DNA from: an uncultured Clostridia bacterium
GTDB lineage: Bacteria > Bacillota > Clostridia > Christensenellales > QALW01
NCBI GenBank assembly: GCA_958448705.1
Contig: CAUDEY010000009.1
Location: 3,010-67,009, forward strand
Length of the DNA stretch: 64,000 nt
Direction of reading: 5' to 3'
Shown here: positions 1 to 64,000 of the stretch, piece after piece
How the letters are laid out: the number at the start of each line of letters is the position of its first letter
How positions within the stretch are numbered: position 1 is the first letter of the stretch
Made by a program: the position numbers and the translations under genes
Notes under the pieces: model-generated
What the model was told of the DNA's origin: nothing
Seen by the model: only the letters and a program-made list of their open reading frames with translations
The model's database searches: none

Positions 1-392
1 ATAATTTTGCTCGGAATGAACGCTCGCGCGCAGCGGGACATTATTTTTGCCAGGTTTGCCCGGTGCCTGTAACTTTTTTAGGGTGGGAGATAGGTTACGA
101 TGTGGTCACCGGCGGTATCCTGGACAAAAGGGATATTCTTTATAAAGTACTCTGCGATCACAACTCACCCAATGGCAGAAGTTCCTGGGATCCAATGCTT
201 GCGTTGATGGCGGTCATAGGAAAGGAAGAAAAAGCCGGATATGATGTGGTTCGCGGTACGGCAAGTGTTAATGCAAGCAGTGGGGCCAATCAATTTTGCG
301 TGAAGGAAAGCGGAAAGCATTTTTATGTTATGAAAAAAAGAAATAACGAGTATTACCGAGACTTAATTGATAAAAAAATTCAATCTATTTAA
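1..392 (+). CDS. 3' fragment of a hypothetical protein (possibly nucleoside-hydrolase-like); the 5' end lies outside the window
   Basis: Frame 3 is open from the window edge to the stop at 390-392. The only recognisable motif is RSSWDPMLALMAV, which weakly resembles nucleoside-hydrolase-like proteins. Confidence 0.45.
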   Translation, partial: NFARNERSRAAGHYFCQVCPVPVTFLGWEIGYDVVTGGILDKRDILYKVLCDHNSPNGRSSWDPMLALMAVIGKEEKAGYDVVRGTASVNASSGANQFCVKESGKHFYVMKKRNNEYYRDLIDKKIQSI

Positions 393-606
393 AAATTTTT
401 TCGTTTTTTCCTCTGTTCTTTTTGAAAACCACTGTGCCGTGTCAAAACGGGGGCGTCCGTTTTAATTTTTGGTATCAAAAATTCATTCTGCGCCGCACGC
501 GTTCTCTTTATTCCCCAAAGGTTACGCTTGCATCCATACGGTATTTTTTAGGAAAGCTTGAAATTCTCTAACAGGTTGTGCTATTAGACCTCAAGGCGGT
601 GATTTT

Positions 607-1140
607 TTGAAAAAAATAAAAGAATCGTTGTTCTTTATCGTTTCTCTTATCCTTCTGACAGGTTTATCGGCTTTTCTTTTTACCAGAGAGGAGAACACCT
701 ATTTGCGGGATACTTTTGGGAATGCTGCTTTTTGGCGTTTTGCTTGGAGCGGGTACGCAAAAGCAATGGCTGTCTCCTTTGTTCCGGTTCTTCTGCTTGC
801 CTTTTTTCGGTATGCGCTTAAAGGGAGGTTTTATCATAGCTTCCTGTTTTGTTCTTTATGGAATGTGATTTTAAGCAGCGTTTTTGCAGCCGTTGTTCTT
901 ATTTTGGATAAGATTCGTATATTCGGGGTTCCGATGGCAGCATATGATTCAAGCTCTTTGGTGCATCCAACGGTATCCGTCTGGCAGGGAATAACAGGCC
1001 TGGACATCGCTGTCGCCCTGCAGATAGGGGTTTTCGTCTCTTTTGTATTTTGGATGCTCGAATTGCTTTTTAGCCGGAAGAAAAAAGACGATGCGGATAA
1101 GGTCCCGCAATTGATCGATCCTGTATCTAAGCCGGAATGA
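607..1140 (+). CDS. hypothetical integral membrane protein (about 4 TM segments)
   Basis: 177-aa ORF with a TTG start preceded by GGTGA. It has several long hydrophobic segments and no recognisable family motif. Confidence 0.5.
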   Translation: MKKIKESLFFIVSLILLTGLSAFLFTREENTYLRDTFGNAAFWRFAWSGYAKAMAVSFVPVLLLAFFRYALKGRFYHSFLFCSLWNVILSSVFAAVVLILDKIRIFGVPMAAYDSSSLVHPTVSVWQGITGLDIAVALQIGVFVSFVFWMLELLFSRKKKDDADKVPQLIDPVSKPE

Positions 1141-1316
1141 ACGGAAGCTTTCGTTTTACAGAAAGACGGAGCTGGTTTCCTTTTGTTTCTTTGCCGCTGC
1201 ATTTTTTATTCTATTCTGAAAATCCTTTTTCTCTGCGGGAAGAGGGAAAAAGGCATTCGGCCGGACGTGCAGAAAACGGGAATAGTTTCGGCTTCCCTTT
1301 TCGGGGCAGGAGCAGA

Positions 1317-2030
1317 TTATTCTGCCGATTGCTGCATCTGCTGTTTTTTTCTTTTTGACCAGCTGATAAAGCCGTAGATATCATTGATAAAAAACAGCAG
1401 AAAGCAGATTATAACGGACAGATAAGACGCGTCCTCTAAGGCGGCCATCGTCCATAAAACAATTAAAACGGCGTCGTTTAACGCATAGGCGAGCGCATAA
1501 TAAGCGCTTCTTCGAAACGTTAGATAGGAGGCAAGAAAGCTTGTAGCCACCGATACGGTGCTGGGAATCAAATTCGCGGTATGAAGCGCAGCGAGAATAA
1601 AGTAAAAAGCGAAGGTTACGGCAGCCGTTAAAGCAAACATAAAAACGGTTTCCCGACGGTTGAGCTTGTTGATTTTTACTTGCGCTTTATTTCCGTTGTA
1701 GGGGTTTTTCAGCCAGGATATCCATGAAAAAACTGCCATGGGCAGGGTCATGCCCAGATAGGTGATCATCTCCCCATAATAGGCGAATGTAAAGGAGATT
1801 GCGCCGTATAACAGACTGAAGAGGATGATGAGCAGCTGACCGAAGGGATGGCCTTTTGCGCAAAAGATCAGGGAGGTCACGCCGATCAGGGAGGATAGAA
1901 GCGTGAAATAATTTTCTCTGTCAAACAGCAAAAACGACAGGAGAATACAACAAACGGAGATTCCCCAAAGTGCCAGCTCGCCCTTGGAAAAATAATGTAT
2001 CGTTGATTTTATTTTTTGGAACATAAACAA
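1317..2030 (-). CDS. pnuC: PnuC-family nicotinamide riboside / NMN-type transporter
   Basis: 237-aa polytopic protein. Its layout and motifs are typical of PnuC (FCAKGHPFGQ, WISWLKNP, C-terminal NDxYGFxSW). GGAGGGA RBS upstream of the ATG. Confidence 0.8.
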   Translation of the reverse strand: MFMFQKIKSTIHYFSKGELALWGISVCCILLSFLLFDRENYFTLLSSLIGVTSLIFCAKGHPFGQLLIILFSLLYGAISFTFAYYGEMITYLGMTLPMAVFSWISWLKNPYNGNKAQVKINKLNRRETVFMFALTAAVTFAFYFILAALHTANLIPSTVSVATSFLASYLTFRRSAYYALAYALNDAVLIVLWTMAALEDASYLSVIICFLLFFINDIYGFISWSKRKKQQMQQSAE

Positions 2031-2038
2031 TCCCTCCT

Positions 2039-2125
2039 AAAAAAACAAGCACCCGCAAGCATATCTTCAAAGACCTAACGATATGCTTTCGGATGCTTTT
2101 CGCATCTCTGCCCGGTGGCAGGTTG
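2039..2125 (-). promoter_or_regulatory. transcription-attenuation leader (candidate riboswitch, class unassigned) of pnuC
   Basis: The minus strand carries hairpin CTGCC-ACCG-GGCAG and hairpin GATGC-GAAAA-GCATC. The second hairpin competes with a 19-bp terminator stem (AAGCATCCGAAAGCATATC / GATATGCTTGCGGGTGCTT) followed by a U-run just before the RBS. Confidence 0.55.
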
Positions 2126-2130
2126 ACTAT

Positions 2131-2159
2131 AGTATAGCATGCCCTCGGTTAAATGGCAA
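2131..2159 (-). promoter_or_regulatory. sigma-A-type promoter of pnuC
   Basis: Minus strand reads TTGCCA, a 17-nt spacer, then TATACT. Confidence 0.6.
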
Positions 2160-2266
2160 CCTGTTTTTGTGATTTTTTGTCCATGAGACGGCAAGAGCAT
2201 AGCTTTGGAAGGAAACGGTAGGAACTTTTTTTCTTCTGTGCCTTTGAAGTTTGCCGCGAGAAATAG

Positions 2267-2294
2267 AAAAAGTCCAATAAAATTGGACTTTTTT
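2267..2294. terminator. bidirectional intrinsic terminator downstream of the isomerase gene
   Basis: AAAA-AGTCCAAT-aaa-ATTGGACT-TTTTTT. A perfect 8-bp stem flanked by an A-run and a T-run. Confidence 0.6.
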
Positions 2295-2397
2295 ATACAG
2301 AGGACTGCCGCTTTCTTACTGGAAAAGGAAAAACGGCGCGTTTGGCTTTGAAACCTGCCCTTGGGGATTCTCCAAGGAGAAACGGCAGGAAGTCGGG

Positions 2398-3900
2398 TTA
2401 TAGAATCACATATTCGGCCGAAAGCAGCTGAGCTACTTTTTCAAATAACGCGGCGTTTTTGCCTACGCTCATGGCCAAATGATGGGTGGGCGCATAGCGG
2501 AACCATTGGTCCATATAGCTGTCCGGGTCAGTTTTAAAACGGATGTGCGTCTGCGTATTTCCGATGGTTAAAATCGGGTGGCGGATGGCCTCGGCCTCGC
2601 TGATAATTATCCGTAGATTTCCCTCGGCAGTCTGGGTCAGCCCTAACAGGGTAACGTCGCCGGCCACGACGTTGGCCTCTACCGAAATGCCGCTGCCCTT
2701 TTTGCCGTGATAAACGCCCATGCCGCGCAGAACGGGCTTACCGTCGCTTATTTTAATATGGAAGGGACCGTCGTGCCCTAAAATAATACTGCCTACCACG
2801 TAATCGGTCGCTACGATTTCACAGAAGCTGCCGCCGGTATTTAAAATATCACAAATCTTCATCGCCACGCCGGTTTTGATGTCGCCTTCGCCTGCACAGG
2901 GGATGCCGGCCGCCGTTAAAAGCGAGTGGCCTACAATAAAGCCGGACTGCAGATCTTCATAGGGGTAGCCGTCGCTGCTGTGGTAGTAGTAGGAGAGCGC
3001 GTCTAAGTCATAGGCCTTTACCATCTTTTCCTGGGCACAGGCCACCTTGGCAGACCATTCCAGCTGCTGGGGCGTGGGCTTGCGCACCCGCGGATCAGAG
3101 GGGGAGTCTCCCTCAATGCGGAAGAAATCCGAAATAACGCTGAGCTTTTCCTGCACCTGGTCGGGGGTAACTTCATCCATATAGCGCTGAAGGTCGCACA
3201 TTTCCAAAATTTCCACATGCAGCCCTAACTGTGCCTGCAGCATGGTAAAATCGCTGTACATATCCAGCATACCGCTGTAGTTGTTGCCCAAAAAGCCCAT
3301 GCGGGTATGGCGCAGCGCCCGCTTTACGCCGGCGGCGCGCGTCCACTGCTCGATCTCCTTCCAGGCTTTTATGGCTTCGGGCCGGGCGGCAGTACATTCA
3401 TCGGAAACGGCAAAATCGGGCTGTTCTTCTAACCCCAGCAGACCGTTGACGATATGGCAGGGGATCCTGGCCCGGTTAAACGCGTTGGCGATTTCGGGAA
3501 TCGGGCAGGCTACGCACTGGGCCAGCCATTCGTCCGTAGAGGTTTTGGCATAGTTCATCTGCACGGCGGGCTGCAGGTTCAAGATCACCACAGGCGCTGT
3601 ACATTGCTGGTGCACCGGCAGTACGGTGGAGCTGGTAAAGTACGTGGCCGCATGGCAGAAAATCAGGTCCACGTTATGGCTGTTGAACCATTCGCCGGCG
3701 GCGCGGCCGCTGGTTTCGTCATCTACCAAGCCTAAGTTATAGACGTCCGCCCATTGCGAGATCTTGGCTTCAATAAAACGGTTATAGCAGAGCAGCCGTT
3801 CGCGCATGCCTTCGAATTGGGCCCAATAGGCATGCAGTCCTGCACTGTAAAGGCCGATTCGTGGCCGGGGCGAGGGTTTCAGCTTGGAAATTGTTTGCAT
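2398..3900 (-). CDS. L-arabinose isomerase (AraA/FucI superfamily) family protein
   Basis: 500 aa, the same length as AraA. Motifs align with E. coli AraA regions (AGEGDIKTG vs GEGDWKTA; APTHHLAMS vs GAHHTVFS). Confidence 0.75.
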   Translation of the reverse strand: MQTISKLKPSPRPRIGLYSAGLHAYWAQFEGMRERLLCYNRFIEAKISQWADVYNLGLVDDETSGRAAGEWFNSHNVDLIFCHAATYFTSSTVLPVHQQCTAPVVILNLQPAVQMNYAKTSTDEWLAQCVACPIPEIANAFNRARIPCHIVNGLLGLEEQPDFAVSDECTAARPEAIKAWKEIEQWTRAAGVKRALRHTRMGFLGNNYSGMLDMYSDFTMLQAQLGLHVEILEMCDLQRYMDEVTPDQVQEKLSVISDFFRIEGDSPSDPRVRKPTPQQLEWSAKVACAQEKMVKAYDLDALSYYYHSSDGYPYEDLQSGFIVGHSLLTAAGIPCAGEGDIKTGVAMKICDILNTGGSFCEIVATDYVVGSIILGHDGPFHIKISDGKPVLRGMGVYHGKKGSGISVEANVVAGDVTLLGLTQTAEGNLRIIISEAEAIRHPILTIGNTQTHIRFKTDPDSYMDQWFRYAPTHHLAMSVGKNAALFEKVAQLLSAEYVIL

Positions 3901-3911
3901 AAATATTCTCC

Positions 3912-5042
3912 TTATCCTTCAAAAACTTTTTTTATGGCTTCTAAATATGCGTAGCCGTATTCGGTATCCGGCTCTAAATAGCTGCCCTCGGTCCATTCGT
4001 TCCAGGCGTTGATCACAAACATTTTAGTGTTTAACTGGCTGCAATCCAGGTAATCCTTTGCCAACTGCAGACCGGCTTCAAAATCTTTGGGCGAGGTGTC
4101 CATTACGTTGCAGAAGGGATACTCCAGCGGCTCAATCACGTCGGTTTGGGCACACCGGGGCGTGGAATCCCAGCCCATGGAAACATTGGGGTAGTAGGGC
4201 AGCAGCTTGCTGGAGCCTAACCGCTTGGTAATGGCGCGCATCTGTTCCAGTGCGCTTTGATAGGAGCCGATGGGATATTCGGATTGCACATAGTGAAACC
4301 AAACGTAGGAGGTCATGCTGTCAAAGCCCAGCTGATAAAGGATTTCGTCATTCAGAATCAGATTCGTATCTTCGCCGGTGCGCAGAATGGGCCATTCGAT
4401 TAAAATACCGTTGAGGTGCAGCTTTCCCAGCCCCGCGTTTTTGACGCGTTCACGGAAGTCGTTCAGAACGCGTTTTGCTTCTTCGATGCCGCCCATCTCC
4501 TGTAAAAACAGGGGCAGATCATAAATGGAAAAATACAGACCGCCGTCTACCCGCCAGTAGGAGGGATGGCTGAAATAGTGCTCGATCACATAATCGGTCA
4601 GCTTAATAAACGCGGCTTCGTCCTGCACGCAGGGATAGATGGTGTAGGGCGGCGTGCTGCGCTTTTTGGGGTACAGCTCCATCCAGTGGTGGTTGCACCA
4701 CATCAGTGAAAAGCGAAAATCTTTTGCGTTGCGGGCCTTTAAAAAGCCCTCCTCCAAGGCGCGCTCCAAAAAGGGCTTGCCTTCGTACCAGTACCAGTCA
4801 AAGATAAAGGAGGAAATGCCGTATTCCAAAGCGGCGGCAATCTTTTTTTCCATCACCTCCGGCTTGGATTCGTCCTCATAGCCCCATAGAGGAACCTTAG
4901 GCTGTTTATGGCCGGGAAAGTGCGGGCGCGCTCCTTTCAGGATGTCCCACTCCGTCCAGCCCTTGCCGTGCAGTGCCTCATTGCGGGCATCCGGATGCCA
5001 GTTGGGGAAATAATAAACACCGATTTCATAACCTTTTGCCAT
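3912..5042 (-). CDS. WbsX-family / GH99-like domain protein, cytoplasmic (no signal peptide)
   Basis: The N-terminus YYFPNWHPD...GKGWTEWD...HKQPKVPLWGYEDES and the motif AWNEWTEGSYLEP are typical of the Glyco_tran_WbsX / GH99-like family. Confidence 0.75.
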   Translation of the reverse strand: MAKGYEIGVYYFPNWHPDARNEALHGKGWTEWDILKGARPHFPGHKQPKVPLWGYEDESKPEVMEKKIAAALEYGISSFIFDWYWYEGKPFLERALEEGFLKARNAKDFRFSLMWCNHHWMELYPKKRSTPPYTIYPCVQDEAAFIKLTDYVIEHYFSHPSYWRVDGGLYFSIYDLPLFLQEMGGIEEAKRVLNDFRERVKNAGLGKLHLNGILIEWPILRTGEDTNLILNDEILYQLGFDSMTSYVWFHYVQSEYPIGSYQSALEQMRAITKRLGSSKLLPYYPNVSMGWDSTPRCAQTDVIEPLEYPFCNVMDTSPKDFEAGLQLAKDYLDCSQLNTKMFVINAWNEWTEGSYLEPDTEYGYAYLEAIKKVFEG

Positions 5043-5197
5043 CTTTTTACCTCCAATATATAAATTTATTGCGGAACATTTGGCAGAATCAAAAAAATGG
5101 AATATAATACGGATATCAATATTTTATACGGGTGTACAAACCTTGTCATTCGTAAATATTGCTAAAATATTGAACAAAATTGCTACGGAGGACTATT

Positions 5198-6046
5198 ATG
5201 TATCAGGAATATCATATGGATGTAGAGCCGCGCTCAATTTGGAAGATTGCGCCGGAGCTTTCTCCTCGGCAAAAAGCAAAGCCGCCGTTTTTGGCAATGG
5301 AGGCGGGCAAATTTTATGCAAGGGCGGAATATTTTACGGTTCGCCGGGATAAAAATGATAAGCTTTTATTGTTTACGGTTTCCGGTGCGGGGCGTATTTA
5401 TACGGAAGAAAAACAATATCTTTTGAAGGCGGGCGAAGGGACGATGATCGATTGCCGCAAATACCATCGCTATGAAACCGCCGGGAAGGAAGTTTGGCAA
5501 TTCTATTGGGTACATTTCCGGGGGGATGAAAACGGCTTTTATCAGGATCTGATCTGCCGGAATTCTAATATATGGGCTTACCCTAAAAAAACAACAGAAG
5601 CCCTGGAGGAACTGCTGGAGCAGATCCATTTTACCGACAGCCTTGCCCTTTCCCGGCGCAGCCACCTTTTAGAGAATCTGCTTTTTGCCGCCGGAGTTTC
5701 CCGGTCGGAGGCGCAGGGGACTTCCGCGGTACGCAGCGCGGTGGATATTGCGGTAAATTATATGCAGGCGCATTATGCGGAAAATCTGGGACTGGAGCAG
5801 CTGGCGGAGCAGGTACATTTATCCAAATATCATTTTCTTCGCTTGTTTAAAGACGCAATGCAGACGACACCGCATCAGTATCTGCTGATGCTGCGGGTCA
5901 ACGAGGCGAAGAAGCTTCTGCGCACCACAAATGAGAATTTAACGTCTGTTTGTGTGCGGACAGGCTTTGCCGATGAAGGACATTTCTGCCGCACGTTTAA
6001 ACGCATTACGGGTCAGACGCCTTACCAGTATCGGAGAACGATGTGA
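5198..6046 (+). CDS. AraC-family transcriptional regulator (cupin sensor + HTH)
   Basis: ATG at 5198 lies 5 nt after a GGAGGA RBS, and the ORF-track TTG at 5180 lacks an RBS. The C-terminal HTH_AraC signature is LSKYHFLRLFK...TGFADEGHFCRTFKRITGQTPYQYR. It is divergent from the 3912-5042 operon. Confidence 0.85.
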   Translation: MYQEYHMDVEPRSIWKIAPELSPRQKAKPPFLAMEAGKFYARAEYFTVRRDKNDKLLLFTVSGAGRIYTEEKQYLLKAGEGTMIDCRKYHRYETAGKEVWQFYWVHFRGDENGFYQDLICRNSNIWAYPKKTTEALEELLEQIHFTDSLALSRRSHLLENLLFAAGVSRSEAQGTSAVRSAVDIAVNYMQAHYAENLGLEQLAEQVHLSKYHFLRLFKDAMQTTPHQYLLMLRVNEAKKLLRTTNENLTSVCVRTGFADEGHFCRTFKRITGQTPYQYRRTM

Positions 6047-6063
6047 CCTAAAAACATAGTTTT

Positions 6064-6760
6064 CTCTCCCTCAGCCTCGCTGAAGCTCGGCAGCTCCCTC
6101 ATCAGAGGGAGCCGGGAGAAAGAAAATATGTCGGTTGTTTGGCAGAAGGGACCGAGAGGGCAAAAATCAATTTTTTTGCGCTCCAGGCTCCCCATGTCAG
6201 GGGAGCTGTTGCCGCAGGCGACGGAGGGGTGTGTGCGCTTTGCTTTTTCTCCTACAGCCTCGCGAATGCTCGGCAGCTCCCTCGTCAGAGGGAGCCGGCA
6301 AAAATCTGCCGGTTGTTTAGCAAAAGGAAGCGAAAGGGCAAAAATCAATTTTTTTGCGCTTCAGGCTCCCCATGTCAGGGGAGCTGGCGCCGCAGGCGAC
6401 TGAGGGGTAGTTTTAAGGTTCCTTTCTCTCCCACAGCCTCGCGAATGCTCGGCAGCTCCCTCATCAGAGGGAGCCGGGAGAAAAATCTGCCGGTTGTTTA
6501 GCAAAAGGAAGCGAGAGGGCAAAAATCAATTTTTTTGCGCTCCAGGCTCCCCATGTCAGGGGAGCTGTCGCCGCAGGCGACGGAGGGGTAGTGTGCGCTT
6601 TGCTTTCTCTCCCACAGCCTCGCTGAAGCTCGGCAGCTCCCTCATCAGAGGGAGCCGGGAGAAAAATCTGCCGGTTGTTTAGCAGAAGGAAGCGAGAGGG
6701 CAAAAATCAATTCTTTTGCGCTTCAGGCTCCCCATGTCAGGGGAGCTGTCGCCCCCGTAG
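6064..6760 (+). repeat. tandem array of ~3.9 copies of a ~181-bp modular palindromic unit (REP/BIME-like)
   Basis: The CAGCCT landmark recurs at 6072, 6255, 6434 and 6615, giving periods of 183, 179 and 181 bp. Each unit carries four hairpins: GCTCCCTC-ATCA-GAGGGAGC, GCAAAAA-TCAA-TTTTTGC, GCTCCCC-ATGTCA-GGGGAGC and GTCGCC-GCAG-GCGAC. Confidence 0.95.
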
Positions 6761-6762
6761 GC

Positions 6763-7314
6763 TGCGGGAAAACGGTATTGAGCCTCAGCGCGGCGCCAAG
6801 CAGGAGGGAGAAAAAAATAGGATTGCAGAGGCTCTTGCAGAGGCCTTGCTTTTTTTCTCCCCGGGGAATCAAAATCATTACGCCCCAAGTGTAAACGGCC
6901 AGGTTCAGCGGCAGAATATAGAGCATATACTGGTACAGAGCTTCTTTGCCTAAAATTGCTGGTACAATGGCGTTGCCCATAAAAGAAAAGTTTGCAAAGG
7001 AGAGCGCATAGCGATAGATCTTGCGCGGATAGGCGTCTTGGGTGAAAAGGCGCGAAAGCGGTTTTGCGATAACGAGCGCGATTGTCAGGATCAGCGCGCA
7101 ATAGAGAATCAGCTGATACTGCTGGCTGATGGAAGATACGGTGCAGTACTGCATAAAGGTACTGGGGATCAGCGCGGGTACAAAAAAATAATTTTTCAGT
7201 TTCGAAAGTATCTCGGCTGCGTTTTCGGGTATAAGACGCTTCTTTTTGACAGTAAAGACGGAGGGCCATGCATAAAAATATGACCAGCACAGGGGTAAAG
7301 GTGGTTTCCTGCAT
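6763..7314 (-). pseudogene. AEC-family (auxin efflux carrier-like) transporter pseudogene, frameshifted and 3'-truncated
   Basis: The ATG at 7314 has an RBS and gives MQETTFTPVLVIFL. AEC-like sequence then continues in another frame (VFTVKKKRLIPENAAEILSKL...MGNAIVPAILGKEALYQYMLYILPLNL...NPIFFSLLLGAALRL). It runs straight into the repeat array after ~180 codons, whereas family members are ~300 aa. Confidence 0.6.
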
Positions 7315-7457
7315 ACGGATACGTCCTTTCTGTTCCGGCTCCTATTCTACTGCAATCTGCTGCATTTGACAAGGATAAAATACGGATTTCCCGCAGGGGT
7401 GACTGCTGTGCATGGAAATACGTCCGGCCGCGGTGAAAAAATTTTTTTAAAGCTTAA

Positions 7458-7506
7458 AAACCTATTGACAAAGTATGTTAATAGGTTTATAATCATATCA
7501 ACCTAT
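7458..7506 (+). promoter_or_regulatory. consensus promoter with an overlapping 9-bp perfect inverted repeat (candidate operator) for the metY operon
   Basis: The promoter is TTGACA (7465-7470), a 17-nt spacer, then TATAAT (7488-7493). AAACCTATT (7458-7466) and AATAGGTTT (7480-7488) are perfect inverted repeats. A third half-site AACCTAT lies at 7500-7506. Confidence 0.65.
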
Positions 7507-7628
7507 CAGAAAGGTGTGTTGATAATGAAAAAAGACCCTGCGTCCTTTGCAGCGTGGTTAAGCGGGCGAATGCGTCGTTACGATGTGTGAGAATGAAAAG
7601 AGGAGATCAAAAGGAAAGGAAAAAAACT

Positions 7629-8912
7629 ATGAAAAAATATCGTTTTGAAACTCTGCAGCTTCATGCCGGACAGGAACAGCCCGATCCCGCTTCCGACGCC
7701 CGCGCAGTACCGATCTATCAAACCACCTCGTATGTGTTTAAAAATTGCGCGCATGCGGCGGACCGGTTTTCCCTTGCCGATGCCGGAAATATTTACGGGC
7801 GGCTTACCAATTCCACGACGGAAGCCTTTGAAAAGCGCATGGCGGCACTGGAAGGCGGCACAGCGGCCCTTGGTGTTGCTTCGGGCGCGGCGGCAATTAC
7901 CTATACTTTTTTAAATTTGGCCCGCGCGGGAGATCATATCGTTTCGGCCCGTACTATTTACGGCGGAACGTATAATCTTTTAGCACATACGCTTCCGCAG
8001 TACGGCATTACTGCTAAATTTGTAGATGCGGATAAACCGGATGCCTTTGAAGCAGCCATTGACGAACAGACAAAAGCTGTTTTTATTGAAACCATCGGCA
8101 ATCCGAATGCCTCGCTGATTGACATCGAGGCGGCTGCTGCGGCAGCGCATCGGCATAAAATTCCGCTGGTAACAGATTCCACTTTTGCTACACCGTATCT
8201 GCTTCGTCCGTTTGAATACGGTGCGGATATTGTGGTGCATTCCGCTACTAAATTTATCGGCGGCCACGGTACGGCGATCGGCGGGGTGATTGTGGACAGC
8301 GGAAAGTTTGATTGGGAGGCCAGCGGAAAATTTCCTTTGCTCACAGAGCCTGATCCAAGCTATCATGGCATCAGCTTTACCAAGGCCGCGGGCAAAGCCG
8401 CTTTTATTACCAGAATCCGAGCAATCCTTCTGCGGGATACCGGGGCTACACTTGCTCCGCTGCATGCGTTTTTGTTTCTTCAGGGCTTGGAAACGCTCTC
8501 TTTGCGCGTGGAGCGGCATGTGGAAAATGCTCTAAAAGTAGTAAAGTATCTCTCGGAGCATCCGCTGGTAGAAAAAGTCAATCACCCGTCGCTGCCGGAA
8601 CATCCGCATCATACGCTGTATCAAAAATATTTTCCCAGGGGCGGCGCTTCTATTTTTACTTTTGAAATCAAGGGCGGCGCAGAGAAGGCAAAAAAGTTTA
8701 TAGACGCGCTGAAAATTTTTTCGCTTCTGGCCAATGTAGCGGATGTAAAATCCCTGGTGATTCATCCGGCATCGACAACCCATTCCCAGCTTTCTGAAGC
8801 GGAGCTGCTTGAACAGGGAATAAAACCTAATACCATAAGGCTTTCTATTGGTACCGAGCATATTGATGATATTATAGAAGATCTTGAACAGGCGTTTTGT
8901 GCCATTCAGTAA
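7629..8912 (+). CDS. metY: O-acetylhomoserine sulfhydrylase (aminocarboxypropyltransferase)
   Basis: The N-terminus is typical: [37 protein letters not shown]. The PLP-lysine region is [11 protein letters not shown]. An A/G-rich RBS precedes the ATG at 7629. Confidence 0.9.
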
Positions 8913-8922
8913 GGAGGACAGT

Positions 8923-9858
8923 ATGACAAAAATCTACACTTCAGCCGATCAGCTTGTAGGGAAAACCCCGCTTTTGGAGCTTACACACATTGAAAACAAC
9001 GATAATATCCCGGCCAGAATCCTTGCCAAACTTGAATATTTCAATCCTGCCGGTTCCGTAAAGGACCGCGTCGCCAAAGCGATGATAGAGGATGCTGAGC
9101 AAAAAGGGCTGCTGGGGCCGGGCTCGGTTCTCATTGAGCCCACCTCGGGCAATACGGGCATCGGCCTTGCCGCCGTTGCCGCGGCAAAGGGATACCGATG
9201 CATCATCGTAATGCCGGAGACGATGTCAAAAGAGCGGCGCGTCGCCGTAAAGGCTTACGGAGGTGAACTGGTGCTTACCGAGGGGGCCAAGGGGATGAAA
9301 GGTGCCATTGAAAAGGCCGAAGAACTGGCTGCCGCGATGCCCGGCAGTTTTATTCCCGGGCAGTTTACTAATCCTGTGAATCCGCAGACGCACTACAGAA
9401 CAACCGGTCCTGAGATCTGGGAAGATACGGACGGCAGAGTGGATGTGTTTGTTGCCGGTGTGGGCACGGGCGGAACGCTTTCCGGCGTGGGAGAATATTT
9501 AAAAAGTAAAAATCCTCAAATAAAAGTAGTTGCTGTAGAACCCGAAGATTCCCCGGTGCTTTCCGCCGGAAGAGCCGGCGCCCATAAAATACAGGGCATC
9601 GGTGCGGGATTTGTGCCCGATACCCTTAACACCGCAGTTTATGATGAAATCATAACGGTATCAAACGAGGAAGCCTTTGCGGGTGCCCGTGCCGTAGGGT
9701 GCGAGGAAGGCGTATTGGTGGGAATCAGCTCCGGCGCGGCACTGCATGCGGCAATTACGCTTGCAAAACGCCCTGAAAATAGAGGAAAGACGATTGTCGT
9801 GCTTTTCCCGGATACCGGCGACAGATATTTTTCTGCCGGGTTGTTTCCGGAGGAGTAA
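8923..9858 (+). CDS. cysK: cysteine synthase A (O-acetylserine sulfhydrylase)
   Basis: [29 protein letters not shown] and [12 protein letters not shown] motifs. AGGAGG RBS 5 nt before the ATG at 8923. Confidence 0.9.
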
Positions 9859-9860
9859 AG

Positions 9861-11048
9861 ATGTTTGTTTATGCGGATCATGCGGCGACGACAAAATTGA
9901 GTAAAGCGGCGCTGCAGGCGATGCTGCCGTATTTACAGGAGGAATACGGCAATCCCTCCGGCTTGTATTTTTTGGGGCAGCGGGCTGCCGAGGGGCTGGA
10001 ACGGGCCCGCGGCGATATCGCGCGGTGCCTGGGCTGCCGCAGCGAGGAGCTCTTTTTTACTTCCGGCGGAAGTGAAGCAGATAATCAGGCGCTGATTTCT
10101 GCGGCTGAAATCGGACGGAAGAAGGGAAAGCGGCATATCATATCCTCTGCTTTTGAGCATCATGCAGTGCTGCATACTCTGGATAAGCTTAAAAAAAGAG
10201 GATTTGAAATTACATTTCTTGATGTGCATGAAAACGGGATTGTCTCTCCGGCTGAGGTAGAAGAAGCTATACGGCCGGACACCTGCCTGGTAACGGTGAT
10301 GTATGCCAATAATGAAATCGGTACTGTTCAGCCTGTTGGGGAGATCGGGGCGGTATGCAGAAAAAAGGGCGTGCTGTTCCATACGGATGCCGTACAGGCG
10401 GCGGGGCAGCTTGCAATCGATACGGAGGCACAGAAGATTGATATGCTTTCGCTTTCGGCGCATAAATTTCACGGGCCGAAGGGCGTGGGTGTGCTTTATA
10501 TCAGAAGAGGCATTCCCGCAGTGAGCCTGATTCACGGCGGCGGACAGGAGCGCGGAAAACGGGCCGGCACGGAAAATACGGCCGGTATTGCCGGAATGGC
10601 GGCAGCGCTGCAGGAGGCCTGCAGCCGCATGCAGTACAACAGCAGCCGTATCCGTTCCATTCGGGACGGCCTTTTGCAGGAGCTTTTAAAAATTCCGCAC
10701 AGCGTCCTTAATGGTGACCGTGTTCGGCGGCTGCCGGGGAATATCCATATGTGCTTTGAAGGCATTGAGGGAGAGTCGCTGATTTTGCTGCTCAGTGAAA
10801 GAGGCATCTGCGCGTCCTCCGGATCGGCCTGTACTTCCGGATCGTTGGATCCGAGCCATGTTCTGCTTGCAATAGGACGGGATCACGGAATTGCACATGG
10901 GTCGCTGCGCCTTTCTCTGGGGGCGGATATTACGCCGGCGGAGGCGGAATATATTGCGCAAAACGTGAAGGCCGCTGTGGAATATTTAAGAAATATGTCT
11001 CCTGTTTGGCGGGATATGAAAGAAGGGAAGAAACAGCATGCTGTATAG
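9861..11048 (+). CDS. nifS: cysteine desulfurase, NifS/IscS class
   Basis: The start is MFVYADHAATTKL, with GNPSGLY, SAHKFHGPKGVG (PLP Lys) and the active-site loop SSGSACTSG. Confidence 0.9.
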   Translation: MFVYADHAATTKLSKAALQAMLPYLQEEYGNPSGLYFLGQRAAEGLERARGDIARCLGCRSEELFFTSGGSEADNQALISAAEIGRKKGKRHIISSAFEHHAVLHTLDKLKKRGFEITFLDVHENGIVSPAEVEEAIRPDTCLVTVMYANNEIGTVQPVGEIGAVCRKKGVLFHTDAVQAAGQLAIDTEAQKIDMLSLSAHKFHGPKGVGVLYIRRGIPAVSLIHGGGQERGKRAGTENTAGIAGMAAALQEACSRMQYNSSRIRSIRDGLLQELLKIPHSVLNGDRVRRLPGNIHMCFEGIEGESLILLLSERGICASSGSACTSGSLDPSHVLLAIGRDHGIAHGSLRLSLGADITPAEAEYIAQNVKAAVEYLRNMSPVWRDMKEGKKQHAV

Positions 11049-11418
11049 TGAAAAGGTGATGGATCATTTTAAAAATCCGCGTAATGTGGGCGTAATAGAA
11101 GATGCGGACGGAATCGGCGAGTCGGGCAATGCAAAATGCGGCGATATCATGCGGATTTATCTTAAGGTGAAGGATGACATCATAGAGGATGTAAAATTTG
11201 AAACCTTTGGCTGCGGTTCGGCAATCGCATCCAGCTCCATGGCTACGGAAATGATCAAAAATAAGCCGATATCCGAGGCGCTTGCGCTTACCAACCGGGC
11301 GGTGGCCGAGGCGCTGGACGGACTTCCGGCCAATAAGCTGCACTGCTCCGTTTTAGCGGAGGAAGCGATTCAAAACGCCATAAAAGATTATCAAAAAAAG
11401 GCCGGCAGTCCGGCATAG
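11038..11418 (+). CDS. nifU: Fe-S cluster assembly scaffold protein NifU/IscU
   Basis: YSEKVMDHFKNPRNVG, NAKCGD, FGCGSAIASSS and LHCSVLA cysteine motifs. Overlaps nifS by 11 nt. Confidence 0.9.
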   Translation: MLYSEKVMDHFKNPRNVGVIEDADGIGESGNAKCGDIMRIYLKVKDDIIEDVKFETFGCGSAIASSSMATEMIKNKPISEALALTNRAVAEALDGLPANKLHCSVLAEEAIQNAIKDYQKKAGSPA

Positions 11419-11433
11419 AAGGAGAGATTTTGC

Positions 11434-11835
11434 ATGATGGTTTCCACAAAGGGGCGCTATGCCCTGCGGGTCATGCTGGATTTGGCCGAGCACAGAAACG
11501 AAGGGTATATCCGCCTGCAGGATATTGCCCAGCGGCAGGAGATTTCGGAAAAATATTTGGAGGGCATTATTGTAGTGCTTTCCAAGGCAGGCTTTGTGGA
11601 TGCACTCAGGGGAAAGGGCGGCGGCTACCGGCTGAACCGGGATCCGGAGGCGTATACGGTGGGCAGCATTCTAAAGCTTACTGAGGGCTCCTTAGCGCCG
11701 GTGGCCTGCCTGGAAGGTACACCGAACCGGTGCGCGCGCGCCGGCCGCTGCGCCACACTGCCGATGTGGGAAAAACTGGATAAAATGATCGACGATTTTT
11801 TTGAAGGCGTCACGCTGCAGCAGCTTCTGCAATAG
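11434..11835 (+). CDS. Rrf2-family transcriptional regulator (IscR/CymR-like)
   Basis: The N-terminal wHTH is STKGRYALRVMLDLAEH...IAQRQEISEKYLEGI. It has GGGYRL and C-terminal Cys residues (CLEGTPNRCARAGRC). Confidence 0.85.
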   Translation: MMVSTKGRYALRVMLDLAEHRNEGYIRLQDIAQRQEISEKYLEGIIVVLSKAGFVDALRGKGGGYRLNRDPEAYTVGSILKLTEGSLAPVACLEGTPNRCARAGRCATLPMWEKLDKMIDDFFEGVTLQQLLQ

Positions 11836-12428
11836 CAGGATTGTTTTGAAAAGGCAAAGCCGGCATTTTTGCCGGCTTCGCTGCTTTTTATGTGGAAGGA
11901 GCCCAACGGCCGGAATTGCGGCGGAAGCGTTTCCTCCTGCACGGGAAGGGGAAAATCGGAACCGATATAGATTACGCTTTCCGGGATATCGCTGGGCAGA
12001 TTGCTGATTTTTATGCGGTATTTGCCCTCGGGGACGGAAGCGCCGCGATATTCGCATACCGTTCGGTGCGGATATTTCTGATACAGGGAATCCCCCAGCT
12101 CTAAATTAATGCAGATAGCTATGCGGTAGGGGCCCAGTCCGTCGTCAGCGGTCAGCTTTTCTTCGCCGGTATCCCCGTACAGGGTCTCCTCCCCGGGATC
12201 CAGGATATACACGGCGCAGAAAACCTTTTTTTCAAAATATAAATGGTGAATGTTTCGGTAGGAAACCGTGATGGACAGCTCCCCCGCGGCCGTCTCCCGC
12301 AGCGTGATATTTTGCACATACCCTTCTTCCGCGGCAGCGATGTACAGGCCGATATGCAGGGCGGCAAGGCTGAGGGAGCAGAGGACGATCAGCGCTGTAA
12401 GGCCCGTGCGGCGCAGGAATTTTTTCAT
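11625..12428 (-). CDS. hypothetical N-terminally membrane-anchored or secreted protein, paralog 1 (3' end anomalous)
   Basis: ATG at 12428 follows an AAGGAG RBS. The signal/anchor is MKKFLRRTGLTALIVLCSLSLAAL. The protein is colinear with paralog 2 up to IYIGSDFPLP. There is no stop until 11625, so the ORF crosses the terminator and overlaps rrf2 by 211 bp. Confidence 0.55.
   Translation of the reverse strand: MKKFLRRTGLTALIVLCSLSLAALHIGLYIAAAEEGYVQNITLRETAAGELSITVSYRNIHHLYFEKKVFCAVYILDPGEETLYGDTGEEKLTADDGLGPYRIAICINLELGDSLYQKYPHRTVCEYRGASVPEGKYRIKISNLPSDIPESVIYIGSDFPLPVQEETLPPQFRPLGSFHIKSSEAGKNAGFAFSKQSCYCRSCCSVTPSKKSSIILSSFSHIGSVAQRPARAHRFGVPSRQATGAKEPSVSFRMLPTVYASGSRFSR
11857..11890. terminator. 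intrinsic terminator hairpin between the convergent rrf2 and 11625-12428 genes
   Basis: AAGCCGGC-attttt-GCCGGCTT followed by a T-run. The same hairpin is read through by the minus-strand ORF. Confidence 0.6.
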
Positions 12429-12440
12429 AAGCTTCTCCTT
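12342..12440 (-). repeat. 99-bp duplicated segment (RBS + signal-anchor codons), copy 1
   Basis: 96 of 99 nt are identical to 12933-13031, while the remainder of the two genes is strongly diverged. Confidence 0.9.
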
Positions 12441-12473
12441 TATATTCATTACAGAAGCGAAAAGTGGAACGCC

Positions 12474-13019
12474 TCAGCGCTCAAGCTCGATATATAAATT
12501 TCCGGCAGGCATATAGAGAAGCCCATGTTTTTCCTTAATTTCAAACGGCTCGTCGGAACCGATATAAATGCAGAGCAGCGAGTCATCCGGCTCAGTTACC
12601 AGCATTTTAAATTTTCCCTTGAGAGAGGGATTTAAAGTTTTTACATCGTATGCGGACCACCATCCGTCTGTAAGAGAAGGCGTTTGATGTTTATAAAGCC
12701 GTTCTCCCCGATTCGTATCTATAAAGAGAATTTCTATGCGGTATTTCCCTAAAACACCGGGATCTATTTTTCCGTCACCGACACTGAATTCTTCCCCTTC
12801 TTCCATCATATGCACCTCGTAATGCATCTTCTCAAAATACATATTATCATAGGAAACGGCGAGAACTAACCTGCCGAAAGGAGCGGAATGCAGTTTGACG
12901 TCCCAAACTTCATTGCTGTGCCCGCAGAAAAGGTACAGGCCGATATGCAGGGCGGCAAGGCTGAGGGAGCAGAGGATAATCAGCGCTGTGAGGCCCGTGC
13001 GGCGCAGGAATTTTTTCAT
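12474..13019 (-). CDS. hypothetical N-terminally membrane-anchored or secreted protein, paralog 2
   Basis: ATG at 13019 follows an AAGGAG RBS. The first ~30 aa are nearly identical to paralog 1. Shared landmarks are SY.N..FEK, GKYRI.I and IYIGSD.P. Confidence 0.65.
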   Translation of the reverse strand: MKKFLRRTGLTALIILCSLSLAALHIGLYLFCGHSNEVWDVKLHSAPFGRLVLAVSYDNMYFEKMHYEVHMMEEGEEFSVGDGKIDPGVLGKYRIEILFIDTNRGERLYKHQTPSLTDGWWSAYDVKTLNPSLKGKFKMLVTEPDDSLLCIYIGSDEPFEIKEKHGLLYMPAGNLYIELER

Positions 13020-13031
13020 AAGCTTCTCCTT
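12933..13031 (-). repeat. 99-bp duplicated segment (RBS + signal-anchor codons), copy 2
   Basis: 96 of 99 nt are identical to 12342-12440. Confidence 0.9.
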
Positions 13032-13217
13032 CAGGGACACCAGGCACGGATGATGGAATCCAGCTGGTTTACTTTGGGAATGGCGGCATCGCCGGGGCAT
13101 TCTGTGTCTTTTCCGTTGGCTGCTTTATGGTTATCATAGCATATCATCAAACAAAGATCAAATATTTTGTAAATTTGTAAAAGTGCAAGTATAAACTTTT
13201 GCGGTTTGGAAACAAAA

Positions 13218-13248
13218 GCTCCCGTTTGCTTTTTATGCAAACGGGAGC
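13218..13248 (-). terminator. intrinsic terminator of the GH109-like gene
   Basis: GCTCCCGTTTGC-7 nt-GCAAACGGGAGC is a 12-bp perfect stem. It is followed by TTTTGTTT on the minus strand. Confidence 0.75.
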
Positions 13249-13257
13249 GTTGCTTTT

Positions 13258-14499
13258 TTACAGCTCCGTTACATCCGCCGGTTTTCTGCTTTGCCAGGCG
13301 CCCTGCGTAAAATCGGGCATTGCCTGCGGCGCGCCGCCCGTCTGAATGGATTGCTCCGAAAGCACGGAAACGGCCATCCATACTGCGGCGTCATAAACGT
13401 CAATGGGCATATCGGTTTTCTTTTTTATCGCGTCGGCAAAGGCGCGGAATACAAAGTAATCCATGCCGCCGTGGCCTGCGGCCTGCGCCTCGGCAGAGAT
13501 ATCTTTCCAAATCGGCGGCAGATAGTCCGCTTCATATTCCACGGCGTTGTTGATCAGCTCCTGGTAGGAGCGCACGGGCTCGAAATATTTTTCACTGTGC
13601 GTACCCTCGATAAATACGCTGTTGGTTGCCTGCTCATACATGCCCTTTGTGCCGCGTACGGTAAAATCACGGGAATAAAAACGGGGCAGCGTGGTGTCCA
13701 GACGCAGAAGAATCGTTTCTCCGCCGGCGCATTTCAGCATGGTGGTAACGATATCGCCCTGGGCAAAGTCCGTTTCTTTCATATATTCCGGCACTGCTTT
13801 TTCCTGCGCTTGCTGCCGGATATATTCTTTGAGCCCGGCAGCCTTTGACGCCATAGAGGAAACGGAGACGATGCGGTTTCCGCGGTTGATGTTCAAAAGC
13901 TTTGCGATCGGTCCCAGTTCATGGGTAGGGTAGTTTTCGCAGCAGCGGTGCTGGTAGTTCTTAAAGCGGTAATGGCGGTTCTCGATGCCCCAGGCTACCT
14001 CCTGGCGCAGGTCATGGGAATAGGAGCCTGCACAGTGGACGATCTGTCCGAAGAGGCTTGCGCGGGCCATGGCTGTGGCCAGCAGTTCTTCCCGGCCGTA
14101 GCAGCAATTTTCCAGCAGCATGTACGGCGTTTTTGTCCGTTCAAAGGTATCTACAAGCCTTTGGCAGCCGGTCAGAGAAAACTCACTGCCCACATCGCTG
14201 CCCACGGGAATCCCCTGCGCCATGGCAAACATGGAAATTTCTCCGTGGGTTTCCCAGGAGGAGAACACCAGTGCGCCGTCCAGTCCCGGCAAGGAAAGCG
14301 CCTGACGGTAGTCGGTAAAACCCTGGGCGGCGCCGTCTTCGGCACCCGCTGTGGTTTTTATCATGGCGGCAACACGGTCCTCATAAACATCGCATACCGC
14401 GGCAACGTGTACATCCGGCATCTTTAAAAGTACGTTTTCAATGACCCAGCAGCCTCTGTTTCCCAGGCCGATTACTGCTAAATTGATTTTTTTCGTCAT
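13258..14499 (-). CDS. Gfo/Idh/MocA-family NAD-dependent oxidoreductase, GH109-like
   Basis: The start at 14499 gives a Rossmann N-terminus (MTKKINLAVIGLGNRG). The C-terminal block GHGGMDYFVFRAFADAI...DVYDAAVWMAVSVLSEQS...PDFTQG resembles GH109 alpha-N-acetylgalactosaminidase-type proteins. Confidence 0.75.
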   Translation of the reverse strand: MTKKINLAVIGLGNRGCWVIENVLLKMPDVHVAAVCDVYEDRVAAMIKTTAGAEDGAAQGFTDYRQALSLPGLDGALVFSSWETHGEISMFAMAQGIPVGSDVGSEFSLTGCQRLVDTFERTKTPYMLLENCCYGREELLATAMARASLFGQIVHCAGSYSHDLRQEVAWGIENRHYRFKNYQHRCCENYPTHELGPIAKLLNINRGNRIVSVSSMASKAAGLKEYIRQQAQEKAVPEYMKETDFAQGDIVTTMLKCAGGETILLRLDTTLPRFYSRDFTVRGTKGMYEQATNSVFIEGTHSEKYFEPVRSYQELINNAVEYEADYLPPIWKDISAEAQAAGHGGMDYFVFRAFADAIKKKTDMPIDVYDAAVWMAVSVLSEQSIQTGGAPQAMPDFTQGAWQSRKPADVTEL

Positions 14500-14671
14500 A
14501 AAATAAGATTCCTTTCTTTTTTTGCGGGCAATAGATCCTGCCCGGAATATACCTATATCATACTGCGCACCTTTGTATATCGGCAATGGGTTTCCTTATC
14601 AAAAAACTGTGTTTTTTTATTATTCTTTACTTTTTTCTTCGGATATGATAGAATATTTTATAGGTGATTTT

Positions 14672-15490
14672 ATGGGAAAATTTATAGAGCAGTACAATTT
14701 TATCAGACCCTTTTCTTATGAAGGCGATTTCTATTTAAAATATTTAGGATATAATGATTTTGAAAAGGTTGTGCCGATCAAGCGGCCGCGTGTACAAGAT
14801 TTTTATACGCTGCACTATGTTCTGGGCGGCAGCGGGACGTTGATGCTGGGGGGAACGTTTTATAAGGTGCGGGCTGGGCAGCTGTTCTTTTTGCCGCCGC
14901 AGGAGCAGATCCTGTATTATCCTGATGAAGCTGCACCCTGGGAATACGTTTGGTTTGCCTTTGATGGTGCAAAAGCAGAGGAATATGGAAAAAAGATGGG
15001 GTTTTCGGTTGAGGCGCCGGTTCGGGAGGCGCCGGCAGGCGGCCAGGTGCCCTTGTGCCTGCAGCGGCTCTTCGGCTGTATGCTGGCAGAGGACGGTGAC
15101 GGGTACTTTATGGCGCTTTCTGCTTTTTATGAAATCCTGCATCTATGCGGGAGCAGGGAGCCTCTGCGGGGCGCCGCGCAGATTAAAAAGCTGATCGATC
15201 AAAGCTTTGCTTCCCCGGATTTTACTGTGGAGCAGCTCTGCCGCAGCCTGCATATCAGCCACGCCCAGCTCTGCCGGATTTTCAGGGAGGAATATGGTGT
15301 TACCGCGGTAAAGTATTTGATTTCCTGCAGACTGGCTTTGGCAGCGCGGCTGCTGGAGACAACGCAGCTGCCTATAAAAACCGTGGCGGCCTCCTGCGGC
15401 TTTCATGATGAGATCCATTTTATGAAATCCTTTAAAAAAGCTTACGGAATGCCGGCCCTGGCATTCCGAATGCAGCAGATTAAAAAATAA
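14672..15490 (+). CDS. AraC-family transcriptional regulator
   Basis: ATG at 14672 follows AGGTGA. The protein has a cupin-like N-terminal half and an HTH_AraC C-terminus (GFHDEIHFMKSFKKAYGMPALAFR). It is divergent from the GH109-like gene. Confidence 0.8.
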   Translation: MGKFIEQYNFIRPFSYEGDFYLKYLGYNDFEKVVPIKRPRVQDFYTLHYVLGGSGTLMLGGTFYKVRAGQLFFLPPQEQILYYPDEAAPWEYVWFAFDGAKAEEYGKKMGFSVEAPVREAPAGGQVPLCLQRLFGCMLAEDGDGYFMALSAFYEILHLCGSREPLRGAAQIKKLIDQSFASPDFTVEQLCRSLHISHAQLCRIFREEYGVTAVKYLISCRLALAARLLETTQLPIKTVAASCGFHDEIHFMKSFKKAYGMPALAFRMQQIKK

Positions 15491-15523
15491 AAACAGGAAC
15501 AGAACGTTCCTGTTTAAGCAGGT

Positions 15524-16681
15524 TTACTGAATCCAGCTTTTCCGGTTTGCATCCAAAGCGATATTGCTTTGGCCGTAAAGCGCCAATTGCAGCTTGCGGG
15601 CTGCCAAGGGATAATCTACCTTCCAGTACCAGATGTGATCCGCCGTATTCCGGAAGCCCTTGGCGCAGTCGCTGTCGGGAAGAGACATCTGCTGAATGGA
15701 GTAATCCAGCCAGCCGTTCGTCAGCGCATTGGTAGCATAGCCGAGCATATCGGTAGAGGAAAGCCCCGTGCGGATATAGGGGATCATGGTATTGAGAATG
15801 GAAAGCATCGAGGATACGCCGTAGCTTTTGGCCTGGGCGAGCAGTTGCTTAATGACTTTTTGCTGCCGGTCTACGCGCGCTTCGTCACCGCCGATGTTTT
15901 CCCGTATCCGCATATAGATCAGCGCTTCCTGACCGCTCAGGGTGTTTTTGCCGGTGCTCAGGCGCTTGAATCCGCATTTGTTGCGCAGATACTGACTCTC
16001 CTCCTGGGAAAGCTCTATTTCCACACCGCCCATTGCGTCAATCACTTTGGGAAGGGAAGCAAAATTCACGATTGCGTAATTATCAATGGACACCTTATAG
16101 TAGCGCTCCAACATTTGAATCTGCAGGGTTGGGCCTCCGTAGGCGTTGGCATGGTGCAGCTTTTCAAAAGCACCTTTGTTATCATGAATGATGTAGCTGT
16201 ACTGATCGCGCATGATCGAGGCCAGCGTAATCGTTTTTGTGCTGTGATTAATAGAAAAAATAACCATGGCATCGGCGCGGGAATTGCTTTTTAAATTTTC
16301 ATTGTCCATGCCGATCAGCAGAATATTGGTAACATTGGAAGAACGGACAGGGGAACCGTTGTTCATCCAGTTTTTGATATTGGCCTGCAGGTTATTTAAT
16401 TCCTGGGGATGAATATCTTCCCCGCTGATGGCAGCGCCCGCGTCGCCGTCGATCGGCGGCAGTGTGGCAAGGTTGCCTAAAGAGGTGCCGTCTCCTTCCA
16501 CAATGCTCCCGGCCGAGCCGATATCTACACCCTGGCTGGGCGTATATTTTCCGTCGCTCATGCGGCCGAAATACCAGGACCATGCCCCAAAGGCACAACC
16601 CAATACCAGCGTGGCGATCGCCAGCGCTACGGCAATGATTTGAAACATCAGGCTTACATTATCCTTGGTTTGAAAAAGCAT
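15524..16681 (-). CDS. LCP (LytR-CpsA-Psr) family cell-envelope polymer transferase
   Basis: N-terminal TM segment followed by NILLIGMDN...RADAMVIFSIN...ITLASIMRD and the C-terminal LCP core. Confidence 0.85.
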   Translation of the reverse strand: MLFQTKDNVSLMFQIIAVALAIATLVLGCAFGAWSWYFGRMSDGKYTPSQGVDIGSAGSIVEGDGTSLGNLATLPPIDGDAGAAISGEDIHPQELNNLQANIKNWMNNGSPVRSSNVTNILLIGMDNENLKSNSRADAMVIFSINHSTKTITLASIMRDQYSYIIHDNKGAFEKLHHANAYGGPTLQIQMLERYYKVSIDNYAIVNFASLPKVIDAMGGVEIELSQEESQYLRNKCGFKRLSTGKNTLSGQEALIYMRIRENIGGDEARVDRQQKVIKQLLAQAKSYGVSSMLSILNTMIPYIRTGLSSTDMLGYATNALTNGWLDYSIQQMSLPDSDCAKGFRNTADHIWYWKVDYPLAARKLQLALYGQSNIALDANRKSWIQ

Positions 16682-16892
16682 ATAAAAAACCTCGATTCGG
16701 TGCGGTGCCGGTTCGTGAAAACGCCGGTCTGTTTTTTCAGCATATTATATATTATAACATATTTTAAAAAAACGAACAAAAAAATTATAAAAATGAAAAA
16801 ACAGTTTTGGAATGTCCATAAGAAATCACATTGACGAAACGGGGGTTCTTTTATATACTTATATTGTCTAATTAATATATAGGGGGAGCCTT

Positions 16893-17714
16893 ATGAAAAA
16901 AACTATCACGATCTGCTTTGCCAATAATAAGGGCGGGTCAGGAAAATCTACCACCTGCTCCAATGTGGGATACAGCTTGGCCCAAAGCGGAAAAAAAGTG
17001 CTGCTGATCGACGGGGATATGCAGCTGAATCTTTCTCTCTCCCTTTTTGATGAGGAAACTGTACTGCAGATGGCCCAGGGTGAGAAAAATTTATATCATG
17101 CCGTTAAAAATCAGCTGCCGCTGGAGGATTTTATTGTAAAAACCCCGTACGAAAATTTAGAGCTCATTCCCTCCTCTACGCTGATGAGCGGGATAGAATA
17201 TGAGCTTTTTACCAAATGGCAGCGGGAGTTTATTTTAAAAAAATGCTTAGCGGGAGTGCAGAAAAGCGAAAAATATGATTATATTTTGATCGATGCTCCG
17301 CCCACCCTGGGCGGCTGGGTGATGAACCTGCTCTGTGCGTCGGATTTTTTGCTGATTCCCGTCGAGGCCAGCCCCTGGGGGCTTTTCGGATTGGCCAATA
17401 TGTTTGAATTTTATTCTGTAGTATGCCAGATGGCGCCGGAGCTGAAGATTCTGGGCATTGCCGTGACCAAGGTGAACGAGAGGAAGAATTATTTTAAGCA
17501 GACCCTTGCTACCCTGCAGGAGATGGAGGATATGCCGGTATTTTCTTCCTACATTCGGGTTGACAGTACCGTGGAATGGGCGCAGGATGCCAGCAAGCCG
17601 GTTGCGGCTTTCCGTAAAACGAGCCGAAGCGCGCAGGAATATGATGCCTTGGCGCGGGAGATTGATAAAGCGGCAAGAACATCATGTTTTTCCGCGTGCG
17701 GACAGAAGCTGTAA
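16893..17714 (+). CDS. ParA/Soj-type P-loop ATPase (orphan; no parB adjacent)
   Basis: Deviant Walker A (NNKGGSGKSTT), LLIDGDMQ and ILIDAPP. GGGGGAG RBS. Confidence 0.85.
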   Translation: MKKTITICFANNKGGSGKSTTCSNVGYSLAQSGKKVLLIDGDMQLNLSLSLFDEETVLQMAQGEKNLYHAVKNQLPLEDFIVKTPYENLELIPSSTLMSGIEYELFTKWQREFILKKCLAGVQKSEKYDYILIDAPPTLGGWVMNLLCASDFLLIPVEASPWGLFGLANMFEFYSVVCQMAPELKILGIAVTKVNERKNYFKQTLATLQEMEDMPVFSSYIRVDSTVEWAQDASKPVAAFRKTSRSAQEYDALAREIDKAARTSCFSACGQKL

Positions 17715-17744
17715 AAAGAGGAAAGGCGGGACTTTCCTCTTTTT

Positions 17745-18542
17745 TTATTCCAGTGAGGTGTAAAAATTGATATATTCGCCCACCAGAGAAGCCGAAGCGT
17801 GCTTGAGTTTTTGTGCAAAAGCGTCGTCGGAGCTTTCGGGCATTTCGCCAAGGGCCGTATTTACGCAGGTGAACATCTCCTCCAGGACGGTTACCACGCG
17901 GTTTCCGCTCTCTAACGCCTTTAGCTGCTCCAGCTGCTTGGCGGTATCGTTGCGGCACAACTGAATCTGTGTGCAGGCCTGCAGGCGTGTTACGTCGCCC
18001 TTGTCGGCCTCCACGCACAGATCTACCATTTCCTTGACCGTGGTACGCAGGGAGGAAAAGGCCTGGGCAATCAGCTCGGCCTGTGCTTTGGTGCCGGTGA
18101 TTTTTACGGAGAGCTCGTCACCCTTTAGCGGAAAGACCGATACCTGGTCAAAGGAAGAGGAAAGTTTTTCCTTTACGCTTTCGGCCCATTCTTTATCGGT
18201 ATAGCAGGATGCCAGAACCGTAAAGCCGTCGGCCGTTTCCAGCACATAGCCGGCGCCGCCGCCGTCCTTCATTTTTTTTACGGTTTCCTCCGCGGATGCG
18301 GCATCCTGAAACTGCCCCGCGCCTACACCGTAGATTTCCAGTGCTTCGATCTTTACGGTATTGGTCACAATGCGCTCATCCTTGGCCACATTGAGATTCA
18401 TAACCGGCTGTATTACTTTTTCGGCAATGAATTTACCGATGGAATTTACGCTGAATACGATGACGGCAAACACGGCGATGATCAGCAGCGCCGTCAGATT
18501 TTTTTTCATTTCTCTCTTTTTCATGCGTTGGGATGTTCCCAT
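17745..18542 (-). CDS. membrane-anchored SPOR-like domain protein
   Basis: ATG at 18542 follows a GAGGTGA RBS. It has one TM segment. The block GVGAGQFQDAASAEETVKKMKDGGGAGYVLETADGFTVLASCYTDKEWAESV fits the SPOR repeat pattern. Confidence 0.55.
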   Translation of the reverse strand: MGTSQRMKKREMKKNLTALLIIAVFAVIVFSVNSIGKFIAEKVIQPVMNLNVAKDERIVTNTVKIEALEIYGVGAGQFQDAASAEETVKKMKDGGGAGYVLETADGFTVLASCYTDKEWAESVKEKLSSSFDQVSVFPLKGDELSVKITGTKAQAELIAQAFSSLRTTVKEMVDLCVEADKGDVTRLQACTQIQLCRNDTAKQLEQLKALESGNRVVTVLEEMFTCVNTALGEMPESSDDAFAQKLKHASASLVGEYINFYTSLE

Positions 18543-18730
18543 TTTTATCACCTCAATGGATAGTATGCAGGGGAATTTGAATTTATACGCCTTGTCCGCA
18601 CAGAAAAATATATTTTGTTTAAAAAATCTGCGCGGTATATTTTGCAAGACGAAAGCGTAGAACGTAGTATGGAGGGGATCGCCCCCGAAAACGCTTCTTT
18701 CTTTTTATAGGAAAAACACGGTATTTTTGC

Positions 18731-18759
18731 TTGTCAATCCCTTTATGGTATGCTACAAT
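18731..18759 (+). promoter_or_regulatory. putative promoter of typA
   Basis: TTGTCA, a 17-nt spacer, then TACAAT. Confidence 0.5.
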
Positions 18760-18898
18760 ATACACATATATTTTTTGAAGGCTTTACTATAAAACATTGC
18801 ATTTTATGTAATGTTAAGTTTGTGTTCTCGAAAATATACTGCCTGTATGCTGCTTTTTGCAGCGGGTAAGGAAAAATACTGCAAAAGAGGTACTTGTT

Positions 18899-20731
18899 TT
18901 GAAACGAGAGGATATCAGAAATATCGCCATTATTGCCCATGTAGACCACGGAAAGACCACGCTGGTGGATGAGATGCTGAAGCAAAGCGGCATTTTCAGG
19001 GAAAACCAGCAGCTGCAGGAGCGTATGATGGATTCAGGGGATATCGAGCGTGAGCGCGGAATTACTATTTTATCTAAAAATACGTCGATACGCTATAAAG
19101 ATACAAAAATAAACGTGGTGGATACGCCCGGGCACGCCGATTTCGGCGGCGAGGTGGAGCGTGTGCTGAAAATGACCAGCGGCGTGCTGCTGTTGGTAGA
19201 TTCCTTTGAAGGCCCGATGCCGCAGACGCGGTTTGTGCTTTCCAAAGCGCTGGAGCTGGGGCTGCGCGTGATTGTGGTCATCAATAAGATGGACCGTCCC
19301 GATGCCCGCCCCGACGGCGTTGCCGATGAGGTGCTGGATTTATTTATTGAACTGGGCGCCGATGATTCTCAGCTGGACTGCCCCTTTATCTATGCCTCCG
19401 GCCGGGAGGGTACCGCTTCGCTGGACCCCATGGTTCCGGGCACGGATATGACGCCGCTTTTAGATGCGATTTTGGAATATGTGCCCTGTCCGGAGGGAGA
19501 TCCGGCACAGCCGGCGCAGATGCTGATTTCTACCATTGACTATAACGAATACGTAGGCCGCATCGGAATCGGAAAAATCGAGCGCGGCACCATAAAAACG
19601 GGGGATATGGTTTCCCTTTGTACTTTTGGCAGCGAAGGCGTGCGGAGCAATGTGCGCGTGACCAGCCTTTCGGTGTTTGAGGGGCTTAAGCGCGTCAATG
19701 TGGAAGAGGCCTCCGCCGGGGAAATCGTCGCCGTCAGCGGCGTTGCCGATATCAATATCGGCGATACGCTCTGCAGACCCGACGCGGTAGAGCCGCTGCC
19801 CTTTGTAAAGATTACCGAGCCCACTGTCAGCATGACGTTCTCGGTAAACGATTCGCCCTTTGCCGGCAAGGAGGGGAAATATCTTACCAGCCGCCACCTG
19901 CGCGCCCGGCTGTACCGGGAAATAGAAACCGATGTTTCCCTGCGCGTGGAGGATACGGATTCGGCCGACAGCTTTAAGGTTTCCGGCCGGGGAGAGCTGC
20001 ATCTTTCCATTTTGATAGAAAATATGCGCCGCCAGGGGTATGAGCTGCAGGTCAGCAAGCCGGAGGTGCTGCTGAAAACGATAGACGGCAAACTCTGTGA
20101 GCCGATGGAGCGTGTAATCATCGATGTTCCCGACGCCTATTCCGGTACGGTGATCCAGCATATGGGCACCAATCATGGAGAAATGGTGAACATGTTCTCT
20201 TTAAGCGCTGTCATGCGGCGTATGGAGTTTCTTGTTCCGGCGCGGGGACTGTTCGGTTACCGGAGCACGTTTTTGACCGATACCCACGGGGAAGGTGTGA
20301 TGAATTCGGTATTTGACGGCTATGCGCCCTATAAGGGGGAGCTGCCCGGCAGAAAAAACGGATCTTTAATTGCCTTTGAAACAGGCGAATCTATTACCTA
20401 CGGACTGTTTAACGCCCAGGAGCGCGGAACACTGTTCATCGGTCCGGGAGAGCAGGTCTACAGCGGGATGATCGTAGGGGAAAGCTCCCGGCCGGAGGAT
20501 ATTGAGGTCAATGTATGCAAACGCAAGAATATGACCAATTCCCGTTCGGCCGGATCGGACGACGCGCTGCATTTGATTCCGCCCAAGCGCATGAGCTTGG
20601 AACAGGCGCTGGAATATTTGGGTGAGGATGAATTGGCCGAGGTTACTCCGGCGAATATACGGATACGGAAAAAAATATTGGATCCTACCGCCAGATACCG
20701 TGCCGCAAAGATGGCAAACCGTCAAAACTGA
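18899..20731 (+). CDS. typA: translational GTPase TypA/BipA
   Basis: [33 protein letters not shown] and NKMDR. The protein is ~610 aa. The TTG at 18899, 8 nt after AAGAGG, is preferred over the ORF-track start at 18857. Confidence 0.9.
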
Positions 20732-20746
20732 CAGGAGGCGCTTTGA

Positions 20747-21928
20747 TTGAAGAGCGAAAAACGTTTCTGGGCGATCGTAGCCCTGGTGTTTGTGGCCATT
20801 TTGGTTTGGCAGATTTTTGCCGGTATCATGCCGGCGCTGCAAAGAGGCGTTGCCGCGCTTACGCCGTTTTTGATTGCCTTTGCCACGGCATATCTGCTGC
20901 GGCATCCGGTTATATGGCTGGAGAGGCTGCTGGTAATTATCAGTAAAAGAAAAACGCATAAATGGCAGCATGCAGCAGCCTGCGCAATGGTGCTCATTCT
21001 GTTTTTAGGCCTGGCCGGGCTGCTGGTAGCCGTTATCGTGCCGAACGTTATTAACAATATCACGGATTTAGTGATTCGTCTGCCGGAATACATCAATACC
21101 TTTACCGCATTTCTCAGCCAGCAGATCGAGGCGCTGTCTCAGTGGCTGGATATTGACGTGAACGGCTATGTGGTGTCGGTGCTGCAATCGGCGGCAGAGA
21201 AGGCCAAAGATTCCGCCGAGGCTTTTGCGGGAGCGTTCCAGCTGTTTTCCGCAGCGACGGGAATCGTATCCTCAACGATAAGCTTTCTTTTTGACGCGGT
21301 GATTTATATCATCGCCACCTTCTGCCTGTTGTATGACTATAACAAGATCAAACGCTCTGTGAAGCGTCTGCTGCGGGTGTTCGTACGGGATAATGCTCAT
21401 TATAATAATGTCTGCGCCGTATGCCATGAAAGCGACGTGATCATAGAAAAATATATTGTGGTAAGGCTTTCTACCTCGCTGGGATTAGGCATTGTAAGCT
21501 ATATTGGCTTTTTGATTTTAGGGCTGCCGTATGCCATTCTTTTGGCCACGGTGATCGCCATTACAAACCTGGTTCCCTATATCGGCCCCATCGTGGGCGC
21601 CGTACCGCCGATTTTAATTGCGCTGACGGCCGGCGATACGCGCCTGGCAATAGGGACGGCGGTATTTATTATCATCTGTCAGCAGATCGAAGGCAATATT
21701 TTAACGCCGCTGCTTACCGGTGACGCGCTGCAGGTCAGCCCGCTTTTGCTGCTTGTGGGCATTGCGGTGTTCGGCGCGATGATGGGGATTCCCGGCATGA
21801 TTCTGGGCGCACCGATTGTGGCTATTCTGGCCGGTATTGCCCGCAAGGCGATGAACGCCGCGGAGCAGGCGGCGAAACATAACGAACAATACAAAAATGC
21901 GGAGGAACAAAACGATGCAGTTAAGTAA
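20747..21928 (+). CDS. AI-2E family transporter (PerM/UPF0118)
   Basis: Eight-TM profile with the conserved C-terminal region NLVPYIGPIVGAVP...QQIEGNILTPLL. TTG start 9 nt after AGGAGG. Confidence 0.8.
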   Translation: MKSEKRFWAIVALVFVAILVWQIFAGIMPALQRGVAALTPFLIAFATAYLLRHPVIWLERLLVIISKRKTHKWQHAAACAMVLILFLGLAGLLVAVIVPNVINNITDLVIRLPEYINTFTAFLSQQIEALSQWLDIDVNGYVVSVLQSAAEKAKDSAEAFAGAFQLFSAATGIVSSTISFLFDAVIYIIATFCLLYDYNKIKRSVKRLLRVFVRDNAHYNNVCAVCHESDVIIEKYIVVRLSTSLGLGIVSYIGFLILGLPYAILLATVIAITNLVPYIGPIVGAVPPILIALTAGDTRLAIGTAVFIIICQQIEGNILTPLLTGDALQVSPLLLLVGIAVFGAMMGIPGMILGAPIVAILAGIARKAMNAAEQAAKHNEQYKNAEEQNDAVK

Positions 21929-23105
21929 AACATGTGAAGGTATTCAAAGCTCGGTAACGCTGGCTATCGACGCAAAAGCCAAGGCGATGCGTGCCGAAGG
22001 CAAGGATGTGGTGAGCTTTGGCGCAGGGGAACCCGATTTTGCGACGCCGGCCTATATCGTGGATGCGGCGATTGCCGCCCTGAGGGACGGCCAGACAAAA
22101 TATACAGCCGCCGCGGGAATGCCGCAGCTGCGCCAGGCTATTTGTGCGTTTACAAAGAAGAATATCGGGGTGGAGTATACCTTTGATCAGGTAGTAGTCA
22201 GCAACGGCGCCAAGCAGGCGCTGTTCAACGCACTGCAGGCGGTATGCAATCCGGGAGATGAGGTGCTTTTGTTTGCCCCGTATTGGGTCAGCTATCCGGA
22301 GCTGATTAAAATGGCCGGCGCCAAACCGGTGTTTGTACCGACGGTTGAAGAAGAAGGCTTTGCCATCGATTTTACCGCGCTGGAAAATGCGGTGACAGAG
22401 CATACCAAGGCAATTATTTTAAACAGTCCCTCGAATCCTTCGGGTGCGGTGCTTTCGGAAAAAGAAGTGCGCACGATCGCCGCGCTGGCAATCAAAAAAG
22501 ATTTTATCATTATTTCCGATGAGATCTATGACGCGCTGGTCTACGACGGTGCGAAGCATTTTTCTCCTGCGAGCATTCCGGAGGCAAGGGATCGGGTGAT
22601 CCTTATCAACGGTATGTCCAAGGCCTATGCGATGACTGGCTGGCGCATGGGATATTCCATCAGCAATCCAACAATCGCTAAAATGATCGGCAGCTATCAG
22701 AGCCATGCCACGGGCAATCCCAATACCGTAGCACAGTATTCCACCCTTGCGGCTATTACCAGCGAGAACCCGGAATTCAGCGCTATGCTGGAGGAATTCC
22801 GCCGGCGCAGAAATTATATGGTAGAAACGGTGAACGCCATAGAAGGTCTGCACGCACAGATGCCCGCGGGCGCATTTTACGTCATGGTCTGCATCAAGGA
22901 TATAATCGGCAGGGAATATAACGGCAAAAAAATCAGCGGATCCATGGACTTTGCCGAATATCTGCTGGATGCGCAGATGACGGCGGTAGTTCCGGGGCTG
23001 CCCTTCGGTGCCGACGGATATATCCGCCTTTCCTATGCGACAAGCATGGAGACGATCCAAAAGGGCCTGAAAAGAATTCGTGATTTTGTGAAAGGATTAA
23101 AGTGA
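21915..23105 (+). CDS. pyridoxal-phosphate-dependent aminotransferase (aspartate aminotransferase class I)
   Basis: FGAGEPDFATP, NSPSNPSGAV, the PLP Lys in NGMSKAYAMTGWRMGY, and IRLSYA. ATG at 21915 lies 8 nt after GGAGGA. Confidence 0.9.
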   Translation: MQLSKTCEGIQSSVTLAIDAKAKAMRAEGKDVVSFGAGEPDFATPAYIVDAAIAALRDGQTKYTAAAGMPQLRQAICAFTKKNIGVEYTFDQVVVSNGAKQALFNALQAVCNPGDEVLLFAPYWVSYPELIKMAGAKPVFVPTVEEEGFAIDFTALENAVTEHTKAIILNSPSNPSGAVLSEKEVRTIAALAIKKDFIIISDEIYDALVYDGAKHFSPASIPEARDRVILINGMSKAYAMTGWRMGYSISNPTIAKMIGSYQSHATGNPNTVAQYSTLAAITSENPEFSAMLEEFRRRRNYMVETVNAIEGLHAQMPAGAFYVMVCIKDIIGREYNGKKISGSMDFAEYLLDAQMTAVVPGLPFGADGYIRLSYATSMETIQKGLKRIRDFVKGLK

Positions 23106-24517
23106 TGTTAAAGTTAGATAAGCATACCAATCATTTGACCGAAAATATTTATCACTATACCCTGCAGGATGTGCCGGAACCCGAGCTGTACCGCGCCCTG
23201 TATGATTATAAATCGATTCCCAAGGTGGCCTTTAACGAGCGCCATGTGCCGATGATTACCCCCAGCGAGCTGTGGATTACCGATACCACGTTCCGCGACG
23301 GGCAGCAGTCTACCTCGCCGTTTACGGCGGAACAGATTGTAGAAATCTATAAAATGCTCAGCCGCCTCAGCGGTGAGAACGGTATTATCCGCCAGAGCGA
23401 GTTCTTCCTTTACAGCGAAAAAGACCGGGCCGCTGTGGAAAAGTGCCAGGATTTAGGGCTGCGTTTTCCGGAGGTGACCAGCTGGATCCGGGCCAACCCC
23501 AAGGACTTTGAACTGGTAAAGGCTATGGGGCTCAGGGAAACGGGCATTTTGGTCAGCTGTTCGGACTACCATATCTTTAAAAAAATGAATCTGACCCGCT
23601 CGGGTGCGCTGGAGAAGTATCTTTCTATTGTCAAGGCGGCCTTGGAGCAGGGCATTGTTCCCCGGTGTCATTTTGAGGATATTACCCGGGCGGATTTCTA
23701 TGGTTTTGTGGTGCCTTTTGCCACGGAGCTGATGAAGCTGAGTCAGGAGAGCGGCATTCCCATAAAAATCCGCGCCTGCGATACGATGGGCTTTGGCGTG
23801 TCCTATCCCGGCGCGTCGATTCCCCGCAGCGTGCAGGGGATCATTTACGGCCTGAACCATTACGCAGGCGTGCCCAGCGCTCAGCTGGAATGGCACGGGC
23901 ATAACGATTTTTACAAGGTAGTCAGCAATGCGGCTACGGCCTGGCTTTACGGCTGCAGCAGCGTGAACTGCTCCCTTTTGGGAATCGGCGAGCGAACGGG
24001 CAACTGCCCCTTAGAGGCCATGGCTATTGAGTATGCTTCCCTGCGGGGAACTACCGACGGCATGGACCTTTCGGTGATTACCGAAATCGCACAGTTTTTT
24101 GAAAATGAGCTGGGCTATGAAATTCCGGCCAATACGCCGTTTGTGGGCCGCAACTTCAACGCTACGCGGGCGGGAATCCATGCTGACGGCATGCTTAAGG
24201 ATGAGGAGATTTATAACATCTTTGATACCAAGGAAATCTTAAACCGTCCGGCGATGGTAATCGTTGATGCGCATTCGGGTCTGGCGGGGATTGCCTATTG
24301 GGTGAACGGCTATTATCACTTAAGCGGTGAAATAGCGGTGGATAAGCGCGATGATATTGTGATAAAGATGAAAGAGCTGGTCGATAAAGAATATGCCGCC
24401 GGACGCAATACCGCCATGGGCGATGTGGAGCTGGACGGCATGCTGAAAGCGCTGGACAAGGATATCCATGCCGCATTTGAGCATCACTATTTGGCGGCAA
24501 AGTTATTGAAAAAATAG
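23102..24517 (+). CDS. HMGL-like homocitrate/isopropylmalate synthase-family enzyme, probable Re-citrate synthase
   Basis: DTTFRDGQQ and HGHNDF motifs of the DRE-TIM metallolyase fold, length ~470 aa. In Clostridia this clade includes Re-face citrate synthase. The specific activity is an inference. Confidence 0.7.
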   Translation: MMLKLDKHTNHLTENIYHYTLQDVPEPELYRALYDYKSIPKVAFNERHVPMITPSELWITDTTFRDGQQSTSPFTAEQIVEIYKMLSRLSGENGIIRQSEFFLYSEKDRAAVEKCQDLGLRFPEVTSWIRANPKDFELVKAMGLRETGILVSCSDYHIFKKMNLTRSGALEKYLSIVKAALEQGIVPRCHFEDITRADFYGFVVPFATELMKLSQESGIPIKIRACDTMGFGVSYPGASIPRSVQGIIYGLNHYAGVPSAQLEWHGHNDFYKVVSNAATAWLYGCSSVNCSLLGIGERTGNCPLEAMAIEYASLRGTTDGMDLSVITEIAQFFENELGYEIPANTPFVGRNFNATRAGIHADGMLKDEEIYNIFDTKEILNRPAMVIVDAHSGLAGIAYWVNGYYHLSGEIAVDKRDDIVIKMKELVDKEYAAGRNTAMGDVELDGMLKALDKDIHAAFEHHYLAAKLLKK

Positions 24518-24540
24518 TTTTTGATAAATTTTATCAAAAA
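24518..24540. promoter_or_regulatory. perfect 11-bp inverted repeat (AT-rich palindrome; operator or weak terminator)
   Basis: TTTTTGATAAA-t-TTTATCAAAAA, immediately after the stop codon at 24515-24517. Confidence 0.4.
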
Positions 24541-24602
24541 TCTATGGAAATTTCACCCGGAATGGTTTATAATACAGGTATAACATTGAAGGAGGTTTTT
24601 CT

Positions 24603-25016
24603 ATGATCAAAATCATTTACGGAAAAAAAGGAGCAGGCAAAACGAAAAAGATTATCGAAAGCGCAAATATCGCTTCGGAAACCTGCAAGGGCAATGTAGC
24701 CTTCCTCTTTAACAGCAAACGGTATATCTGCGACCTGAAGCATCAGGTTCGCTTTATTGATACCAATGAATACGGCGTAAAGGGCGCGTATTTGTTTTTA
24801 GGCTTTATCAGCGGTCTGATCGCTTCTAACTTTGACCTGGAAAAAATTTATGTGGATGGTTTTTTAAAGCATATGGATCGGCCTATTGAGGAACTGGAGG
24901 ATCTGTTCATTCGCCTGAAACCTCTTTGTGAAATGCACCGGGTGGAGCTCATTCTTTCGGTAAGCGCCGATAAGGATGAAATCCCGGCGTTTATGCAGGA
25001 ATTTTTAGCAGATTAA
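24603..25016 (+). CDS. hypothetical 137-aa mini P-loop protein
   Basis: Walker A motif GKKGAGKT at residues 7-14 and a Walker-B-like KIYVDGF. GGAGG RBS. No further recognisable family. Confidence 0.6.
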   Translation: MIKIIYGKKGAGKTKKIIESANIASETCKGNVAFLFNSKRYICDLKHQVRFIDTNEYGVKGAYLFLGFISGLIASNFDLEKIYVDGFLKHMDRPIEELEDLFIRLKPLCEMHRVELILSVSADKDEIPAFMQEFLAD

Positions 25017-25025
25017 GGTAGCGTT

Positions 25026-26513
25026 ATGAAATATACTTCCACCAGGGATTCGTCCCTTTCGTATTCGGCGGCGAAATGCTTTGTTCAGGGGATTTCCGCC
25101 GAGGGCGGACTGTTTGTTCCCCAAAATTTTCCCTCAATGACCCTGCAGGACATTTCCGCTATGGCGGAAATGTCCTATTCGCAAAGGGCGTATGCCGTGC
25201 TCTCGCGTTTTTTGACGGATTTTTCCCCCGATGAGCTGGAGGACTGTATCCGCGGCGCTTACGGTAAAAAGTTTGACCGTCCCGATATTGCGCCGCTGCA
25301 TGAGCTGGATGCGCGTACGGCCGTGCTGGAACTGTTTCACGGGCCTACTCTTGCTTTTAAAGATGTGGCGCTGCAGATTTTGCCGCGCTTTTTAAAATAC
25401 GCAAAGGCCAAGGAGGGAGAACCGTGCGATATTCTGATTCTTGTGGCTACCTCCGGCGATACGGGCAAAGCCGCGCTTGAAGGCTTTTGCGATGTGGACG
25501 GCATGCGCATCGCGGTGTTTTTCCCGAATGAGGGCGTCAGCCGTATGCAGCAGCTGCAAATGACCACCCAAGAGGGCGGCAATGTATTCGTATGCGCCGT
25601 CAACGGTAATTTTGACGATGCGCAGACCGGTGTAAAAAGAATTTTTGCCGACGCGCAGGTAAAGGAGAAGCTTTTGCAAAACGGGGTAAAGCTTTCCAGC
25701 GCCAATTCCATCAACTGGGGCCGGCTTGTGCCGCAGATCGTCTATTACTTCAGCGCCTATGCCGATTGGCTGAAGCAGGGGCGCATCCAGGCAGGCGAAA
25801 AAATCAATTTTGTGGTTCCCACCGGAAATTTCGGGGATATTTTGGCGGGCTATTATGCCATGCGTATGGGCCTGCCGGTGCATAAGCTGGTTTGTGCCTC
25901 CAATAAAAACAATGTGCTTACCGAGTTCTTTGCAGGCGGCACCTATAACGCCAACCGTACGTTTTATAAAACTATGTCGCCTTCTATGGATATTTTGATT
26001 TCCAGCAATTTGGAACGGCTTTTGTTTGAGTTGTCCGGCCGGGACGATGCGGCTGTAAGCGCGATGATGGCGCAGCTGAAGCAGAAGGGAGAATATTCTG
26101 TTTCTGCGCAAATGCAGGAGGCGTTAAAGCAAAGCTTCGCCGCCGGCTGCGCCGATGAGGAGGAAACACAGGCGGCGATTGCACGGCTATGGAAAGAGAA
26201 AAACTACTGTATAGATACCCATACGGCTGTGGCGGTGAGTGTATATGAAAAATATAAGGAAGCCTCCGGCGACGGTACGCCTACGGTTATCCTTTCCACG
26301 GCAAGCCCGTATAAGTTCCCCCGCGCGGTGCTTACCGCCATTTCCGGCAGTGCTCCGGAGGATGAGTTTGCGGCGGCCGCTGTTTTAGAAGCAATGGGCG
26401 TTCCGATGCCTGCCCAGATTGCCGGGTTAAAGGAAAAACCGGTGCTGCACCGCGGCGTTTGCGAGAAAGACGCGATGGCGCAGGAAATTTTTAAAATAGG
26501 AGACAAAAGATGA
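25026..26513 (+). CDS. thrC: threonine synthase
   Basis: MKYTSTRD...GGLFVP, FHGPTLAFKD (PLP Lys), ATSGDTGKA. About 495 aa. Confidence 0.9.
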   Translation: MKYTSTRDSSLSYSAAKCFVQGISAEGGLFVPQNFPSMTLQDISAMAEMSYSQRAYAVLSRFLTDFSPDELEDCIRGAYGKKFDRPDIAPLHELDARTAVLELFHGPTLAFKDVALQILPRFLKYAKAKEGEPCDILILVATSGDTGKAALEGFCDVDGMRIAVFFPNEGVSRMQQLQMTTQEGGNVFVCAVNGNFDDAQTGVKRIFADAQVKEKLLQNGVKLSSANSINWGRLVPQIVYYFSAYADWLKQGRIQAGEKINFVVPTGNFGDILAGYYAMRMGLPVHKLVCASNKNNVLTEFFAGGTYNANRTFYKTMSPSMDILISSNLERLLFELSGRDDAAVSAMMAQLKQKGEYSVSAQMQEALKQSFAAGCADEEETQAAIARLWKEKNYCIDTHTAVAVSVYEKYKEASGDGTPTVILSTASPYKFPRAVLTAISGSAPEDEFAAAAVLEAMGVPMPAQIAGLKEKPVLHRGVCEKDAMAQEIFKIGDKR

Positions 26514-27517
26514 CGGACGATAAAAAGGTGATTTTTTCGGGTATACAGCCTTCGGGATGTGTGACCATCGGCAATTATTTAGGCGCGCTGCGTTCCTGGA
26601 AGCAGCTGCAGGAGGAATATCACTGCTATTACTGCGTGGTGGATTTGCATGCGATTACGGTTCGGCAGGAGCCTGCGGAGCTGAGAAGGCGCTGTATTGA
26701 ACTGTATGCCGAGTATATTGCCTGCGGCCTTGACCCGGAAAAGAATGTGATGTTTTTTCAATCGCATGTGCCGGCACACAGCGAGCTTTCCTGGCTGCTG
26801 ACCTGCAATTCCTATATGGGCGAAATGAGCCGGATGACGCAGTTTAAGGAAAAGAGCAAAAAAGCCGGAGCCAATGTCGGGCTTGGGCTGTTGTGCTATC
26901 CGGTATTGATGGCGGCGGATATTCTGTTATATAATGCGGATTTAGTTCCGGTGGGCGAAGATCAAAAGCAGCATCTGGAGCTGGCAAGAGATCTTGCGAT
27001 TCGCTTCAACAGCGCCTACAGTGATACGTTCACCGTGCCGGAAGGGTATATTCCCAAAAACGGCGCACGGATTATGAGCCTTACGGATCCGACCAGTAAG
27101 ATGAGCAAAAGTGCGGAAAATCCCAATGCCTTTGTTTCTATTTTGGATACGCCGGATGTGGTGATGAAAAAATTTGCCCGCGCCGTAACGGATTCTGACA
27201 GTACGATTCTCCATGACGCGGCCAATAAACCCGGCGTAACGAACCTGATCGAGATCTATGCGGCTTGTACAGGCGAAGAGATTCCGGCCATTGAGGAAAC
27301 TTTTGCCGGGAAAGGCTACGGTGATTTTAAAAAAGCCGTAGGCGAGGCCGTAGTGGAAACCTTACGGCCGATTCAGGAGAATTTTAAGCGGATTATGGAA
27401 GATAAGGCCTATATTGAAAAATGCTATACCGAGGGCGCGCGTCAGGCCGCTTTTGCGGCAAATAAAACGTTGGCCAAGGTGCAGCGTAAAATGGGTCTTG
27501 CCCCGAAAAAATTGTAA
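26510..27517 (+). CDS. trpS: tryptophan--tRNA ligase
   Basis: FSGIQPSG..TIGNYLGA (HIGH-type region), GEDQKQHLEL and KMSKS. The ATGA start/stop overlap links it to thrC. Confidence 0.92.
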   Translation: MTDDKKVIFSGIQPSGCVTIGNYLGALRSWKQLQEEYHCYYCVVDLHAITVRQEPAELRRRCIELYAEYIACGLDPEKNVMFFQSHVPAHSELSWLLTCNSYMGEMSRMTQFKEKSKKAGANVGLGLLCYPVLMAADILLYNADLVPVGEDQKQHLELARDLAIRFNSAYSDTFTVPEGYIPKNGARIMSLTDPTSKMSKSAENPNAFVSILDTPDVVMKKFARAVTDSDSTILHDAANKPGVTNLIEIYAACTGEEIPAIEETFAGKGYGDFKKAVGEAVVETLRPIQENFKRIMEDKAYIEKCYTEGARQAAFAANKTLAKVQRKMGLAPKKL

Positions 27518-27520
27518 AAA

Positions 27521-27556
27521 ATCAGCCACAGCTGTTTTTGCTGTGGCTGATTTTGT
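27521..27556 (+). terminator. intrinsic terminator after trpS
   Basis: ATCAGCCACAGC-tgttttt-GCTGTGGCTGAT followed by TTTTG. Confidence 0.8.
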
Positions 27557-27810
27557 ACTGCTGCTTTTTGATGGGCTTGTTTTTGCAAAGGGATAATAGG
27601 CAAAATCGCCTGCAAACGTTGGAGGGAACAGCAGGGAAAACTGGAAAGAATTCCATTAGGGCCCGTTGCAGGAATGAAGATCTGCTGAAACGAGCGTTCT
27701 TCTGCCGGCGGAAGTTGAGGGGAATTTTTTATTAAGATGTATTGTAAAAATAGAGGCTGTAAAAACCTTTCGCTTCAAGGGAAGTGGGCTATGAAAGATT
27801 AAACCGCGCC

Positions 27811-27862
27811 AAGCCTGCCCTTAAAGCAGAAGGTGTCAAAACGCAAGTTTTGACGGAGGGAG
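27811..27862 (+). repeat. 52-nt palindromic repeat element (variant module), copy 1
   Basis: AAGCCTGCCCTTAAAGCAGAAGGTGTCAAAACGCAAGTTTTGACGGAGGGAG. It contains hairpin GTCAAAAC-GCAA-GTTTTGAC and matches 28085-28136 at 50 of 52 nt. Confidence 0.9.
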
Positions 27863-27954
27863 TGCGGCAGCCAAATTATGCGGCGCAGTTTATTTTCCTG
27901 CTTTCCCCGGTGTCCTTTCTCAGGTGTTACCGATAGGTTTGACGTTGCGCGATT

Positions 27955-28003
27955 CTCTCCCTCAGTCTCGCTTATGCTCGACGGCTCCTCATCAGAAGGC
28001 GCC
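27955..28003 (+). repeat. degenerate copy of the A module of the 6064-6760 repeat family
   Basis: CTCTCCCTCAGTCTCGCTTATGCTCGACGGCTCCTCATCAGAAGGCGCC aligns with CTCTCCCTCAGCCTCGCTGAAGCTCGGCAGCTCCCTCATCAGAGGGAGCC. Confidence 0.8.
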
Positions 28004-28084
28004 AAAAAAGATGCGGTATTATCTGCGGAAATAGAGTATAAAGCTGCGTTCTATTGATACTCCGAAACAGATCGCAAGAGCAAC

Positions 28085-28136
28085 AAGCCTTCCCTTGAAG
28101 CAGAAGGTGTCAAAACGCAAGTTTTGACGGAGGGAG
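28085..28136 (+). repeat. 52-nt palindromic repeat element (variant module), copy 2
   Basis: 50 of 52 nt are identical to 27811-27862, in direct orientation 274 bp apart. Confidence 0.9.
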
Positions 28137-28341
28137 AGAAAGAGCAAAAATTAAATTGATGCTGAATTTCCGCGGCTTCCTCATTTTGCGGCTATTTGCC
28201 GGCATTTCTTGTTAAAGGACGCCGGGCAAGCGAATATATTTATGCATGGCCGTTTTTTTTGCAAGAAAGGCAGGGGAGCTTCTGTTTTATGGCATCCTGG
28301 GCATCCCTGCGGCTATTTTTTATGATAAGGAGTTTTGAGCG

Positions 28342-29757
28342 ATGAATAAAAAATGGGTGAGTCTTTTTTTAAGCGTTCTTGTATGCACCGGCTGTTCTGC
28401 GGCGCCGCCGGCTTCCTCTGATGATGCGCCGGCCTTTGATGTAACCGCGCCCTTTTCGCAAAGTGAAGAGCTGGTTCTGCCGGCCCTTTACGGCGAGGGT
28501 ATGGTCTTGCAGCGGGAACGCGTAAAAATCACGGGAAAATTAACGCAGAATACCGATATTGCGGTCATTTTGGATGAAAAGGTGTACTGGGGACGCTCTG
28601 AAAACGGAAGCTTTTGCATTGCGATTCCCGATGCTGTTCCCGGCGGACCGTACAGCCTGACGGTACGGACCCGGGATTTTGGAAAACGGTTTGAACAGGT
28701 CTATATAGGGGATGTATTCCTGCTGGGCGGTCAGTCGAATATGAGTATGACGCTGGGCAGCTGCGATAAAACGCTTCCGGTAAAATACATCAACGAGGAG
28801 ATTCACTTTTTTACCGTCGGCAAGCAGTTTGCCGATGCGCCGCAAACGACGGTTTCGGGAGCCTGGAAAAAAGGCAATGCTGCGGCCAATATGGATTTTT
28901 CAGCCATCGGCGTAATCTTTGCTGATGCCATGCAAAGGAGGGAAAACGTTCCCGTAGGGGCAGTTTGTGCTTCCCTGGGCGGAACGATGACCAGTACTTG
29001 GCTGCCGGAACAGGAGGCTGGAGAGATCGAGGATATTCCCTATATCAACCCTGAAAAATATGCTAATACCAGTGAACCGAGTAAATGCTATAACGGCATG
29101 ATTGCACCGCTGACGGATTACGGATTTAAGGGGGTGCTTTGGTATCAGGGAGAAAATCAATCAGAAAAGCATCAGGAACTGCTCACGGGCGTTATCAACG
29201 GCTGGCGGCGGGCTTTTGACGATGCTTCCCTGCCGTTTTTGATTTTTGAACTGCCCGGATATGAGGTAAAAGAGGATCCCACCCGTTGGGCACGGGTGCG
29301 GCAGGCACAGCAGCAAACAGCAGAAGCACTTGAAAATGTATGGCTTTGCTGTACCATTGATACCGGCGATCAAACAGATCTTCATCCTTTGGATAAGGAA
29401 ACGGTAGCTCTGCGCTGCACGCTTGTGGGCCGGAATGCTTTTTATGGGGAAAGCCTTTACACCGGGCCTGTGATTACCGATTGCACAAGAGAGAACGACA
29501 CGATTGTTTTAAGCGTTGCTTCCGAAGGCGGACTGACCGTTCAGGGGACGATGGAGGGATGTTTTGAAATTCGTACAAAGGGGGCAACCGCAGGTTTTGT
29601 TCCCGCCCGGGCGGTGATCGATGGCGATACGATTGTTGTTTCGGGAATCGAAGAACCGGTACAGGTACGCTATTGCTTTACAAGCTTTCCCCGCCCCGCG
29701 ATATTTGACGGCCGCGGCCTGCCCCTTGACCAGTATGTTTCTCCCGTGCTTGCCTGA
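28342..29757 (+). CDS. sialate O-acetylesterase-like (SASA/SGNH-type) carbohydrate esterase, probable lipoprotein
   Basis: Signal peptide ending LVCTGCSA. FLLGGQSNM catalytic-Ser block and WYQGE block, typical of the sialic-acid 9-O-acetylesterase family. Confidence 0.75.
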   Translation: MNKKWVSLFLSVLVCTGCSAAPPASSDDAPAFDVTAPFSQSEELVLPALYGEGMVLQRERVKITGKLTQNTDIAVILDEKVYWGRSENGSFCIAIPDAVPGGPYSLTVRTRDFGKRFEQVYIGDVFLLGGQSNMSMTLGSCDKTLPVKYINEEIHFFTVGKQFADAPQTTVSGAWKKGNAAANMDFSAIGVIFADAMQRRENVPVGAVCASLGGTMTSTWLPEQEAGEIEDIPYINPEKYANTSEPSKCYNGMIAPLTDYGFKGVLWYQGENQSEKHQELLTGVINGWRRAFDDASLPFLIFELPGYEVKEDPTRWARVRQAQQQTAEALENVWLCCTIDTGDQTDLHPLDKETVALRCTLVGRNAFYGESLYTGPVITDCTRENDTIVLSVASEGGLTVQGTMEGCFEIRTKGATAGFVPARAVIDGDTIVVSGIEEPVQVRYCFTSFPRPAIFDGRGLPLDQYVSPVLA

Positions 29758-29784
29758 TTTCGGAAGCAATACGGAAAATTCAAA

Positions 29785-29826
29785 CAGCAGCGGCGCAGCC
29801 GCTGCTGTCAGCGTTTGTGTTTTTTT
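29785..29826 (+). terminator. probable intrinsic terminator
   Basis: CAGCAGCGGC-gca-GCCGCTGCTG is a 10-bp stem. The T-run starts ~10 nt downstream. Confidence 0.5.
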
Positions 29827-29924
29827 GTTTGGCGCGGCGCAAATCTTCGCATGTATCTGCTGGGAGTTCTCTTTGCATGCGCGGCGTTGAAAACACCGGT
29901 TTTAGTGAATTTTTCGGATGCTTT

Positions 29925-30584
29925 TTACAATAGCGTCTGTCCGTTGATCTCTAGCCGGAAATTTAAGCCTAATTTTTCGGCAGCCTTACGGCAAAGGATC
30001 ATGCGGCCCAAAAAGATTTCAAAATAATCCATAATGCTGCTGTACTTTGTTTCAATTTTTAGGTATAAGGTGATCGTTGTTTTATCTTCGCTGATTTTCA
30101 GAGAGGACTCCCTTACCGAAAAGTTGACGCGGTCATGGATGTCAAAGGTAGCGATATCCGTATTGCGTACGCGGCTGCGGCGAACGTCGGATTTATCTGC
30201 CAGAATCAGAGCTGCAGAAACCTCGTCCACCGGAACCCCGGTGCCTTCGTCGTGATTTCCGATCGCCGTAATGACCGTAGCCACATCCTCGGCGTCCATG
30301 TCCATGTGGTCTAAAATCCGAAAGGCCATAACCGCGCCGCTTTGGGAGTGTTCCACCCGGTTGACCAGATTGCCGATATCGTGCAGGTAGCCGGCGATCT
30401 TGGCCAGCTCTACCTCGTGGGGAGGGTAATTGAGCTGGGAGAGGATTTCTCCTGCGCAGACGGCCACCTTGGTCACGTGGGCAAAGCTGTGTTCGGTATA
30501 GCCCAGCGCCTGCAAAGAACTATCTGCCTTTTGAATATAGGTCTTTACGGCTGCGTTATTTTTGATATCTTCAAAGCTTATCAT
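29925..30584 (-). CDS. HD-domain metal-dependent phosphohydrolase
   Basis: H...HD signature (HSFAHV, AGYLHDIGN, GNHDEG). CAGGAG RBS. The gene starts 13 nt after the response-regulator stop. Confidence 0.8.
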   Translation of the reverse strand: MISFEDIKNNAAVKTYIQKADSSLQALGYTEHSFAHVTKVAVCAGEILSQLNYPPHEVELAKIAGYLHDIGNLVNRVEHSQSGAVMAFRILDHMDMDAEDVATVITAIGNHDEGTGVPVDEVSAALILADKSDVRRSRVRNTDIATFDIHDRVNFSVRESSLKISEDKTTITLYLKIETKYSSIMDYFEIFLGRMILCRKAAEKLGLNFRLEINGQTLL

Positions 30585-30596
30585 AAAAAACTCCTG

Positions 30597-31268
30597 TCAG
30601 GGGCGGGGAATTTTATAGCCCACGCCGCGTACGGTTTCTATCAGGTTTCCCGCACTGCCTAATTTTTGACGCAGGGTGCGGATATGTACGTCCACGGTGC
30701 GGTTTTCACCGTCAAAGGAATATCCCCAAATACGGTTGAGCAGTTGGTCACGCGTCAGGACCAGGTTCTTTTTTTCTAAAAGCAGACATAAAAGCTCAAA
30801 TTCTTTTAACGTAAGCGCAATCTCCTGTCCGTCTACCTTCACCAAATGGGAAGAAGGGCACACATACAGCGGCCCTACGGTGTATTCCTGTGTGTTTGCC
30901 GCTTGGGTGCTCCGGCGCAGCAGGGCTTTGACGCGCGCGACCATTTCCATCATGCCAAAGGGCTTGGGAATGTAATCGTCGGCGCCTTTTTCAAAGCCTA
31001 AAACTTTATCGTATTCTGAACCCTTGGCCGTCAGCAGAATTACAGGCAGATTTTTATATCTGACATCGGTGCGCAGCTTTTCTAAAATAGAAAGGCCGTC
31101 TTCCTCGGGCAGCATGATGTCCAGCATCACCAGCTCCGGCGGCTGTTTTTTCAGTTCTGCCCAAAACAGGGAGGGAGTTTCAAAGCCCGCGGCCGGGATT
31201 CCTGTAGAGGAAAGCGTGTAGACCACCAGTTCCCGTATATTATTATCGTCCTCAACAATATAAACCAT
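30597..31268 (-). CDS. OmpR/PhoB-family response regulator (no cognate kinase adjacent)
   Basis: Receiver domain (VEDD...LDIMLPEEDG...LTAKG) plus a winged-helix output (LTLKEFELLCLL...VDVHIRTLRQKL...VRGVGYK). Confidence 0.9.
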   Translation of the reverse strand: MVYIVEDDNNIRELVVYTLSSTGIPAAGFETPSLFWAELKKQPPELVMLDIMLPEEDGLSILEKLRTDVRYKNLPVILLTAKGSEYDKVLGFEKGADDYIPKPFGMMEMVARVKALLRRSTQAANTQEYTVGPLYVCPSSHLVKVDGQEIALTLKEFELLCLLLEKKNLVLTRDQLLNRIWGYSFDGENRTVDVHIRTLRQKLGSAGNLIETVRGVGYKIPRP

Positions 31269-31279
31269 ACGTACTCCTG

Positions 31280-32479
31280 TTATTTTCCTGAAAGCATGGC
31301 GTTCTTCAGCAGTTTTAGTGCATCCATTCCGCTTATGATCTGCTCATCGGTAGGGGTGGAATAGTTTACGCGGAAGTTTTGGCAGGGTTTTTGCGGATCG
31401 GTCAAGAAAGCGCTGCCGGGAACTACCGCTACGCGGTATTCCCTGATAGCACGTGTGCAGAAATCCTGCATATCGATTTGGGGGGGAAGCGCGCACCATA
31501 AAAACAGTCCGCCGGTCACCCTGCTGCAGGTAATTTCAGGCATAAGGCATTCTTCGGCTTTTTTTCTGCACAGCGCGGCTTTTTCTTTGTAAAGCGCCCG
31601 CAGCCGTTTTAAATGGGCGGCAAAATCATAATCGGTCATAAAATGGTAGGCGATCATTTGGGCCAGAATGTTGGAATGTACGTCCTGGGTTTGCTTGATG
31701 GCAGTAAATTTAGCAATCAGCGGCTGGGGGGCGATGCAGAAGCCTACGCGCAGACCGGGGGAAAGAACCTTAGAAAACGATCCGGCATATAAAACGATGC
31801 CGTCAGTATCCATGCTTTTTATTGAGGGCAGGCTTTCTTCGGTAAAATAAAGATCGCCGTAGGGATTGTCCTCTAAGATGAGAAAGCCGTATTTTTTTGC
31901 CAGCGCATAGATTGCGCGGCGTTTTTTTAGGCTGGTGGTAATCCCGGTGGGATTTTGAAAATTGGGTATGATATATAACAGCTTTACGTTTTTATTGGTT
32001 TTTGCGGCTTCCTCCAGTGCGGCAAGATCCAGCCCGTCTTCCTGCATGGGGATGCCCGTCAGGCTGGCGCCGGAGAGCTTGAGGGCGTTGATCGAGCCTA
32101 CAAAGCTGGGCTCTTCGCAAAGGATGGTATCGCCCGCGCCGCAGAGCGCGGCTGCTGCCAGACTCATGACCTGCTGCGCGCCTGCGGTAATTAAAATATC
32201 GTCAAAGCCCTTGAAGGAATCATGATTTTGCTGCATGTACGCCTTCAGGGTCTCCCGCAGGGGGGTATAGCCTTCCGTGACCGAATACTGCAATGCTGCG
32301 ATGGGATCTTCTGCAAAAATTTTTTGGGTAATTTGCGCTACTTCCCGGGAGGGGAATGCCTCCGGCGAGGGGTTTCCCGCCGAAAACGGAATGATGCCCG
32401 GAGAGGCGCTCATTTTTAAAATTTCACGGATCGCCGAGGGCTTCAGCGCCCGGGCGTTTTCGGAAAAAGAATATTCCAT
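31280..32479 (-). CDS. PLP-dependent aminotransferase, class I/II (2-aminoadipate/aromatic-type subgroup)
   Basis: IPFSAGNPSPEAFP and IPNFQNPTG. The PLP Lys lies in GSFSKVLSPGLRVG. 399 aa. Confidence 0.8.
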   Translation of the reverse strand: MEYSFSENARALKPSAIREILKMSASPGIIPFSAGNPSPEAFPSREVAQITQKIFAEDPIAALQYSVTEGYTPLRETLKAYMQQNHDSFKGFDDILITAGAQQVMSLAAAALCGAGDTILCEEPSFVGSINALKLSGASLTGIPMQEDGLDLAALEEAAKTNKNVKLLYIIPNFQNPTGITTSLKKRRAIYALAKKYGFLILEDNPYGDLYFTEESLPSIKSMDTDGIVLYAGSFSKVLSPGLRVGFCIAPQPLIAKFTAIKQTQDVHSNILAQMIAYHFMTDYDFAAHLKRLRALYKEKAALCRKKAEECLMPEITCSRVTGGLFLWCALPPQIDMQDFCTRAIREYRVAVVPGSAFLTDPQKPCQNFRVNYSTPTDEQIISGMDALKLLKNAMLSGK

Positions 32480-32628
32480 AAAGAGCCTCCGTTTTAAAGA
32501 AATTTTTCTGCATTTATTTTATCACAAAATCCGGTAAAGCACAACGTCCCTTTTTTTGAAAGAAAAAGTGAGAGATTTTTTCTTCTGCACTGTTAAAGAG
32601 GCGAAAGGGAGAAAAGGAGAGAAGCAGA

Positions 32629-33183
32629 ATGGATTACGGTGCCAGTAGCTACCGCCGTTTCCTTGCAGGCGATGACAGCGGTCTTGCCGAAGTGATTCGG
32701 CTTTATAAGGATGGTTTGATGTTCTATATCAACGGCTATGTACACGATATCAGCACGGCCCAGGATTTGACGGAGGATGTATTTTTTAAGCTGGCGGTAA
32801 AAAAGCCGCACTTTCGGGAGGAAGCTCTGTTTAAAACATGGCTGTATACGATTGGCCGCAATTTGGCCTTAAACAGGCTGAAAAAGCTTTCGCGGCACAA
32901 GGAATGCAGTACGGAAGCGCTTGAGATTTCGTCCGAAGAGGAGCTTTTGGAACAGCGGTGCTTAAAAAATGAGCGCAACGCCTGTTTGTATCGGGCAATG
33001 GCGCAGCTGAAGCCGGAATACCGGGAAGTGCTGCATCTGCTGTTTTTTGAAGGCATGAAAAACGCAGAAGCCGCTAAGGTAATGAAAAAGAATACACGGC
33101 AGATCGAAAACCTCGCCTATAGAGCAAAGCGCTCCTTGCGATCCCGTTTAGAAAAGGAGGATTTTGATGTTGAAGGATTGTAA
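32629..33183 (+). CDS. ECF-type RNA polymerase sigma-70 family factor
   Basis: Region 2 (DLTEDVFFKL...FKTWLYTIGRNLALNRLKK) and region 4 (EYREVLHLLFFEGMKNAEAAKVM). Confidence 0.85.
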   Translation: MDYGASSYRRFLAGDDSGLAEVIRLYKDGLMFYINGYVHDISTAQDLTEDVFFKLAVKKPHFREEALFKTWLYTIGRNLALNRLKKLSRHKECSTEALEISSEEELLEQRCLKNERNACLYRAMAQLKPEYREVLHLLFFEGMKNAEAAKVMKKNTRQIENLAYRAKRSLRSRLEKEDFDVEGL

Positions 33184-33886
33184 TGAAATGACCCGCGATG
33201 TTTTGGCCCGTCGGGACGCTTACCAGAAAAAGAGAAGCCGCCGGCTGCGGATTGCCGCCGGTACTGCAGCGGGAATCCTGCTCTGTTGTGCGGCAGTATT
33301 TGCTTTTGCCCCGGGAAAGCAGGCGCCGGGAGAAAAGGCGATAGACGGCGGAACAATAGTTTCCGCTCCTGCGCCGGAACAGACGGCGCCGGGATATGCA
33401 TTTTCCCTTTTTGTCAATGAGATAGATAAAAATACGGCCGGTGCGCTGCGGGCAGACGTTGATATTCAGGTTGTCTCTCTGCCGGAGACGGAAACAATTC
33501 CCCAGCTGCAGTTTTTAAAAGAGCTGGAACTGCCGGAAACGCTGCGTGAGGGAACTGTGTATGCCGTTTATGTACGGTCTGAGCGGGATATCCCTGAATA
33601 TGATTGCCTGTATGAATACCGCTGTCAGTTTTCTGACCCGAATTCGGAAAAAGAATTGAACGTGGCGTTTTCTTCCCGGGGAAAGCCGATTCGAGATTAT
33701 CTCTTTGATGAAGAAGGCGCCAGGGTTTCTCGTATTAACGGCGTGGAAATGACGGTCTTTCGGTATGAAGATACATTGTACACCGAATTTACCGCCGGCG
33801 GATTGTTTTTTGATTTGGAAGCCCATGGCCTTTCCGAACAGGAATTTGCGCTTTGCATAGCGGAGATCCTTCAGCAGTGTTGCTGA
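33167..33886 (+). CDS. putative anti-sigma factor / single-pass membrane protein
   Basis: It overlaps the sigma gene's 3' end. ATG at 33167 lies 6 nt after AGGAGG. There is one TM segment (IAAGTAAGILLCCAAVFAF). Position downstream of the ECF sigma gene is the main argument. Confidence 0.5.
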   Translation: MLKDCNEMTRDVLARRDAYQKKRSRRLRIAAGTAAGILLCCAAVFAFAPGKQAPGEKAIDGGTIVSAPAPEQTAPGYAFSLFVNEIDKNTAGALRADVDIQVVSLPETETIPQLQFLKELELPETLREGTVYAVYVRSERDIPEYDCLYEYRCQFSDPNSEKELNVAFSSRGKPIRDYLFDEEGARVSRINGVEMTVFRYEDTLYTEFTAGGLFFDLEAHGLSEQEFALCIAEILQQCC

Positions 33887-33940
33887 CGAGGAAAAAACAA
33901 GTGCAGTACTTGCCCAGGAGTCTTTTACCGCTTTTTCCCG

Positions 33941-33961
33941 GCTTCCCCGTCAGAAGAGGCC
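33941..33961 (+). repeat. solo degenerate hairpin of the palindromic repeat family
   Basis: GCTTCCCCGTCAGAAGAGGCC compared with the family core GCTCCCTCGTCAGAGGGAGCC. Confidence 0.45.
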
Positions 33962-34334
33962 GCGGCTGCAATGCAAAGGTATATGCTTTTTTTATTAGAG
34001 TAACCTTAGAAAAGCGGGTTTTTTAATGAACCTTTACTGCTGAAAGCTGTTGCTGTATCAAAGGAAATCGGAAAAACAGCGTATTTTCCGATTGAAAAAC
34101 AGAAGGAGATTTTTCATGCTTTGCGCCGGAGAAACACCGGCGCTTTTTTTACAGAATACCCCTGCGGCAATCTTTGAGCGCATCGGTTCATGCAATTTAG
34201 TACAAAGGTGCAATATAGTTTTATTGATCTTTTTTTGCGGCCGTTATATTCTAATATAGTGTTATCGTGTTTCGAGTATCCTGTTTCTCCGATGGTTTGC
34301 TCTTATATTCAGGATGTATAAAGGAGTGTTTTTT

Positions 34335-36317
34335 ATGCTGCATACAAACAAGCCCCCGTATTTGGGCGCCGCCTATTACCCCGAACTTTGGCCTGCCGGG
34401 CAGGTGGACCAGGATATCCGGCAGATGAAGGAGGCCGGCTGCAATTTAATGCGTATTGCCGAGTTTGCCTGGATTACGATGGAACCCCGGGAGGGAATTT
34501 TTGAGTTTGCCTGGCTCCAAAACGTACTGGATAAGCTGCACGCGGCGGATATTGCGGTAATTCTCTGCACGCCTACGGCTACACCGCCCCAGTGGCTGAC
34601 GACCAAGTACCCCGAAACGCTGCTGATGTATGAGGACGGCTCCCGCAAGGTGCACGGCAGCCGCCGGCATAACTGCCCGAACAGCCCGGTTATGCGGGAG
34701 AAAAACCGCATCATCGTTACGGAGCTGGCAAAGCGCTTTGGAAAGCACCCGGCAGTTGTCGGCTGGCAGATTGATAATGAAGTATACCCTTATACCGCTT
34801 GCTGGTGCCCGGTTTGCCGGGAGGGCTTTCGGCAGTATTTAAAAAAGCGCTACGGAACGATTGAAGCTTTTAATACTGCGCTGGATCTGGACCGCTGGAG
34901 CATCCGCTATGATTCCTTTGCCGATGTAGAGCCGCCGCGGGAGTGGGCACACCCCACGATTAAAGCGCTGTGGTTTGACTTTCAGTGCGACAGCTGGATC
35001 GATTTTATCCATGAACAGGCGGCTGTTCTGCGGCAGTATTCCTCCGCGCCCATCGGCACGGATACGATGCCGTTTATGGGTCATAACTACCCCAAGCTGA
35101 TGGAAAAGCTGGATGTGGTGCAGTTTAACCATTATAATAATTTTGATACGCCGGAATGCTGTTTAGCTAAAACACCGCTGTGGTTTCATTATCTGCGCAC
35201 GCTGAAGCCGGGCGTACCCTTTTGGAACACCGAAACCCAGGCCAACTGGAACGGCTCTACCTATAACCCGCTGGGCGTGCGGGAAGAAGGCTTCTGCCGC
35301 GTAAACTCCTGGCTGCCCTTTGTTTTCGGCGGGGAAATGAACCTCTACTGGCACTGGCGGGCGCACCCGGCGGGGCATGAGATTGTGCATGGCTCGGTGG
35401 TGTCGGCCTGCGGACGTTTTTTGTATTCGATTGGCGAAATTCAGCGTACCAGCCGGGAACTGGAGCTGGCTGCTGATTTTGTTGCGGCTACAAAGCCCGT
35501 GGCGCAAGCGGCATTGCACTGCAGTTACAGCGCCTGGCTTGCTTTTAAAGAAATTCCTTATTATGCTGCGGTTTTAAGCGAACATACGTATTTAACGGAT
35601 TTAAGCCGCTGCCTGCATGATCCGCTGGTATTTTCCCATCATATTCCGCTGGATGTGATCAGCCAAAAGGCGCCGCTTGCCGGGTATAAGGTGTTGTTTT
35701 CACCCCTGCTGCCGGTTGTGGAGGATATAGGCGCCATTACGGAATTTGTGCTTAGCGGCGGCGTTTGGGTGGTAGGCCCGGCCAGTGACTTTTTAAACGA
35801 AAACCTGCGCCGCAGCACGACGGACGTATTTTATCATTTGGAAAAATTGACGGATACTTACTGTAAATATCAGCTGCCAAACGATAATATTGCCTATGAT
35901 ATCACCTTTGCCGACGGCCAAAAATGCGAGGGCAGCCTTTGCTATGACGGCTTTGTTGCGGGTGAGGGGCAGACGCTGGCCGTATATCAGAACGGGCCGC
36001 TGAAGGGGTTGGCCGCCATCACCAAAACAAAGGTGGGCAAGGGTACGGTCATTGTTTTGGGTACGATGCCGCGCGGCGCGTCGCTTGCCCGGCTGCTGCA
36101 GGAACTGCCGCTTTGCCCCTGCGTAGATGCTTCGGATAATCTGGTTGCGGTTCCGCGCGAGGGAGGCGGACGGCGCGGAGTGATCGTTGCCGAGATTTTT
36201 AACCGGCCGGGCCGTCTGTTTTTGGAAAAACCATATAGGGAAATTCTTACCAATAAGCGCCTTCAGGGGGAGATTTCCGTAGCAGCCGCGGATGTGCTGG
36301 TTTTGGAGGAAGAATAA
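34335..36317 (+). CDS. beta-galactosidase, glycoside hydrolase family 42
   Basis: YYPELWP...MKEAGCNLMRIAEFAW..MEPREG.F.F.WL is the GH42 N-terminus, and WQIDNE is the acid/base region. ATG at 34335 lies 8 nt after AAGGAG. Confidence 0.88.
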   Translation: MLHTNKPPYLGAAYYPELWPAGQVDQDIRQMKEAGCNLMRIAEFAWITMEPREGIFEFAWLQNVLDKLHAADIAVILCTPTATPPQWLTTKYPETLLMYEDGSRKVHGSRRHNCPNSPVMREKNRIIVTELAKRFGKHPAVVGWQIDNEVYPYTACWCPVCREGFRQYLKKRYGTIEAFNTALDLDRWSIRYDSFADVEPPREWAHPTIKALWFDFQCDSWIDFIHEQAAVLRQYSSAPIGTDTMPFMGHNYPKLMEKLDVVQFNHYNNFDTPECCLAKTPLWFHYLRTLKPGVPFWNTETQANWNGSTYNPLGVREEGFCRVNSWLPFVFGGEMNLYWHWRAHPAGHEIVHGSVVSACGRFLYSIGEIQRTSRELELAADFVAATKPVAQAALHCSYSAWLAFKEIPYYAAVLSEHTYLTDLSRCLHDPLVFSHHIPLDVISQKAPLAGYKVLFSPLLPVVEDIGAITEFVLSGGVWVVGPASDFLNENLRRSTTDVFYHLEKLTDTYCKYQLPNDNIAYDITFADGQKCEGSLCYDGFVAGEGQTLAVYQNGPLKGLAAITKTKVGKGTVIVLGTMPRGASLARLLQELPLCPCVDASDNLVAVPREGGGRRGVIVAEIFNRPGRLFLEKPYREILTNKRLQGEISVAAADVLVLEEE

Positions 36318-36407
36318 ATTTTTGAAAATTACTTGATATTTTCCCGAAGACATGATATCATATAGACAGTATTATTCTGTATATGATTTTACAGGGGGTA
36401 TCGATAT

Positions 36408-37433
36408 ATGGCTTCTCAAGCAAAATATGCACGAAGAAGGAGAAACGCGTTTCTTGCGGCAATTGCATTGGCGCTGTTGTTTATTATTGTAGTTATTTTG
36501 ATCATTGTGGGGATTTCCAAGCGCAGCGGAGGAAACTCAGGAGATGCGAATGTTCCGGTGGTTACCACTCCCGGCACGCTGCCCACGCCTGACGGAACTG
36601 GTCTTGTGCCCGATATCACGCCTAGTGACGATCCTAATAACACCACCGGCCCATCGCCCTCTTCAACGGCGGCCGGTACACGCATGTATATTACCGGTGA
36701 CGGTGTCAATGTACGGAAGGAGGCATCTACTTCTTCGGAAAAGATTACTACCTTGGCCAAGGGTACGGCGGTTACGGCTTATGAACTTTCCGGTGATTTT
36801 TATCAGGTAAAGCTTTCAAGCGGTGATATTGGCTATGTTTCCAAAAACTATCTTTCCACTACCAGTCCGGCGAATGATCCTACACCGTCTGCTTCACCCA
36901 CGGCAACGCCCAATACTTCTAACGGAAAGACAATGTATGTGACCGGGGATTCCGTGAATGTGCGCAGTACGCCTTCTTCCAGCGGCAGCAAGCTGACCAG
37001 CCTGAAGAAGGGCGCGCAGGTAACGGCGTATGAAAATAAAAACGGATGGTATTATATTCAGTATCAAAGCGGTAAGTACGGATATATCAGCGCTTCGTAT
37101 TTGACTGCCGATGCGCCGAGTACGGCGACACCTACGCCGACGCCGACGCCGACACCCACAAAACCGCCTACACCTTCCAGCTGGTTGGATATCGGCTTGC
37201 CTCAGGAGGTCATTGCAAACTTTGGCACCTCGGTAAGTACGCAGGCTGCGTATTTGGCTCAAACCAAGGTCGGCCAGACGGTTTCTCCCCAGACGATTAA
37301 TGCCTATACGTATTACAGAATAGAGAAAAATGACGGTTCTTCGTATTACATTGCTATCGAGGCGGGAAATTCGGATGCAAAAGCGTATATTTATACATCA
37401 CTGGATCATATTCCGGGCAGCCCGGTAACCTGA
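36408..37433 (+). CDS. membrane-anchored protein with two bacterial SH3 domains
   Basis: N-terminal TM segment. Two repeats of the MY(I/V)TGD.VNVR....S....T.L.KG..VTAYE....(F/W)Y.....G..GY(V/I)S..YL pattern, separated by Pro/Thr linkers. Confidence 0.75.
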   Translation: MASQAKYARRRRNAFLAAIALALLFIIVVILIIVGISKRSGGNSGDANVPVVTTPGTLPTPDGTGLVPDITPSDDPNNTTGPSPSSTAAGTRMYITGDGVNVRKEASTSSEKITTLAKGTAVTAYELSGDFYQVKLSSGDIGYVSKNYLSTTSPANDPTPSASPTATPNTSNGKTMYVTGDSVNVRSTPSSSGSKLTSLKKGAQVTAYENKNGWYYIQYQSGKYGYISASYLTADAPSTATPTPTPTPTPTKPPTPSSWLDIGLPQEVIANFGTSVSTQAAYLAQTKVGQTVSPQTINAYTYYRIEKNDGSSYYIAIEAGNSDAKAYIYTSLDHIPGSPVT

Positions 37434-37446
37434 GAAAAACAGAAGA

Positions 37447-37479
37447 AAAGAGCGCTGTTTGATACCGCGCTCTTTTTTT
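37447..37479 (+). terminator. intrinsic terminator
   Basis: AAAGAGCGC-11 nt-GCGCTCTTT followed by a T-run. Confidence 0.8.
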
Positions 37480-37538
37480 AAAATAGGGGGTCCTGTATTT
37501 TGAGGGATCCGATCGGGATAGAAAAAAAGGAGGCACGT

Positions 37539-39041
37539 ATGAAAAAAACGTGCATACTATTGATTGCAGCCTGTATATTGTTTTGCGCGTGCGCCGCGGG
37601 GCCGTCGGGCGGAGGGGCTCCCGGGCCGACTGCGGAAGTTCCCTTTGTAAGCGAAACCTATGCTATTTTTCCCTTTTACTGTATTGGGGTGGATGATCAG
37701 TTGTGGCGGGTGCAGAGCAACGGCTCCCTTTGCAGCCATATTCAGGTAAATTATTCTCTGCAGGGGCAGGAGAGAAACTATGTATATCCTGTTCCGGGGA
37801 CGAATACCGTTTTATATGCTACGAATCTTACCTTGGAAAACGGAATAGTGCTTTGTAGTTTGGGTTTATGGAATGCTCCGGAGGCGGCTCGGACTTTGGC
37901 GGAGAATGTTCGGTTTGACAGCCTCTGCGCCAATGAGGACGGATCGGTTTTGTTTATTGACAAGGAAAATACGCTTTATCTGTATCAGGATGGCATGGCC
38001 GGTAAAATAGAGGAAAACGTTGCGCAGGCGGTCTTTGTCGGTGAGGAGACCTTTTTGTACCGCTTGGCTCAAGGAGAGTATATCGGCGGGGAATTCAGCT
38101 ATCCTGTCTATTGGGCCACTGCGGATTACCGAAATTATTTGATGGATGCGCTGGATATTGCTGCGGTGGACAGCAGCAGCGGCCGGGCTTTTTTGATTAA
38201 AAACCGGCATACGGTTCAGAAGCGCGCGGCTACGGCAGAAGTGGCGGAATGTTTTGTGTATGCCGACGGCGAAATTCTTTTCAGTATTCCTTCGGTTCTG
38301 CTTTCCCAGTTTGCCGAAGATACCGGCCATATGGTCTTGTTTTCCTGTGATGAGGCAAAAACCACGCTGCAGTATAATCTTTTTCGCATTAACGGCGATG
38401 AACCGGTGCTGATCGCTTCAGCAGTGCTTTCGGGAAGATATGTTTCCAGTGACCGCACGGCTTTTGTATATGAAACCGCTCAGGAGGATATTATAAAAAC
38501 AAATCTTCTTACTGCTGATCACAAGGTAATACAGTTGCCTTCCGGCGGAGCGGTTTCTAATGTATTTTTCTGCGCACCGTATCTGTATCTGCTTACCGGC
38601 GGAACGCTCTCGGTTATGGATGTGGAGACCGGCGGAGCTTTTGAAGAGCTGGCCGGCGGACTTTCTGCGGCGCGGCTGAGCGGAACTTCCCTAATTTGCT
38701 TTCAGGGCAGTCGGGCGCCGTACAGCGTATCGGTCTGCAGTGGCAGGGAAATTACGCCGCTTACCTCCAGCGCTGCGAACGATACGTTTTTTTATGAAGA
38801 CGGATATCTGTATTATTATACCGGTGAGGGCAACTTTTATAATATTTCCATGGCTGCTCCTGACGGAAAGGAGATTGCCTATATCAGTAATATTGATACA
38901 CAGATTGGTTTTATCGCCGGCGATACGTTTGTAGCGGCTGCCAAGCGGGATGATAAAAGCCTGTATGTAGCGCATTTGGACGGGTTTATGGATACTAAGA
39001 TCAAAATCAAAAAAATTATTTTCGATAGGGAGGTCAGATAA
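37539..39041 (+). CDS. hypothetical lipoprotein (repeat/beta-propeller-like)
   Basis: ATG at 37539 follows an AAGGAGG RBS. The signal peptide MKKTCILLIAACILFCACA has a lipobox-like Cys. There is no catalytic motif. Confidence 0.55.
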   Translation: MKKTCILLIAACILFCACAAGPSGGGAPGPTAEVPFVSETYAIFPFYCIGVDDQLWRVQSNGSLCSHIQVNYSLQGQERNYVYPVPGTNTVLYATNLTLENGIVLCSLGLWNAPEAARTLAENVRFDSLCANEDGSVLFIDKENTLYLYQDGMAGKIEENVAQAVFVGEETFLYRLAQGEYIGGEFSYPVYWATADYRNYLMDALDIAAVDSSSGRAFLIKNRHTVQKRAATAEVAECFVYADGEILFSIPSVLLSQFAEDTGHMVLFSCDEAKTTLQYNLFRINGDEPVLIASAVLSGRYVSSDRTAFVYETAQEDIIKTNLLTADHKVIQLPSGGAVSNVFFCAPYLYLLTGGTLSVMDVETGGAFEELAGGLSAARLSGTSLICFQGSRAPYSVSVCSGREITPLTSSAANDTFFYEDGYLYYYTGEGNFYNISMAAPDGKEIAYISNIDTQIGFIAGDTFVAAAKRDDKSLYVAHLDGFMDTKIKIKKIIFDREVR

Positions 39042-39545
39042 ATGGAATTTCTTCTTTCGATTCCTTTGGTTGTTGTGATTATTGCCCTGTTTGCAGGCAC
39101 GGCGCTTCTGCTGCTGGAATGCTTTGTTCCCGGGGTAGGAATTCCGGGGATCACCGGCGGTATTCTGGTATTGTTTGCCATTGTTGCCCTGGTGCCGCAT
39201 ATTGGCTGGTATGTAGTGCTGATTGCGCTGGCAGTAGTGCTGTTAATCATTCTGGCAGTATCCGCCTTTGCCAAAAGTGCGGGCAGAGGACAGAATCCCT
39301 TGGTGCTGGATGCAAGGACGGACCGGGATTCTGGTTTTTCCGCTAACAACGATTGCCGCGGTTTGATCAATAAAGAGGGAATTTCCGTAACGCAGCTGCG
39401 TCCGGCGGGAATTGCTTTGATCGACGGTAACCGTGTGGATGTTGTGACCGACGGCGAGTTTATCGAAGTCAACGTTCCGGTAAAGGTCGTTGATATTGAG
39501 GGACGCCGTATTATTGTAAAAAAAATTGAGGGAGGTAACAAATAA
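39042..39545 (+). CDS. NfeD-family membrane protein (short form, no protease domain)
   Basis: N-terminal TM bundle (GVGIPGITGGILVLFAIVAL) plus a C-terminal OB-like domain (GISVTQLRPAGIALIDGNRVDVVTDGEFI). It lies immediately upstream of floA. Confidence 0.8.
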   Translation: MEFLLSIPLVVVIIALFAGTALLLLECFVPGVGIPGITGGILVLFAIVALVPHIGWYVVLIALAVVLLIILAVSAFAKSAGRGQNPLVLDARTDRDSGFSANNDCRGLINKEGISVTQLRPAGIALIDGNRVDVVTDGEFIEVNVPVKVVDIEGRRIIVKKIEGGNK

Positions 39546-40550
39546 ATGTTACAATTGCTTGCTGTTTCTTTTAATCCTATTGCAGCGGTTATCATTCTGG
39601 TAGTAGTTTTGATTCTGCTGATGCTGTTCTTCAGGCTTTTTCCTATCGGTATGTGGATGACGGCTTTGTTTTCCGGTGTAAGGGTAGGAATCTTTCAGCT
39701 GGCTACCATGCGCTTTCGCCGGGTGAATCCTGCAAGAATTGTGTATCCCATGATTCAGGCTACCAAGGCCGGGCTGGATCTGGACATGAGCAAGCTGGAA
39801 GCACATTTGCTGGCTAAGGGAAATGTTGAAAAAGTGGTCAATGCCCTGATCGCTGCCCAGCGTGCTGAGATTCCGCTGAATTTTGAGCGTGCCGCCGCTA
39901 TTGACCTGGCCGGCCGGGATGTATTGACGGCAGTGCAGATGAGCGTAAACCCTAAGGTCATCGAAACGCCGATTATTGCCGCTATCGCCAAAGACGGTAT
40001 TGAGCTGCGCGCCAAGGCCCGGGTTACGGTACGTGCCAATATTGACCGCCTGGTCGGCGGTGCCGGGGAGGAAACAATCATTGCCCGTGTAGGAGAAGGC
40101 ATTGTTACGACTGCCGGCAGTGCCGAAAGTCATAAAGCTGTTTTGGAAAATCCGGATTTGATTTCCCGTACCGTTTTAGGTAAGGGATTGGATGCGGGCA
40201 CTGCGTTTGAGATTCTTTCGATTGATATTGCCGACGTTGATGTTGGCCGCAACATCGGCGCTCAGCTGCAGATGGATCAGGCTGAGGCCGATAAAAAGAT
40301 TGCGCAGGCTAAGGCCGAGGAACGCAGGGCGATGGCCGTTGCACGGGAACAGGAAATGAAGGCGCAGGTGCAGGAGATGCGTGCCAAGGTAGTAGAAGCT
40401 GAGGCCGAGGTTCCCAAGGCGATGGCCTCTGCACTGAAAGAGGGAAAACTGGGCGTAATGGATTATTACCGTATGGAAAATATGCTGGCGGATACCCAGA
40501 TGCGCTCCTCCATTGCTGATGCCGGCGGCAATAAATCTAAGCCGGAATAA
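39546..40550 (+). CDS. floA: flotillin-like protein FloA (SPFH, YqfA family)
   Basis: The conserved FloA N-terminal block is [21 protein letters not shown]...[10 protein letters not shown]...[24 protein letters not shown]. The C-terminus is an Ala/Glu-rich coiled coil. Confidence 0.88.
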
Positions 40551-40556
40551 ACGCCT

Positions 40557-41039
40557 ATGCAACTGATTTTTATCATCTTTATTATTGTGGCCATTGTAGC
40601 TGCAGTAAATAAAAATAAAACGCCGAACAATCCCCGGCAGCCTGGATCCCGGCCGGTATCCCCGCAGCAGGGTCCCGGAAATATTCCGGGGAACGGGCAG
40701 CCCAATGTCCGTCCTAATCCGCCGCAGACAGGAAGACCTCCTCGGCCGAATACCGGTGCGGCGACACAGCCAGCGCAGGGAATGGCTAAAACGCCGATGC
40801 AGGAGGAATATGAACGTTTTTTAAAGCGTCAGGCTGCACGGGAGGCACTCAGCCCGGAGGGGAAGCCCAGTACTGAGGGGGAATGTATAGAGCCGAATCC
40901 AAACCATTGCGCGGTGGTGCATCATGAAGATCCGGCCTATAGCCAGGAACAGAATGAGCTGATCGATGTGGATAAGCAGGAACTGATCAAAGGGATTTTG
41001 TGGAGCGAGATCTTGGGTAAACCCAAATGTATGCGCTGA
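40557..41039 (+). CDS. hypothetical membrane-anchored Pro/Gly/Asn-rich protein
   Basis: A single N-terminal TM segment (LIFIIFIIVAIVAAV) is followed by a low-complexity segment (PNNPRQPGSRPVSPQQGPGNIPGNGQPNVRPNPPQTGRPPRPNTG). The RBS is weak, and the coding call rests on operon position. Confidence 0.45.
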   Translation: MQLIFIIFIIVAIVAAVNKNKTPNNPRQPGSRPVSPQQGPGNIPGNGQPNVRPNPPQTGRPPRPNTGAATQPAQGMAKTPMQEEYERFLKRQAAREALSPEGKPSTEGECIEPNPNHCAVVHHEDPAYSQEQNELIDVDKQELIKGILWSEILGKPKCMR

Positions 41040-41044
41040 AGCAG

Positions 41045-41081
41045 AAGCCGCCGAAAGGAATTTCCTTTCGGCGGCTTTTTT
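41045..41081 (+). terminator. intrinsic terminator of the nfeD-floA operon
   Basis: AAGCCGCCGAAAGG-aatt-CCTTTCGGCGGCTT followed by TTTTT. Confidence 0.85.
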
Positions 41082-41322
41082 ATGGATGGAAAACCGGGAG
41101 ACAGCCGCGCGGAGGAAGCGGGCTTTAGCGATAAAAAGAAATACAAAGGAAGAAAGAAAAAATATGGCGAGCCTCCTCTTGGATCGGGAGGCGGCTTTTA
41201 CGGAGTAAAAAGCCGCAGGGAAAGAATGCAAAACTACGCCTCAGCCGGTTATCACCGGCGGCTTGTTTCCGGGTAGCCGTTGTATACGAAAAATCACAGG
41301 ACAGCCGGGAGAAAACGGGGAA

Positions 41323-42399
41323 TTAGTGTTTGTCTGCAGACGGCGGCGGGGAGGAGGATAAAAGCTGCAGGTAAAAACGGAACGCAGAAGGAACGGCATA
41401 TTCCCGCCGGATCTCATCCGCATTTTTCCACACAAAGCCGTCGGCTTCCTCTGGGCAGCAAACGGTATATCCGTGCATCTGCCATTCTGTGTGCGTAAAA
41501 ATATGCCGTGCATCACCGCAGGGAGTACAGGCGGCTGCGGAAATTCCCTTGGTCTGCAAGAGAGCAGTGACCTGCGCTGCCGTGAGCTTTCCGGGGAAAT
41601 TGGGAAATTCCCAAAGGCCGGCAAGCAGACCCTTTTCCGGACGGCGGCATAAGGCGTAGTTCTTTCCGCAGGAAAGCAGCAGTATGGTACGGTCTTCCGC
41701 ATGTCTTTTCTTTTTTTCGGCTTTTACCGGATACTGCGCGGCAGTGTTGTTTTTTTGCGCCAGACAGAGCTGCTTCAGCGGGCATTCCCCGCATTTTGGG
41801 GTTCCGTTTGGCAGGCAAAGGACTTCGCCTAATTCCATCAGCCCTTGGGTGAGCGCCGCGGCATCTTCCCCTGAGGGATAGACGCGCTGCAGCATTCGTG
41901 TAAAGACGGGTTTGGCTTTTTGCGGCGTGTCTTTATATGCATTCAGGCGGGCCAGTACACGGATTACATTGCCGTCAACGGCGGGAGCAGGCTGCCCGAA
42001 GGCGATTGATGCGATGGCACCGGCGGTATAATCGCCGATTCCCGGCAAGCGGCGCAGTTCCTCTGCATGTTGCGGAAAGTGGCCGTTATAAAGCGCGGCG
42101 ATTTGCTGCGCCGCTTTTTTCAAATTTCGCGCTCGGCTGTAATAGCCGAGTCCTTGCCAAAGCTTCATCAGCCGGTCTTCTTCCGCGGCAGCAAGTGCGT
42201 CTACCGTAGGAAATGCATCTAAGAAACGCTGATAATATGGAATAACTGCCTCAATACGCGTCTGCTGAAGCATGATCTCCGAAAGCCAAATGTGATACGG
42301 CTCATTATCCTGCCGCCAGGGCAGAGCTCTTTTGTTTTTTTTGTACCAGCAGATAAGCAGCGGTACGGCCTTGTGCAAAAGTGCAATATCTTCTTTCAA
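41323..42399 (-). CDS. mutY: A/G-specific adenine DNA glycosylase
   Basis: LPWR...PY.IWLSEIMLQQTR, GLGYYSRARNL, GIGDYTAGAI, the 4Fe-4S Cys cluster (C..C....C.....C) and a C-terminal NUDIX-like domain. Confidence 0.9.
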   Translation of the reverse strand: MKEDIALLHKAVPLLICWYKKNKRALPWRQDNEPYHIWLSEIMLQQTRIEAVIPYYQRFLDAFPTVDALAAAEEDRLMKLWQGLGYYSRARNLKKAAQQIAALYNGHFPQHAEELRRLPGIGDYTAGAIASIAFGQPAPAVDGNVIRVLARLNAYKDTPQKAKPVFTRMLQRVYPSGEDAAALTQGLMELGEVLCLPNGTPKCGECPLKQLCLAQKNNTAAQYPVKAEKKKRHAEDRTILLLSCGKNYALCRRPEKGLLAGLWEFPNFPGKLTAAQVTALLQTKGISAAACTPCGDARHIFTHTEWQMHGYTVCCPEEADGFVWKNADEIRREYAVPSAFRFYLQLLSSSPPPSADKH

Positions 42400-42776
42400 A
42401 TGCGGCTCCTTTCTTTTTTATCAGAGATTGTAGGAACAGTGTATCATATTTTGATAAGAATGAAAAGTCCATGTTTTATGATAAGAAAATCTATTTCAAT
42501 AAAGCTAAAAATCAATTATGATAAAAATATAAAGGTTTCAAATTTCCCCTATACTGCCGTTATTTTATAAAAAATTTATTTTATTAACAACTATTGCGTT
42601 TTTGCAGCGGGTTTATTTTAGACAAAAACAGGTTTATTTTTAGCCTTTATCCTCTTTTTAAAAAACAGTATAATAAAAAAACAATTTCTTTTGTTCGCCG
42701 GCGGCAGGCAAAGTTATTGAAACCGAAATGTTTTGGCAGGTCAAAAATTTTTATTGGAATAAAAAGGAGAAGGAAA

Positions 42777-45263
42777 ATGAAAAAACGATTGCGGTTTGTC
42801 ACTACACTGGTCGCGGCGTCCCTGCTGGCGGGATTGTTTTGGACCGTTTCTTTTGCTCAAAGCAATAATTGGCTGCGTGCGGGCGATTCTGATTTTGAAA
42901 GCGGAAGTACGGCCTGGAAGGCCTTCGGTGCGGGAACAGCAGAGGTAACGGATAATCCTTCCGGCAGCGGAAAAGTGCTTAAATTTTCCGGTGCGGAGGG
43001 AAAATCGTGGGCGTCGGCGGCGCTGGATATTCGCGGTATCGTTCAGGCCAACGCTAAAAAGGCTTCAAAAATCAAAATAAGCATGGATATTTACACGCAG
43101 ACTCAACAGAATCCGTATCTTACAGTACGGACCCAGGACCAATCGCTTTCTATCGCTGCGGCGGCAGGAAATACCTATCCGCGCATCGGTACAGTGAAGA
43201 CGGTGCCGGAGGAATGGACCCGTTTAGAGGGGGAATTTACCGTAACCGACGCCGATTTGAAAAATACTGGAACCTGGACGCTTTGTTTGGATAATTTGGC
43301 TGCTTATGCGGATGTATATTACATCGATAACGTCACGATTACCGGAGAAGAGCTTCAAGACAATACGCAGAATCCCGGCGGAGATGCCGGCCAGGGGCAA
43401 AATTCCGGCGGAGATGTTTCCGCTGCCGGTGCAGCAACGGAAAATCTGCTGGAAAATCCAAGCTTTGCCGACGGCTTTGGCGATCCGTGGAAGAGCTACG
43501 GAAGTTCTTCCGTGATGGAAGCCGAGGAGGGCGCGCAGGATGATGACGGTATAGGGCTGCTGATTACCGACAGAACAAAAAATTTTTCGAGTATTATCTA
43601 TAACAACATCCACGAGATTGTTTATGAATACGGTCCCGGAAGATATCAGTTTTCTTGCTGGGCAAAGCTGGCCGATGCCTCTGCTGCCGCAGAAAGCCTG
43701 AACCTTGTAATTTATACCAAATATAAGGAACGTCCCGCTGAAGAAAAAGGAGATTATCATGTTGGAGGCGCTTCTATTAACGCAAATACCTGGACAAAAA
43801 TTACGTATACTTGGAATTTCCCCGATGTAAGTGATAATTTTTTAAATTCCTATCTGTATCTGATTATGGGAAATGAAATTTTTCACGATTTTTATGTGGA
43901 TAATTTTTCTATGGTAAAGCTGGATCCGGTTATTACACCGGAGCCGGTGGCGCCTCTTTCAACGGCAGTTCCCGAAAAAGAAGCGGCGCGGCCCGCTGCC
44001 CTGCAGATCGGCACGATCCGCTGGGATGCTTATACTCAATCTACCTATGACGGCACAGATCCGGCTTCTCAGGTAGCGCGTTGTCTTTCGCCGGCTCAAT
44101 ATCACTGGACAGCTCCGTTCTTTTCTCAGGTGGATGCACAGGGCCGGATTTCTTTTCCTGAATATACCACAGCGCTTTGGGAACAGGAAGCTCAATATGC
44201 GGCCGATGCGGGGCTGAACTATTTTGCCTATCTCTGGTATGAGAGCGACAGTGCCATGAGTCAGCCGCGAAAGGCACATTTGGCCAGTGAAAAAAAGAAT
44301 CTGATAAAAATGTGCGGTATCTTGGAAACGATCCGCGGAAAAGCCGCGATGCAGGAGCTCTATGCCGCAATGCAGGAGGACTGTTACCTGACTGTAGACG
44401 GTATGCCTGTGCTGTTTATCTATGACGGATTGGATTGGCTTGCCGAAGACCTTGAAACAATTCGGCGCCAGGCGGCTACGGCAGGTGTTGAAAATCCGCT
44501 TTACATGATTGCCATGGGCAGCGATTCTACAAAAATACAGGCGGCGTCTATCCGCGGCTATGACGCATTCTCCTGGTACGGTGTAGCCGCAACCAAGAGG
44601 GATATGAGCTATCAGGAGCTGACAGAGGCCGCAGATGCGCGTCTTGAAGCCTTTGCCAAGGCTGCCGTAGCCAGAGAGGCGCAGGGCTCTGTATATCAGA
44701 TTGTTCCTTCCTTTACGGCCGGAAGAGACGGCCGTTCACGGATTGAAACAGGCGTTTCCTGGGTGGAGGGGGACCCCAAGGATCCGAACAATCTGCCCTA
44801 CGGAGGCGCGTTTGCCGTTTCCGGTACAGCAGAGGAGATTGCCGCACACGCAGGCGAGTTCATGCAGTGGACGCTGGAAAATGAAAAGATCACACAGCCG
44901 AATCTTTTAATTTCTTATGGCTGGAATGAACATGATGAAGGCGGCTGGCTGTGTCCTACTTTGGCCTGTGATGAAGAGGGAAATGTGCTGAAGGATGAAA
45001 ACGGAAATAACCTAGTTAATACCGACCGTTTGGATGCACTGAAAAAGGAGATCGACGCTTTCCGTGCAAAGGAAAACGCGGCAGTAAAACCTACGGATAT
45101 CCTGAATAACCAAGGAGATATTTCCGGCATCCAATGGTGGATGATCGCTCTGCCGGCCGCAGGAATTGTTCTGGCAGGCGGTACGGCGGCGATTGTCATC
45201 ATAAAAAAGAAAAAAGGAGTCTCCGGCGCATCAGCCGATCCGCCGGCAAACAGCAATGAGTAA
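42777..45263 (+). CDS. cell-surface protein: signal peptide, two CBM4/9-like modules, an uncharacterised (beta/alpha)8-like catalytic-type domain and a C-terminal TM anchor
   Basis: ATG at 42777 follows an AAAGGAGAAGG RBS. The signal peptide is MKKRLRFVTTLVAASLLAGLFWTVSFA. Two NxL..(A/N)..FE.G...W-type CBM starts are present. The C-terminal ~400 aa are colinear with ORF 45256-46320, and the terminal TM segment is WWMIALPAAGIVLAGGTAAIVII-KKKK. Confidence 0.7.
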   Translation: MKKRLRFVTTLVAASLLAGLFWTVSFAQSNNWLRAGDSDFESGSTAWKAFGAGTAEVTDNPSGSGKVLKFSGAEGKSWASAALDIRGIVQANAKKASKIKISMDIYTQTQQNPYLTVRTQDQSLSIAAAAGNTYPRIGTVKTVPEEWTRLEGEFTVTDADLKNTGTWTLCLDNLAAYADVYYIDNVTITGEELQDNTQNPGGDAGQGQNSGGDVSAAGAATENLLENPSFADGFGDPWKSYGSSSVMEAEEGAQDDDGIGLLITDRTKNFSSIIYNNIHEIVYEYGPGRYQFSCWAKLADASAAAESLNLVIYTKYKERPAEEKGDYHVGGASINANTWTKITYTWNFPDVSDNFLNSYLYLIMGNEIFHDFYVDNFSMVKLDPVITPEPVAPLSTAVPEKEAARPAALQIGTIRWDAYTQSTYDGTDPASQVARCLSPAQYHWTAPFFSQVDAQGRISFPEYTTALWEQEAQYAADAGLNYFAYLWYESDSAMSQPRKAHLASEKKNLIKMCGILETIRGKAAMQELYAAMQEDCYLTVDGMPVLFIYDGLDWLAEDLETIRRQAATAGVENPLYMIAMGSDSTKIQAASIRGYDAFSWYGVAATKRDMSYQELTEAADARLEAFAKAAVAREAQGSVYQIVPSFTAGRDGRSRIETGVSWVEGDPKDPNNLPYGGAFAVSGTAEEIAAHAGEFMQWTLENEKITQPNLLISYGWNEHDEGGWLCPTLACDEEGNVLKDENGNNLVNTDRLDALKKEIDAFRAKENAAVKPTDILNNQGDISGIQWWMIALPAAGIVLAGGTAAIVIIKKKKGVSGASADPPANSNE

Positions 45264-46320
45264 AATGAAAATCGGCATCATTCGCTGGGATGCCTATTTT
45301 AAGACCGGCGAAAGCGATTCCTTTGTATCCGATCAGGTAGCGCGAGCGCTTTCGCCTGCTGAATATCATGACCGCGTGCCGTTTTTTGCCTCCATCCGTT
45401 CCGACGGGCGTGTGGAGTTCCCCGAATATACGCAGCAGATTTGGGAAAGGGAAACGGATTATGCGGTGGATGCCGGCTTTGACTATTACGCCTATTGCTG
45501 GTACCGTACAAAGGATCCTTTAAGCTTGGCTCGGCGGTTTCATGCGGCAAGCAAGAATCCGGGAAGGATTAAAATGGCTGCGATCTTAGGGGTCACAAAA
45601 GAGGACGAACAGACCATTGCCGATCTGTTTGCCTGTATGAAGCAGGATTACTATCTCAAGCTTGCCGACGGTACGCCTGTTGTGTTCGGCTACGGCGAGA
45701 CCGGCAACGGGATGGGCCCAGAACGGGCGGAGGAGATTCGGGCTGCGGCTGAAAAAGCAGGAATCCCCAGGCTGTACCTGGTAAAAATGGCTTCATTCGT
45801 CTATAATACTGAATGGCGCGCAAAGTTTACCGGCGGAAGCTATGATGCGGTTTCCTTTTACGGCCTGAGCGTGAATCAGCCGGATACGCCTTATCAAAAG
45901 CTGGCAGAAGAGGCGGAATTCCGCAATAAATATATGGCGTATTGTTATCAATATAACGATACCGGACTGCCGCTGATTCCTACGTTTACTGCCGGGCGGG
46001 ATCAGCGGCCGCGCATTGATAATCCGACTACCTGGGCGCACGACTATAAAGGGTATTCGCTGAAGGCGGAAGAGGATGAGATCGGCGCACATGTGTACCG
46101 GGTTTTGTGCTTTGCCCGGGAATATGCCGACTGCTGCCCCACAGGTCTTTGCCATGGCTATGCCTGGAATGAGCATGACGAGGGTGCAGGAATCTGCCCT
46201 ACGATAGAAGTAGATGAAAACGGATGGCCCTGCAGGGATGACGAGGGGAATCTTTGCATCAATACCCGGCAGCTGGAGGAAGTAAAACGGTATATTCAAA
46301 AATTTAAAAATGAAGATTGA
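45256..46320 (+). CDS. cytoplasmic paralog of the catalytic-type domain of 42777-45263 (uncharacterised family, WNEHDEG motif)
   Basis: It overlaps the upstream gene by 8 nt (ATGAGTAA). Shared blocks are IG.IRWDAY, QVAR.LSPA.YH...PFF, FPEYT...WE.E..YA.DAG, TAGRD.R.RI and WNEHDEG. Confidence 0.7.
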   Translation: MSKMKIGIIRWDAYFKTGESDSFVSDQVARALSPAEYHDRVPFFASIRSDGRVEFPEYTQQIWERETDYAVDAGFDYYAYCWYRTKDPLSLARRFHAASKNPGRIKMAAILGVTKEDEQTIADLFACMKQDYYLKLADGTPVVFGYGETGNGMGPERAEEIRAAAEKAGIPRLYLVKMASFVYNTEWRAKFTGGSYDAVSFYGLSVNQPDTPYQKLAEEAEFRNKYMAYCYQYNDTGLPLIPTFTAGRDQRPRIDNPTTWAHDYKGYSLKAEEDEIGAHVYRVLCFAREYADCCPTGLCHGYAWNEHDEGAGICPTIEVDENGWPCRDDEGNLCINTRQLEEVKRYIQKFKNED

Positions 46321-46327
46321 GCTATTT

Positions 46328-46353
46328 AAAACCGCGCTGAAATCAGCGCGGTT
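46328..46353 (+). terminator. terminator hairpin after 45256-46320
   Basis: AAACCGCGCTG-aaat-CAGCGCGGTTT. The U-tract is weak. Confidence 0.55.
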
Positions 46354-46385
46354 TATATGTTGCATTCAGCTAAAGTATAGGGGGA

Positions 46386-46414
46386 ACTGCCGGCGCCTTC
46401 GTCAGAGGGATCCG
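46386..46414 (+). repeat. solo degenerate A-module remnant of the palindromic repeat family
   Basis: ACTGCCGGCGCCTTCGTCAGAGGGATCC compared with GCTCGGCAGCTCCCTCGTCAGAGGGAGCC. Confidence 0.5.
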
Positions 46415-46626
46415 AAAAGCAGAGAAGACAATTGAATTTTTTATGGATATATAGGCAGCCTGCTTTTTAAAAGATACAATACTGCAGTCTGTTCTGATAA
46501 AACAAGTCTTTTCTTGAAGAAGACGGTACTGCATTTAGGCAGAGGGAGAGCAGCTATATTGTTTTTTTCTGCGCTGCTGTTCGAAAGCAGGTTACAACCT
46601 TGCTGTAGGGGCTTCTCCTGTGCTTT

Positions 46627-48018
46627 TTACAGCGCTTCGATTTCTTGGCACCGCGCCTGAAGCTTTTTGCGCCAGGGCCCAAAACAAAAGTACAGCCCCA
46701 AACTCAATGCCGTTAAAACAAAAGTGATGGGATAAATAATAAAGATACTATCAATACTGGCGGTATCTATAACAGGAATCAGGAACCGCAGCCAATAGAT
46801 CCAGACGATACGGAAGCCGCACATCCATAAAAAAGAGGTGATCATCGGAAAGATCGGACTGCCGCAGCTGCGAAGCGTAGCGGAAAGAATATCGCTGATT
46901 CCGGTAATAAAGTAGAAAGTGGCAATATAAAACACTTTGGAAGCACCAAAGGATATGATTTTATCAAAATTGGGATCGGCCCTGTCTACAAACATTCCTA
47001 CCAGCTGATGCCGGAAAAGAGATGCCAGCATTCCTAAAGAAAGCATCAAACCCACGGTCAGTGCCAGTGCAATCAAGGTTCCCTTTTTTACCCGTTTAAA
47101 ATTCCCTGCACCGATATTTTGGCCGGCAAAAGTCATTAGAGCCAGCCCGATACTGCTGGAGATAATCAGAATAAAATCATCCAGCTTACTGGCGGCAGTA
47201 CTGCCTGCCGTAGCCGCAGCGCCAAAAGAATTGATAAAGGTTTGAATAATAATATTTGAAACATTAATAATCGCCGTCTGCAGTCCTGCCGGAAGACCTA
47301 TTTTAACAATAGCAGCCGTATCCGAAGCAGTAAACCGAAGCTCTTTCAACAGCAGTTTAAAGCTGCCCTGGCTGCGCATTAAAGTAATTATGACTAAAAC
47401 TGCAGAAACAAGCTGTGATCCTACCGTGGCAAAGGCCGCGCCGGCTACACCCCAATGAAATACGCCCACAAACAGCAGGTCAAGGCCCACATTGGTAGCC
47501 GCCGAACAGGCCAAAAAAAACAGCGGATGATGGGAATCGCCCACTGCGCGCAGGATACCTGCCCCCATATTATATACGATCAAAAAAAAGGATCCGCCAA
47601 AATAGATCCGAAGATACATCTGCGCATCCTCTAAGATTACAGGGTCGGTATTCATCAAATGAAGAATAGAAGGGGTAAACAGAACGCCCAGCACCGAAAT
47701 CAGCAGACCGCACACCATGCTCAGCAGAATTCCCGTATGTACCGCCCGATGCACGCCGCGGCCGTCCCCGGCACCGAAAAATTTGGATACCACCACACTG
47801 CCGCCGGTGGAAATTCCTAAAAACAAACCGATCAAGCACGAACAAATCGGTGTGGTGGTGCCTACTGCCGCCAGTGCGTTTCCGCCGCAGAACTGCCCTA
47901 CGATCAGCGAATCAGCCGCGTTGTAAAGGTTTTGCAGCAAATTCGTCAAATAGATCGGTATAGCGAATAAAAGCAGCTGCTTAAGTATCGGACCCTGCGT
48001 CATATTGATGCTTTTCAT
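46627..48018 (-). CDS. MATE-family efflux transporter
   Basis: ATG at 48018 follows GGAGGAG. The N-terminus is GPILKQLLLFAIPIYLTNLLQNLYNAADSLIVGQF, with a 12-TM profile. The start overlaps the yigZ stop (ATGA). Confidence 0.88.
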   Translation of the reverse strand: MKSINMTQGPILKQLLLFAIPIYLTNLLQNLYNAADSLIVGQFCGGNALAAVGTTTPICSCLIGLFLGISTGGSVVVSKFFGAGDGRGVHRAVHTGILLSMVCGLLISVLGVLFTPSILHLMNTDPVILEDAQMYLRIYFGGSFFLIVYNMGAGILRAVGDSHHPLFFLACSAATNVGLDLLFVGVFHWGVAGAAFATVGSQLVSAVLVIITLMRSQGSFKLLLKELRFTASDTAAIVKIGLPAGLQTAIINVSNIIIQTFINSFGAAATAGSTAASKLDDFILIISSSIGLALMTFAGQNIGAGNFKRVKKGTLIALALTVGLMLSLGMLASLFRHQLVGMFVDRADPNFDKIISFGASKVFYIATFYFITGISDILSATLRSCGSPIFPMITSFLWMCGFRIVWIYWLRFLIPVIDTASIDSIFIIYPITFVLTALSLGLYFCFGPWRKKLQARCQEIEAL

Positions 48019-48653
48019 TGCCTCTCCTCCCATGGATAATACAGTGTATCGGTTTTTTGGGTGCGCGCGCGCCCGTTTGTGAGCGCGGCAAGCTCTTTTT
48101 CAAGGCGGTCCTCATCCTGCTGCCGAACGACGCACCGGATACAGACGCTTTCTGAAAATTCAACCGCCTCTAAAGCAATATCGCTCTTGCTTCTTATGAT
48201 ATGCTCAACATGGGCAAAATGGGTGTAATCCATAAAAATTTCAAATTTTACGCTGCGCACCATCCATACCGCTTTTGCGGCATCCAGCGCACCGGCCGCA
48301 CCGGATGCATAGGCTCGTGTCAATCCTCCTGTACCTAAAAGAATGCCGCCGAAGTAGCGCGTGACTACAACAACGGCATTGGTTATATTCTTTTTTTTCA
48401 AACATTCAAGCATAGGAACACCGGCGGTGCCCTGAGGCTCGCCGTCATCACTGCAGCGCACATTTTCACCGGCCGGACCCAAGCGATAGGCCCAGCAGTG
48501 ATGGCGCGCGTCAGGATAGCGCTTTTTTTGGCTGTTTATCACCGCAAGAGCCTGCTGTTCATTCTGGGCTGCGGCCGCCAAGGCAATAAATGTGGATTTT
48601 TGCAAAATCTGCTCAAAGCTTCCGGCGGAAGCTATGGTTTTATATTCATCCAT
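48015..48653 (-). CDS. YigZ/IMPACT-family protein (UPF0029)
   Basis: HHCWAYRLG....RCSDDGEPQGTAG.PML and VVVTRYFGGILLGTGGLTRAY motifs. The ATG at 48653 lies 1 nt after the tyrS stop. Confidence 0.85.
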   Translation of the reverse strand: MDEYKTIASAGSFEQILQKSTFIALAAAAQNEQQALAVINSQKKRYPDARHHCWAYRLGPAGENVRCSDDGEPQGTAGVPMLECLKKKNITNAVVVVTRYFGGILLGTGGLTRAYASGAAGALDAAKAVWMVRSVKFEIFMDYTHFAHVEHIIRSKSDIALEAVEFSESVCIRCVVRQQDEDRLEKELAALTNGRARTQKTDTLYYPWEERQ

Positions 48654-48654
48654 T

Positions 48655-49875
48655 TTACTTAATAACAATCTTCTTATGCACTTTTTTGCCCTTGTGCAGA
48701 ATAAATTCGCCTGCCGCAAGCAGCTGCGCGGGTACCACGGCGTTTACATCGGTGATCTTATCCTCATTCAGGGATACGGCACCGCCTTCGATCAGCCGTC
48801 GGCCTTCACCAAGGCTTTTGGTGATATCCGCCAGCATCAAAAGCTCCGTTACTCTTCCGGCAGCCTGTTCTTTTGAAAGAGATACGGAAATCATATCCGC
48901 TTCGCTTCCTCCGCCGAAAGCAGCGGCGGCAGCAGCCTGCGCTTTTTTTGCCTCTTCCTCGGAATGTACGATCTTCGTTACCTCATAGGCCAGCCGCTCC
49001 TTTGCCGCGTTGATGCGCTCATCCTGATACGCGCAAAGCCGGGCGATTTCATCTAACGGAAGAAACGTCAGCAGCTTCAGGCATTTTTCCACATCGGCGT
49101 CATCCACATTGCGCCAGTACTGATAAAAATCATACGGCGAGGTTTTTTCGGCGGAAAGCCAGACCGCACCGCCGGCGGTCTTGCCCATCTTCTGACCGTC
49201 GCTTTTGGTTAAAAGCGTAAAGGTCATCGCAAAGGCGTCCTTTTTTTCCTTGCGGCGGATCAAATCGGCGCCGCCGAGCATATTGGACCACTGATCGTCG
49301 CCGCCCAGCTGCAGAGCACAGCCGTATTTTTGGTACAGCATTAAAAAGTCATAGCTCTGCATCAGCATATAGTTGAATTCCAAAAAGGAGAGTCCCTTTT
49401 CCATACGGGTTTTAAAGCACTCGGCTGTAAGCATGCGGTTTACCGAAAAATATACGCCGATATCCCGCAAAAATTCCACGTAATTTAATTTCAGCAGCCA
49501 TTCGGCGTTATCCACCATAATGGCCTTATCATCAGAAAAATCTATAAATTTTGCAATCTGCTCCTTAAAGCAGTTTACGTTATGCTGAATCGTCTCCAAG
49601 GTCATCATCGAGCGCATATCCGTTCTGCCGCTGGGATCCCCCACACATCCGGTGCCGCCCCCTACCAAACAGATTGGTCTGTGGCCTGCGCGCTGCATGT
49701 GCGCCATAGCCATCAAAACAAGAAAATGCCCTACGTGAAGGCTGTCGGCTGTGGGATCAAAGCCCACATAAAACGTTACCCTTTCGCTGCCCAGCAGCCG
49801 GTACAGGTCCTCTTCAAAAGTGATCTGTTTTACAAAGCCGCGGGCTTTTAAGGTATCCAAAACGTTTTCCGCCAT
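48655..49875 (-). CDS. tyrS: tyrosine--tRNA ligase
   Basis: [13 protein letters not shown] (HIGH), GGDDQW and KMGKT (KMSKS-type), plus a C-terminal S4 domain. ATG at 49875 follows an AAGGAGAG RBS. Confidence 0.92.
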
Positions 49876-49910
49876 CAAAGTTCTCTCCTTCACTATTGAT
49901 ATTGCTACCT

Positions 49911-49939
49911 ATTATACCGCCGTTAGTTTAAAAAAGCAA
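49911..49939 (-). promoter_or_regulatory. putative tyrS promoter with a short (~35 nt) leader
   Basis: Minus strand reads TTGCTT, a 17-nt spacer, then TATAAT. The -10 hexamer ends 35 nt upstream of the ATG. Confidence 0.55.
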
Positions 49940-50090
49940 GCTGTTTTCGTGAGAAATTCCCGCTGTTTTATCGGGTTTTTCTCAATCCCGAAGGCGCGGA
50001 GCGGAAGCTTCGGCAGGCGGCTAAAGAAAAGATTCCCCCTGCATAGCAGAAATCGTTCGCTCGCGGGCTTGCCTATATATGGTTTTTCTT

Positions 50091-50440
50091 GGCTTTCTCT
50101 GACGAGGAGAGCCTGCTCATATGTTATTTCTCTTGGCTCCCTCTGACGAGGGAGCTGGCGAGCGTCAGCGAGACGGAGGGAGAGACTTGCAGCAGAGCAA
50201 GGGATCACTACTCCTGAGCCGCCTGCGGCGGCAGCTCCCCTAACAAGGGGAGCCTGTTTATATGTAGTTTCTCTTGGCTCCCTCTGATGAGGGAGCTGGC
50301 GAGCGGCAGCGAGACGGAGGGAGAGACTTGCAGCAGAGCAAGGGATCACTACCCCTGAGCCGCCTGCGGCGGCAGCTCCCCTGACAAGGGGAGCCTGCTC
50401 GTGTGTAGTTTCTCTTGGTTGCCTCTGATAAGGGAGGCAA
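50091..50440 (-). repeat. tandem array of ~2.5 copies (141-bp period) of the same palindromic repeat family, inverted relative to 6064-6760
   Basis: GGCTCCCTCTGA(C/T)GAGGGAGCTGGCGAGCG.CAGCGAGACGGAGGGAGAG lies at 50135 and 50276, with a partial copy at 50417. It alternates with AC.CCTGAGCCGCCTGCGGCGGCAGCTCCCCT.ACAAGGGGAGCC. These are reverse complements of the A and B modules of the first array. Confidence 0.92.
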
Positions 50441-50575
50441 TTTTTGTTTTCGTTCTGCCTCTATTTTATTCCTTCGCTTTTCATCGCAAAAGCATGTTCC
50501 CTCCACGCGGGTGCCATGTGGATTTCAATATGCAAAACATCCGAGCCGCAGCCCGGATGTTCTAAAAACGCAAAA

Positions 50576-51595
50576 TTATTCCGTAAACAGTTCATCGGTA
50601 AAATATGCATTGGTATCCGCATGCCGGCCGCAGCCGTCGGTAACCGTTACGCGGACATAGACGTCGCCCGGCTCTATCGTTAGAGAGGCCTCCGTGATTG
50701 TCTGGCCCTCCGGTGCAAAAAATGAAACGTAGCCTCTGCGGCGGCCTAATGTAAAGCCGATTTTTGCCGCGGGAGAGCAGGTGATATGGAGCGTTCCGTC
50801 TTCAAACCACAGGGCATGAATTTCCGGTCCTTGCGATGCATAAAAATGGCCTTCTTCCAGCGCTCTGGTAATGGTGCGGTATTCTAATTTCTGTGCTTTT
50901 ATCATGACAAAGCCGCCGAAGGAATCCCTTGTGCAGGGGGTTCCGTAATTATGGTTATCATCGGCGGCAATGCAGTAGATCCTTTTGCCTGCGCGGAGCA
51001 TATCATCATATACCCGCGGATTGTAATCCTCATAACCCGCGGAGATACAGCCGAAATTACAGATCTCCATTGCATGCATTCCCTCATAGCGGGCATAGGA
51101 TCGATAATCCTCCTGGGACCAGGTAGGATGATTATAAGTTACAAAAAATCCGGCTTCTCTGCCGCGCTTCATCATATCGCTGACGCCTTCGGGGGAGTAT
51201 GTGCGTACATAATCCGGTTCCGTTTCCTTAAAACGGACTTCATCTCTGTGTTTTACGGCATTGGCAAACAAATAGTCGCTTCTGTGCCAGCATACCGGCG
51301 TAAGATTCTCTTCCTCCAAAGCAATCAGGCACATATGGCAGCAGGGGCCGCCGTCGTTTGCCGTGCCGGAATTGACCTCCATCTCATAGCCGTTCAGGGG
51401 CAGAAAGGATTCGTCGCGCAGTTCGGGATGCGGAATCAGAATGTCGTGGTCGGTAAAGGCAAGGATTGAATATCCCTGTTCGCGGTAAAGCTTTTTTAAT
51501 TCTGCCGGACTCAGACAGGCATCGGAAAAATCGGAATGGCAGTGCAGGTTTGCCTTATAAAAAGTTCCGGTTTGCGGCAGCAGATATTTTTTCAT
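50576..51595 (-). CDS. PHP-domain metal-dependent phosphoesterase
   Basis: NLHCHSDFSD and LAFTDHD motifs at the N-terminus. 339 aa. Confidence 0.75.
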   Translation of the reverse strand: MKKYLLPQTGTFYKANLHCHSDFSDACLSPAELKKLYREQGYSILAFTDHDILIPHPELRDESFLPLNGYEMEVNSGTANDGGPCCHMCLIALEEENLTPVCWHRSDYLFANAVKHRDEVRFKETEPDYVRTYSPEGVSDMMKRGREAGFFVTYNHPTWSQEDYRSYARYEGMHAMEICNFGCISAGYEDYNPRVYDDMLRAGKRIYCIAADDNHNYGTPCTRDSFGGFVMIKAQKLEYRTITRALEEGHFYASQGPEIHALWFEDGTLHITCSPAAKIGFTLGRRRGYVSFFAPEGQTITEASLTIEPGDVYVRVTVTDGCGRHADTNAYFTDELFTE

Positions 51596-51808
51596 AAAAA
51601 ATCCTCTTTTTTGTTAAAATTAATTTTATTATAAGCCGCGTGCCTAAAAAAGTCAATTCTAAAAAAGGAAAGGTACCTGTTTCTGCTTCCAAAAAGTTTC
51701 ATTTTTCTCAAGCCTCAGGTCTTGCATTTGCAAAAGATGTATGCTACAATAAGCAAAGTATATGGATGGAAAAAGGAAGATTCCACCAGTTAAACGGAGG
51801 ATTTTATC

Positions 51809-54800
51809 ATGTTGTATAAAAAGAATGCAGTGCCGGAGCTCACTGCGGAGTTGTTTGAAAACCCCACATCGGAATTTCGGGGAGCCCCTTTTTGGGCCTG
51901 GAATACCAAACTGAAAGACGAGATGCTCCTTAGGCAAATTGAGATCTTTAAGCAGATGGGTATTGGCGGCTTCCACATGCACGTGCGGTCAGGCATGGCC
52001 ACCGAATATTTAAGCGAAGAGTTTATGCGCCTGATTCGCCTGTGCAATGAAAAGGCAAAAAAAGAGGATATGCTTTGCTGGCTGTATGACGAAGACCGTT
52101 GGCCTTCCGGGGCGGCGGGCGGCCTTGTTACAAAAAATTACCGCTACAGGGGCCGTTCTCTGGTAATTGACAGCACGGATCCGCACAGCCGTCGGAATTT
52201 TGCTGAGAATTTTGAAGAATTCTGCCGGATGGCGGATGCGGGAGAAAAGCCCTGCGGATATTTTTTGGGCAGATACACCGTAACCTTTGACGGCAATCAT
52301 TTTATGAAGGACTATCGCCGCTTGGAGGCGGAGGAGGAACCCTCCGGCAAGGTGTGGTATGCCTATATCATAGTAAATGAGGATAATCCCTGGTATAACG
52401 GTCAGGCCTATCTGGATACCCTGAATAAACAAGCGGTAGAAGAATTTGTGCATGTGACGTACGATGCATATTTTAAAGCCGTCGGCAAAGATTTCGGCGG
52501 GAGCATTCCTGCTATCTTTACCGATGAGCCCCAGGTGCCGCGGCACAGCTATTTTAAAACCTCCGGAGCGGATGGATATATTACGTTGCCTTTTACCGAT
52601 GATTTTGAGCAGACCTATCAAGCTGCCTACGGCGAAAGCCTGCTGGATAAGGCCCCGGAGCTGGTATGGGAAAAGCCGGGAAATGGCTGTGCGCTTACCC
52701 GCTACCGTTATATGGATCATATGTGCGAACGGTTTGTTTCGGCCTTTGTGGATACCATCGGCCAGTGGTGCATGGAGCATAATATTGCCTTTACCGGCCA
52801 TATGATGCAGGAACCTACGCTCAGCAGCCAAACCGATTCTTTAGGCGAAGCTATGCGCTGTTACCGGAATTTTCAAATTCCCGGCATGGATCTTTTGTGC
52901 GATGCTGTAGAACTGACTACCGCCAAACAGGTGCAGTCGGCGGTGCATCAATACGGCAGGGAAGGAATGCTCTCCGAGCTTTACGGCGTTACCGGCTGGA
53001 ACTTTGATTTTAAAGGCCATAAGCGTCAGGGCGATTGGCAGGCGGCTTTAGGGGTAACGGTGCGCGTGCATCACTTGACCTGGGTTTCCATGAACGGAGA
53101 GGCCAAGCGTGACTATCCCGCCTCTATCGGATATCAGTCTCCGTGGTATCGGGAATATCGTTATATCGAAGATCATTTTGCAAGGGTAAACACCGCGCTG
53201 ACCCGGGGCACGCCGGAGGTCCGTATCGGAGTGATCCATCCGGTAGAAAGCTTTTGGCTTTACTGCGGGCCTAATGATAAAACCGCATTGCGCCGCCAGT
53301 ACCTGGATGCACAGTTCGATCAGCTGACCCGCGCACTTGCCTACAGCGGTATTGATTTTGATTTTATTTCCGAATCTCTCTTTCCGCAGCTGTGCAAAAC
53401 GGCGTCTGTTCCTCTTACCGTAGGCGAGATGAAATATGACTGCATCGTCGTTCCGGTAATGGAAACGATGCGTTCCTCAACGCTGGAGCGGCTGGAGGCC
53501 TTTGCCAAAGCTGGCGGCAGGGTGATTTTGATTGGGAAGCCGCCGGTGTATATTGATGCAGAACCTTCCGAGGCAGCGGCAAAGGCGGCAAAAAATTGGA
53601 AACAGCTGGACGTAGATTATACTGCGTTGATCGATGCTTTAGAGGATTTCCGTTTTGTTGATTTTACCGACATGGATACCGGCGTACGCTGCGGCAACTT
53701 TGTGCATCAGCTGCGCAATGACGGCCAGGATAAATGGCTGTTCTTCTGCCATGGCGAAAATATGGAAAAGCGCAAGGGCTTTGTTTCGGCACTGTATTGT
53801 GAAAAAGTAAAGCTTACCATTACAGGGGAGTACGATTTGACCGAATATGATACGCTGACCGGTAAAATTTATACTCCGGCTTACCGTATAGAAGACGGAA
53901 GAACCATTTTAATGCGCACCATGTTTGCTCAAGACAGCCTGCTGCTGAAGCTGACGCCGACAAAGGGCGATAAGCTGGTAGAAGGCGATGCGCCTGTTCG
54001 GGCTATGCCCAAGGGCGTAAACGACGTGATTGTAAGCAGGCCCAGCGCCAAAGTGGTTATTCCCGTGGCCGGCGGAAGTGTTTCCGTGGCTGATGCTGTG
54101 CCGTATACATTGGATGAGCCCAATGCCGTGCTGCTGGATCTTTGTGAATATGCCTTTGACGGCGAAGCTTATCAGGGGCCGGAGGATTCTCTGCTGGTTG
54201 CCGATATCGGCAGGAAGCGGTTCTTTGAAAAACATCAGGGACAGCGCATCGTTCAGCCCTGGGTGGAGATTCCCGAGGAGATACGGCGGGATATGCAAGA
54301 GCATACCGTAAAACGCAGATTCCGTTTTCACAGCGACATTGCCGTTGAAAATGCTCATTTGGCATTGGAACTGGCGGATCAGGCAAAGATCTGGGTCAAC
54401 GGCAGGCAGATCTCCAATCAGCCCGACGGCTGGTATGTGGATGAATGTATTCAAACCGTACCGGTACCTGCGCTGCAGCCGGGCGAGGTCGTGATTGAAA
54501 TAGAAATCCCCTTCTCTCTGCGCAGCTGTACTGAATGGTGTTATTTCCTGGGGGATTTCGGCGTAAAAGTCCGCGGGAAATTCATTACTGTGATTCCCCG
54601 GCCTAAAACACTCGTCTTTGGTGACGCCGTATCGCAGGGGCTGCCGTTCTATACGGGCAATATCATTTATCATACTGCCTACAATGAGCCTGCCGGTGCG
54701 GAGCGCACCCTGCAGCTTTCCCAATATGCCGGCGCTTTGGCTAAGGTGCGTGTTGACGGAAAAGAAGCCGGAATAGCGGCGTTGGCTCCCTATTGCGTTT

Positions 54801-55006
54801 CTTTGGGCTTTATGGAAAAAGGTACGCACCGCATCGATATTACCGTGTTCGGTACCCGGGGCAACGCCTTTGGTCCTGTACACAACAACGTAGCGGATTA
54901 TCCCTATTTAGGCCCCAACGCCTGGCGTACGCATCATTCGCCCTTGTGGTCGGATATCTATCAGCTTCATCCCACCGGGCTGCTGAATGCCCCGGAAATT
55001 TACTGA
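51809..55006 (+). CDS. large cytoplasmic glycoside hydrolase (GH106-like / jelly-roll-containing family)
   Basis: The N-terminal block is FRGAPFWAWNTKL....L..QI..FK.MGIGGFHMHVRSG....YLSEEF......C...A....M..WLYDEDRWPSGAAGG. It is 1065 aa with no signal peptide. The family assignment is tentative. Confidence 0.65.
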   Translation: MLYKKNAVPELTAELFENPTSEFRGAPFWAWNTKLKDEMLLRQIEIFKQMGIGGFHMHVRSGMATEYLSEEFMRLIRLCNEKAKKEDMLCWLYDEDRWPSGAAGGLVTKNYRYRGRSLVIDSTDPHSRRNFAENFEEFCRMADAGEKPCGYFLGRYTVTFDGNHFMKDYRRLEAEEEPSGKVWYAYIIVNEDNPWYNGQAYLDTLNKQAVEEFVHVTYDAYFKAVGKDFGGSIPAIFTDEPQVPRHSYFKTSGADGYITLPFTDDFEQTYQAAYGESLLDKAPELVWEKPGNGCALTRYRYMDHMCERFVSAFVDTIGQWCMEHNIAFTGHMMQEPTLSSQTDSLGEAMRCYRNFQIPGMDLLCDAVELTTAKQVQSAVHQYGREGMLSELYGVTGWNFDFKGHKRQGDWQAALGVTVRVHHLTWVSMNGEAKRDYPASIGYQSPWYREYRYIEDHFARVNTALTRGTPEVRIGVIHPVESFWLYCGPNDKTALRRQYLDAQFDQLTRALAYSGIDFDFISESLFPQLCKTASVPLTVGEMKYDCIVVPVMETMRSSTLERLEAFAKAGGRVILIGKPPVYIDAEPSEAAAKAAKNWKQLDVDYTALIDALEDFRFVDFTDMDTGVRCGNFVHQLRNDGQDKWLFFCHGENMEKRKGFVSALYCEKVKLTITGEYDLTEYDTLTGKIYTPAYRIEDGRTILMRTMFAQDSLLLKLTPTKGDKLVEGDAPVRAMPKGVNDVIVSRPSAKVVIPVAGGSVSVADAVPYTLDEPNAVLLDLCEYAFDGEAYQGPEDSLLVADIGRKRFFEKHQGQRIVQPWVEIPEEIRRDMQEHTVKRRFRFHSDIAVENAHLALELADQAKIWVNGRQISNQPDGWYVDECIQTVPVPALQPGEVVIEIEIPFSLRSCTEWCYFLGDFGVKVRGKFITVIPRPKTLVFGDAVSQGLPFYTGNIIYHTAYNEPAGAERTLQLSQYAGALAKVRVDGKEAGIAALAPYCVSLGFMEKGTHRIDITVFGTRGNAFGPVHNNVADYPYLGPNAWRTHHSPLWSDIYQLHPTGLLNAPEIY

Positions 55007-55089
55007 GAAAAAAGCCCTCGCTGAATGACAGAGGAGCATAAAGAAGTATTGCAAAAATACTGACCTATGCCAAGTGAACGGGAAATAAG

Positions 55090-55138
55090 AAAACTCTATG
55101 TGAATGGATAAACCATTTGCATAGAGTTTTTCTTTTGC
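55090..55138. terminator. bidirectional intrinsic terminator
   Basis: AAAACTCTATG..AATGG-ataaa-CCATT..CATAGAGTTTT followed by TCTTTTG. An A-run precedes it. Confidence 0.8.
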
Positions 55139-55216
55139 TTATTTCAAATTTTCAGCGTCCGCAGGATGCGCAGCCGTCACCGAAGGGGACGATCTTGGGG
55201 GCTTGGGGGTTATCCC

Positions 55217-55336
55217 TCAACAAGCGTTTTGGCGGGTAGAAAACTCGCCAAAATCGCAAACATGTACATGTTTGCATTGCTTGCCAGTATATGTACGGAC
55301 AGATTTTCTGGCGCAAATTGCTTCCATTGTATTCAT
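55217..55336 (-). pseudogene. possible nitroreductase-family gene remnant (only ~19 N-terminal codons recognisable)
   Basis: A GGAGGT RBS lies 8 nt before the ATG. MNTMEAICARKSVRTYTGK fits the nitroreductase N-terminal pattern (..I..R.S.R.Y). The similarity then ends and a stop follows after 39 codons. Confidence 0.35.
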
Positions 55337-55352
55337 GGATAGATACCTCCAT

Positions 55353-56393
55353 TTATTTATTATTTATACATACCTCAAATGTGTTTCTCTTATCGAAAGA
55401 ATGGACGGATATATTACCATTGTGCAAGTCAATTATTTTTTTTACAATCGCAAGTCCCAGACCATTTCCCTCTGTGGAATGGGAACGGTCTCCCTGGTAA
55501 AACTTATCAAAAATATGTGCCCGCATTTCCGGGGGGATCTCCTCGCCGCGGTTTTGGATTTGGACAACGGTGTCGCCTTCTATTTCTTTTACCACTACAT
55601 TGATTTGGCCACCGACATGAGAAAACTTAATGGCGTTGTCCAATAGATTGATCCATACCTGTTTGAGCATTTCTTCGTTGCCTATCGTATAGCACTCCCA
55701 GTTGTCAAAGACAACCTCCAGATTTTTGTCGGCAAGCTTCTGATCCAGCAAGGCGATAACAAGGCGGATTTGTTCGCTGAGATTAAATCGTCTCTTATCG
55801 GTCAGGATCGTCTGTTTTTCGATTTTGGAAAGATACAATACATTGGCCGACAAAGAGGAAAGCCGCTCTGATTCGCTGATGATAATATCCAGATATTCAT
55901 TGCGTTCTTCGGGGGTTAAATCTTCCCATTTAAGAGCTTTGGCAAAACCGCGGATGGATACGATAGGCGTTTTGAATTCGTGGGAAAAGCTATTGACAAA
56001 GTCTGTCCGCAGCATTTCCACACTGCCGATTTCCTCTACCATGTGGTTGAACTTGTCTCCCAGTTTGCGCAGCTCTTCCAGCCCTTTCAGGCTCAACCTT
56101 ACGCTGTAATCCCCGTCAGCTACCTTGTCGGTGGCGTCCATCAGTTCCCGCAGGGGGCGTAGGGGCGCACGGCTGAATATAGCTGCCAGGACAGTGCCTA
56201 CCGCCACGCTGGTCAGACAAAAGATAAACAATGGGACTCGCTCCATACCACCGCCTTCCAGTATGCCTACACTGGACAGCAGGAATGTTCCGAAAAAGGT
56301 CAGGAGCATGGTGGCAAGCATAATCAAAAAGACAATAAAAGCAAAAAACAGCGTCAGGCGGAAATACTTTAAAGACGATTTCAGCTTACTCAT
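55353..56393 (-). CDS. sensor histidine kinase (two TM segments with a very short external loop, HAMP, HisKA, HATPase_c)
   Basis: H-box (FSHEFKTP), N-box (LLDNAIKF), G-boxes (GNGLGLAIV). The loop between the TM segments is only ~13 aa (VGILEGGGMERVP). Confidence 0.9.
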   Translation of the reverse strand: MSKLKSSLKYFRLTLFFAFIVFLIMLATMLLTFFGTFLLSSVGILEGGGMERVPLFIFCLTSVAVGTVLAAIFSRAPLRPLRELMDATDKVADGDYSVRLSLKGLEELRKLGDKFNHMVEEIGSVEMLRTDFVNSFSHEFKTPIVSIRGFAKALKWEDLTPEERNEYLDIIISESERLSSLSANVLYLSKIEKQTILTDKRRFNLSEQIRLVIALLDQKLADKNLEVVFDNWECYTIGNEEMLKQVWINLLDNAIKFSHVGGQINVVVKEIEGDTVVQIQNRGEEIPPEMRAHIFDKFYQGDRSHSTEGNGLGLAIVKKIIDLHNGNISVHSFDKRNTFEVCINNK

Positions 56394-57063
56394 GGTGAAT
56401 CACCGCCTTGTAGCCGATTCCCCGAATCGCAACAATTTCAAATTCCGACCACTCTTCAAACCGGCGACGCAAACGGGTAATATGGACATTCACAGTGGTG
56501 TCTACTGTATTTGACTCCATGCCCCAGATTTCATCCATGAGCTGCAGGCGGGTGAAAATTTTGCCTGGATAAGAGAGCAGCTTATATAAAAGATAAAATT
56601 CTTTCTGCGGTAGAGTCTGTTCCACACCTTCCCTGGAAACAGTCAGGGAATCGTAATCCAGAGTCACTTTGCCGATACGCAGCTTACGCTCGTTGGCGAT
56701 TTGAGAGCGGTGCAACAGAGCTTTGATTCGCAAGAGCATTTCCTCCTCGTTGACCGGCTTTACCATGTAATCGTCGGTGCCTACCAGAAATCCCTTGCAT
56801 TTTTCCTCCGGCAAGTCCTTTGCCGTCACCATGAGAATGGGGGTATTGTCCCCGGCACGCCTGATATATTCGGCAAATTCGTATCCATCCATAACGGGCA
56901 TCATTATGTCCAGTACAATCAAGTCGATATGCTGTTTATCGGTTATCTCTAAAGCCTCCTGCCCGTTTGAGGCCCCATAAACTTCATAACCCGCATGTTT
57001 TAGCACTGCCTTCATCAAACGTGCGGTATTTTTGTCGTCCTCTACTACTAAAATTTGAAACAT
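56386..57063 (-). CDS. OmpR-family response regulator
   Basis: Receiver domain (VVEDD...LDIMMPVMDG...VTAKD) plus a winged helix (LPQKEFYLLYKLL...VNVHITRLRRRF...IRGIGYK). Overlaps the kinase gene by 8 nt. Confidence 0.9.
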   Translation of the reverse strand: MFQILVVEDDKNTARLMKAVLKHAGYEVYGASNGQEALEITDKQHIDLIVLDIMMPVMDGYEFAEYIRRAGDNTPILMVTAKDLPEEKCKGFLVGTDDYMVKPVNEEEMLLRIKALLHRSQIANERKLRIGKVTLDYDSLTVSREGVEQTLPQKEFYLLYKLLSYPGKIFTRLQLMDEIWGMESNTVDTTVNVHITRLRRRFEEWSEFEIVAIRGIGYKAVIHHE

Positions 57064-57102
57064 CTCTGCACCTCCCAGCCTTAATTCCTATTATATCAGA
57101 AA

Positions 57103-57172
57103 AAATTAACTGAAAATTAACTCAGAACAGAAGTTTTGGCTTTTTTTACAATTATGGTTCCTCAGTTAATTT
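57103..57172. promoter_or_regulatory. three copies of an 11-bp box (two tandem direct, one inverted); candidate response-regulator binding sites in the divergent intergenic region
   Basis: AAATTAACTGA (57103-57113), AAATTAACTCA (57114-57124) and TCAGTTAATTT (57162-57172). The third is the exact reverse complement of the first. A minus-strand TATAAT lies at 57090-57095. Confidence 0.6.
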
Positions 57173-57240
57173 TGAGTTTCTTGATACGAGCTAAAATTTA
57201 TGCACAGATCATGCTGAGCAGATTTGAATCGAAGATTATC

Positions 57241-57933
57241 ATGCTCACAATGGCAAGTAAATTTAGCGAAGTGAAAAACATGGACGAAGCTGCTGTAGAA
57301 ATCAGCGATTTACCTTTGGGTTTCCCGGAATCGTTTCAGAAACTGCAAGAAATGAATCTGCTGTATTCCAGCGCTGTAAGGGAAATATCAGTTAAACTTG
57401 AAAATCTCAATGAGGAATTCAAAATAAACCATTCCCGCAATCCGATACAGCATATTAAGCACCGAATCAAGCGGCCGGACAGTATTCGGGAAAAAATGCT
57501 GCGGCGCGGTCTTGCACTTGACTATGAAGTCATGCGCGAGGAAATCACGGACATCGGCGGCCTGCGGGTGATATGTTCTTATATCAACGACATTTACGCC
57601 ATAGCGGAAATGCTGAAACGGCAGGATGATGTTCTGACGGTGCAGATCAAGGATTATATTGCGCACCCAAAGCCAAACGGATACCGCAGCTATCATTTAA
57701 TTGTTGGTATTCCCGTGTTCTTTTCAGAGGAAACACAGGTCATCCCAGTTGAAATTCAGATGCGCACAATGGCAATGGATTTTTGGGCGAGTTTGGAGCA
57801 TCAGCTAAGGTACAAAACTTCTGCGGAAATTCCCAGTTCTATCCGGATGCGCCTGACCCAAATAGCCGATGAAATTTATAGAGAAGATCTGGAAATGCAG
57901 AATATTTACCAAGAAATTCACCAGCTCCGGTGA
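57241..57933 (+). CDS. small alarmone synthetase (RelA/SpoT-domain GTP pyrophosphokinase, RelP/RelQ type)
   Basis: HRIKRPDSIREKM, DIGGLRVIC, KPNGYRSYHLIV and VEIQMRTMAMDFWASLEHQLRYK. The start is uncertain, with 57241, 57250 and 57280 all possible. Confidence 0.8.
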   Translation: MLTMASKFSEVKNMDEAAVEISDLPLGFPESFQKLQEMNLLYSSAVREISVKLENLNEEFKINHSRNPIQHIKHRIKRPDSIREKMLRRGLALDYEVMREEITDIGGLRVICSYINDIYAIAEMLKRQDDVLTVQIKDYIAHPKPNGYRSYHLIVGIPVFFSEETQVIPVEIQMRTMAMDFWASLEHQLRYKTSAEIPSSIRMRLTQIADEIYREDLEMQNIYQEIHQLR

Positions 57934-58048
57934 ACGAATAAAACATTCATTGTTCATTAAGTTTTCAAAAAGTGAGTCCCATAGTTAATGTTCGGTTTTT
58001 CAAACGATGGTAGACTATGCCCATCAAAACGCAAAGGAGTGAACCCAC

Positions 58049-60772
58049 ATGCTTCAAATAAAAGAGGTTTCAAAGGAGTATATTACGGGGGAACTACACC
58101 AATCCGCATTGGATAGAGTTTCCCTGAATCTCCGAGACAATGAGTTTGTTGCAATTCTCGGCCCCAGTGGGTCGGGTAAAACTACGCTGCTCAACATCAT
58201 CGGTGGTCTTGACCGCTATGACAGCGGCGATTTGATTATCAATGGTATTTCTACTAAGAAATACAAAGATCGAGACTGGGATTCCTATCGGAACCACACC
58301 ATCGGTTTTGTTTTCCAAAGCTATAATCTGATTCCACATCAGTCCATTCTTGCCAATGTGGAGCTTGCTCTGACGATTTCGGGTATTTCCCGCAAAGAAC
58401 GCAGAAATAGAGCAAAAAAAGCCTTGGAAGAAGTCGGGCTCGGCGATCAGCTGCACAAGAAGCCCAATCAGATGTCCGGCGGTCAGATGCAGCGTGTGGC
58501 TATCGCCCGCGCTCTAGTCAACAACCCGGACATTCTGCTTGCCGATGAGCCGACCGGCGCTCTGGACACGGAAACCAGCGTCCAGGTCATGGAGCTATTA
58601 AAAGAGGTTGCGAAAGACCGCCTTGTGGTTATGGTTACGCATAATCCAGAGCTTGCAGAAGAATATGCAACCCGAATTGTGAAACTGCGGGACGGGCACA
58701 TCACGGATGATTCCATGCCTTTTGAGCCGGAACCCAGTGCTTTGAAAGAGCCGGAACACAAGAACATGGGAAAAGCCTCCATGTCCTTTGGAACCGCTCT
58801 ATCTCTCAGTTTCAGCAACCTAAGGACAAAGAAAGCCCGGACTCTTTTGACTTCCTTTGCCGGTTCCATCGGTATTATCGGCATTGCGTTGATTTTGGCT
58901 CTATCTAACGGAGTCAATACCTATATTGCCGATATTCAAAGGGATACCATGACCTCTTATCCGATTTCTATCGAAGCGCAGACGATAGACCTTTCCAATA
59001 TGCTTGAGACAGGCGGCCCCCAGGGCGGCGGCCAGGAAGAAATCGAACACGAACTGGATGGCATCTATTCCAATGGCAGCAGCCTTGAAATGGCCTCCAG
59101 TATGACAACAAGCATTACTGAGAACAATCTGACCGAATTTAAAAAGTATCTGGACGATCCCGACAGCGAAATCAATCAATACATCGGTGAAAATGGCGTG
59201 GTCTATTCCTACGATACAAAATTTGGTGTTTATACCCACGATCCTGACGGTACTTTTGTAAACACAGATGGCAGCACTCTGGAAGATGAAAGTGAAAATG
59301 CCGGAATGTCTGGCGGTATGGGTGGAATGAGTATGATGGGTATGGGTTCTTCCAGTAATTTCGAGGAACTGATGCCCGGACAAGACGGCACCCTGATCAG
59401 CGCCGCCGTTACCGACAGCTACGAAGTCGTTTACGGTTCATGGCCTACCGCTTATGACGAAGTAATCCTTGTGCTTGATGAAAACCACGAAATTTCCACC
59501 ACAACCCTTTATCAGTTGGGGATTCTTCCGACTGCCGAATATCAAGAGTTAATGGAACAAATCGACAATGGCGAAGAGATCACTGTTGAAACGGAATATT
59601 ATAGCTACGAAGATATTTGCAGTCAAGAGCTCTACATGATTCCTGCCTGTGATACTTATATTGAGAATGAGGATGGTACTTTCACCTATGTCGGTGACGA
59701 TGCCGCTGAAATGGAATCTTTAATGGAGAGTGCTGTTCAGCTTAAAATCGTCGGTGTTGTTCGTCCCGCAGAGGATGCGACCAATGCTTCCATCAGCAGT
59801 GCAATCGGTTACACAAAAGCACTTACCGATTATATTATCGAGCATACTGATGAAAGTGCTGTTGTAAATGCACAGAGGGAAAGCGAAACCATCAATGTTT
59901 TAAACGGTCTTTCTTTCGCTCCCGAAGATGATGCCGCCAAGATTGCCGATACAAGAACATATTTTGCTTCTCTCGGCATTACAGATAAGGCAAATATGTA
60001 TAGAAATATGATGCAGTCGGCGGGTTCCTCTGATCCTCAAATGATGGAACAGATGGATGCTATGGATGAGTCACAGATGGCGGCTGCATTAGATGCTTAT
60101 TTGGAAACTGCTGAAGATGATGTACTGCTCACCATTTACGACACCTACATTTCCACCGGCACTTACGATGAAAATATGGAGTCCTTCGGCGTGGTAAGTC
60201 TTGATGCTCCTGCATCCATCAGCATTTATGCAGACAGCTTTGAAGCAAAAGATTCCATTTCCGCCTGTATTGAAGATTACAACAGCACCGCAGCGGAAGA
60301 AGATCAGATTAGCTACACAGATTATGTAGGTCTGCTGATGTCATCTGTGACTACCATCGTAAATGTGATTTCCTATGTGCTTATTGCCTTTGTAGCTGTC
60401 TCTCTCGTAGTATCCTCCATTATGATTGGGATTATCACCTATATTTCCGTGCTGGAGCGCACGAAGGAAATCGGTATCCTCCGGGCGATTGGCGCCTCCA
60501 AGCGCAATATTTCGCAGGTCTTTAATGCGGAAACCTTTATTGTTGGTCTGTGCGCCGGATTGATCGGTATTGGCTTAACGCTGCTTCTGCTGATCCCTGG
60601 CAACGCACTGATCCACGCCATTGCGGGGACTACCAGTGTAAACGCTGCTCTGCCGTGGACGAGCGCCGTATTCCTGATTGTGCTAAGCGTGGTTCTGACC
60701 TTGATCGGTGGACTGATCCCCTCCAGGAAAGCTGCGAAAAAAGACCCTGTTACCGCTTTGCGCACCGAATAA
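58049..60772 (+). CDS. fused ABC transporter ATPase-permease of the MacB/FtsX type with a ~480-aa extracytoplasmic domain
   Basis: Walker A (GPSGSGKTT), signature (MSGGQMQR) and Walker B (LLADEPT). These are followed by a TM segment, a long acidic external domain and a C-terminal FtsX 3-TM module (ERTKEIGILRAIGA). Confidence 0.88.
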   Translation: MLQIKEVSKEYITGELHQSALDRVSLNLRDNEFVAILGPSGSGKTTLLNIIGGLDRYDSGDLIINGISTKKYKDRDWDSYRNHTIGFVFQSYNLIPHQSILANVELALTISGISRKERRNRAKKALEEVGLGDQLHKKPNQMSGGQMQRVAIARALVNNPDILLADEPTGALDTETSVQVMELLKEVAKDRLVVMVTHNPELAEEYATRIVKLRDGHITDDSMPFEPEPSALKEPEHKNMGKASMSFGTALSLSFSNLRTKKARTLLTSFAGSIGIIGIALILALSNGVNTYIADIQRDTMTSYPISIEAQTIDLSNMLETGGPQGGGQEEIEHELDGIYSNGSSLEMASSMTTSITENNLTEFKKYLDDPDSEINQYIGENGVVYSYDTKFGVYTHDPDGTFVNTDGSTLEDESENAGMSGGMGGMSMMGMGSSSNFEELMPGQDGTLISAAVTDSYEVVYGSWPTAYDEVILVLDENHEISTTTLYQLGILPTAEYQELMEQIDNGEEITVETEYYSYEDICSQELYMIPACDTYIENEDGTFTYVGDDAAEMESLMESAVQLKIVGVVRPAEDATNASISSAIGYTKALTDYIIEHTDESAVVNAQRESETINVLNGLSFAPEDDAAKIADTRTYFASLGITDKANMYRNMMQSAGSSDPQMMEQMDAMDESQMAAALDAYLETAEDDVLLTIYDTYISTGTYDENMESFGVVSLDAPASISIYADSFEAKDSISACIEDYNSTAAEEDQISYTDYVGLLMSSVTTIVNVISYVLIAFVAVSLVVSSIMIGIITYISVLERTKEIGILRAIGASKRNISQVFNAETFIVGLCAGLIGIGLTLLLLIPGNALIHAIAGTTSVNAALPWTSAVFLIVLSVVLTLIGGLIPSRKAAKKDPVTALRTE

Positions 60773-60829
60773 TCCAAAGCAGCCCCGGCCATATTGCTGT
60801 CGGGGCTGCTCCATTCAGGGAGAATGACT

Positions 60830-62611
60830 ATGATAAAACTATTTCAAAGAATGACAAAAAGAGAATATGCCATGGTTCTGTGCAGCTTAGTATTCATTGT
60901 TGCACAGGTGTGGCTGGATCTGAAAATGCCGGATTATATGTCTACCATCACCACCCTGGTCGAGACGCCCGGCTCGGAAATTAGTGAGATCCTTTTAAAT
61001 GGCGGTTATATGCTGCTCTGTGCGGTAGGCAGCATGGCAGCGGCTATGATAACAGGCTTTTTTGCCGCAAAGGTGGCTGCCGGCCTTTCCAAATCCCTAC
61101 GGGAAGGGATGTTCAAGAAGGTCATGCGTTTTAACAGCGAGGAAATGGGACGATTTTCTACCGCCAGTCTGATCACAAGAACGACAAACGATATAACCCA
61201 GGTGCAAATGCTGATCGCCATGGGCTTGCAGGCCATTATTAAAGCGCCTATTCTTCTTGTCTGGGCGGTTGTGAAAATAGCTGGCAAGCAATGGCAGTGG
61301 TCAGTGGCTACGGCAGGTGCTGTGTTGGTGATCCTCATTGTCCTGGTCATTGCCATTGTGCTGGCCCTGCCTAAATTCCAGATCATCCAAAAACTCACCG
61401 ATCAGCTTAACCGGGTAACCAGAGAAAACTTAACAGGTATCCGCATTGTCCGAGCCTATAATGCGGAGCAGTATCAAGAGAAAAAATTTGAGCAGGCAAA
61501 CGAGGAACTGACGAGTACCAACTTATTTGCTAACAGAGTACTGGCGCTGTTGATGCCGACCATGACCTTCGTTACCTCCGGCATCAGTCTGGCGATTTAC
61601 TGGATTGGGGCATACTTGATTGACGCAGCGGAAATGACACAGCGCCTTTCCCTCTTTTCTGACATGGTAGTTTTTTCTTCCTATGCCTTACAGGTAATCA
61701 TGGCTTTTACCATGCTGACCATGATGTTCATCATGCTGCCCCGTGTGCTGGTATCTGTCCGGCGTATCAATGAGGTGTTGGATACCGAAATTTCTATACG
61801 GGACGGCATTATCATGGAGGAAATGGACACGACTTGGAAAAACAAAATCCATGGTGGAAAAATTGAGTTTCGTAATGTCAGCTTCCGATATCCCGATGCG
61901 GGCAATTATGCTCTTGAAGACATCAGTTTTACAGCCGATGCCGGAGAAACGGTTGCCATCATCGGCTCCACCGGAAGCGGAAAAAGCACACTTGTTAATC
62001 TGATCCCTCGTTTTTACGATGTCACAGATGGGGAAATTTTAATCGATGGTATGAATGTAAAAACCTATACTATGAAAACCCTTCGCAATAAATTAGGCTA
62101 TGTTTCCCAACGGGCGGTACTGTTTTCCGGTACGGTGGAAAGCAATGTGGCCTACGGTGAAAATGGACACCCCACACCGGAGGCGGACACCGTAATGCGT
62201 GCCGTGTCTCTGGCACAGGCAAGCGAATTCGTGGAGAAAATGGATGGTAAGTTGGAAGCGAGAATTGCTCAGGGCGGGAGCAATGTTTCCGGTGGTCAGA
62301 AACAGCGATTGTCTATCGCCCGCGCAATTTGCCGGAATCCTGAAATCTATATCTTTGACGACTCTTTTTCTGCTCTGGATTACAAAACGGATCGCATTTT
62401 ACGGTCGGCGCTGAACAGGGAGCTTTCTGGTGCCACCAAGCTGATTGTAGCCCAGCGTATCGGGACGATTCGCAATGCGAATAAAATTATTGTTCTGGAC
62501 GATGGGAAAATCGCCGGTACGGGAACTCACGACGAACTGATGCGAAGCTGTACTGTCTATCAGGAAATCGCCCGGTCACAGCTCTCAGAGGAGGAATTGA
62601 ACTATGCCTGA
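60830..62611 (+). CDS. ABC exporter, fused permease-ATPase (type I, half-transporter 1)
   Basis: Six-TM domain followed by GSTGSGKST, VSGGQKQRLSIARA and IFDDSFSALD. The start at 60830 (or 60824) lies after GGGAGA. Confidence 0.88.
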   Translation: MIKLFQRMTKREYAMVLCSLVFIVAQVWLDLKMPDYMSTITTLVETPGSEISEILLNGGYMLLCAVGSMAAAMITGFFAAKVAAGLSKSLREGMFKKVMRFNSEEMGRFSTASLITRTTNDITQVQMLIAMGLQAIIKAPILLVWAVVKIAGKQWQWSVATAGAVLVILIVLVIAIVLALPKFQIIQKLTDQLNRVTRENLTGIRIVRAYNAEQYQEKKFEQANEELTSTNLFANRVLALLMPTMTFVTSGISLAIYWIGAYLIDAAEMTQRLSLFSDMVVFSSYALQVIMAFTMLTMMFIMLPRVLVSVRRINEVLDTEISIRDGIIMEEMDTTWKNKIHGGKIEFRNVSFRYPDAGNYALEDISFTADAGETVAIIGSTGSGKSTLVNLIPRFYDVTDGEILIDGMNVKTYTMKTLRNKLGYVSQRAVLFSGTVESNVAYGENGHPTPEADTVMRAVSLAQASEFVEKMDGKLEARIAQGGSNVSGGQKQRLSIARAICRNPEIYIFDDSFSALDYKTDRILRSALNRELSGATKLIVAQRIGTIRNANKIIVLDDGKIAGTGTHDELMRSCTVYQEIARSQLSEEELNYA

Positions 62612-64000
62612 AAAAGAATATGAAATGGGAAGCATCAAGCAGAAAAAACACGGCGAACCTCCGGGTGGGCCTCCTGGTGGGCCGGGAGGCGGAATGGGCG
62701 GAGAAAAAGCAAAAAATTCCGTGGTAGCGCTTAAAAAGCTGGTCGGCTACTGTAAACCCTACTTACCCGCTATCGTGATTGCTTTAATACTTGGAGCGAT
62801 CAGTGCTGTATTCTCCGTCATAGGCCCGGAAAAAATATCTGAAATCACCGACTTGATCACAGAAGGACTCACTGGAAGCATCGCCTTGTCTTCCATCGTT
62901 GGTATCTGTGTTTTCCTTGCGGTGCTGTATGGTCTGAGCTGGCTGTTCGGCTATGTGCAGAATTTTATCCTCGCCACGGTTACGCAGCGGATGTCCAAGT
63001 CCCTGCGGACGAGTATTTCTCAGAAAATCAATCGTATGCCGCTGCGCTATTTTGACCGTACCAGCTTTGGCGATGTACTCAGCCGCGTAACCAACGATGT
63101 AGATACCATCGGCCAGATGATGAACAATAGTTTGGGCAGTCTCATCTCCTCGGTGACATTGCTGCTGGGCGCTCTCATTATGATGTTTGCCACCAATGTT
63201 CTGATGGCGGCAAGTGCCGTGGCCGCCTCTCTGATCGGTTTTGCCTTTATGATGCTGATCATGGTGCGCTCTCAGAAATATTTTACCGAGCAGCAAAATG
63301 CTCTGGGTGCGATTGACGGACATATCGAGGAAGTGTATGCAGGTCAGCAGGTGGTACGCGCCTACAACGGCGAGACACAGGCCGAGCAGGTCTTTGACAA
63401 GGTAAATGACCGGCTGTATGACAGCGCATGGAAAAGCCAGTTTTTTTCTGGGCTGATGATGCCTCTGATGGGCTTCATCGGCAATCTGGGCTATGTGGTT
63501 GTCTGCGTTCTGGGTGCGGTGCTGGCGGCGAATGGCACGATCTCTTTTGGCGTAATCGTCTCCTTTATGCTTTATATCCGCTTGTTTACTCAGCCCCTCT
63601 CGCAGCTTGCTCAGGTATTCACCAGTTTGCAGTCTGCTCTGGCTGCCAGCGAAAGGGTCTTTGAGTTTCTGGAAGAGGAAGAACTGGAAGATGAAAGCGA
63701 GAAAACACGGTATCTGCAATCTGTACAGGGCAATGTGGAATTCTGCCATGTCTGCTTCGGTTACACCCCGGAAAAGACCATTATCCATGATTTTAATGTT
63801 AAGGTAAAAGCGGGGCAGACCATTGCCATTGTTGGCCCCACCGGGGCGGGCAAGACTACCATTGTGAATTTGCTCATGCGGTTTTATGAGACAAACGGCG
63901 GAGATATTTTGTTGGATGGTGTGCCTGTTCGGGAGCTGAAACGGGAAAATGTGTGGGATCAGTTCTGCATGGTCTTACAGGATACATGGCTATTTGAAGG
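62604..64000 (+). CDS. ABC exporter, fused permease-ATPase (half-transporter 2); the 3' end lies outside the window
   Basis: This gene is absent from the ORF track because no stop occurs before the window end. The ATG at 62604 overlaps the upstream stop by 8 nt. My own translation gives MPEKEYEMGSIKQ...PGGPPGGPGGGMGGEK..., a TM domain and Walker A GPTGAGKTT at ~63835. Confidence 0.85.
   Translation, partial: MPEKEYEMGSIKQKKHGEPPGGPPGGPGGGMGGEKAKNSVVALKKLVGYCKPYLPAIVIALILGAISAVFSVIGPEKISEITDLITEGLTGSIALSSIVGICVFLAVLYGLSWLFGYVQNFILATVTQRMSKSLRTSISQKINRMPLRYFDRTSFGDVLSRVTNDVDTIGQMMNNSLGSLISSVTLLLGALIMMFATNVLMAASAVAASLIGFAFMMLIMVRSQKYFTEQQNALGAIDGHIEEVYAGQQVVRAYNGETQAEQVFDKVNDRLYDSAWKSQFFSGLMMPLMGFIGNLGYVVVCVLGAVLAANGTISFGVIVSFMLYIRLFTQPLSQLAQVFTSLQSALAASERVFEFLEEEELEDESEKTRYLQSVQGNVEFCHVCFGYTPEKTIIHDFNVKVKAGQTIAIVGPTGAGKTTIVNLLMRFYETNGGDILLDGVPVRELKRENVWDQFCMVLQDTWLFE

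Follow-up and report, generated by a model that had tools for sequence, protein, structure and literature searches.

The BoxC/PIT/TMECO repeats (Hoyne/Maher 2000; Holder et al. 2015, PMC4666352) have been on record since the 1990s, and neither origin nor function nor a mobility gene has been assigned to them. BoxC/TMECO adopts a triplex structure in vitro and is found at loci prone to rearrangement, and on the matter of a mobility gene the authors state that 'we never found ... remnants of transposases or integrases' (PMC4666352). The same paper reports that the purine-motif triplex does not form in RNA, and credits BoxC, citing Maher and colleagues, with neither promoter nor terminator activity. 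The REP/BIME/REPIN repeats, which are mobilised by RAYTs (IS200/IS605-type Y1 HUH transposases), are described as inverted doublets and alternating clusters of GC-rich hairpins that are extragenic and lack target duplications (PMC2817692, PMC3333891). On the protein side, the very large DUF559 family, to which no function is assigned, is placed by a Pfam-based classification in one group with Vsr and 3r3p (PMC3424549), and I-Bth0305I, an EDxHD/Vsr-like homing endonuclease, leaves 2-nt 5′ overhangs when it cuts its pseudopalindromic duplex site (PMC3239194). Here we analysed a repeat array in a 64-kb stretch of Clostridia DNA (hereafter the window), which an initial annotation had read as a REP/BIME- or REPIN-like array.

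RESULTS

The array consists of one module in alternating orientation

An AraC-family regulator gene (5198..6046, + strand; Pfam HTH_18 3.5e-24, HTH_AraC and AraC_binding), which is context and lies outside the element, is followed ~16–17 nt after its stop codon (6046) by a tandem array that Tandem Repeats Finder, run on the window, places at 6061–6753 with a period of 181, 3.8 copies, 89% matches and a score of 1124. The unit spacings are 183, 179 and 181 from start to start, in agreement with the initial annotation, which had described tandem ~181-bp units of ~90% identity ~17 nt after the araC stop. The hairpin GCTCCCTC-NNNN-GAGGGAGC, its 'A' hairpin, was counted 6 times in the window, with 0.02 expected, and the 'B' hairpin GCTCCCC-N6-GGGGAGC, with up to 2 mismatches allowed, 12 times against 0.25 expected; the AT hairpin at 6160–6179 and the GTCGCC/GGCGAC hairpin are likewise present and fold as had been stated.

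A covariance model (R1) trained on A-type copies from other species and searched with Infernal matches the A modules of the array on the minus strand at 49–65 bits and the B modules, full-length, on the plus strand at 26–41 bits; an nhmmer profile missed the B type. 'A' and 'B' are thus one ~52-nt module on opposite strands, as the suggestion that B is an inverted, diverged A had anticipated, and the 6-kb array holds 8 such modules in alternating orientation. It opens with a lone module, A1 (6062..6116, −; 64.6 bits, E 1e-15), composed of an outer hairpin GCTCCCTC/GAGGGAGC, an inner hairpin with tandem G.A and the tail CTGAGGGAGAGA. A head-to-head spacer of 66 nt (6117..6182), which contains the AT hairpin, separates A1 from the first of three doublets. 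Doublet 1 (6183..6299), a gene-less mini-element, joins B1 (6183–6235, +; 29.4 bits) tail-to-tail to A2 (6245–6299, −; 49.2 bits) across a 9-nt spacer; doublet 2 (6361..6478) comprises B2 (6361–6412, +; 40.9 bits) and A3 (6424–6478, −; 58.1 bits), and doublet 3 (6542..6659) comprises B3 (6542–6593, +; 38 bits) and A4 (6605–6659, −; 59.5 bits). The degenerate module B4 (6723..6774, +; 26.5 bits), with GTCGCCCCCGTAGGCTGCGGG in place of the inner hairpin and tail, closes the array, and a truncated membrane-transporter (Mem_trans/AEC) gene remnant abuts it (6723..7154, −), covering profile positions 60–155 of 343 of PF03547 at 25.5 bits, marginally under the 25.7-bit cutoff.

The head-to-head spacer repeats at 6300–6360, 6479–6541 and 6660–6722 as part of the tandem unit. 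It is missing from a second array in the window and from other species and therefore lies outside the dispersed module; its conservation reflects the tandem duplication of the whole 181-bp unit and not membership of the dispersed element, so that the conserved spacer noted before is real within the array but does not belong to what is dispersed. The spacers are repeated at ~90% identity and orientation alternates, which upholds the earlier exclusion of a CRISPR, and the array is not a gene, as had also been concluded.

Modules occur at 4–5 sites within the window. The second array (50105–50436, or 50092..50436 in the wider delimitation that takes in its degenerate ends; Tandem Repeats Finder and R1) has a period of 141 and consists of A′ modules on the plus strand (50132–50186, 50273–50327), B′ modules on the minus strand (50207–50257, 50347–50398) and degenerate ends (50092–50112, 50414–50436), with spacers that are shorter than and quite different from those at 6 kb (20 nt tail-to-tail, 15 nt head-to-head). 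Within either array an A subtype is always paired with a B subtype. We also tried to label the window's A and B as left or right ends by their T/G tail base and dropped this, as the two arrays disagree. Three diverged modules lie at 27810–27866 (+; 17.3 bits), 27953–28006 (−; 38.9 bits) and 28084–28140 (+; 27.6 bits), the plus-strand copies having an AT-rich inner hairpin, GTCAAAAC-GCAA-GTTTTGAC, that resembles the left ends of the full-length elements described below; this site is fixed in three other assemblies, with no presence/absence polymorphism among the assemblies sampled. A possible decayed module at 41168..41226 (+), with GCCTCCTC..GGGAGGC, GGCTTTT..AAAAGCC and GCAGGGAAAGA, and its weaker partner at 41232–41281 (−) have R1 E-values of 0.37 and 0.14, neither of them significant, and an outer-hairpin fragment, GCCGGCGCCTTCGTCAGAGGGATCC, is found at 46389..46413 (+).

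The tail covaries with the purine arm as a mirror image

Read 5′ to 3′ on the folding strand, the module is two hairpins and a tail: G-GCTCCCTC-TGAY-GAGGGAGC-TG, a variable inner hairpin usually closed by a C-GNA-G triloop, and a purine tail, (C)TGAGGGAGAGA, with a loop 1 of 4–6 nt and a loop 2 that is itself a structured hairpin of ~11–30 nt. All 5 pairs of the inner hairpin covary, and its 91 distinct sequences are nearly all perfectly paired; C-GNA-G triloops occur in 75/146 and 25/57 modules and C-TNC-G in 0. The outer hairpin has double changes in 7 of 8 pairs, 98.7% of cells pair, and none of 500 shuffles reached its score. Folded as single-stranded DNA, each module gives two hairpins side by side and leaves the tail free of pairing (z −2.4 to −3.5; ViennaRNA, whose model leaves triplexes outside).

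The tail follows a different rule. Among 56 modules with asymmetric arms (30 loci) it matches the purine arm better as a mirror image in 47 and as a direct copy in none, with 9 ties; mirror compatibility is 6.30 vs 4.25 of 7, and the observed value was reached by 0 of 2000 shuffles. Such covariation counts are partly non-independent because modules in one genome share ancestry, and by distinct combinations they become 16 mirror, 0 direct and 9 ties. Arm/tail pairs such as GAGGGGG/GGGGGAG (nine times), AGGGGAG/GAGGGG(T/A/C) (eleven times) and GGGAGAG/GAGAGGG (twice) illustrate this, and the window's B type, GGGGAG/GAGGGG, is a mirror as well.

On this comparative evidence the mirror covariation is the signature of a predicted antiparallel purine-motif intrastrand DNA triplex. 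The outer hairpin would form a pyrimidine-purine duplex, the tail would fold back antiparallel on its purine arm as a third strand, the mirrored arm permitting G*G-C, A*A-T or T*A-T triads, and the inner hairpin would be the connecting loop between duplex and third strand. The tail GAGGGAGAGA is then the putative third-strand element, a role that the initial annotation, which saw a flank, had missed. To our knowledge such covariation is rare comparative evidence of a DNA triple helix under selection in vivo. Two other assignments were tried and rejected: an anti-SD switch, in which the tail is an alternative Watson–Crick partner of the pyrimidine arm, fails as variant tails are mirror and not direct copies, and a hammerhead ribozyme or C/D box, hinted at by CUGAUGAG in the minus-strand hairpin loop, lacks stem II and the GAAA core, the sR24 matches being noise.

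Modules bracket a DUF559 nuclease gene in related genomes

The covariance-model scan, a check that the initial annotation had proposed, yields 286 matches in the window and 120 species loci, of which 273 remained after cleaning; in gut Oscillospirales the module is widespread, and it is present in Bifidobacterium too. Isolates that carry it include Sporobacter termitidis DSM 10068 and Ruminococcus sp. LCP21S3_E8. Adjacent modules form 109 pairs, of which 76 are tail-to-tail (mostly 14–30 nt apart), 24 head-to-head and 9 in the same orientation, so that 100/109 are inverted. In ~0.9 Mb of DNA flanking these 120 loci the only recurrent neighbour is a DUF559 gene, which adjoins modules in 14/120 loci by tblastn (12 ORFs in 12 loci, at a median distance of 0). 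Eight full-length copies could be aligned, and in each the gene lies between a tail-to-tail inverted pair, giving an element of ~455 bp with sharp ends and unrelated flanks whose sole gene encodes a DUF559 nuclease of ~115–133 aa. The left- and right-end module types also pair in other species, and both ends of the eight copies are common to gene-less doublets. The Shine-Dalgarno sequence lies within the left tail, and the gene runs on into the right module, although this C-terminal read-through is disordered and absent as a conserved feature from some copies.

The protein belongs to the DUF559/Vsr-like nucleases: PF04480 matches at E 1e-27 to 1e-31 (95–109 bits vs a 20.6-bit cutoff), and D50, E61, D63, H67, D76, R79, R92 and N95 are invariant. 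Its subfamily comprises at least 8000 clusters at 90% identity. Its nearest fold, in structure work based on database proteins, is that of I-Bth0305I (PDB 3R3P; Foldseek E 8.7e-5, TM 0.79–0.80; HMM E 0.012), followed by 3HRL, which the element nuclease matches at E 6.5e-20. Purifying selection acts on the gene (median pN 0.18 vs pS 0.81).

We found no DUF559 gene within the 64-kb window, and a metagenome scan with the window-specific B hairpin returned 3 loci, none an autonomous copy; a DUF559 copy presumably lies elsewhere in this genome. No direct repeat of ≥3 nt, as a target-site duplication would leave, surrounds 62 elements, the flanking dinucleotides being only A/T-rich, and no empty site was found in the strains and species compared.

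The linkage extends beyond the Oscillospirales. The sole 2 motifs in 50 kb of Deinococcus sequence sit 18 and 3 nt from a DUF559 gene, 7 of 11 Sphingomonas motifs lie ≤120 nt from one, and motifs near DUF559 occur also in Sinorhizobium, Pseudanabaena, Synechocystis and N. gonorrhoeae. The stop codon of E. coli ycjD, the genome's DUF559 gene, overlaps a degenerate BoxC, a further BoxC copy follows 168 nt downstream of the gene, and BoxC #9 has a second DUF559 fragment beside it; this E. coli case, a post hoc observation, is partial. The linkage is observed in Bacillota, Deinococcota and Alphaproteobacteria; the cases in Beta- and Gammaproteobacteria and in Cyanobacteria are partial. Motif orientation varies by taxon, with tails toward the gene in Oscillospirales and Sphingomonas and heads toward it in Deinococcus, and 2 of 8 plasmid-borne DUF559 genes have no motif within 600 nt. 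No published description of a DUF559-repeat link or of this element was found, including in the REPIN/RAYT, DUF559, triplex and MITE literature, nor one of a function for such arrays in Clostridia, of which the initial annotation had likewise been unaware.

We interpret the array as tandemly amplified gene-less inverted doublets of a module that in relatives forms the ends of a DUF559-nuclease element, with the nuclease mobilising the modules, and give this reading as a whole a probability of roughly 65%. Two inverted modules with their tails inward would be the terminal inverted repeats of the ~455-bp element, and the doublets in the window its non-autonomous, gene-less (MITE/REPIN-like) versions. 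In this reading the nuclease would recognise the folded ends and cut or nick them, and elements and doublets would thereby be copied or moved in trans.

Alternatively, DUF559 could be a free-standing homing endonuclease that invaded a pre-existing repeat, in which case the doublets are primary and spread or are maintained otherwise, the nuclease targeting the centre of empty doublets and being copied by break repair with the modules as homology arms. We regard this as unlikely, although several observations are compatible with it: among characterised relatives the closest is a homing endonuclease, the gene occupies precisely the tail-to-tail spacer, its read-through into the right module is neither ordered nor conserved in all copies, Holder et al. 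saw no mobility gene near most BoxC copies, and most doublet spacers carry no trace of the gene. The one convincing remnant, however, is what a deletion derivative should look like, as the spacer of doublet L056 keeps 25 nt of the 3′ end of the DUF559 gene. A homing origin also leaves the dispersal of modules across genomes and phyla unexplained, and in Deinococcus the two motifs bracket the gene with no population of empty doublets nearby. Finally, a unit whose parts are adapted to one another is suggested by the left tail, which also serves as the Shine-Dalgarno sequence, and by the identical arrangement in many species between unrelated flanks.

Evidence bearing on a function in RNA

A further possibility is that the modules act at the RNA level, the hairpins being 3′-UTR stabilisers, terminators, processing sites or small RNAs and the arrays tuning flanking genes; the first two roles had been put forward in the initial annotation. 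REP, BOX and ERIC elements affect mRNA stability, strongly covarying hairpins are typical of functional RNAs, many copies lie just 3′ of genes, as here 17 nt after the AraC-family gene, and singletons in co-directional intergenic regions have a weak orientation bias (12 vs 4). Against this, the only convincing terminator-like site on the plus strand is a hairpin with a T-run located 3′ of the array (6828..6847, +), probably the real terminator of the AraC transcript, and no T-run follows the module hairpins. Orientation alternates, so half the modules in any transcript are the complement of the folding strand. GNA triloops and tandem G.A lie on the outside-to-inside strand at both ends of the element, and because these folding strands are opposite no single transcript carries both ends in folding orientation. 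Rfam 15 gives 0 matches in the whole window at the gathering threshold and noise only in E-value mode, and across loci there is no clear bias against (divergent) promoter regions. The mirrored tail, for which Watson–Crick alternative pairing is excluded, fits a purine-motif triplex, which is a feature of DNA. Since the terminator-like site lies beyond the array, orientations alternate and the predicted triplex is of the DNA type, RNA roles are unsupported and we consider them very improbable.

Evidence bearing on a RAYT partner

The REP-doublet reading of the initial annotation is correct as to layout, which is inverted, alternating and BIME/REPIN-like, and the traits listed above for REPINs, from GC-rich hairpins and extragenic position to the lack of target duplications, could be taken as pointing to mobilisation by a RAYT encoded elsewhere in the genome. 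However, an IS200/IS605 RAYT-like partner of the kind proposed was looked for beside the modules and not found: no Y1 (IS200/RAYT-type) transposase recurs in ~0.9 Mb from the 120 species loci, where DUF559 alone recurs, and it is DUF559 that lies bracketed by inverted modules, the place that defines a RAYT. Moreover, the module is two hairpins and a candidate third strand, whereas a REP is an imperfect palindrome of ~35 nt whose 5′ guide is of the GTAG type. A RAYT origin is highly improbable on the flanking DNA sampled: the REPIN/BIME-like architecture is confirmed, membership of the REP-RAYT system is rejected, and the repeat is of the BoxC-like triplex kind, with a nuclease as partner that had gone unrecognised.

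Copy number varies between strains at two loci

Comparison of strains, also suggested at the outset, revealed alleles of 1, 3 and 4 units at the 6-kb locus and of 1, 2 and 3 doublets at the 50-kb locus. The same truncated B4 copy terminates the 1-, 3- and 4-unit alleles. These differences would be explained by unequal recombination or replication slippage between modules, through which arrays would grow and shrink and which non-B DNA may favour. Local duplication or an assembly artefact with no wider meaning, or one confined to this window and strain, can be dismissed: short-read contigs do often break or collapse here (the exact AraC-family protein is on at least 22 contigs, most of which stop ~55–95 nt past its stop codon, inside the repeat; one scaffold has an N-gap within the array; and the 1-unit allele is on a contig with ~1x coverage), but modules are found at several places within the window and in 120 or more species, alleles of 3 and 4 units recur on 54–312 kb contigs of independent metagenome assemblies of the same species, and cross-species covariation cannot arise from an artefact.

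DISCUSSION

Beyond this locus, we tentatively propose that, throughout Bacteria, intrastrand-triplex repeats (BoxC/PIT/TMECO-type) have DUF559 nucleases as their cognate enzymes, the two together forming an unrecognised class of selfish element. If this were so, terminal inverted repeats would act as folded triplex-plus-hairpin DNA and not as duplex sequence, and the system would be an analogue of REP-RAYT built on a Vsr-fold nuclease. It would also account for where BoxC in E. coli comes from and why it is unstable between strains, ycjD being the resident enzyme, and for the many 'hypothetical' ORFs that derive from repeats in gut Clostridia. The linkage of DUF559 to triplex repeats turns the questions of BoxC and DUF559 into one testable hypothesis. 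In practical terms, modules break short-read assemblies of abundant gut Oscillospirales and create spurious ORFs, the loci with copy-number variation may be of use in strain typing, and a small nuclease recognising folded DNA would be a possible tool.

The described systems share different parts of this arrangement. MITEs (Correia, ERIC, RUP, BOX) are likewise short, non-autonomous and intergenic, break short-read assemblies and have terminal inverted repeats and a longer, gene-bearing relative, which the ~455-bp element provides here; in contrast to them, we found no target-site duplication, the partner is neither a DDE nor another recognised transposase, and the terminal inverted repeats are structured and potentially triplex-capable. 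I-Bth0305I has the closest solved fold and is also the enzyme of a selfish element, but it resides in a group I intron and carries an N-terminal NUMOD/HTH DNA-binding region, whereas the element nuclease is essentially the catalytic domain alone, free-standing and bracketed by structured inverted repeats.

REP/BIME/REPIN repeats and RAYTs have in common with the modules the inverted hairpin doublets, alternating clusters with variable linkers and high-copy extragenic distribution, and a single small gene bracketed by two inverted repeats that presumably encodes the cognate enzyme and is far outnumbered by gene-less doublets. They differ in both partners, as the bracketed gene encodes a PD-(D/E)XK (Vsr-fold) protein here and a HUH Y1 transposase there, and a REP is a single imperfect palindrome of 20–40 nt with a 5′ tetranucleotide guide, whereas the unit here has ~52 nt with two hairpins and a predicted third strand.

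Because its tail mirrors the purine arm, we place the module with BoxC/PIT/TMECO and not with the REPs. Both have a pyrimidine arm, a complementary purine arm and a mirrored second purine arm (class II purine motif), are G/C-rich, dispersed and intergenic, and frequently form inverted pairs, which always join two subtypes (A with B). The geometry of the pairs is the same, 4 of 5 E. coli pairs being tail-to-tail and 16–27 nt apart (PMC4666352), and the loci are unusually variable between strains in both cases. The module falls outside the short-loop definition of TMECO (loops of 1–6 nt; consensus CCCTCNCCC-N3-6-GGGNGAGGG-N3-GGGNGAGGG): loop 2 has 3 nt in BoxC and is a covarying hairpin of ~11–30 nt here, and the arms have 9 nt (CCCTCTCCC) there and 7–8 nt (CTCCCTC) here. 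Since loop 2 is structured and the arm sequence differs, we regard the module as a variant and not as TMECO proper. BoxC is hosted by Proteobacteria and the present repeat by Bacillota, in which it builds tandem arrays of up to 8 modules; and in contrast to BoxC as described, a DUF559 gene lies between its paired modules in many species.

A two-hairpin module underlies the tandem arrays

The tandem array at 6061–6753 (period 181, 3.8 copies, 89% matches by Tandem Repeats Finder; unit spacings of 183, 179 and 181 nt) lies downstream of an AraC-family gene (5198–6046; HTH_18, HTH_AraC and AraC_binding domains), and the initial annotation described it accurately: the quoted hairpins are present, and the two patterns occur far above chance (6 vs 0.02 expected and 12 vs 0.25). 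Because one covariance model, trained on 59 distinct module copies, matches the A modules of the window on the minus strand and the B modules at full length on the plus strand, each ‘181-bp unit’ is an inverted module pair (doublet) plus spacer, and the array consists of eight modules in alternating orientation. A second array (50105–50436, period 141) holds the same modules as the reverse complement, with shorter and different spacers, and more diverged copies are found at 27.8–28.1 kb.

Scanning the A-module core against one genome per species yielded at least 120 loci, many of them at contig ends and almost all belonging to Oscillospirales of the gut or rumen. Among the matches listed these include Acutalibacteraceae, Oscillospiraceae, Ruminococcaceae, Faecousia, Fimenecus and Sporobacter, while outside the order there are a few Bifidobacterium and Butyrivibrio loci and one Zoogloeaceae MAG. 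Flank alignment delimits a unit of ~52 nt with sharp boundaries, which on the folding strand comprises an outer hairpin (G-GCTCCCTC-TGAY-GAGGGAGC-TG), an inner hairpin of variable sequence and a tail (CTGAGGGAGAGA). The inner hairpin exists in 91 distinct sequences, nearly all perfectly paired, and 5 of 5 modelled pairs covary. For the outer hairpin we used model-based alignments, so that the search pattern no longer fixed it, and found double changes in 7 of 8 pairs with 98.7% of cells paired. Folded as single-stranded DNA, every module is predicted to form two adjacent hairpins and leave its tail free. On this strand, 75/146 modules of one end type and 25/57 of the other have a C-GNA-G triloop as inner loop, C-TNC-G, its complement, is found in no module of either type, and recurrent internal TC/TC mismatches read as tandem G.A pairs. 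The loop bias and the G.A pairs together argue that the hairpin-stability constraint acts on one specific strand of each module.

A GC-rich variant with tail GAGGGTGCC and loop TTCA occurs in a Clostridiales bacterium SIG359 (L104, 8 kb) and at loci L058 and L082. It is packed at extreme density: the 8 kb of L104 contain 8 exact matches to the core and 26 nhmmer matches. At ~900–1300 of JGI contig Ga0310694_10000046 (L132) lie several closely spaced copies of a sister repeat with like architecture and other sequence (GCCTCCCCT-GTGT-AAGGGAAGG, inner hairpin TCCTTGC..GCAAGGA, tail CGAAGGGATTGT); gut Clostridia may therefore harbour a superfamily of these modules.

The tail covaries as a third strand

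If the tail (consensus GAGGGAG) were a second Watson–Crick partner of the pyrimidine arm, its variants should be direct copies of the purine arm; they are mirror images. Thus purine arm GAGGGGG occurs with tail GGGGGAG (count 9), AGGGGAG with GAGGGG(T/A/C) (11), AAGGGAG with GAGGGAT (10), GGGAGAG with GAGAGGG (2) and GAGGAAG with GAAGGAG (2). In the 56 modules with asymmetric arms (30 loci) the mirror register is better in 47 and the direct register in 0, with 9 ties, and mean tail/arm compatibility is 6.30 of 7 in the mirror vs 4.25 in the direct register, with 0 of 2000 shuffles attaining the observed value. A duplex A is covered by A or T in the tail and a duplex G by G; the B subtype of the window (arm GGGGAG, tail GAGGGG) is informative for the mirror register. 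As judged from this covariation, which follows the pairing rules of an antiparallel purine-motif triplex, the tail is assigned as the third strand.

Full-length elements carry a DUF559 gene

For the 273 modules in the at least 120 loci and the window, neighbours within 150 nt are arranged tail-to-tail in 76 cases (mostly at 14–30 nt); 24 further pairs are head-to-head and 9 share one orientation. ORF clustering across ~0.9 Mb of flanking DNA returned a single recurrent neighbour, a ~115–133-aa protein at 12 loci (14 by tblastn) with a median distance of 0, which belongs to Pfam DUF559 (E 1e-27 to 1e-31). Its gene lies, in aligned full-length copies, between one module on the plus strand and one on the minus strand, their tails pointing inward. 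An alignment of eight such elements, each taken from a different species, spans ~455 bp, and the homology runs exactly from the left to the right outer hairpin between unrelated flanks. The left tail supplies a GGAGG ~8 nt ahead of the start codon, and the ORF continues into the right module to give a C-terminal peptide (SLPQSASLTAPSSEGA) that is predicted to be disordered and is absent in some copies.

These genes are under strong purifying selection (median pN 0.18 vs pS 0.81). One full-length element (~3420 of locus L046) has an in-frame TAG in place of a conserved Trp codon, so this copy is a pseudogene, and the doublet spacer of another locus (L056) retains 25 nt of the gene's 3′ end. The element ends show no target-site duplication, and the two bases bordering each end are A/T in 78–87% of cases. 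We found no empty site of the element, and no DUF559 gene within the 64-kb window. In several related species (L042, L093, L113, L130, L057 and L087) the right flank of the doublet has a partly conserved palindromic motif, ACAAA-N5-7-TTTGT, 20–40 nt past the doublet, which may be an operator or orthologous site.

DUF559 genes adjoin triplex motifs in other bacteria

Escherichia coli YcjD is 41–51% identical to the element proteins, and the ycjD stop codon falls inside a degenerate BoxC arm. Between ycjD and BoxC #9, a sequence dispersed in 5426 of 5426 genomes (median 18 places per genome), there is a second fragment from a DUF559 C terminus (NMETVLENIRQGLNRPS, with 76% identity to YcjD residues 98–114; 5314–5364 of the K-12 locus L134), apparently what is left of a further DUF559 gene beside a triplex repeat. 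The ycjD start codon is overlapped by a perfect 17-bp inverted repeat unrelated to BoxC (TCACCTCATTCTGACAA-N11-TTGTCAGAATGAGGTGA, L134 5758–5802) that could be an operator or translational hairpin.

Among plasmid-collection records from unrelated bacteria, Y-R-R mirror motifs lie near 6 of 8 DUF559 genes. In Deinococcus proteolyticus 50 kb contain just two motifs, at distances of 18 and 3 nt from the gene, which stands alone and antisense inside the catabolic hpa operon (hpaB–hpaE; pDEIPR03, L150 38453–38877); gene and motifs sit as a discrete insertion would. In Sphingomonas 7 of 11 motifs in 50 kb lie to either side of the gene at no more than 120 nt, and the remainder make up two gene-less inverted pairs, one with hairpin-containing second loops; loop 2 of the Sinorhizobium motif is likewise a hairpin. 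A selected DUF559 gene is physically linked to modules or motifs in several phyla. In Neisseria gonorrhoeae (L145 1084–1497), a perfect mirror motif forms two tail-to-tail doublets with a 281-nt period ~170 nt downstream of the DUF559 gene NGO0050, whose product is the protein of PDB 3HRL; the paired halves are CTCTCTCCC-TGT-GGGAGAGAG-CTA-GAGAGAGGG and CCCTCCCC-YGTG-GGGGAGGG-CTG-GGGAGAGG.

We propose that the DUF559 nuclease would act on the folded ends and mobilise doublets in trans, and that non-B DNA structure may drive array instability. In the leading alternative, DUF559 would be a homing endonuclease that entered a repeat already present; the nearest solved structures to the element proteins are the I-Bth0305I homing-endonuclease catalytic domain (TM 0.79–0.80) and the DUF559 protein NGO0050, with Vsr farther away. 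Our literature search found no link between DUF559/YcjD and repeats, and the descriptions there stop at a predicted Vsr-like nuclease, classed together with I-Bth0305I.

Array growth and copy number

Besides the AT hairpin, each spacer of the 6-kb array has at the matching position a hairpin that resembles a terminator on the minus strand (TCTGCTAAACAACCGGCAGA, then TTTTT; 6667–6686 (−) in one copy). Terminator-like sites in the array region are no more numerous than in shuffles, and an RNA-level function of the modules is disfavoured. So is a REP-RAYT system: the REPIN/BIME-like reading of the initial annotation captured the architecture, and it is membership in REP-RAYT that fails, on the defining gene and on repeat anatomy.

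Both arrays are polymorphic in copy number. The 50-kb locus has one doublet in three strains (L138, L139, L140), two in the window and three in another (L141), while at the 6-kb locus independent contigs of 54–312 kb hold three units (L153, L154, L155, L158) or, like the window, four (L156, L159, L160), and a low-coverage contig holds one; we exclude an assembly artefact. In a 312-kb scaffold of the same species a run of N interrupts the array (L157 ~3190–3290), which even scaffolding fails to resolve. The spacer between doublets is duplicated together with the modules, which argues for growth by tandem duplication of a doublet-plus-spacer unit and not by serial insertions.

An ORF adjoining the 6-kb array (6723–7154 (−) and 6679–7314 (−)) extends into the repeat and has a marginal Mem_trans (AEC transporter) match (25.5 bits vs a 25.7 cutoff) over profile positions 60–155 of 343 only; it is apparently a gene cut short at the edge of the array. 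Elsewhere in the window a 99-nt direct repeat (12342–12440 and 12933–13031; 97% identical, 591 nt apart), both copies of which are also in L131, seems to span the 5′ ends of two neighbouring genes on the minus strand (reverse complement …AAGGAGAAGCTTATGAAAAAATTCCTG…) and is probably a tandem paralogue pair.

Relation to BoxC/PIT/TMECO repeats

The nearest described kind is E. coli BoxC/PIT/TMECO (CCCTCTCCC-loop-GGGAGAGGG-loop-GGGTGAGGG), which adopts a triplex structure in vitro, is present 23 times in MG1655, often in inverted pairs and then always type A with type B, and marks rearrangement-prone loci; no mobility gene is known for it (PMC4666352). The apparently truncated transporter gene beside the 6-kb array would fit this rearrangement-prone character. 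The main difference is the second loop, which is 3 nt in BoxC/PIT/TMECO whereas in the module it is a covarying hairpin. The element is best filed as a BoxC-type triplex repeat variant: its second loop is structured, its full-length form bears a gene, and it has a DUF559 nuclease partner that had previously gone unrecognised.
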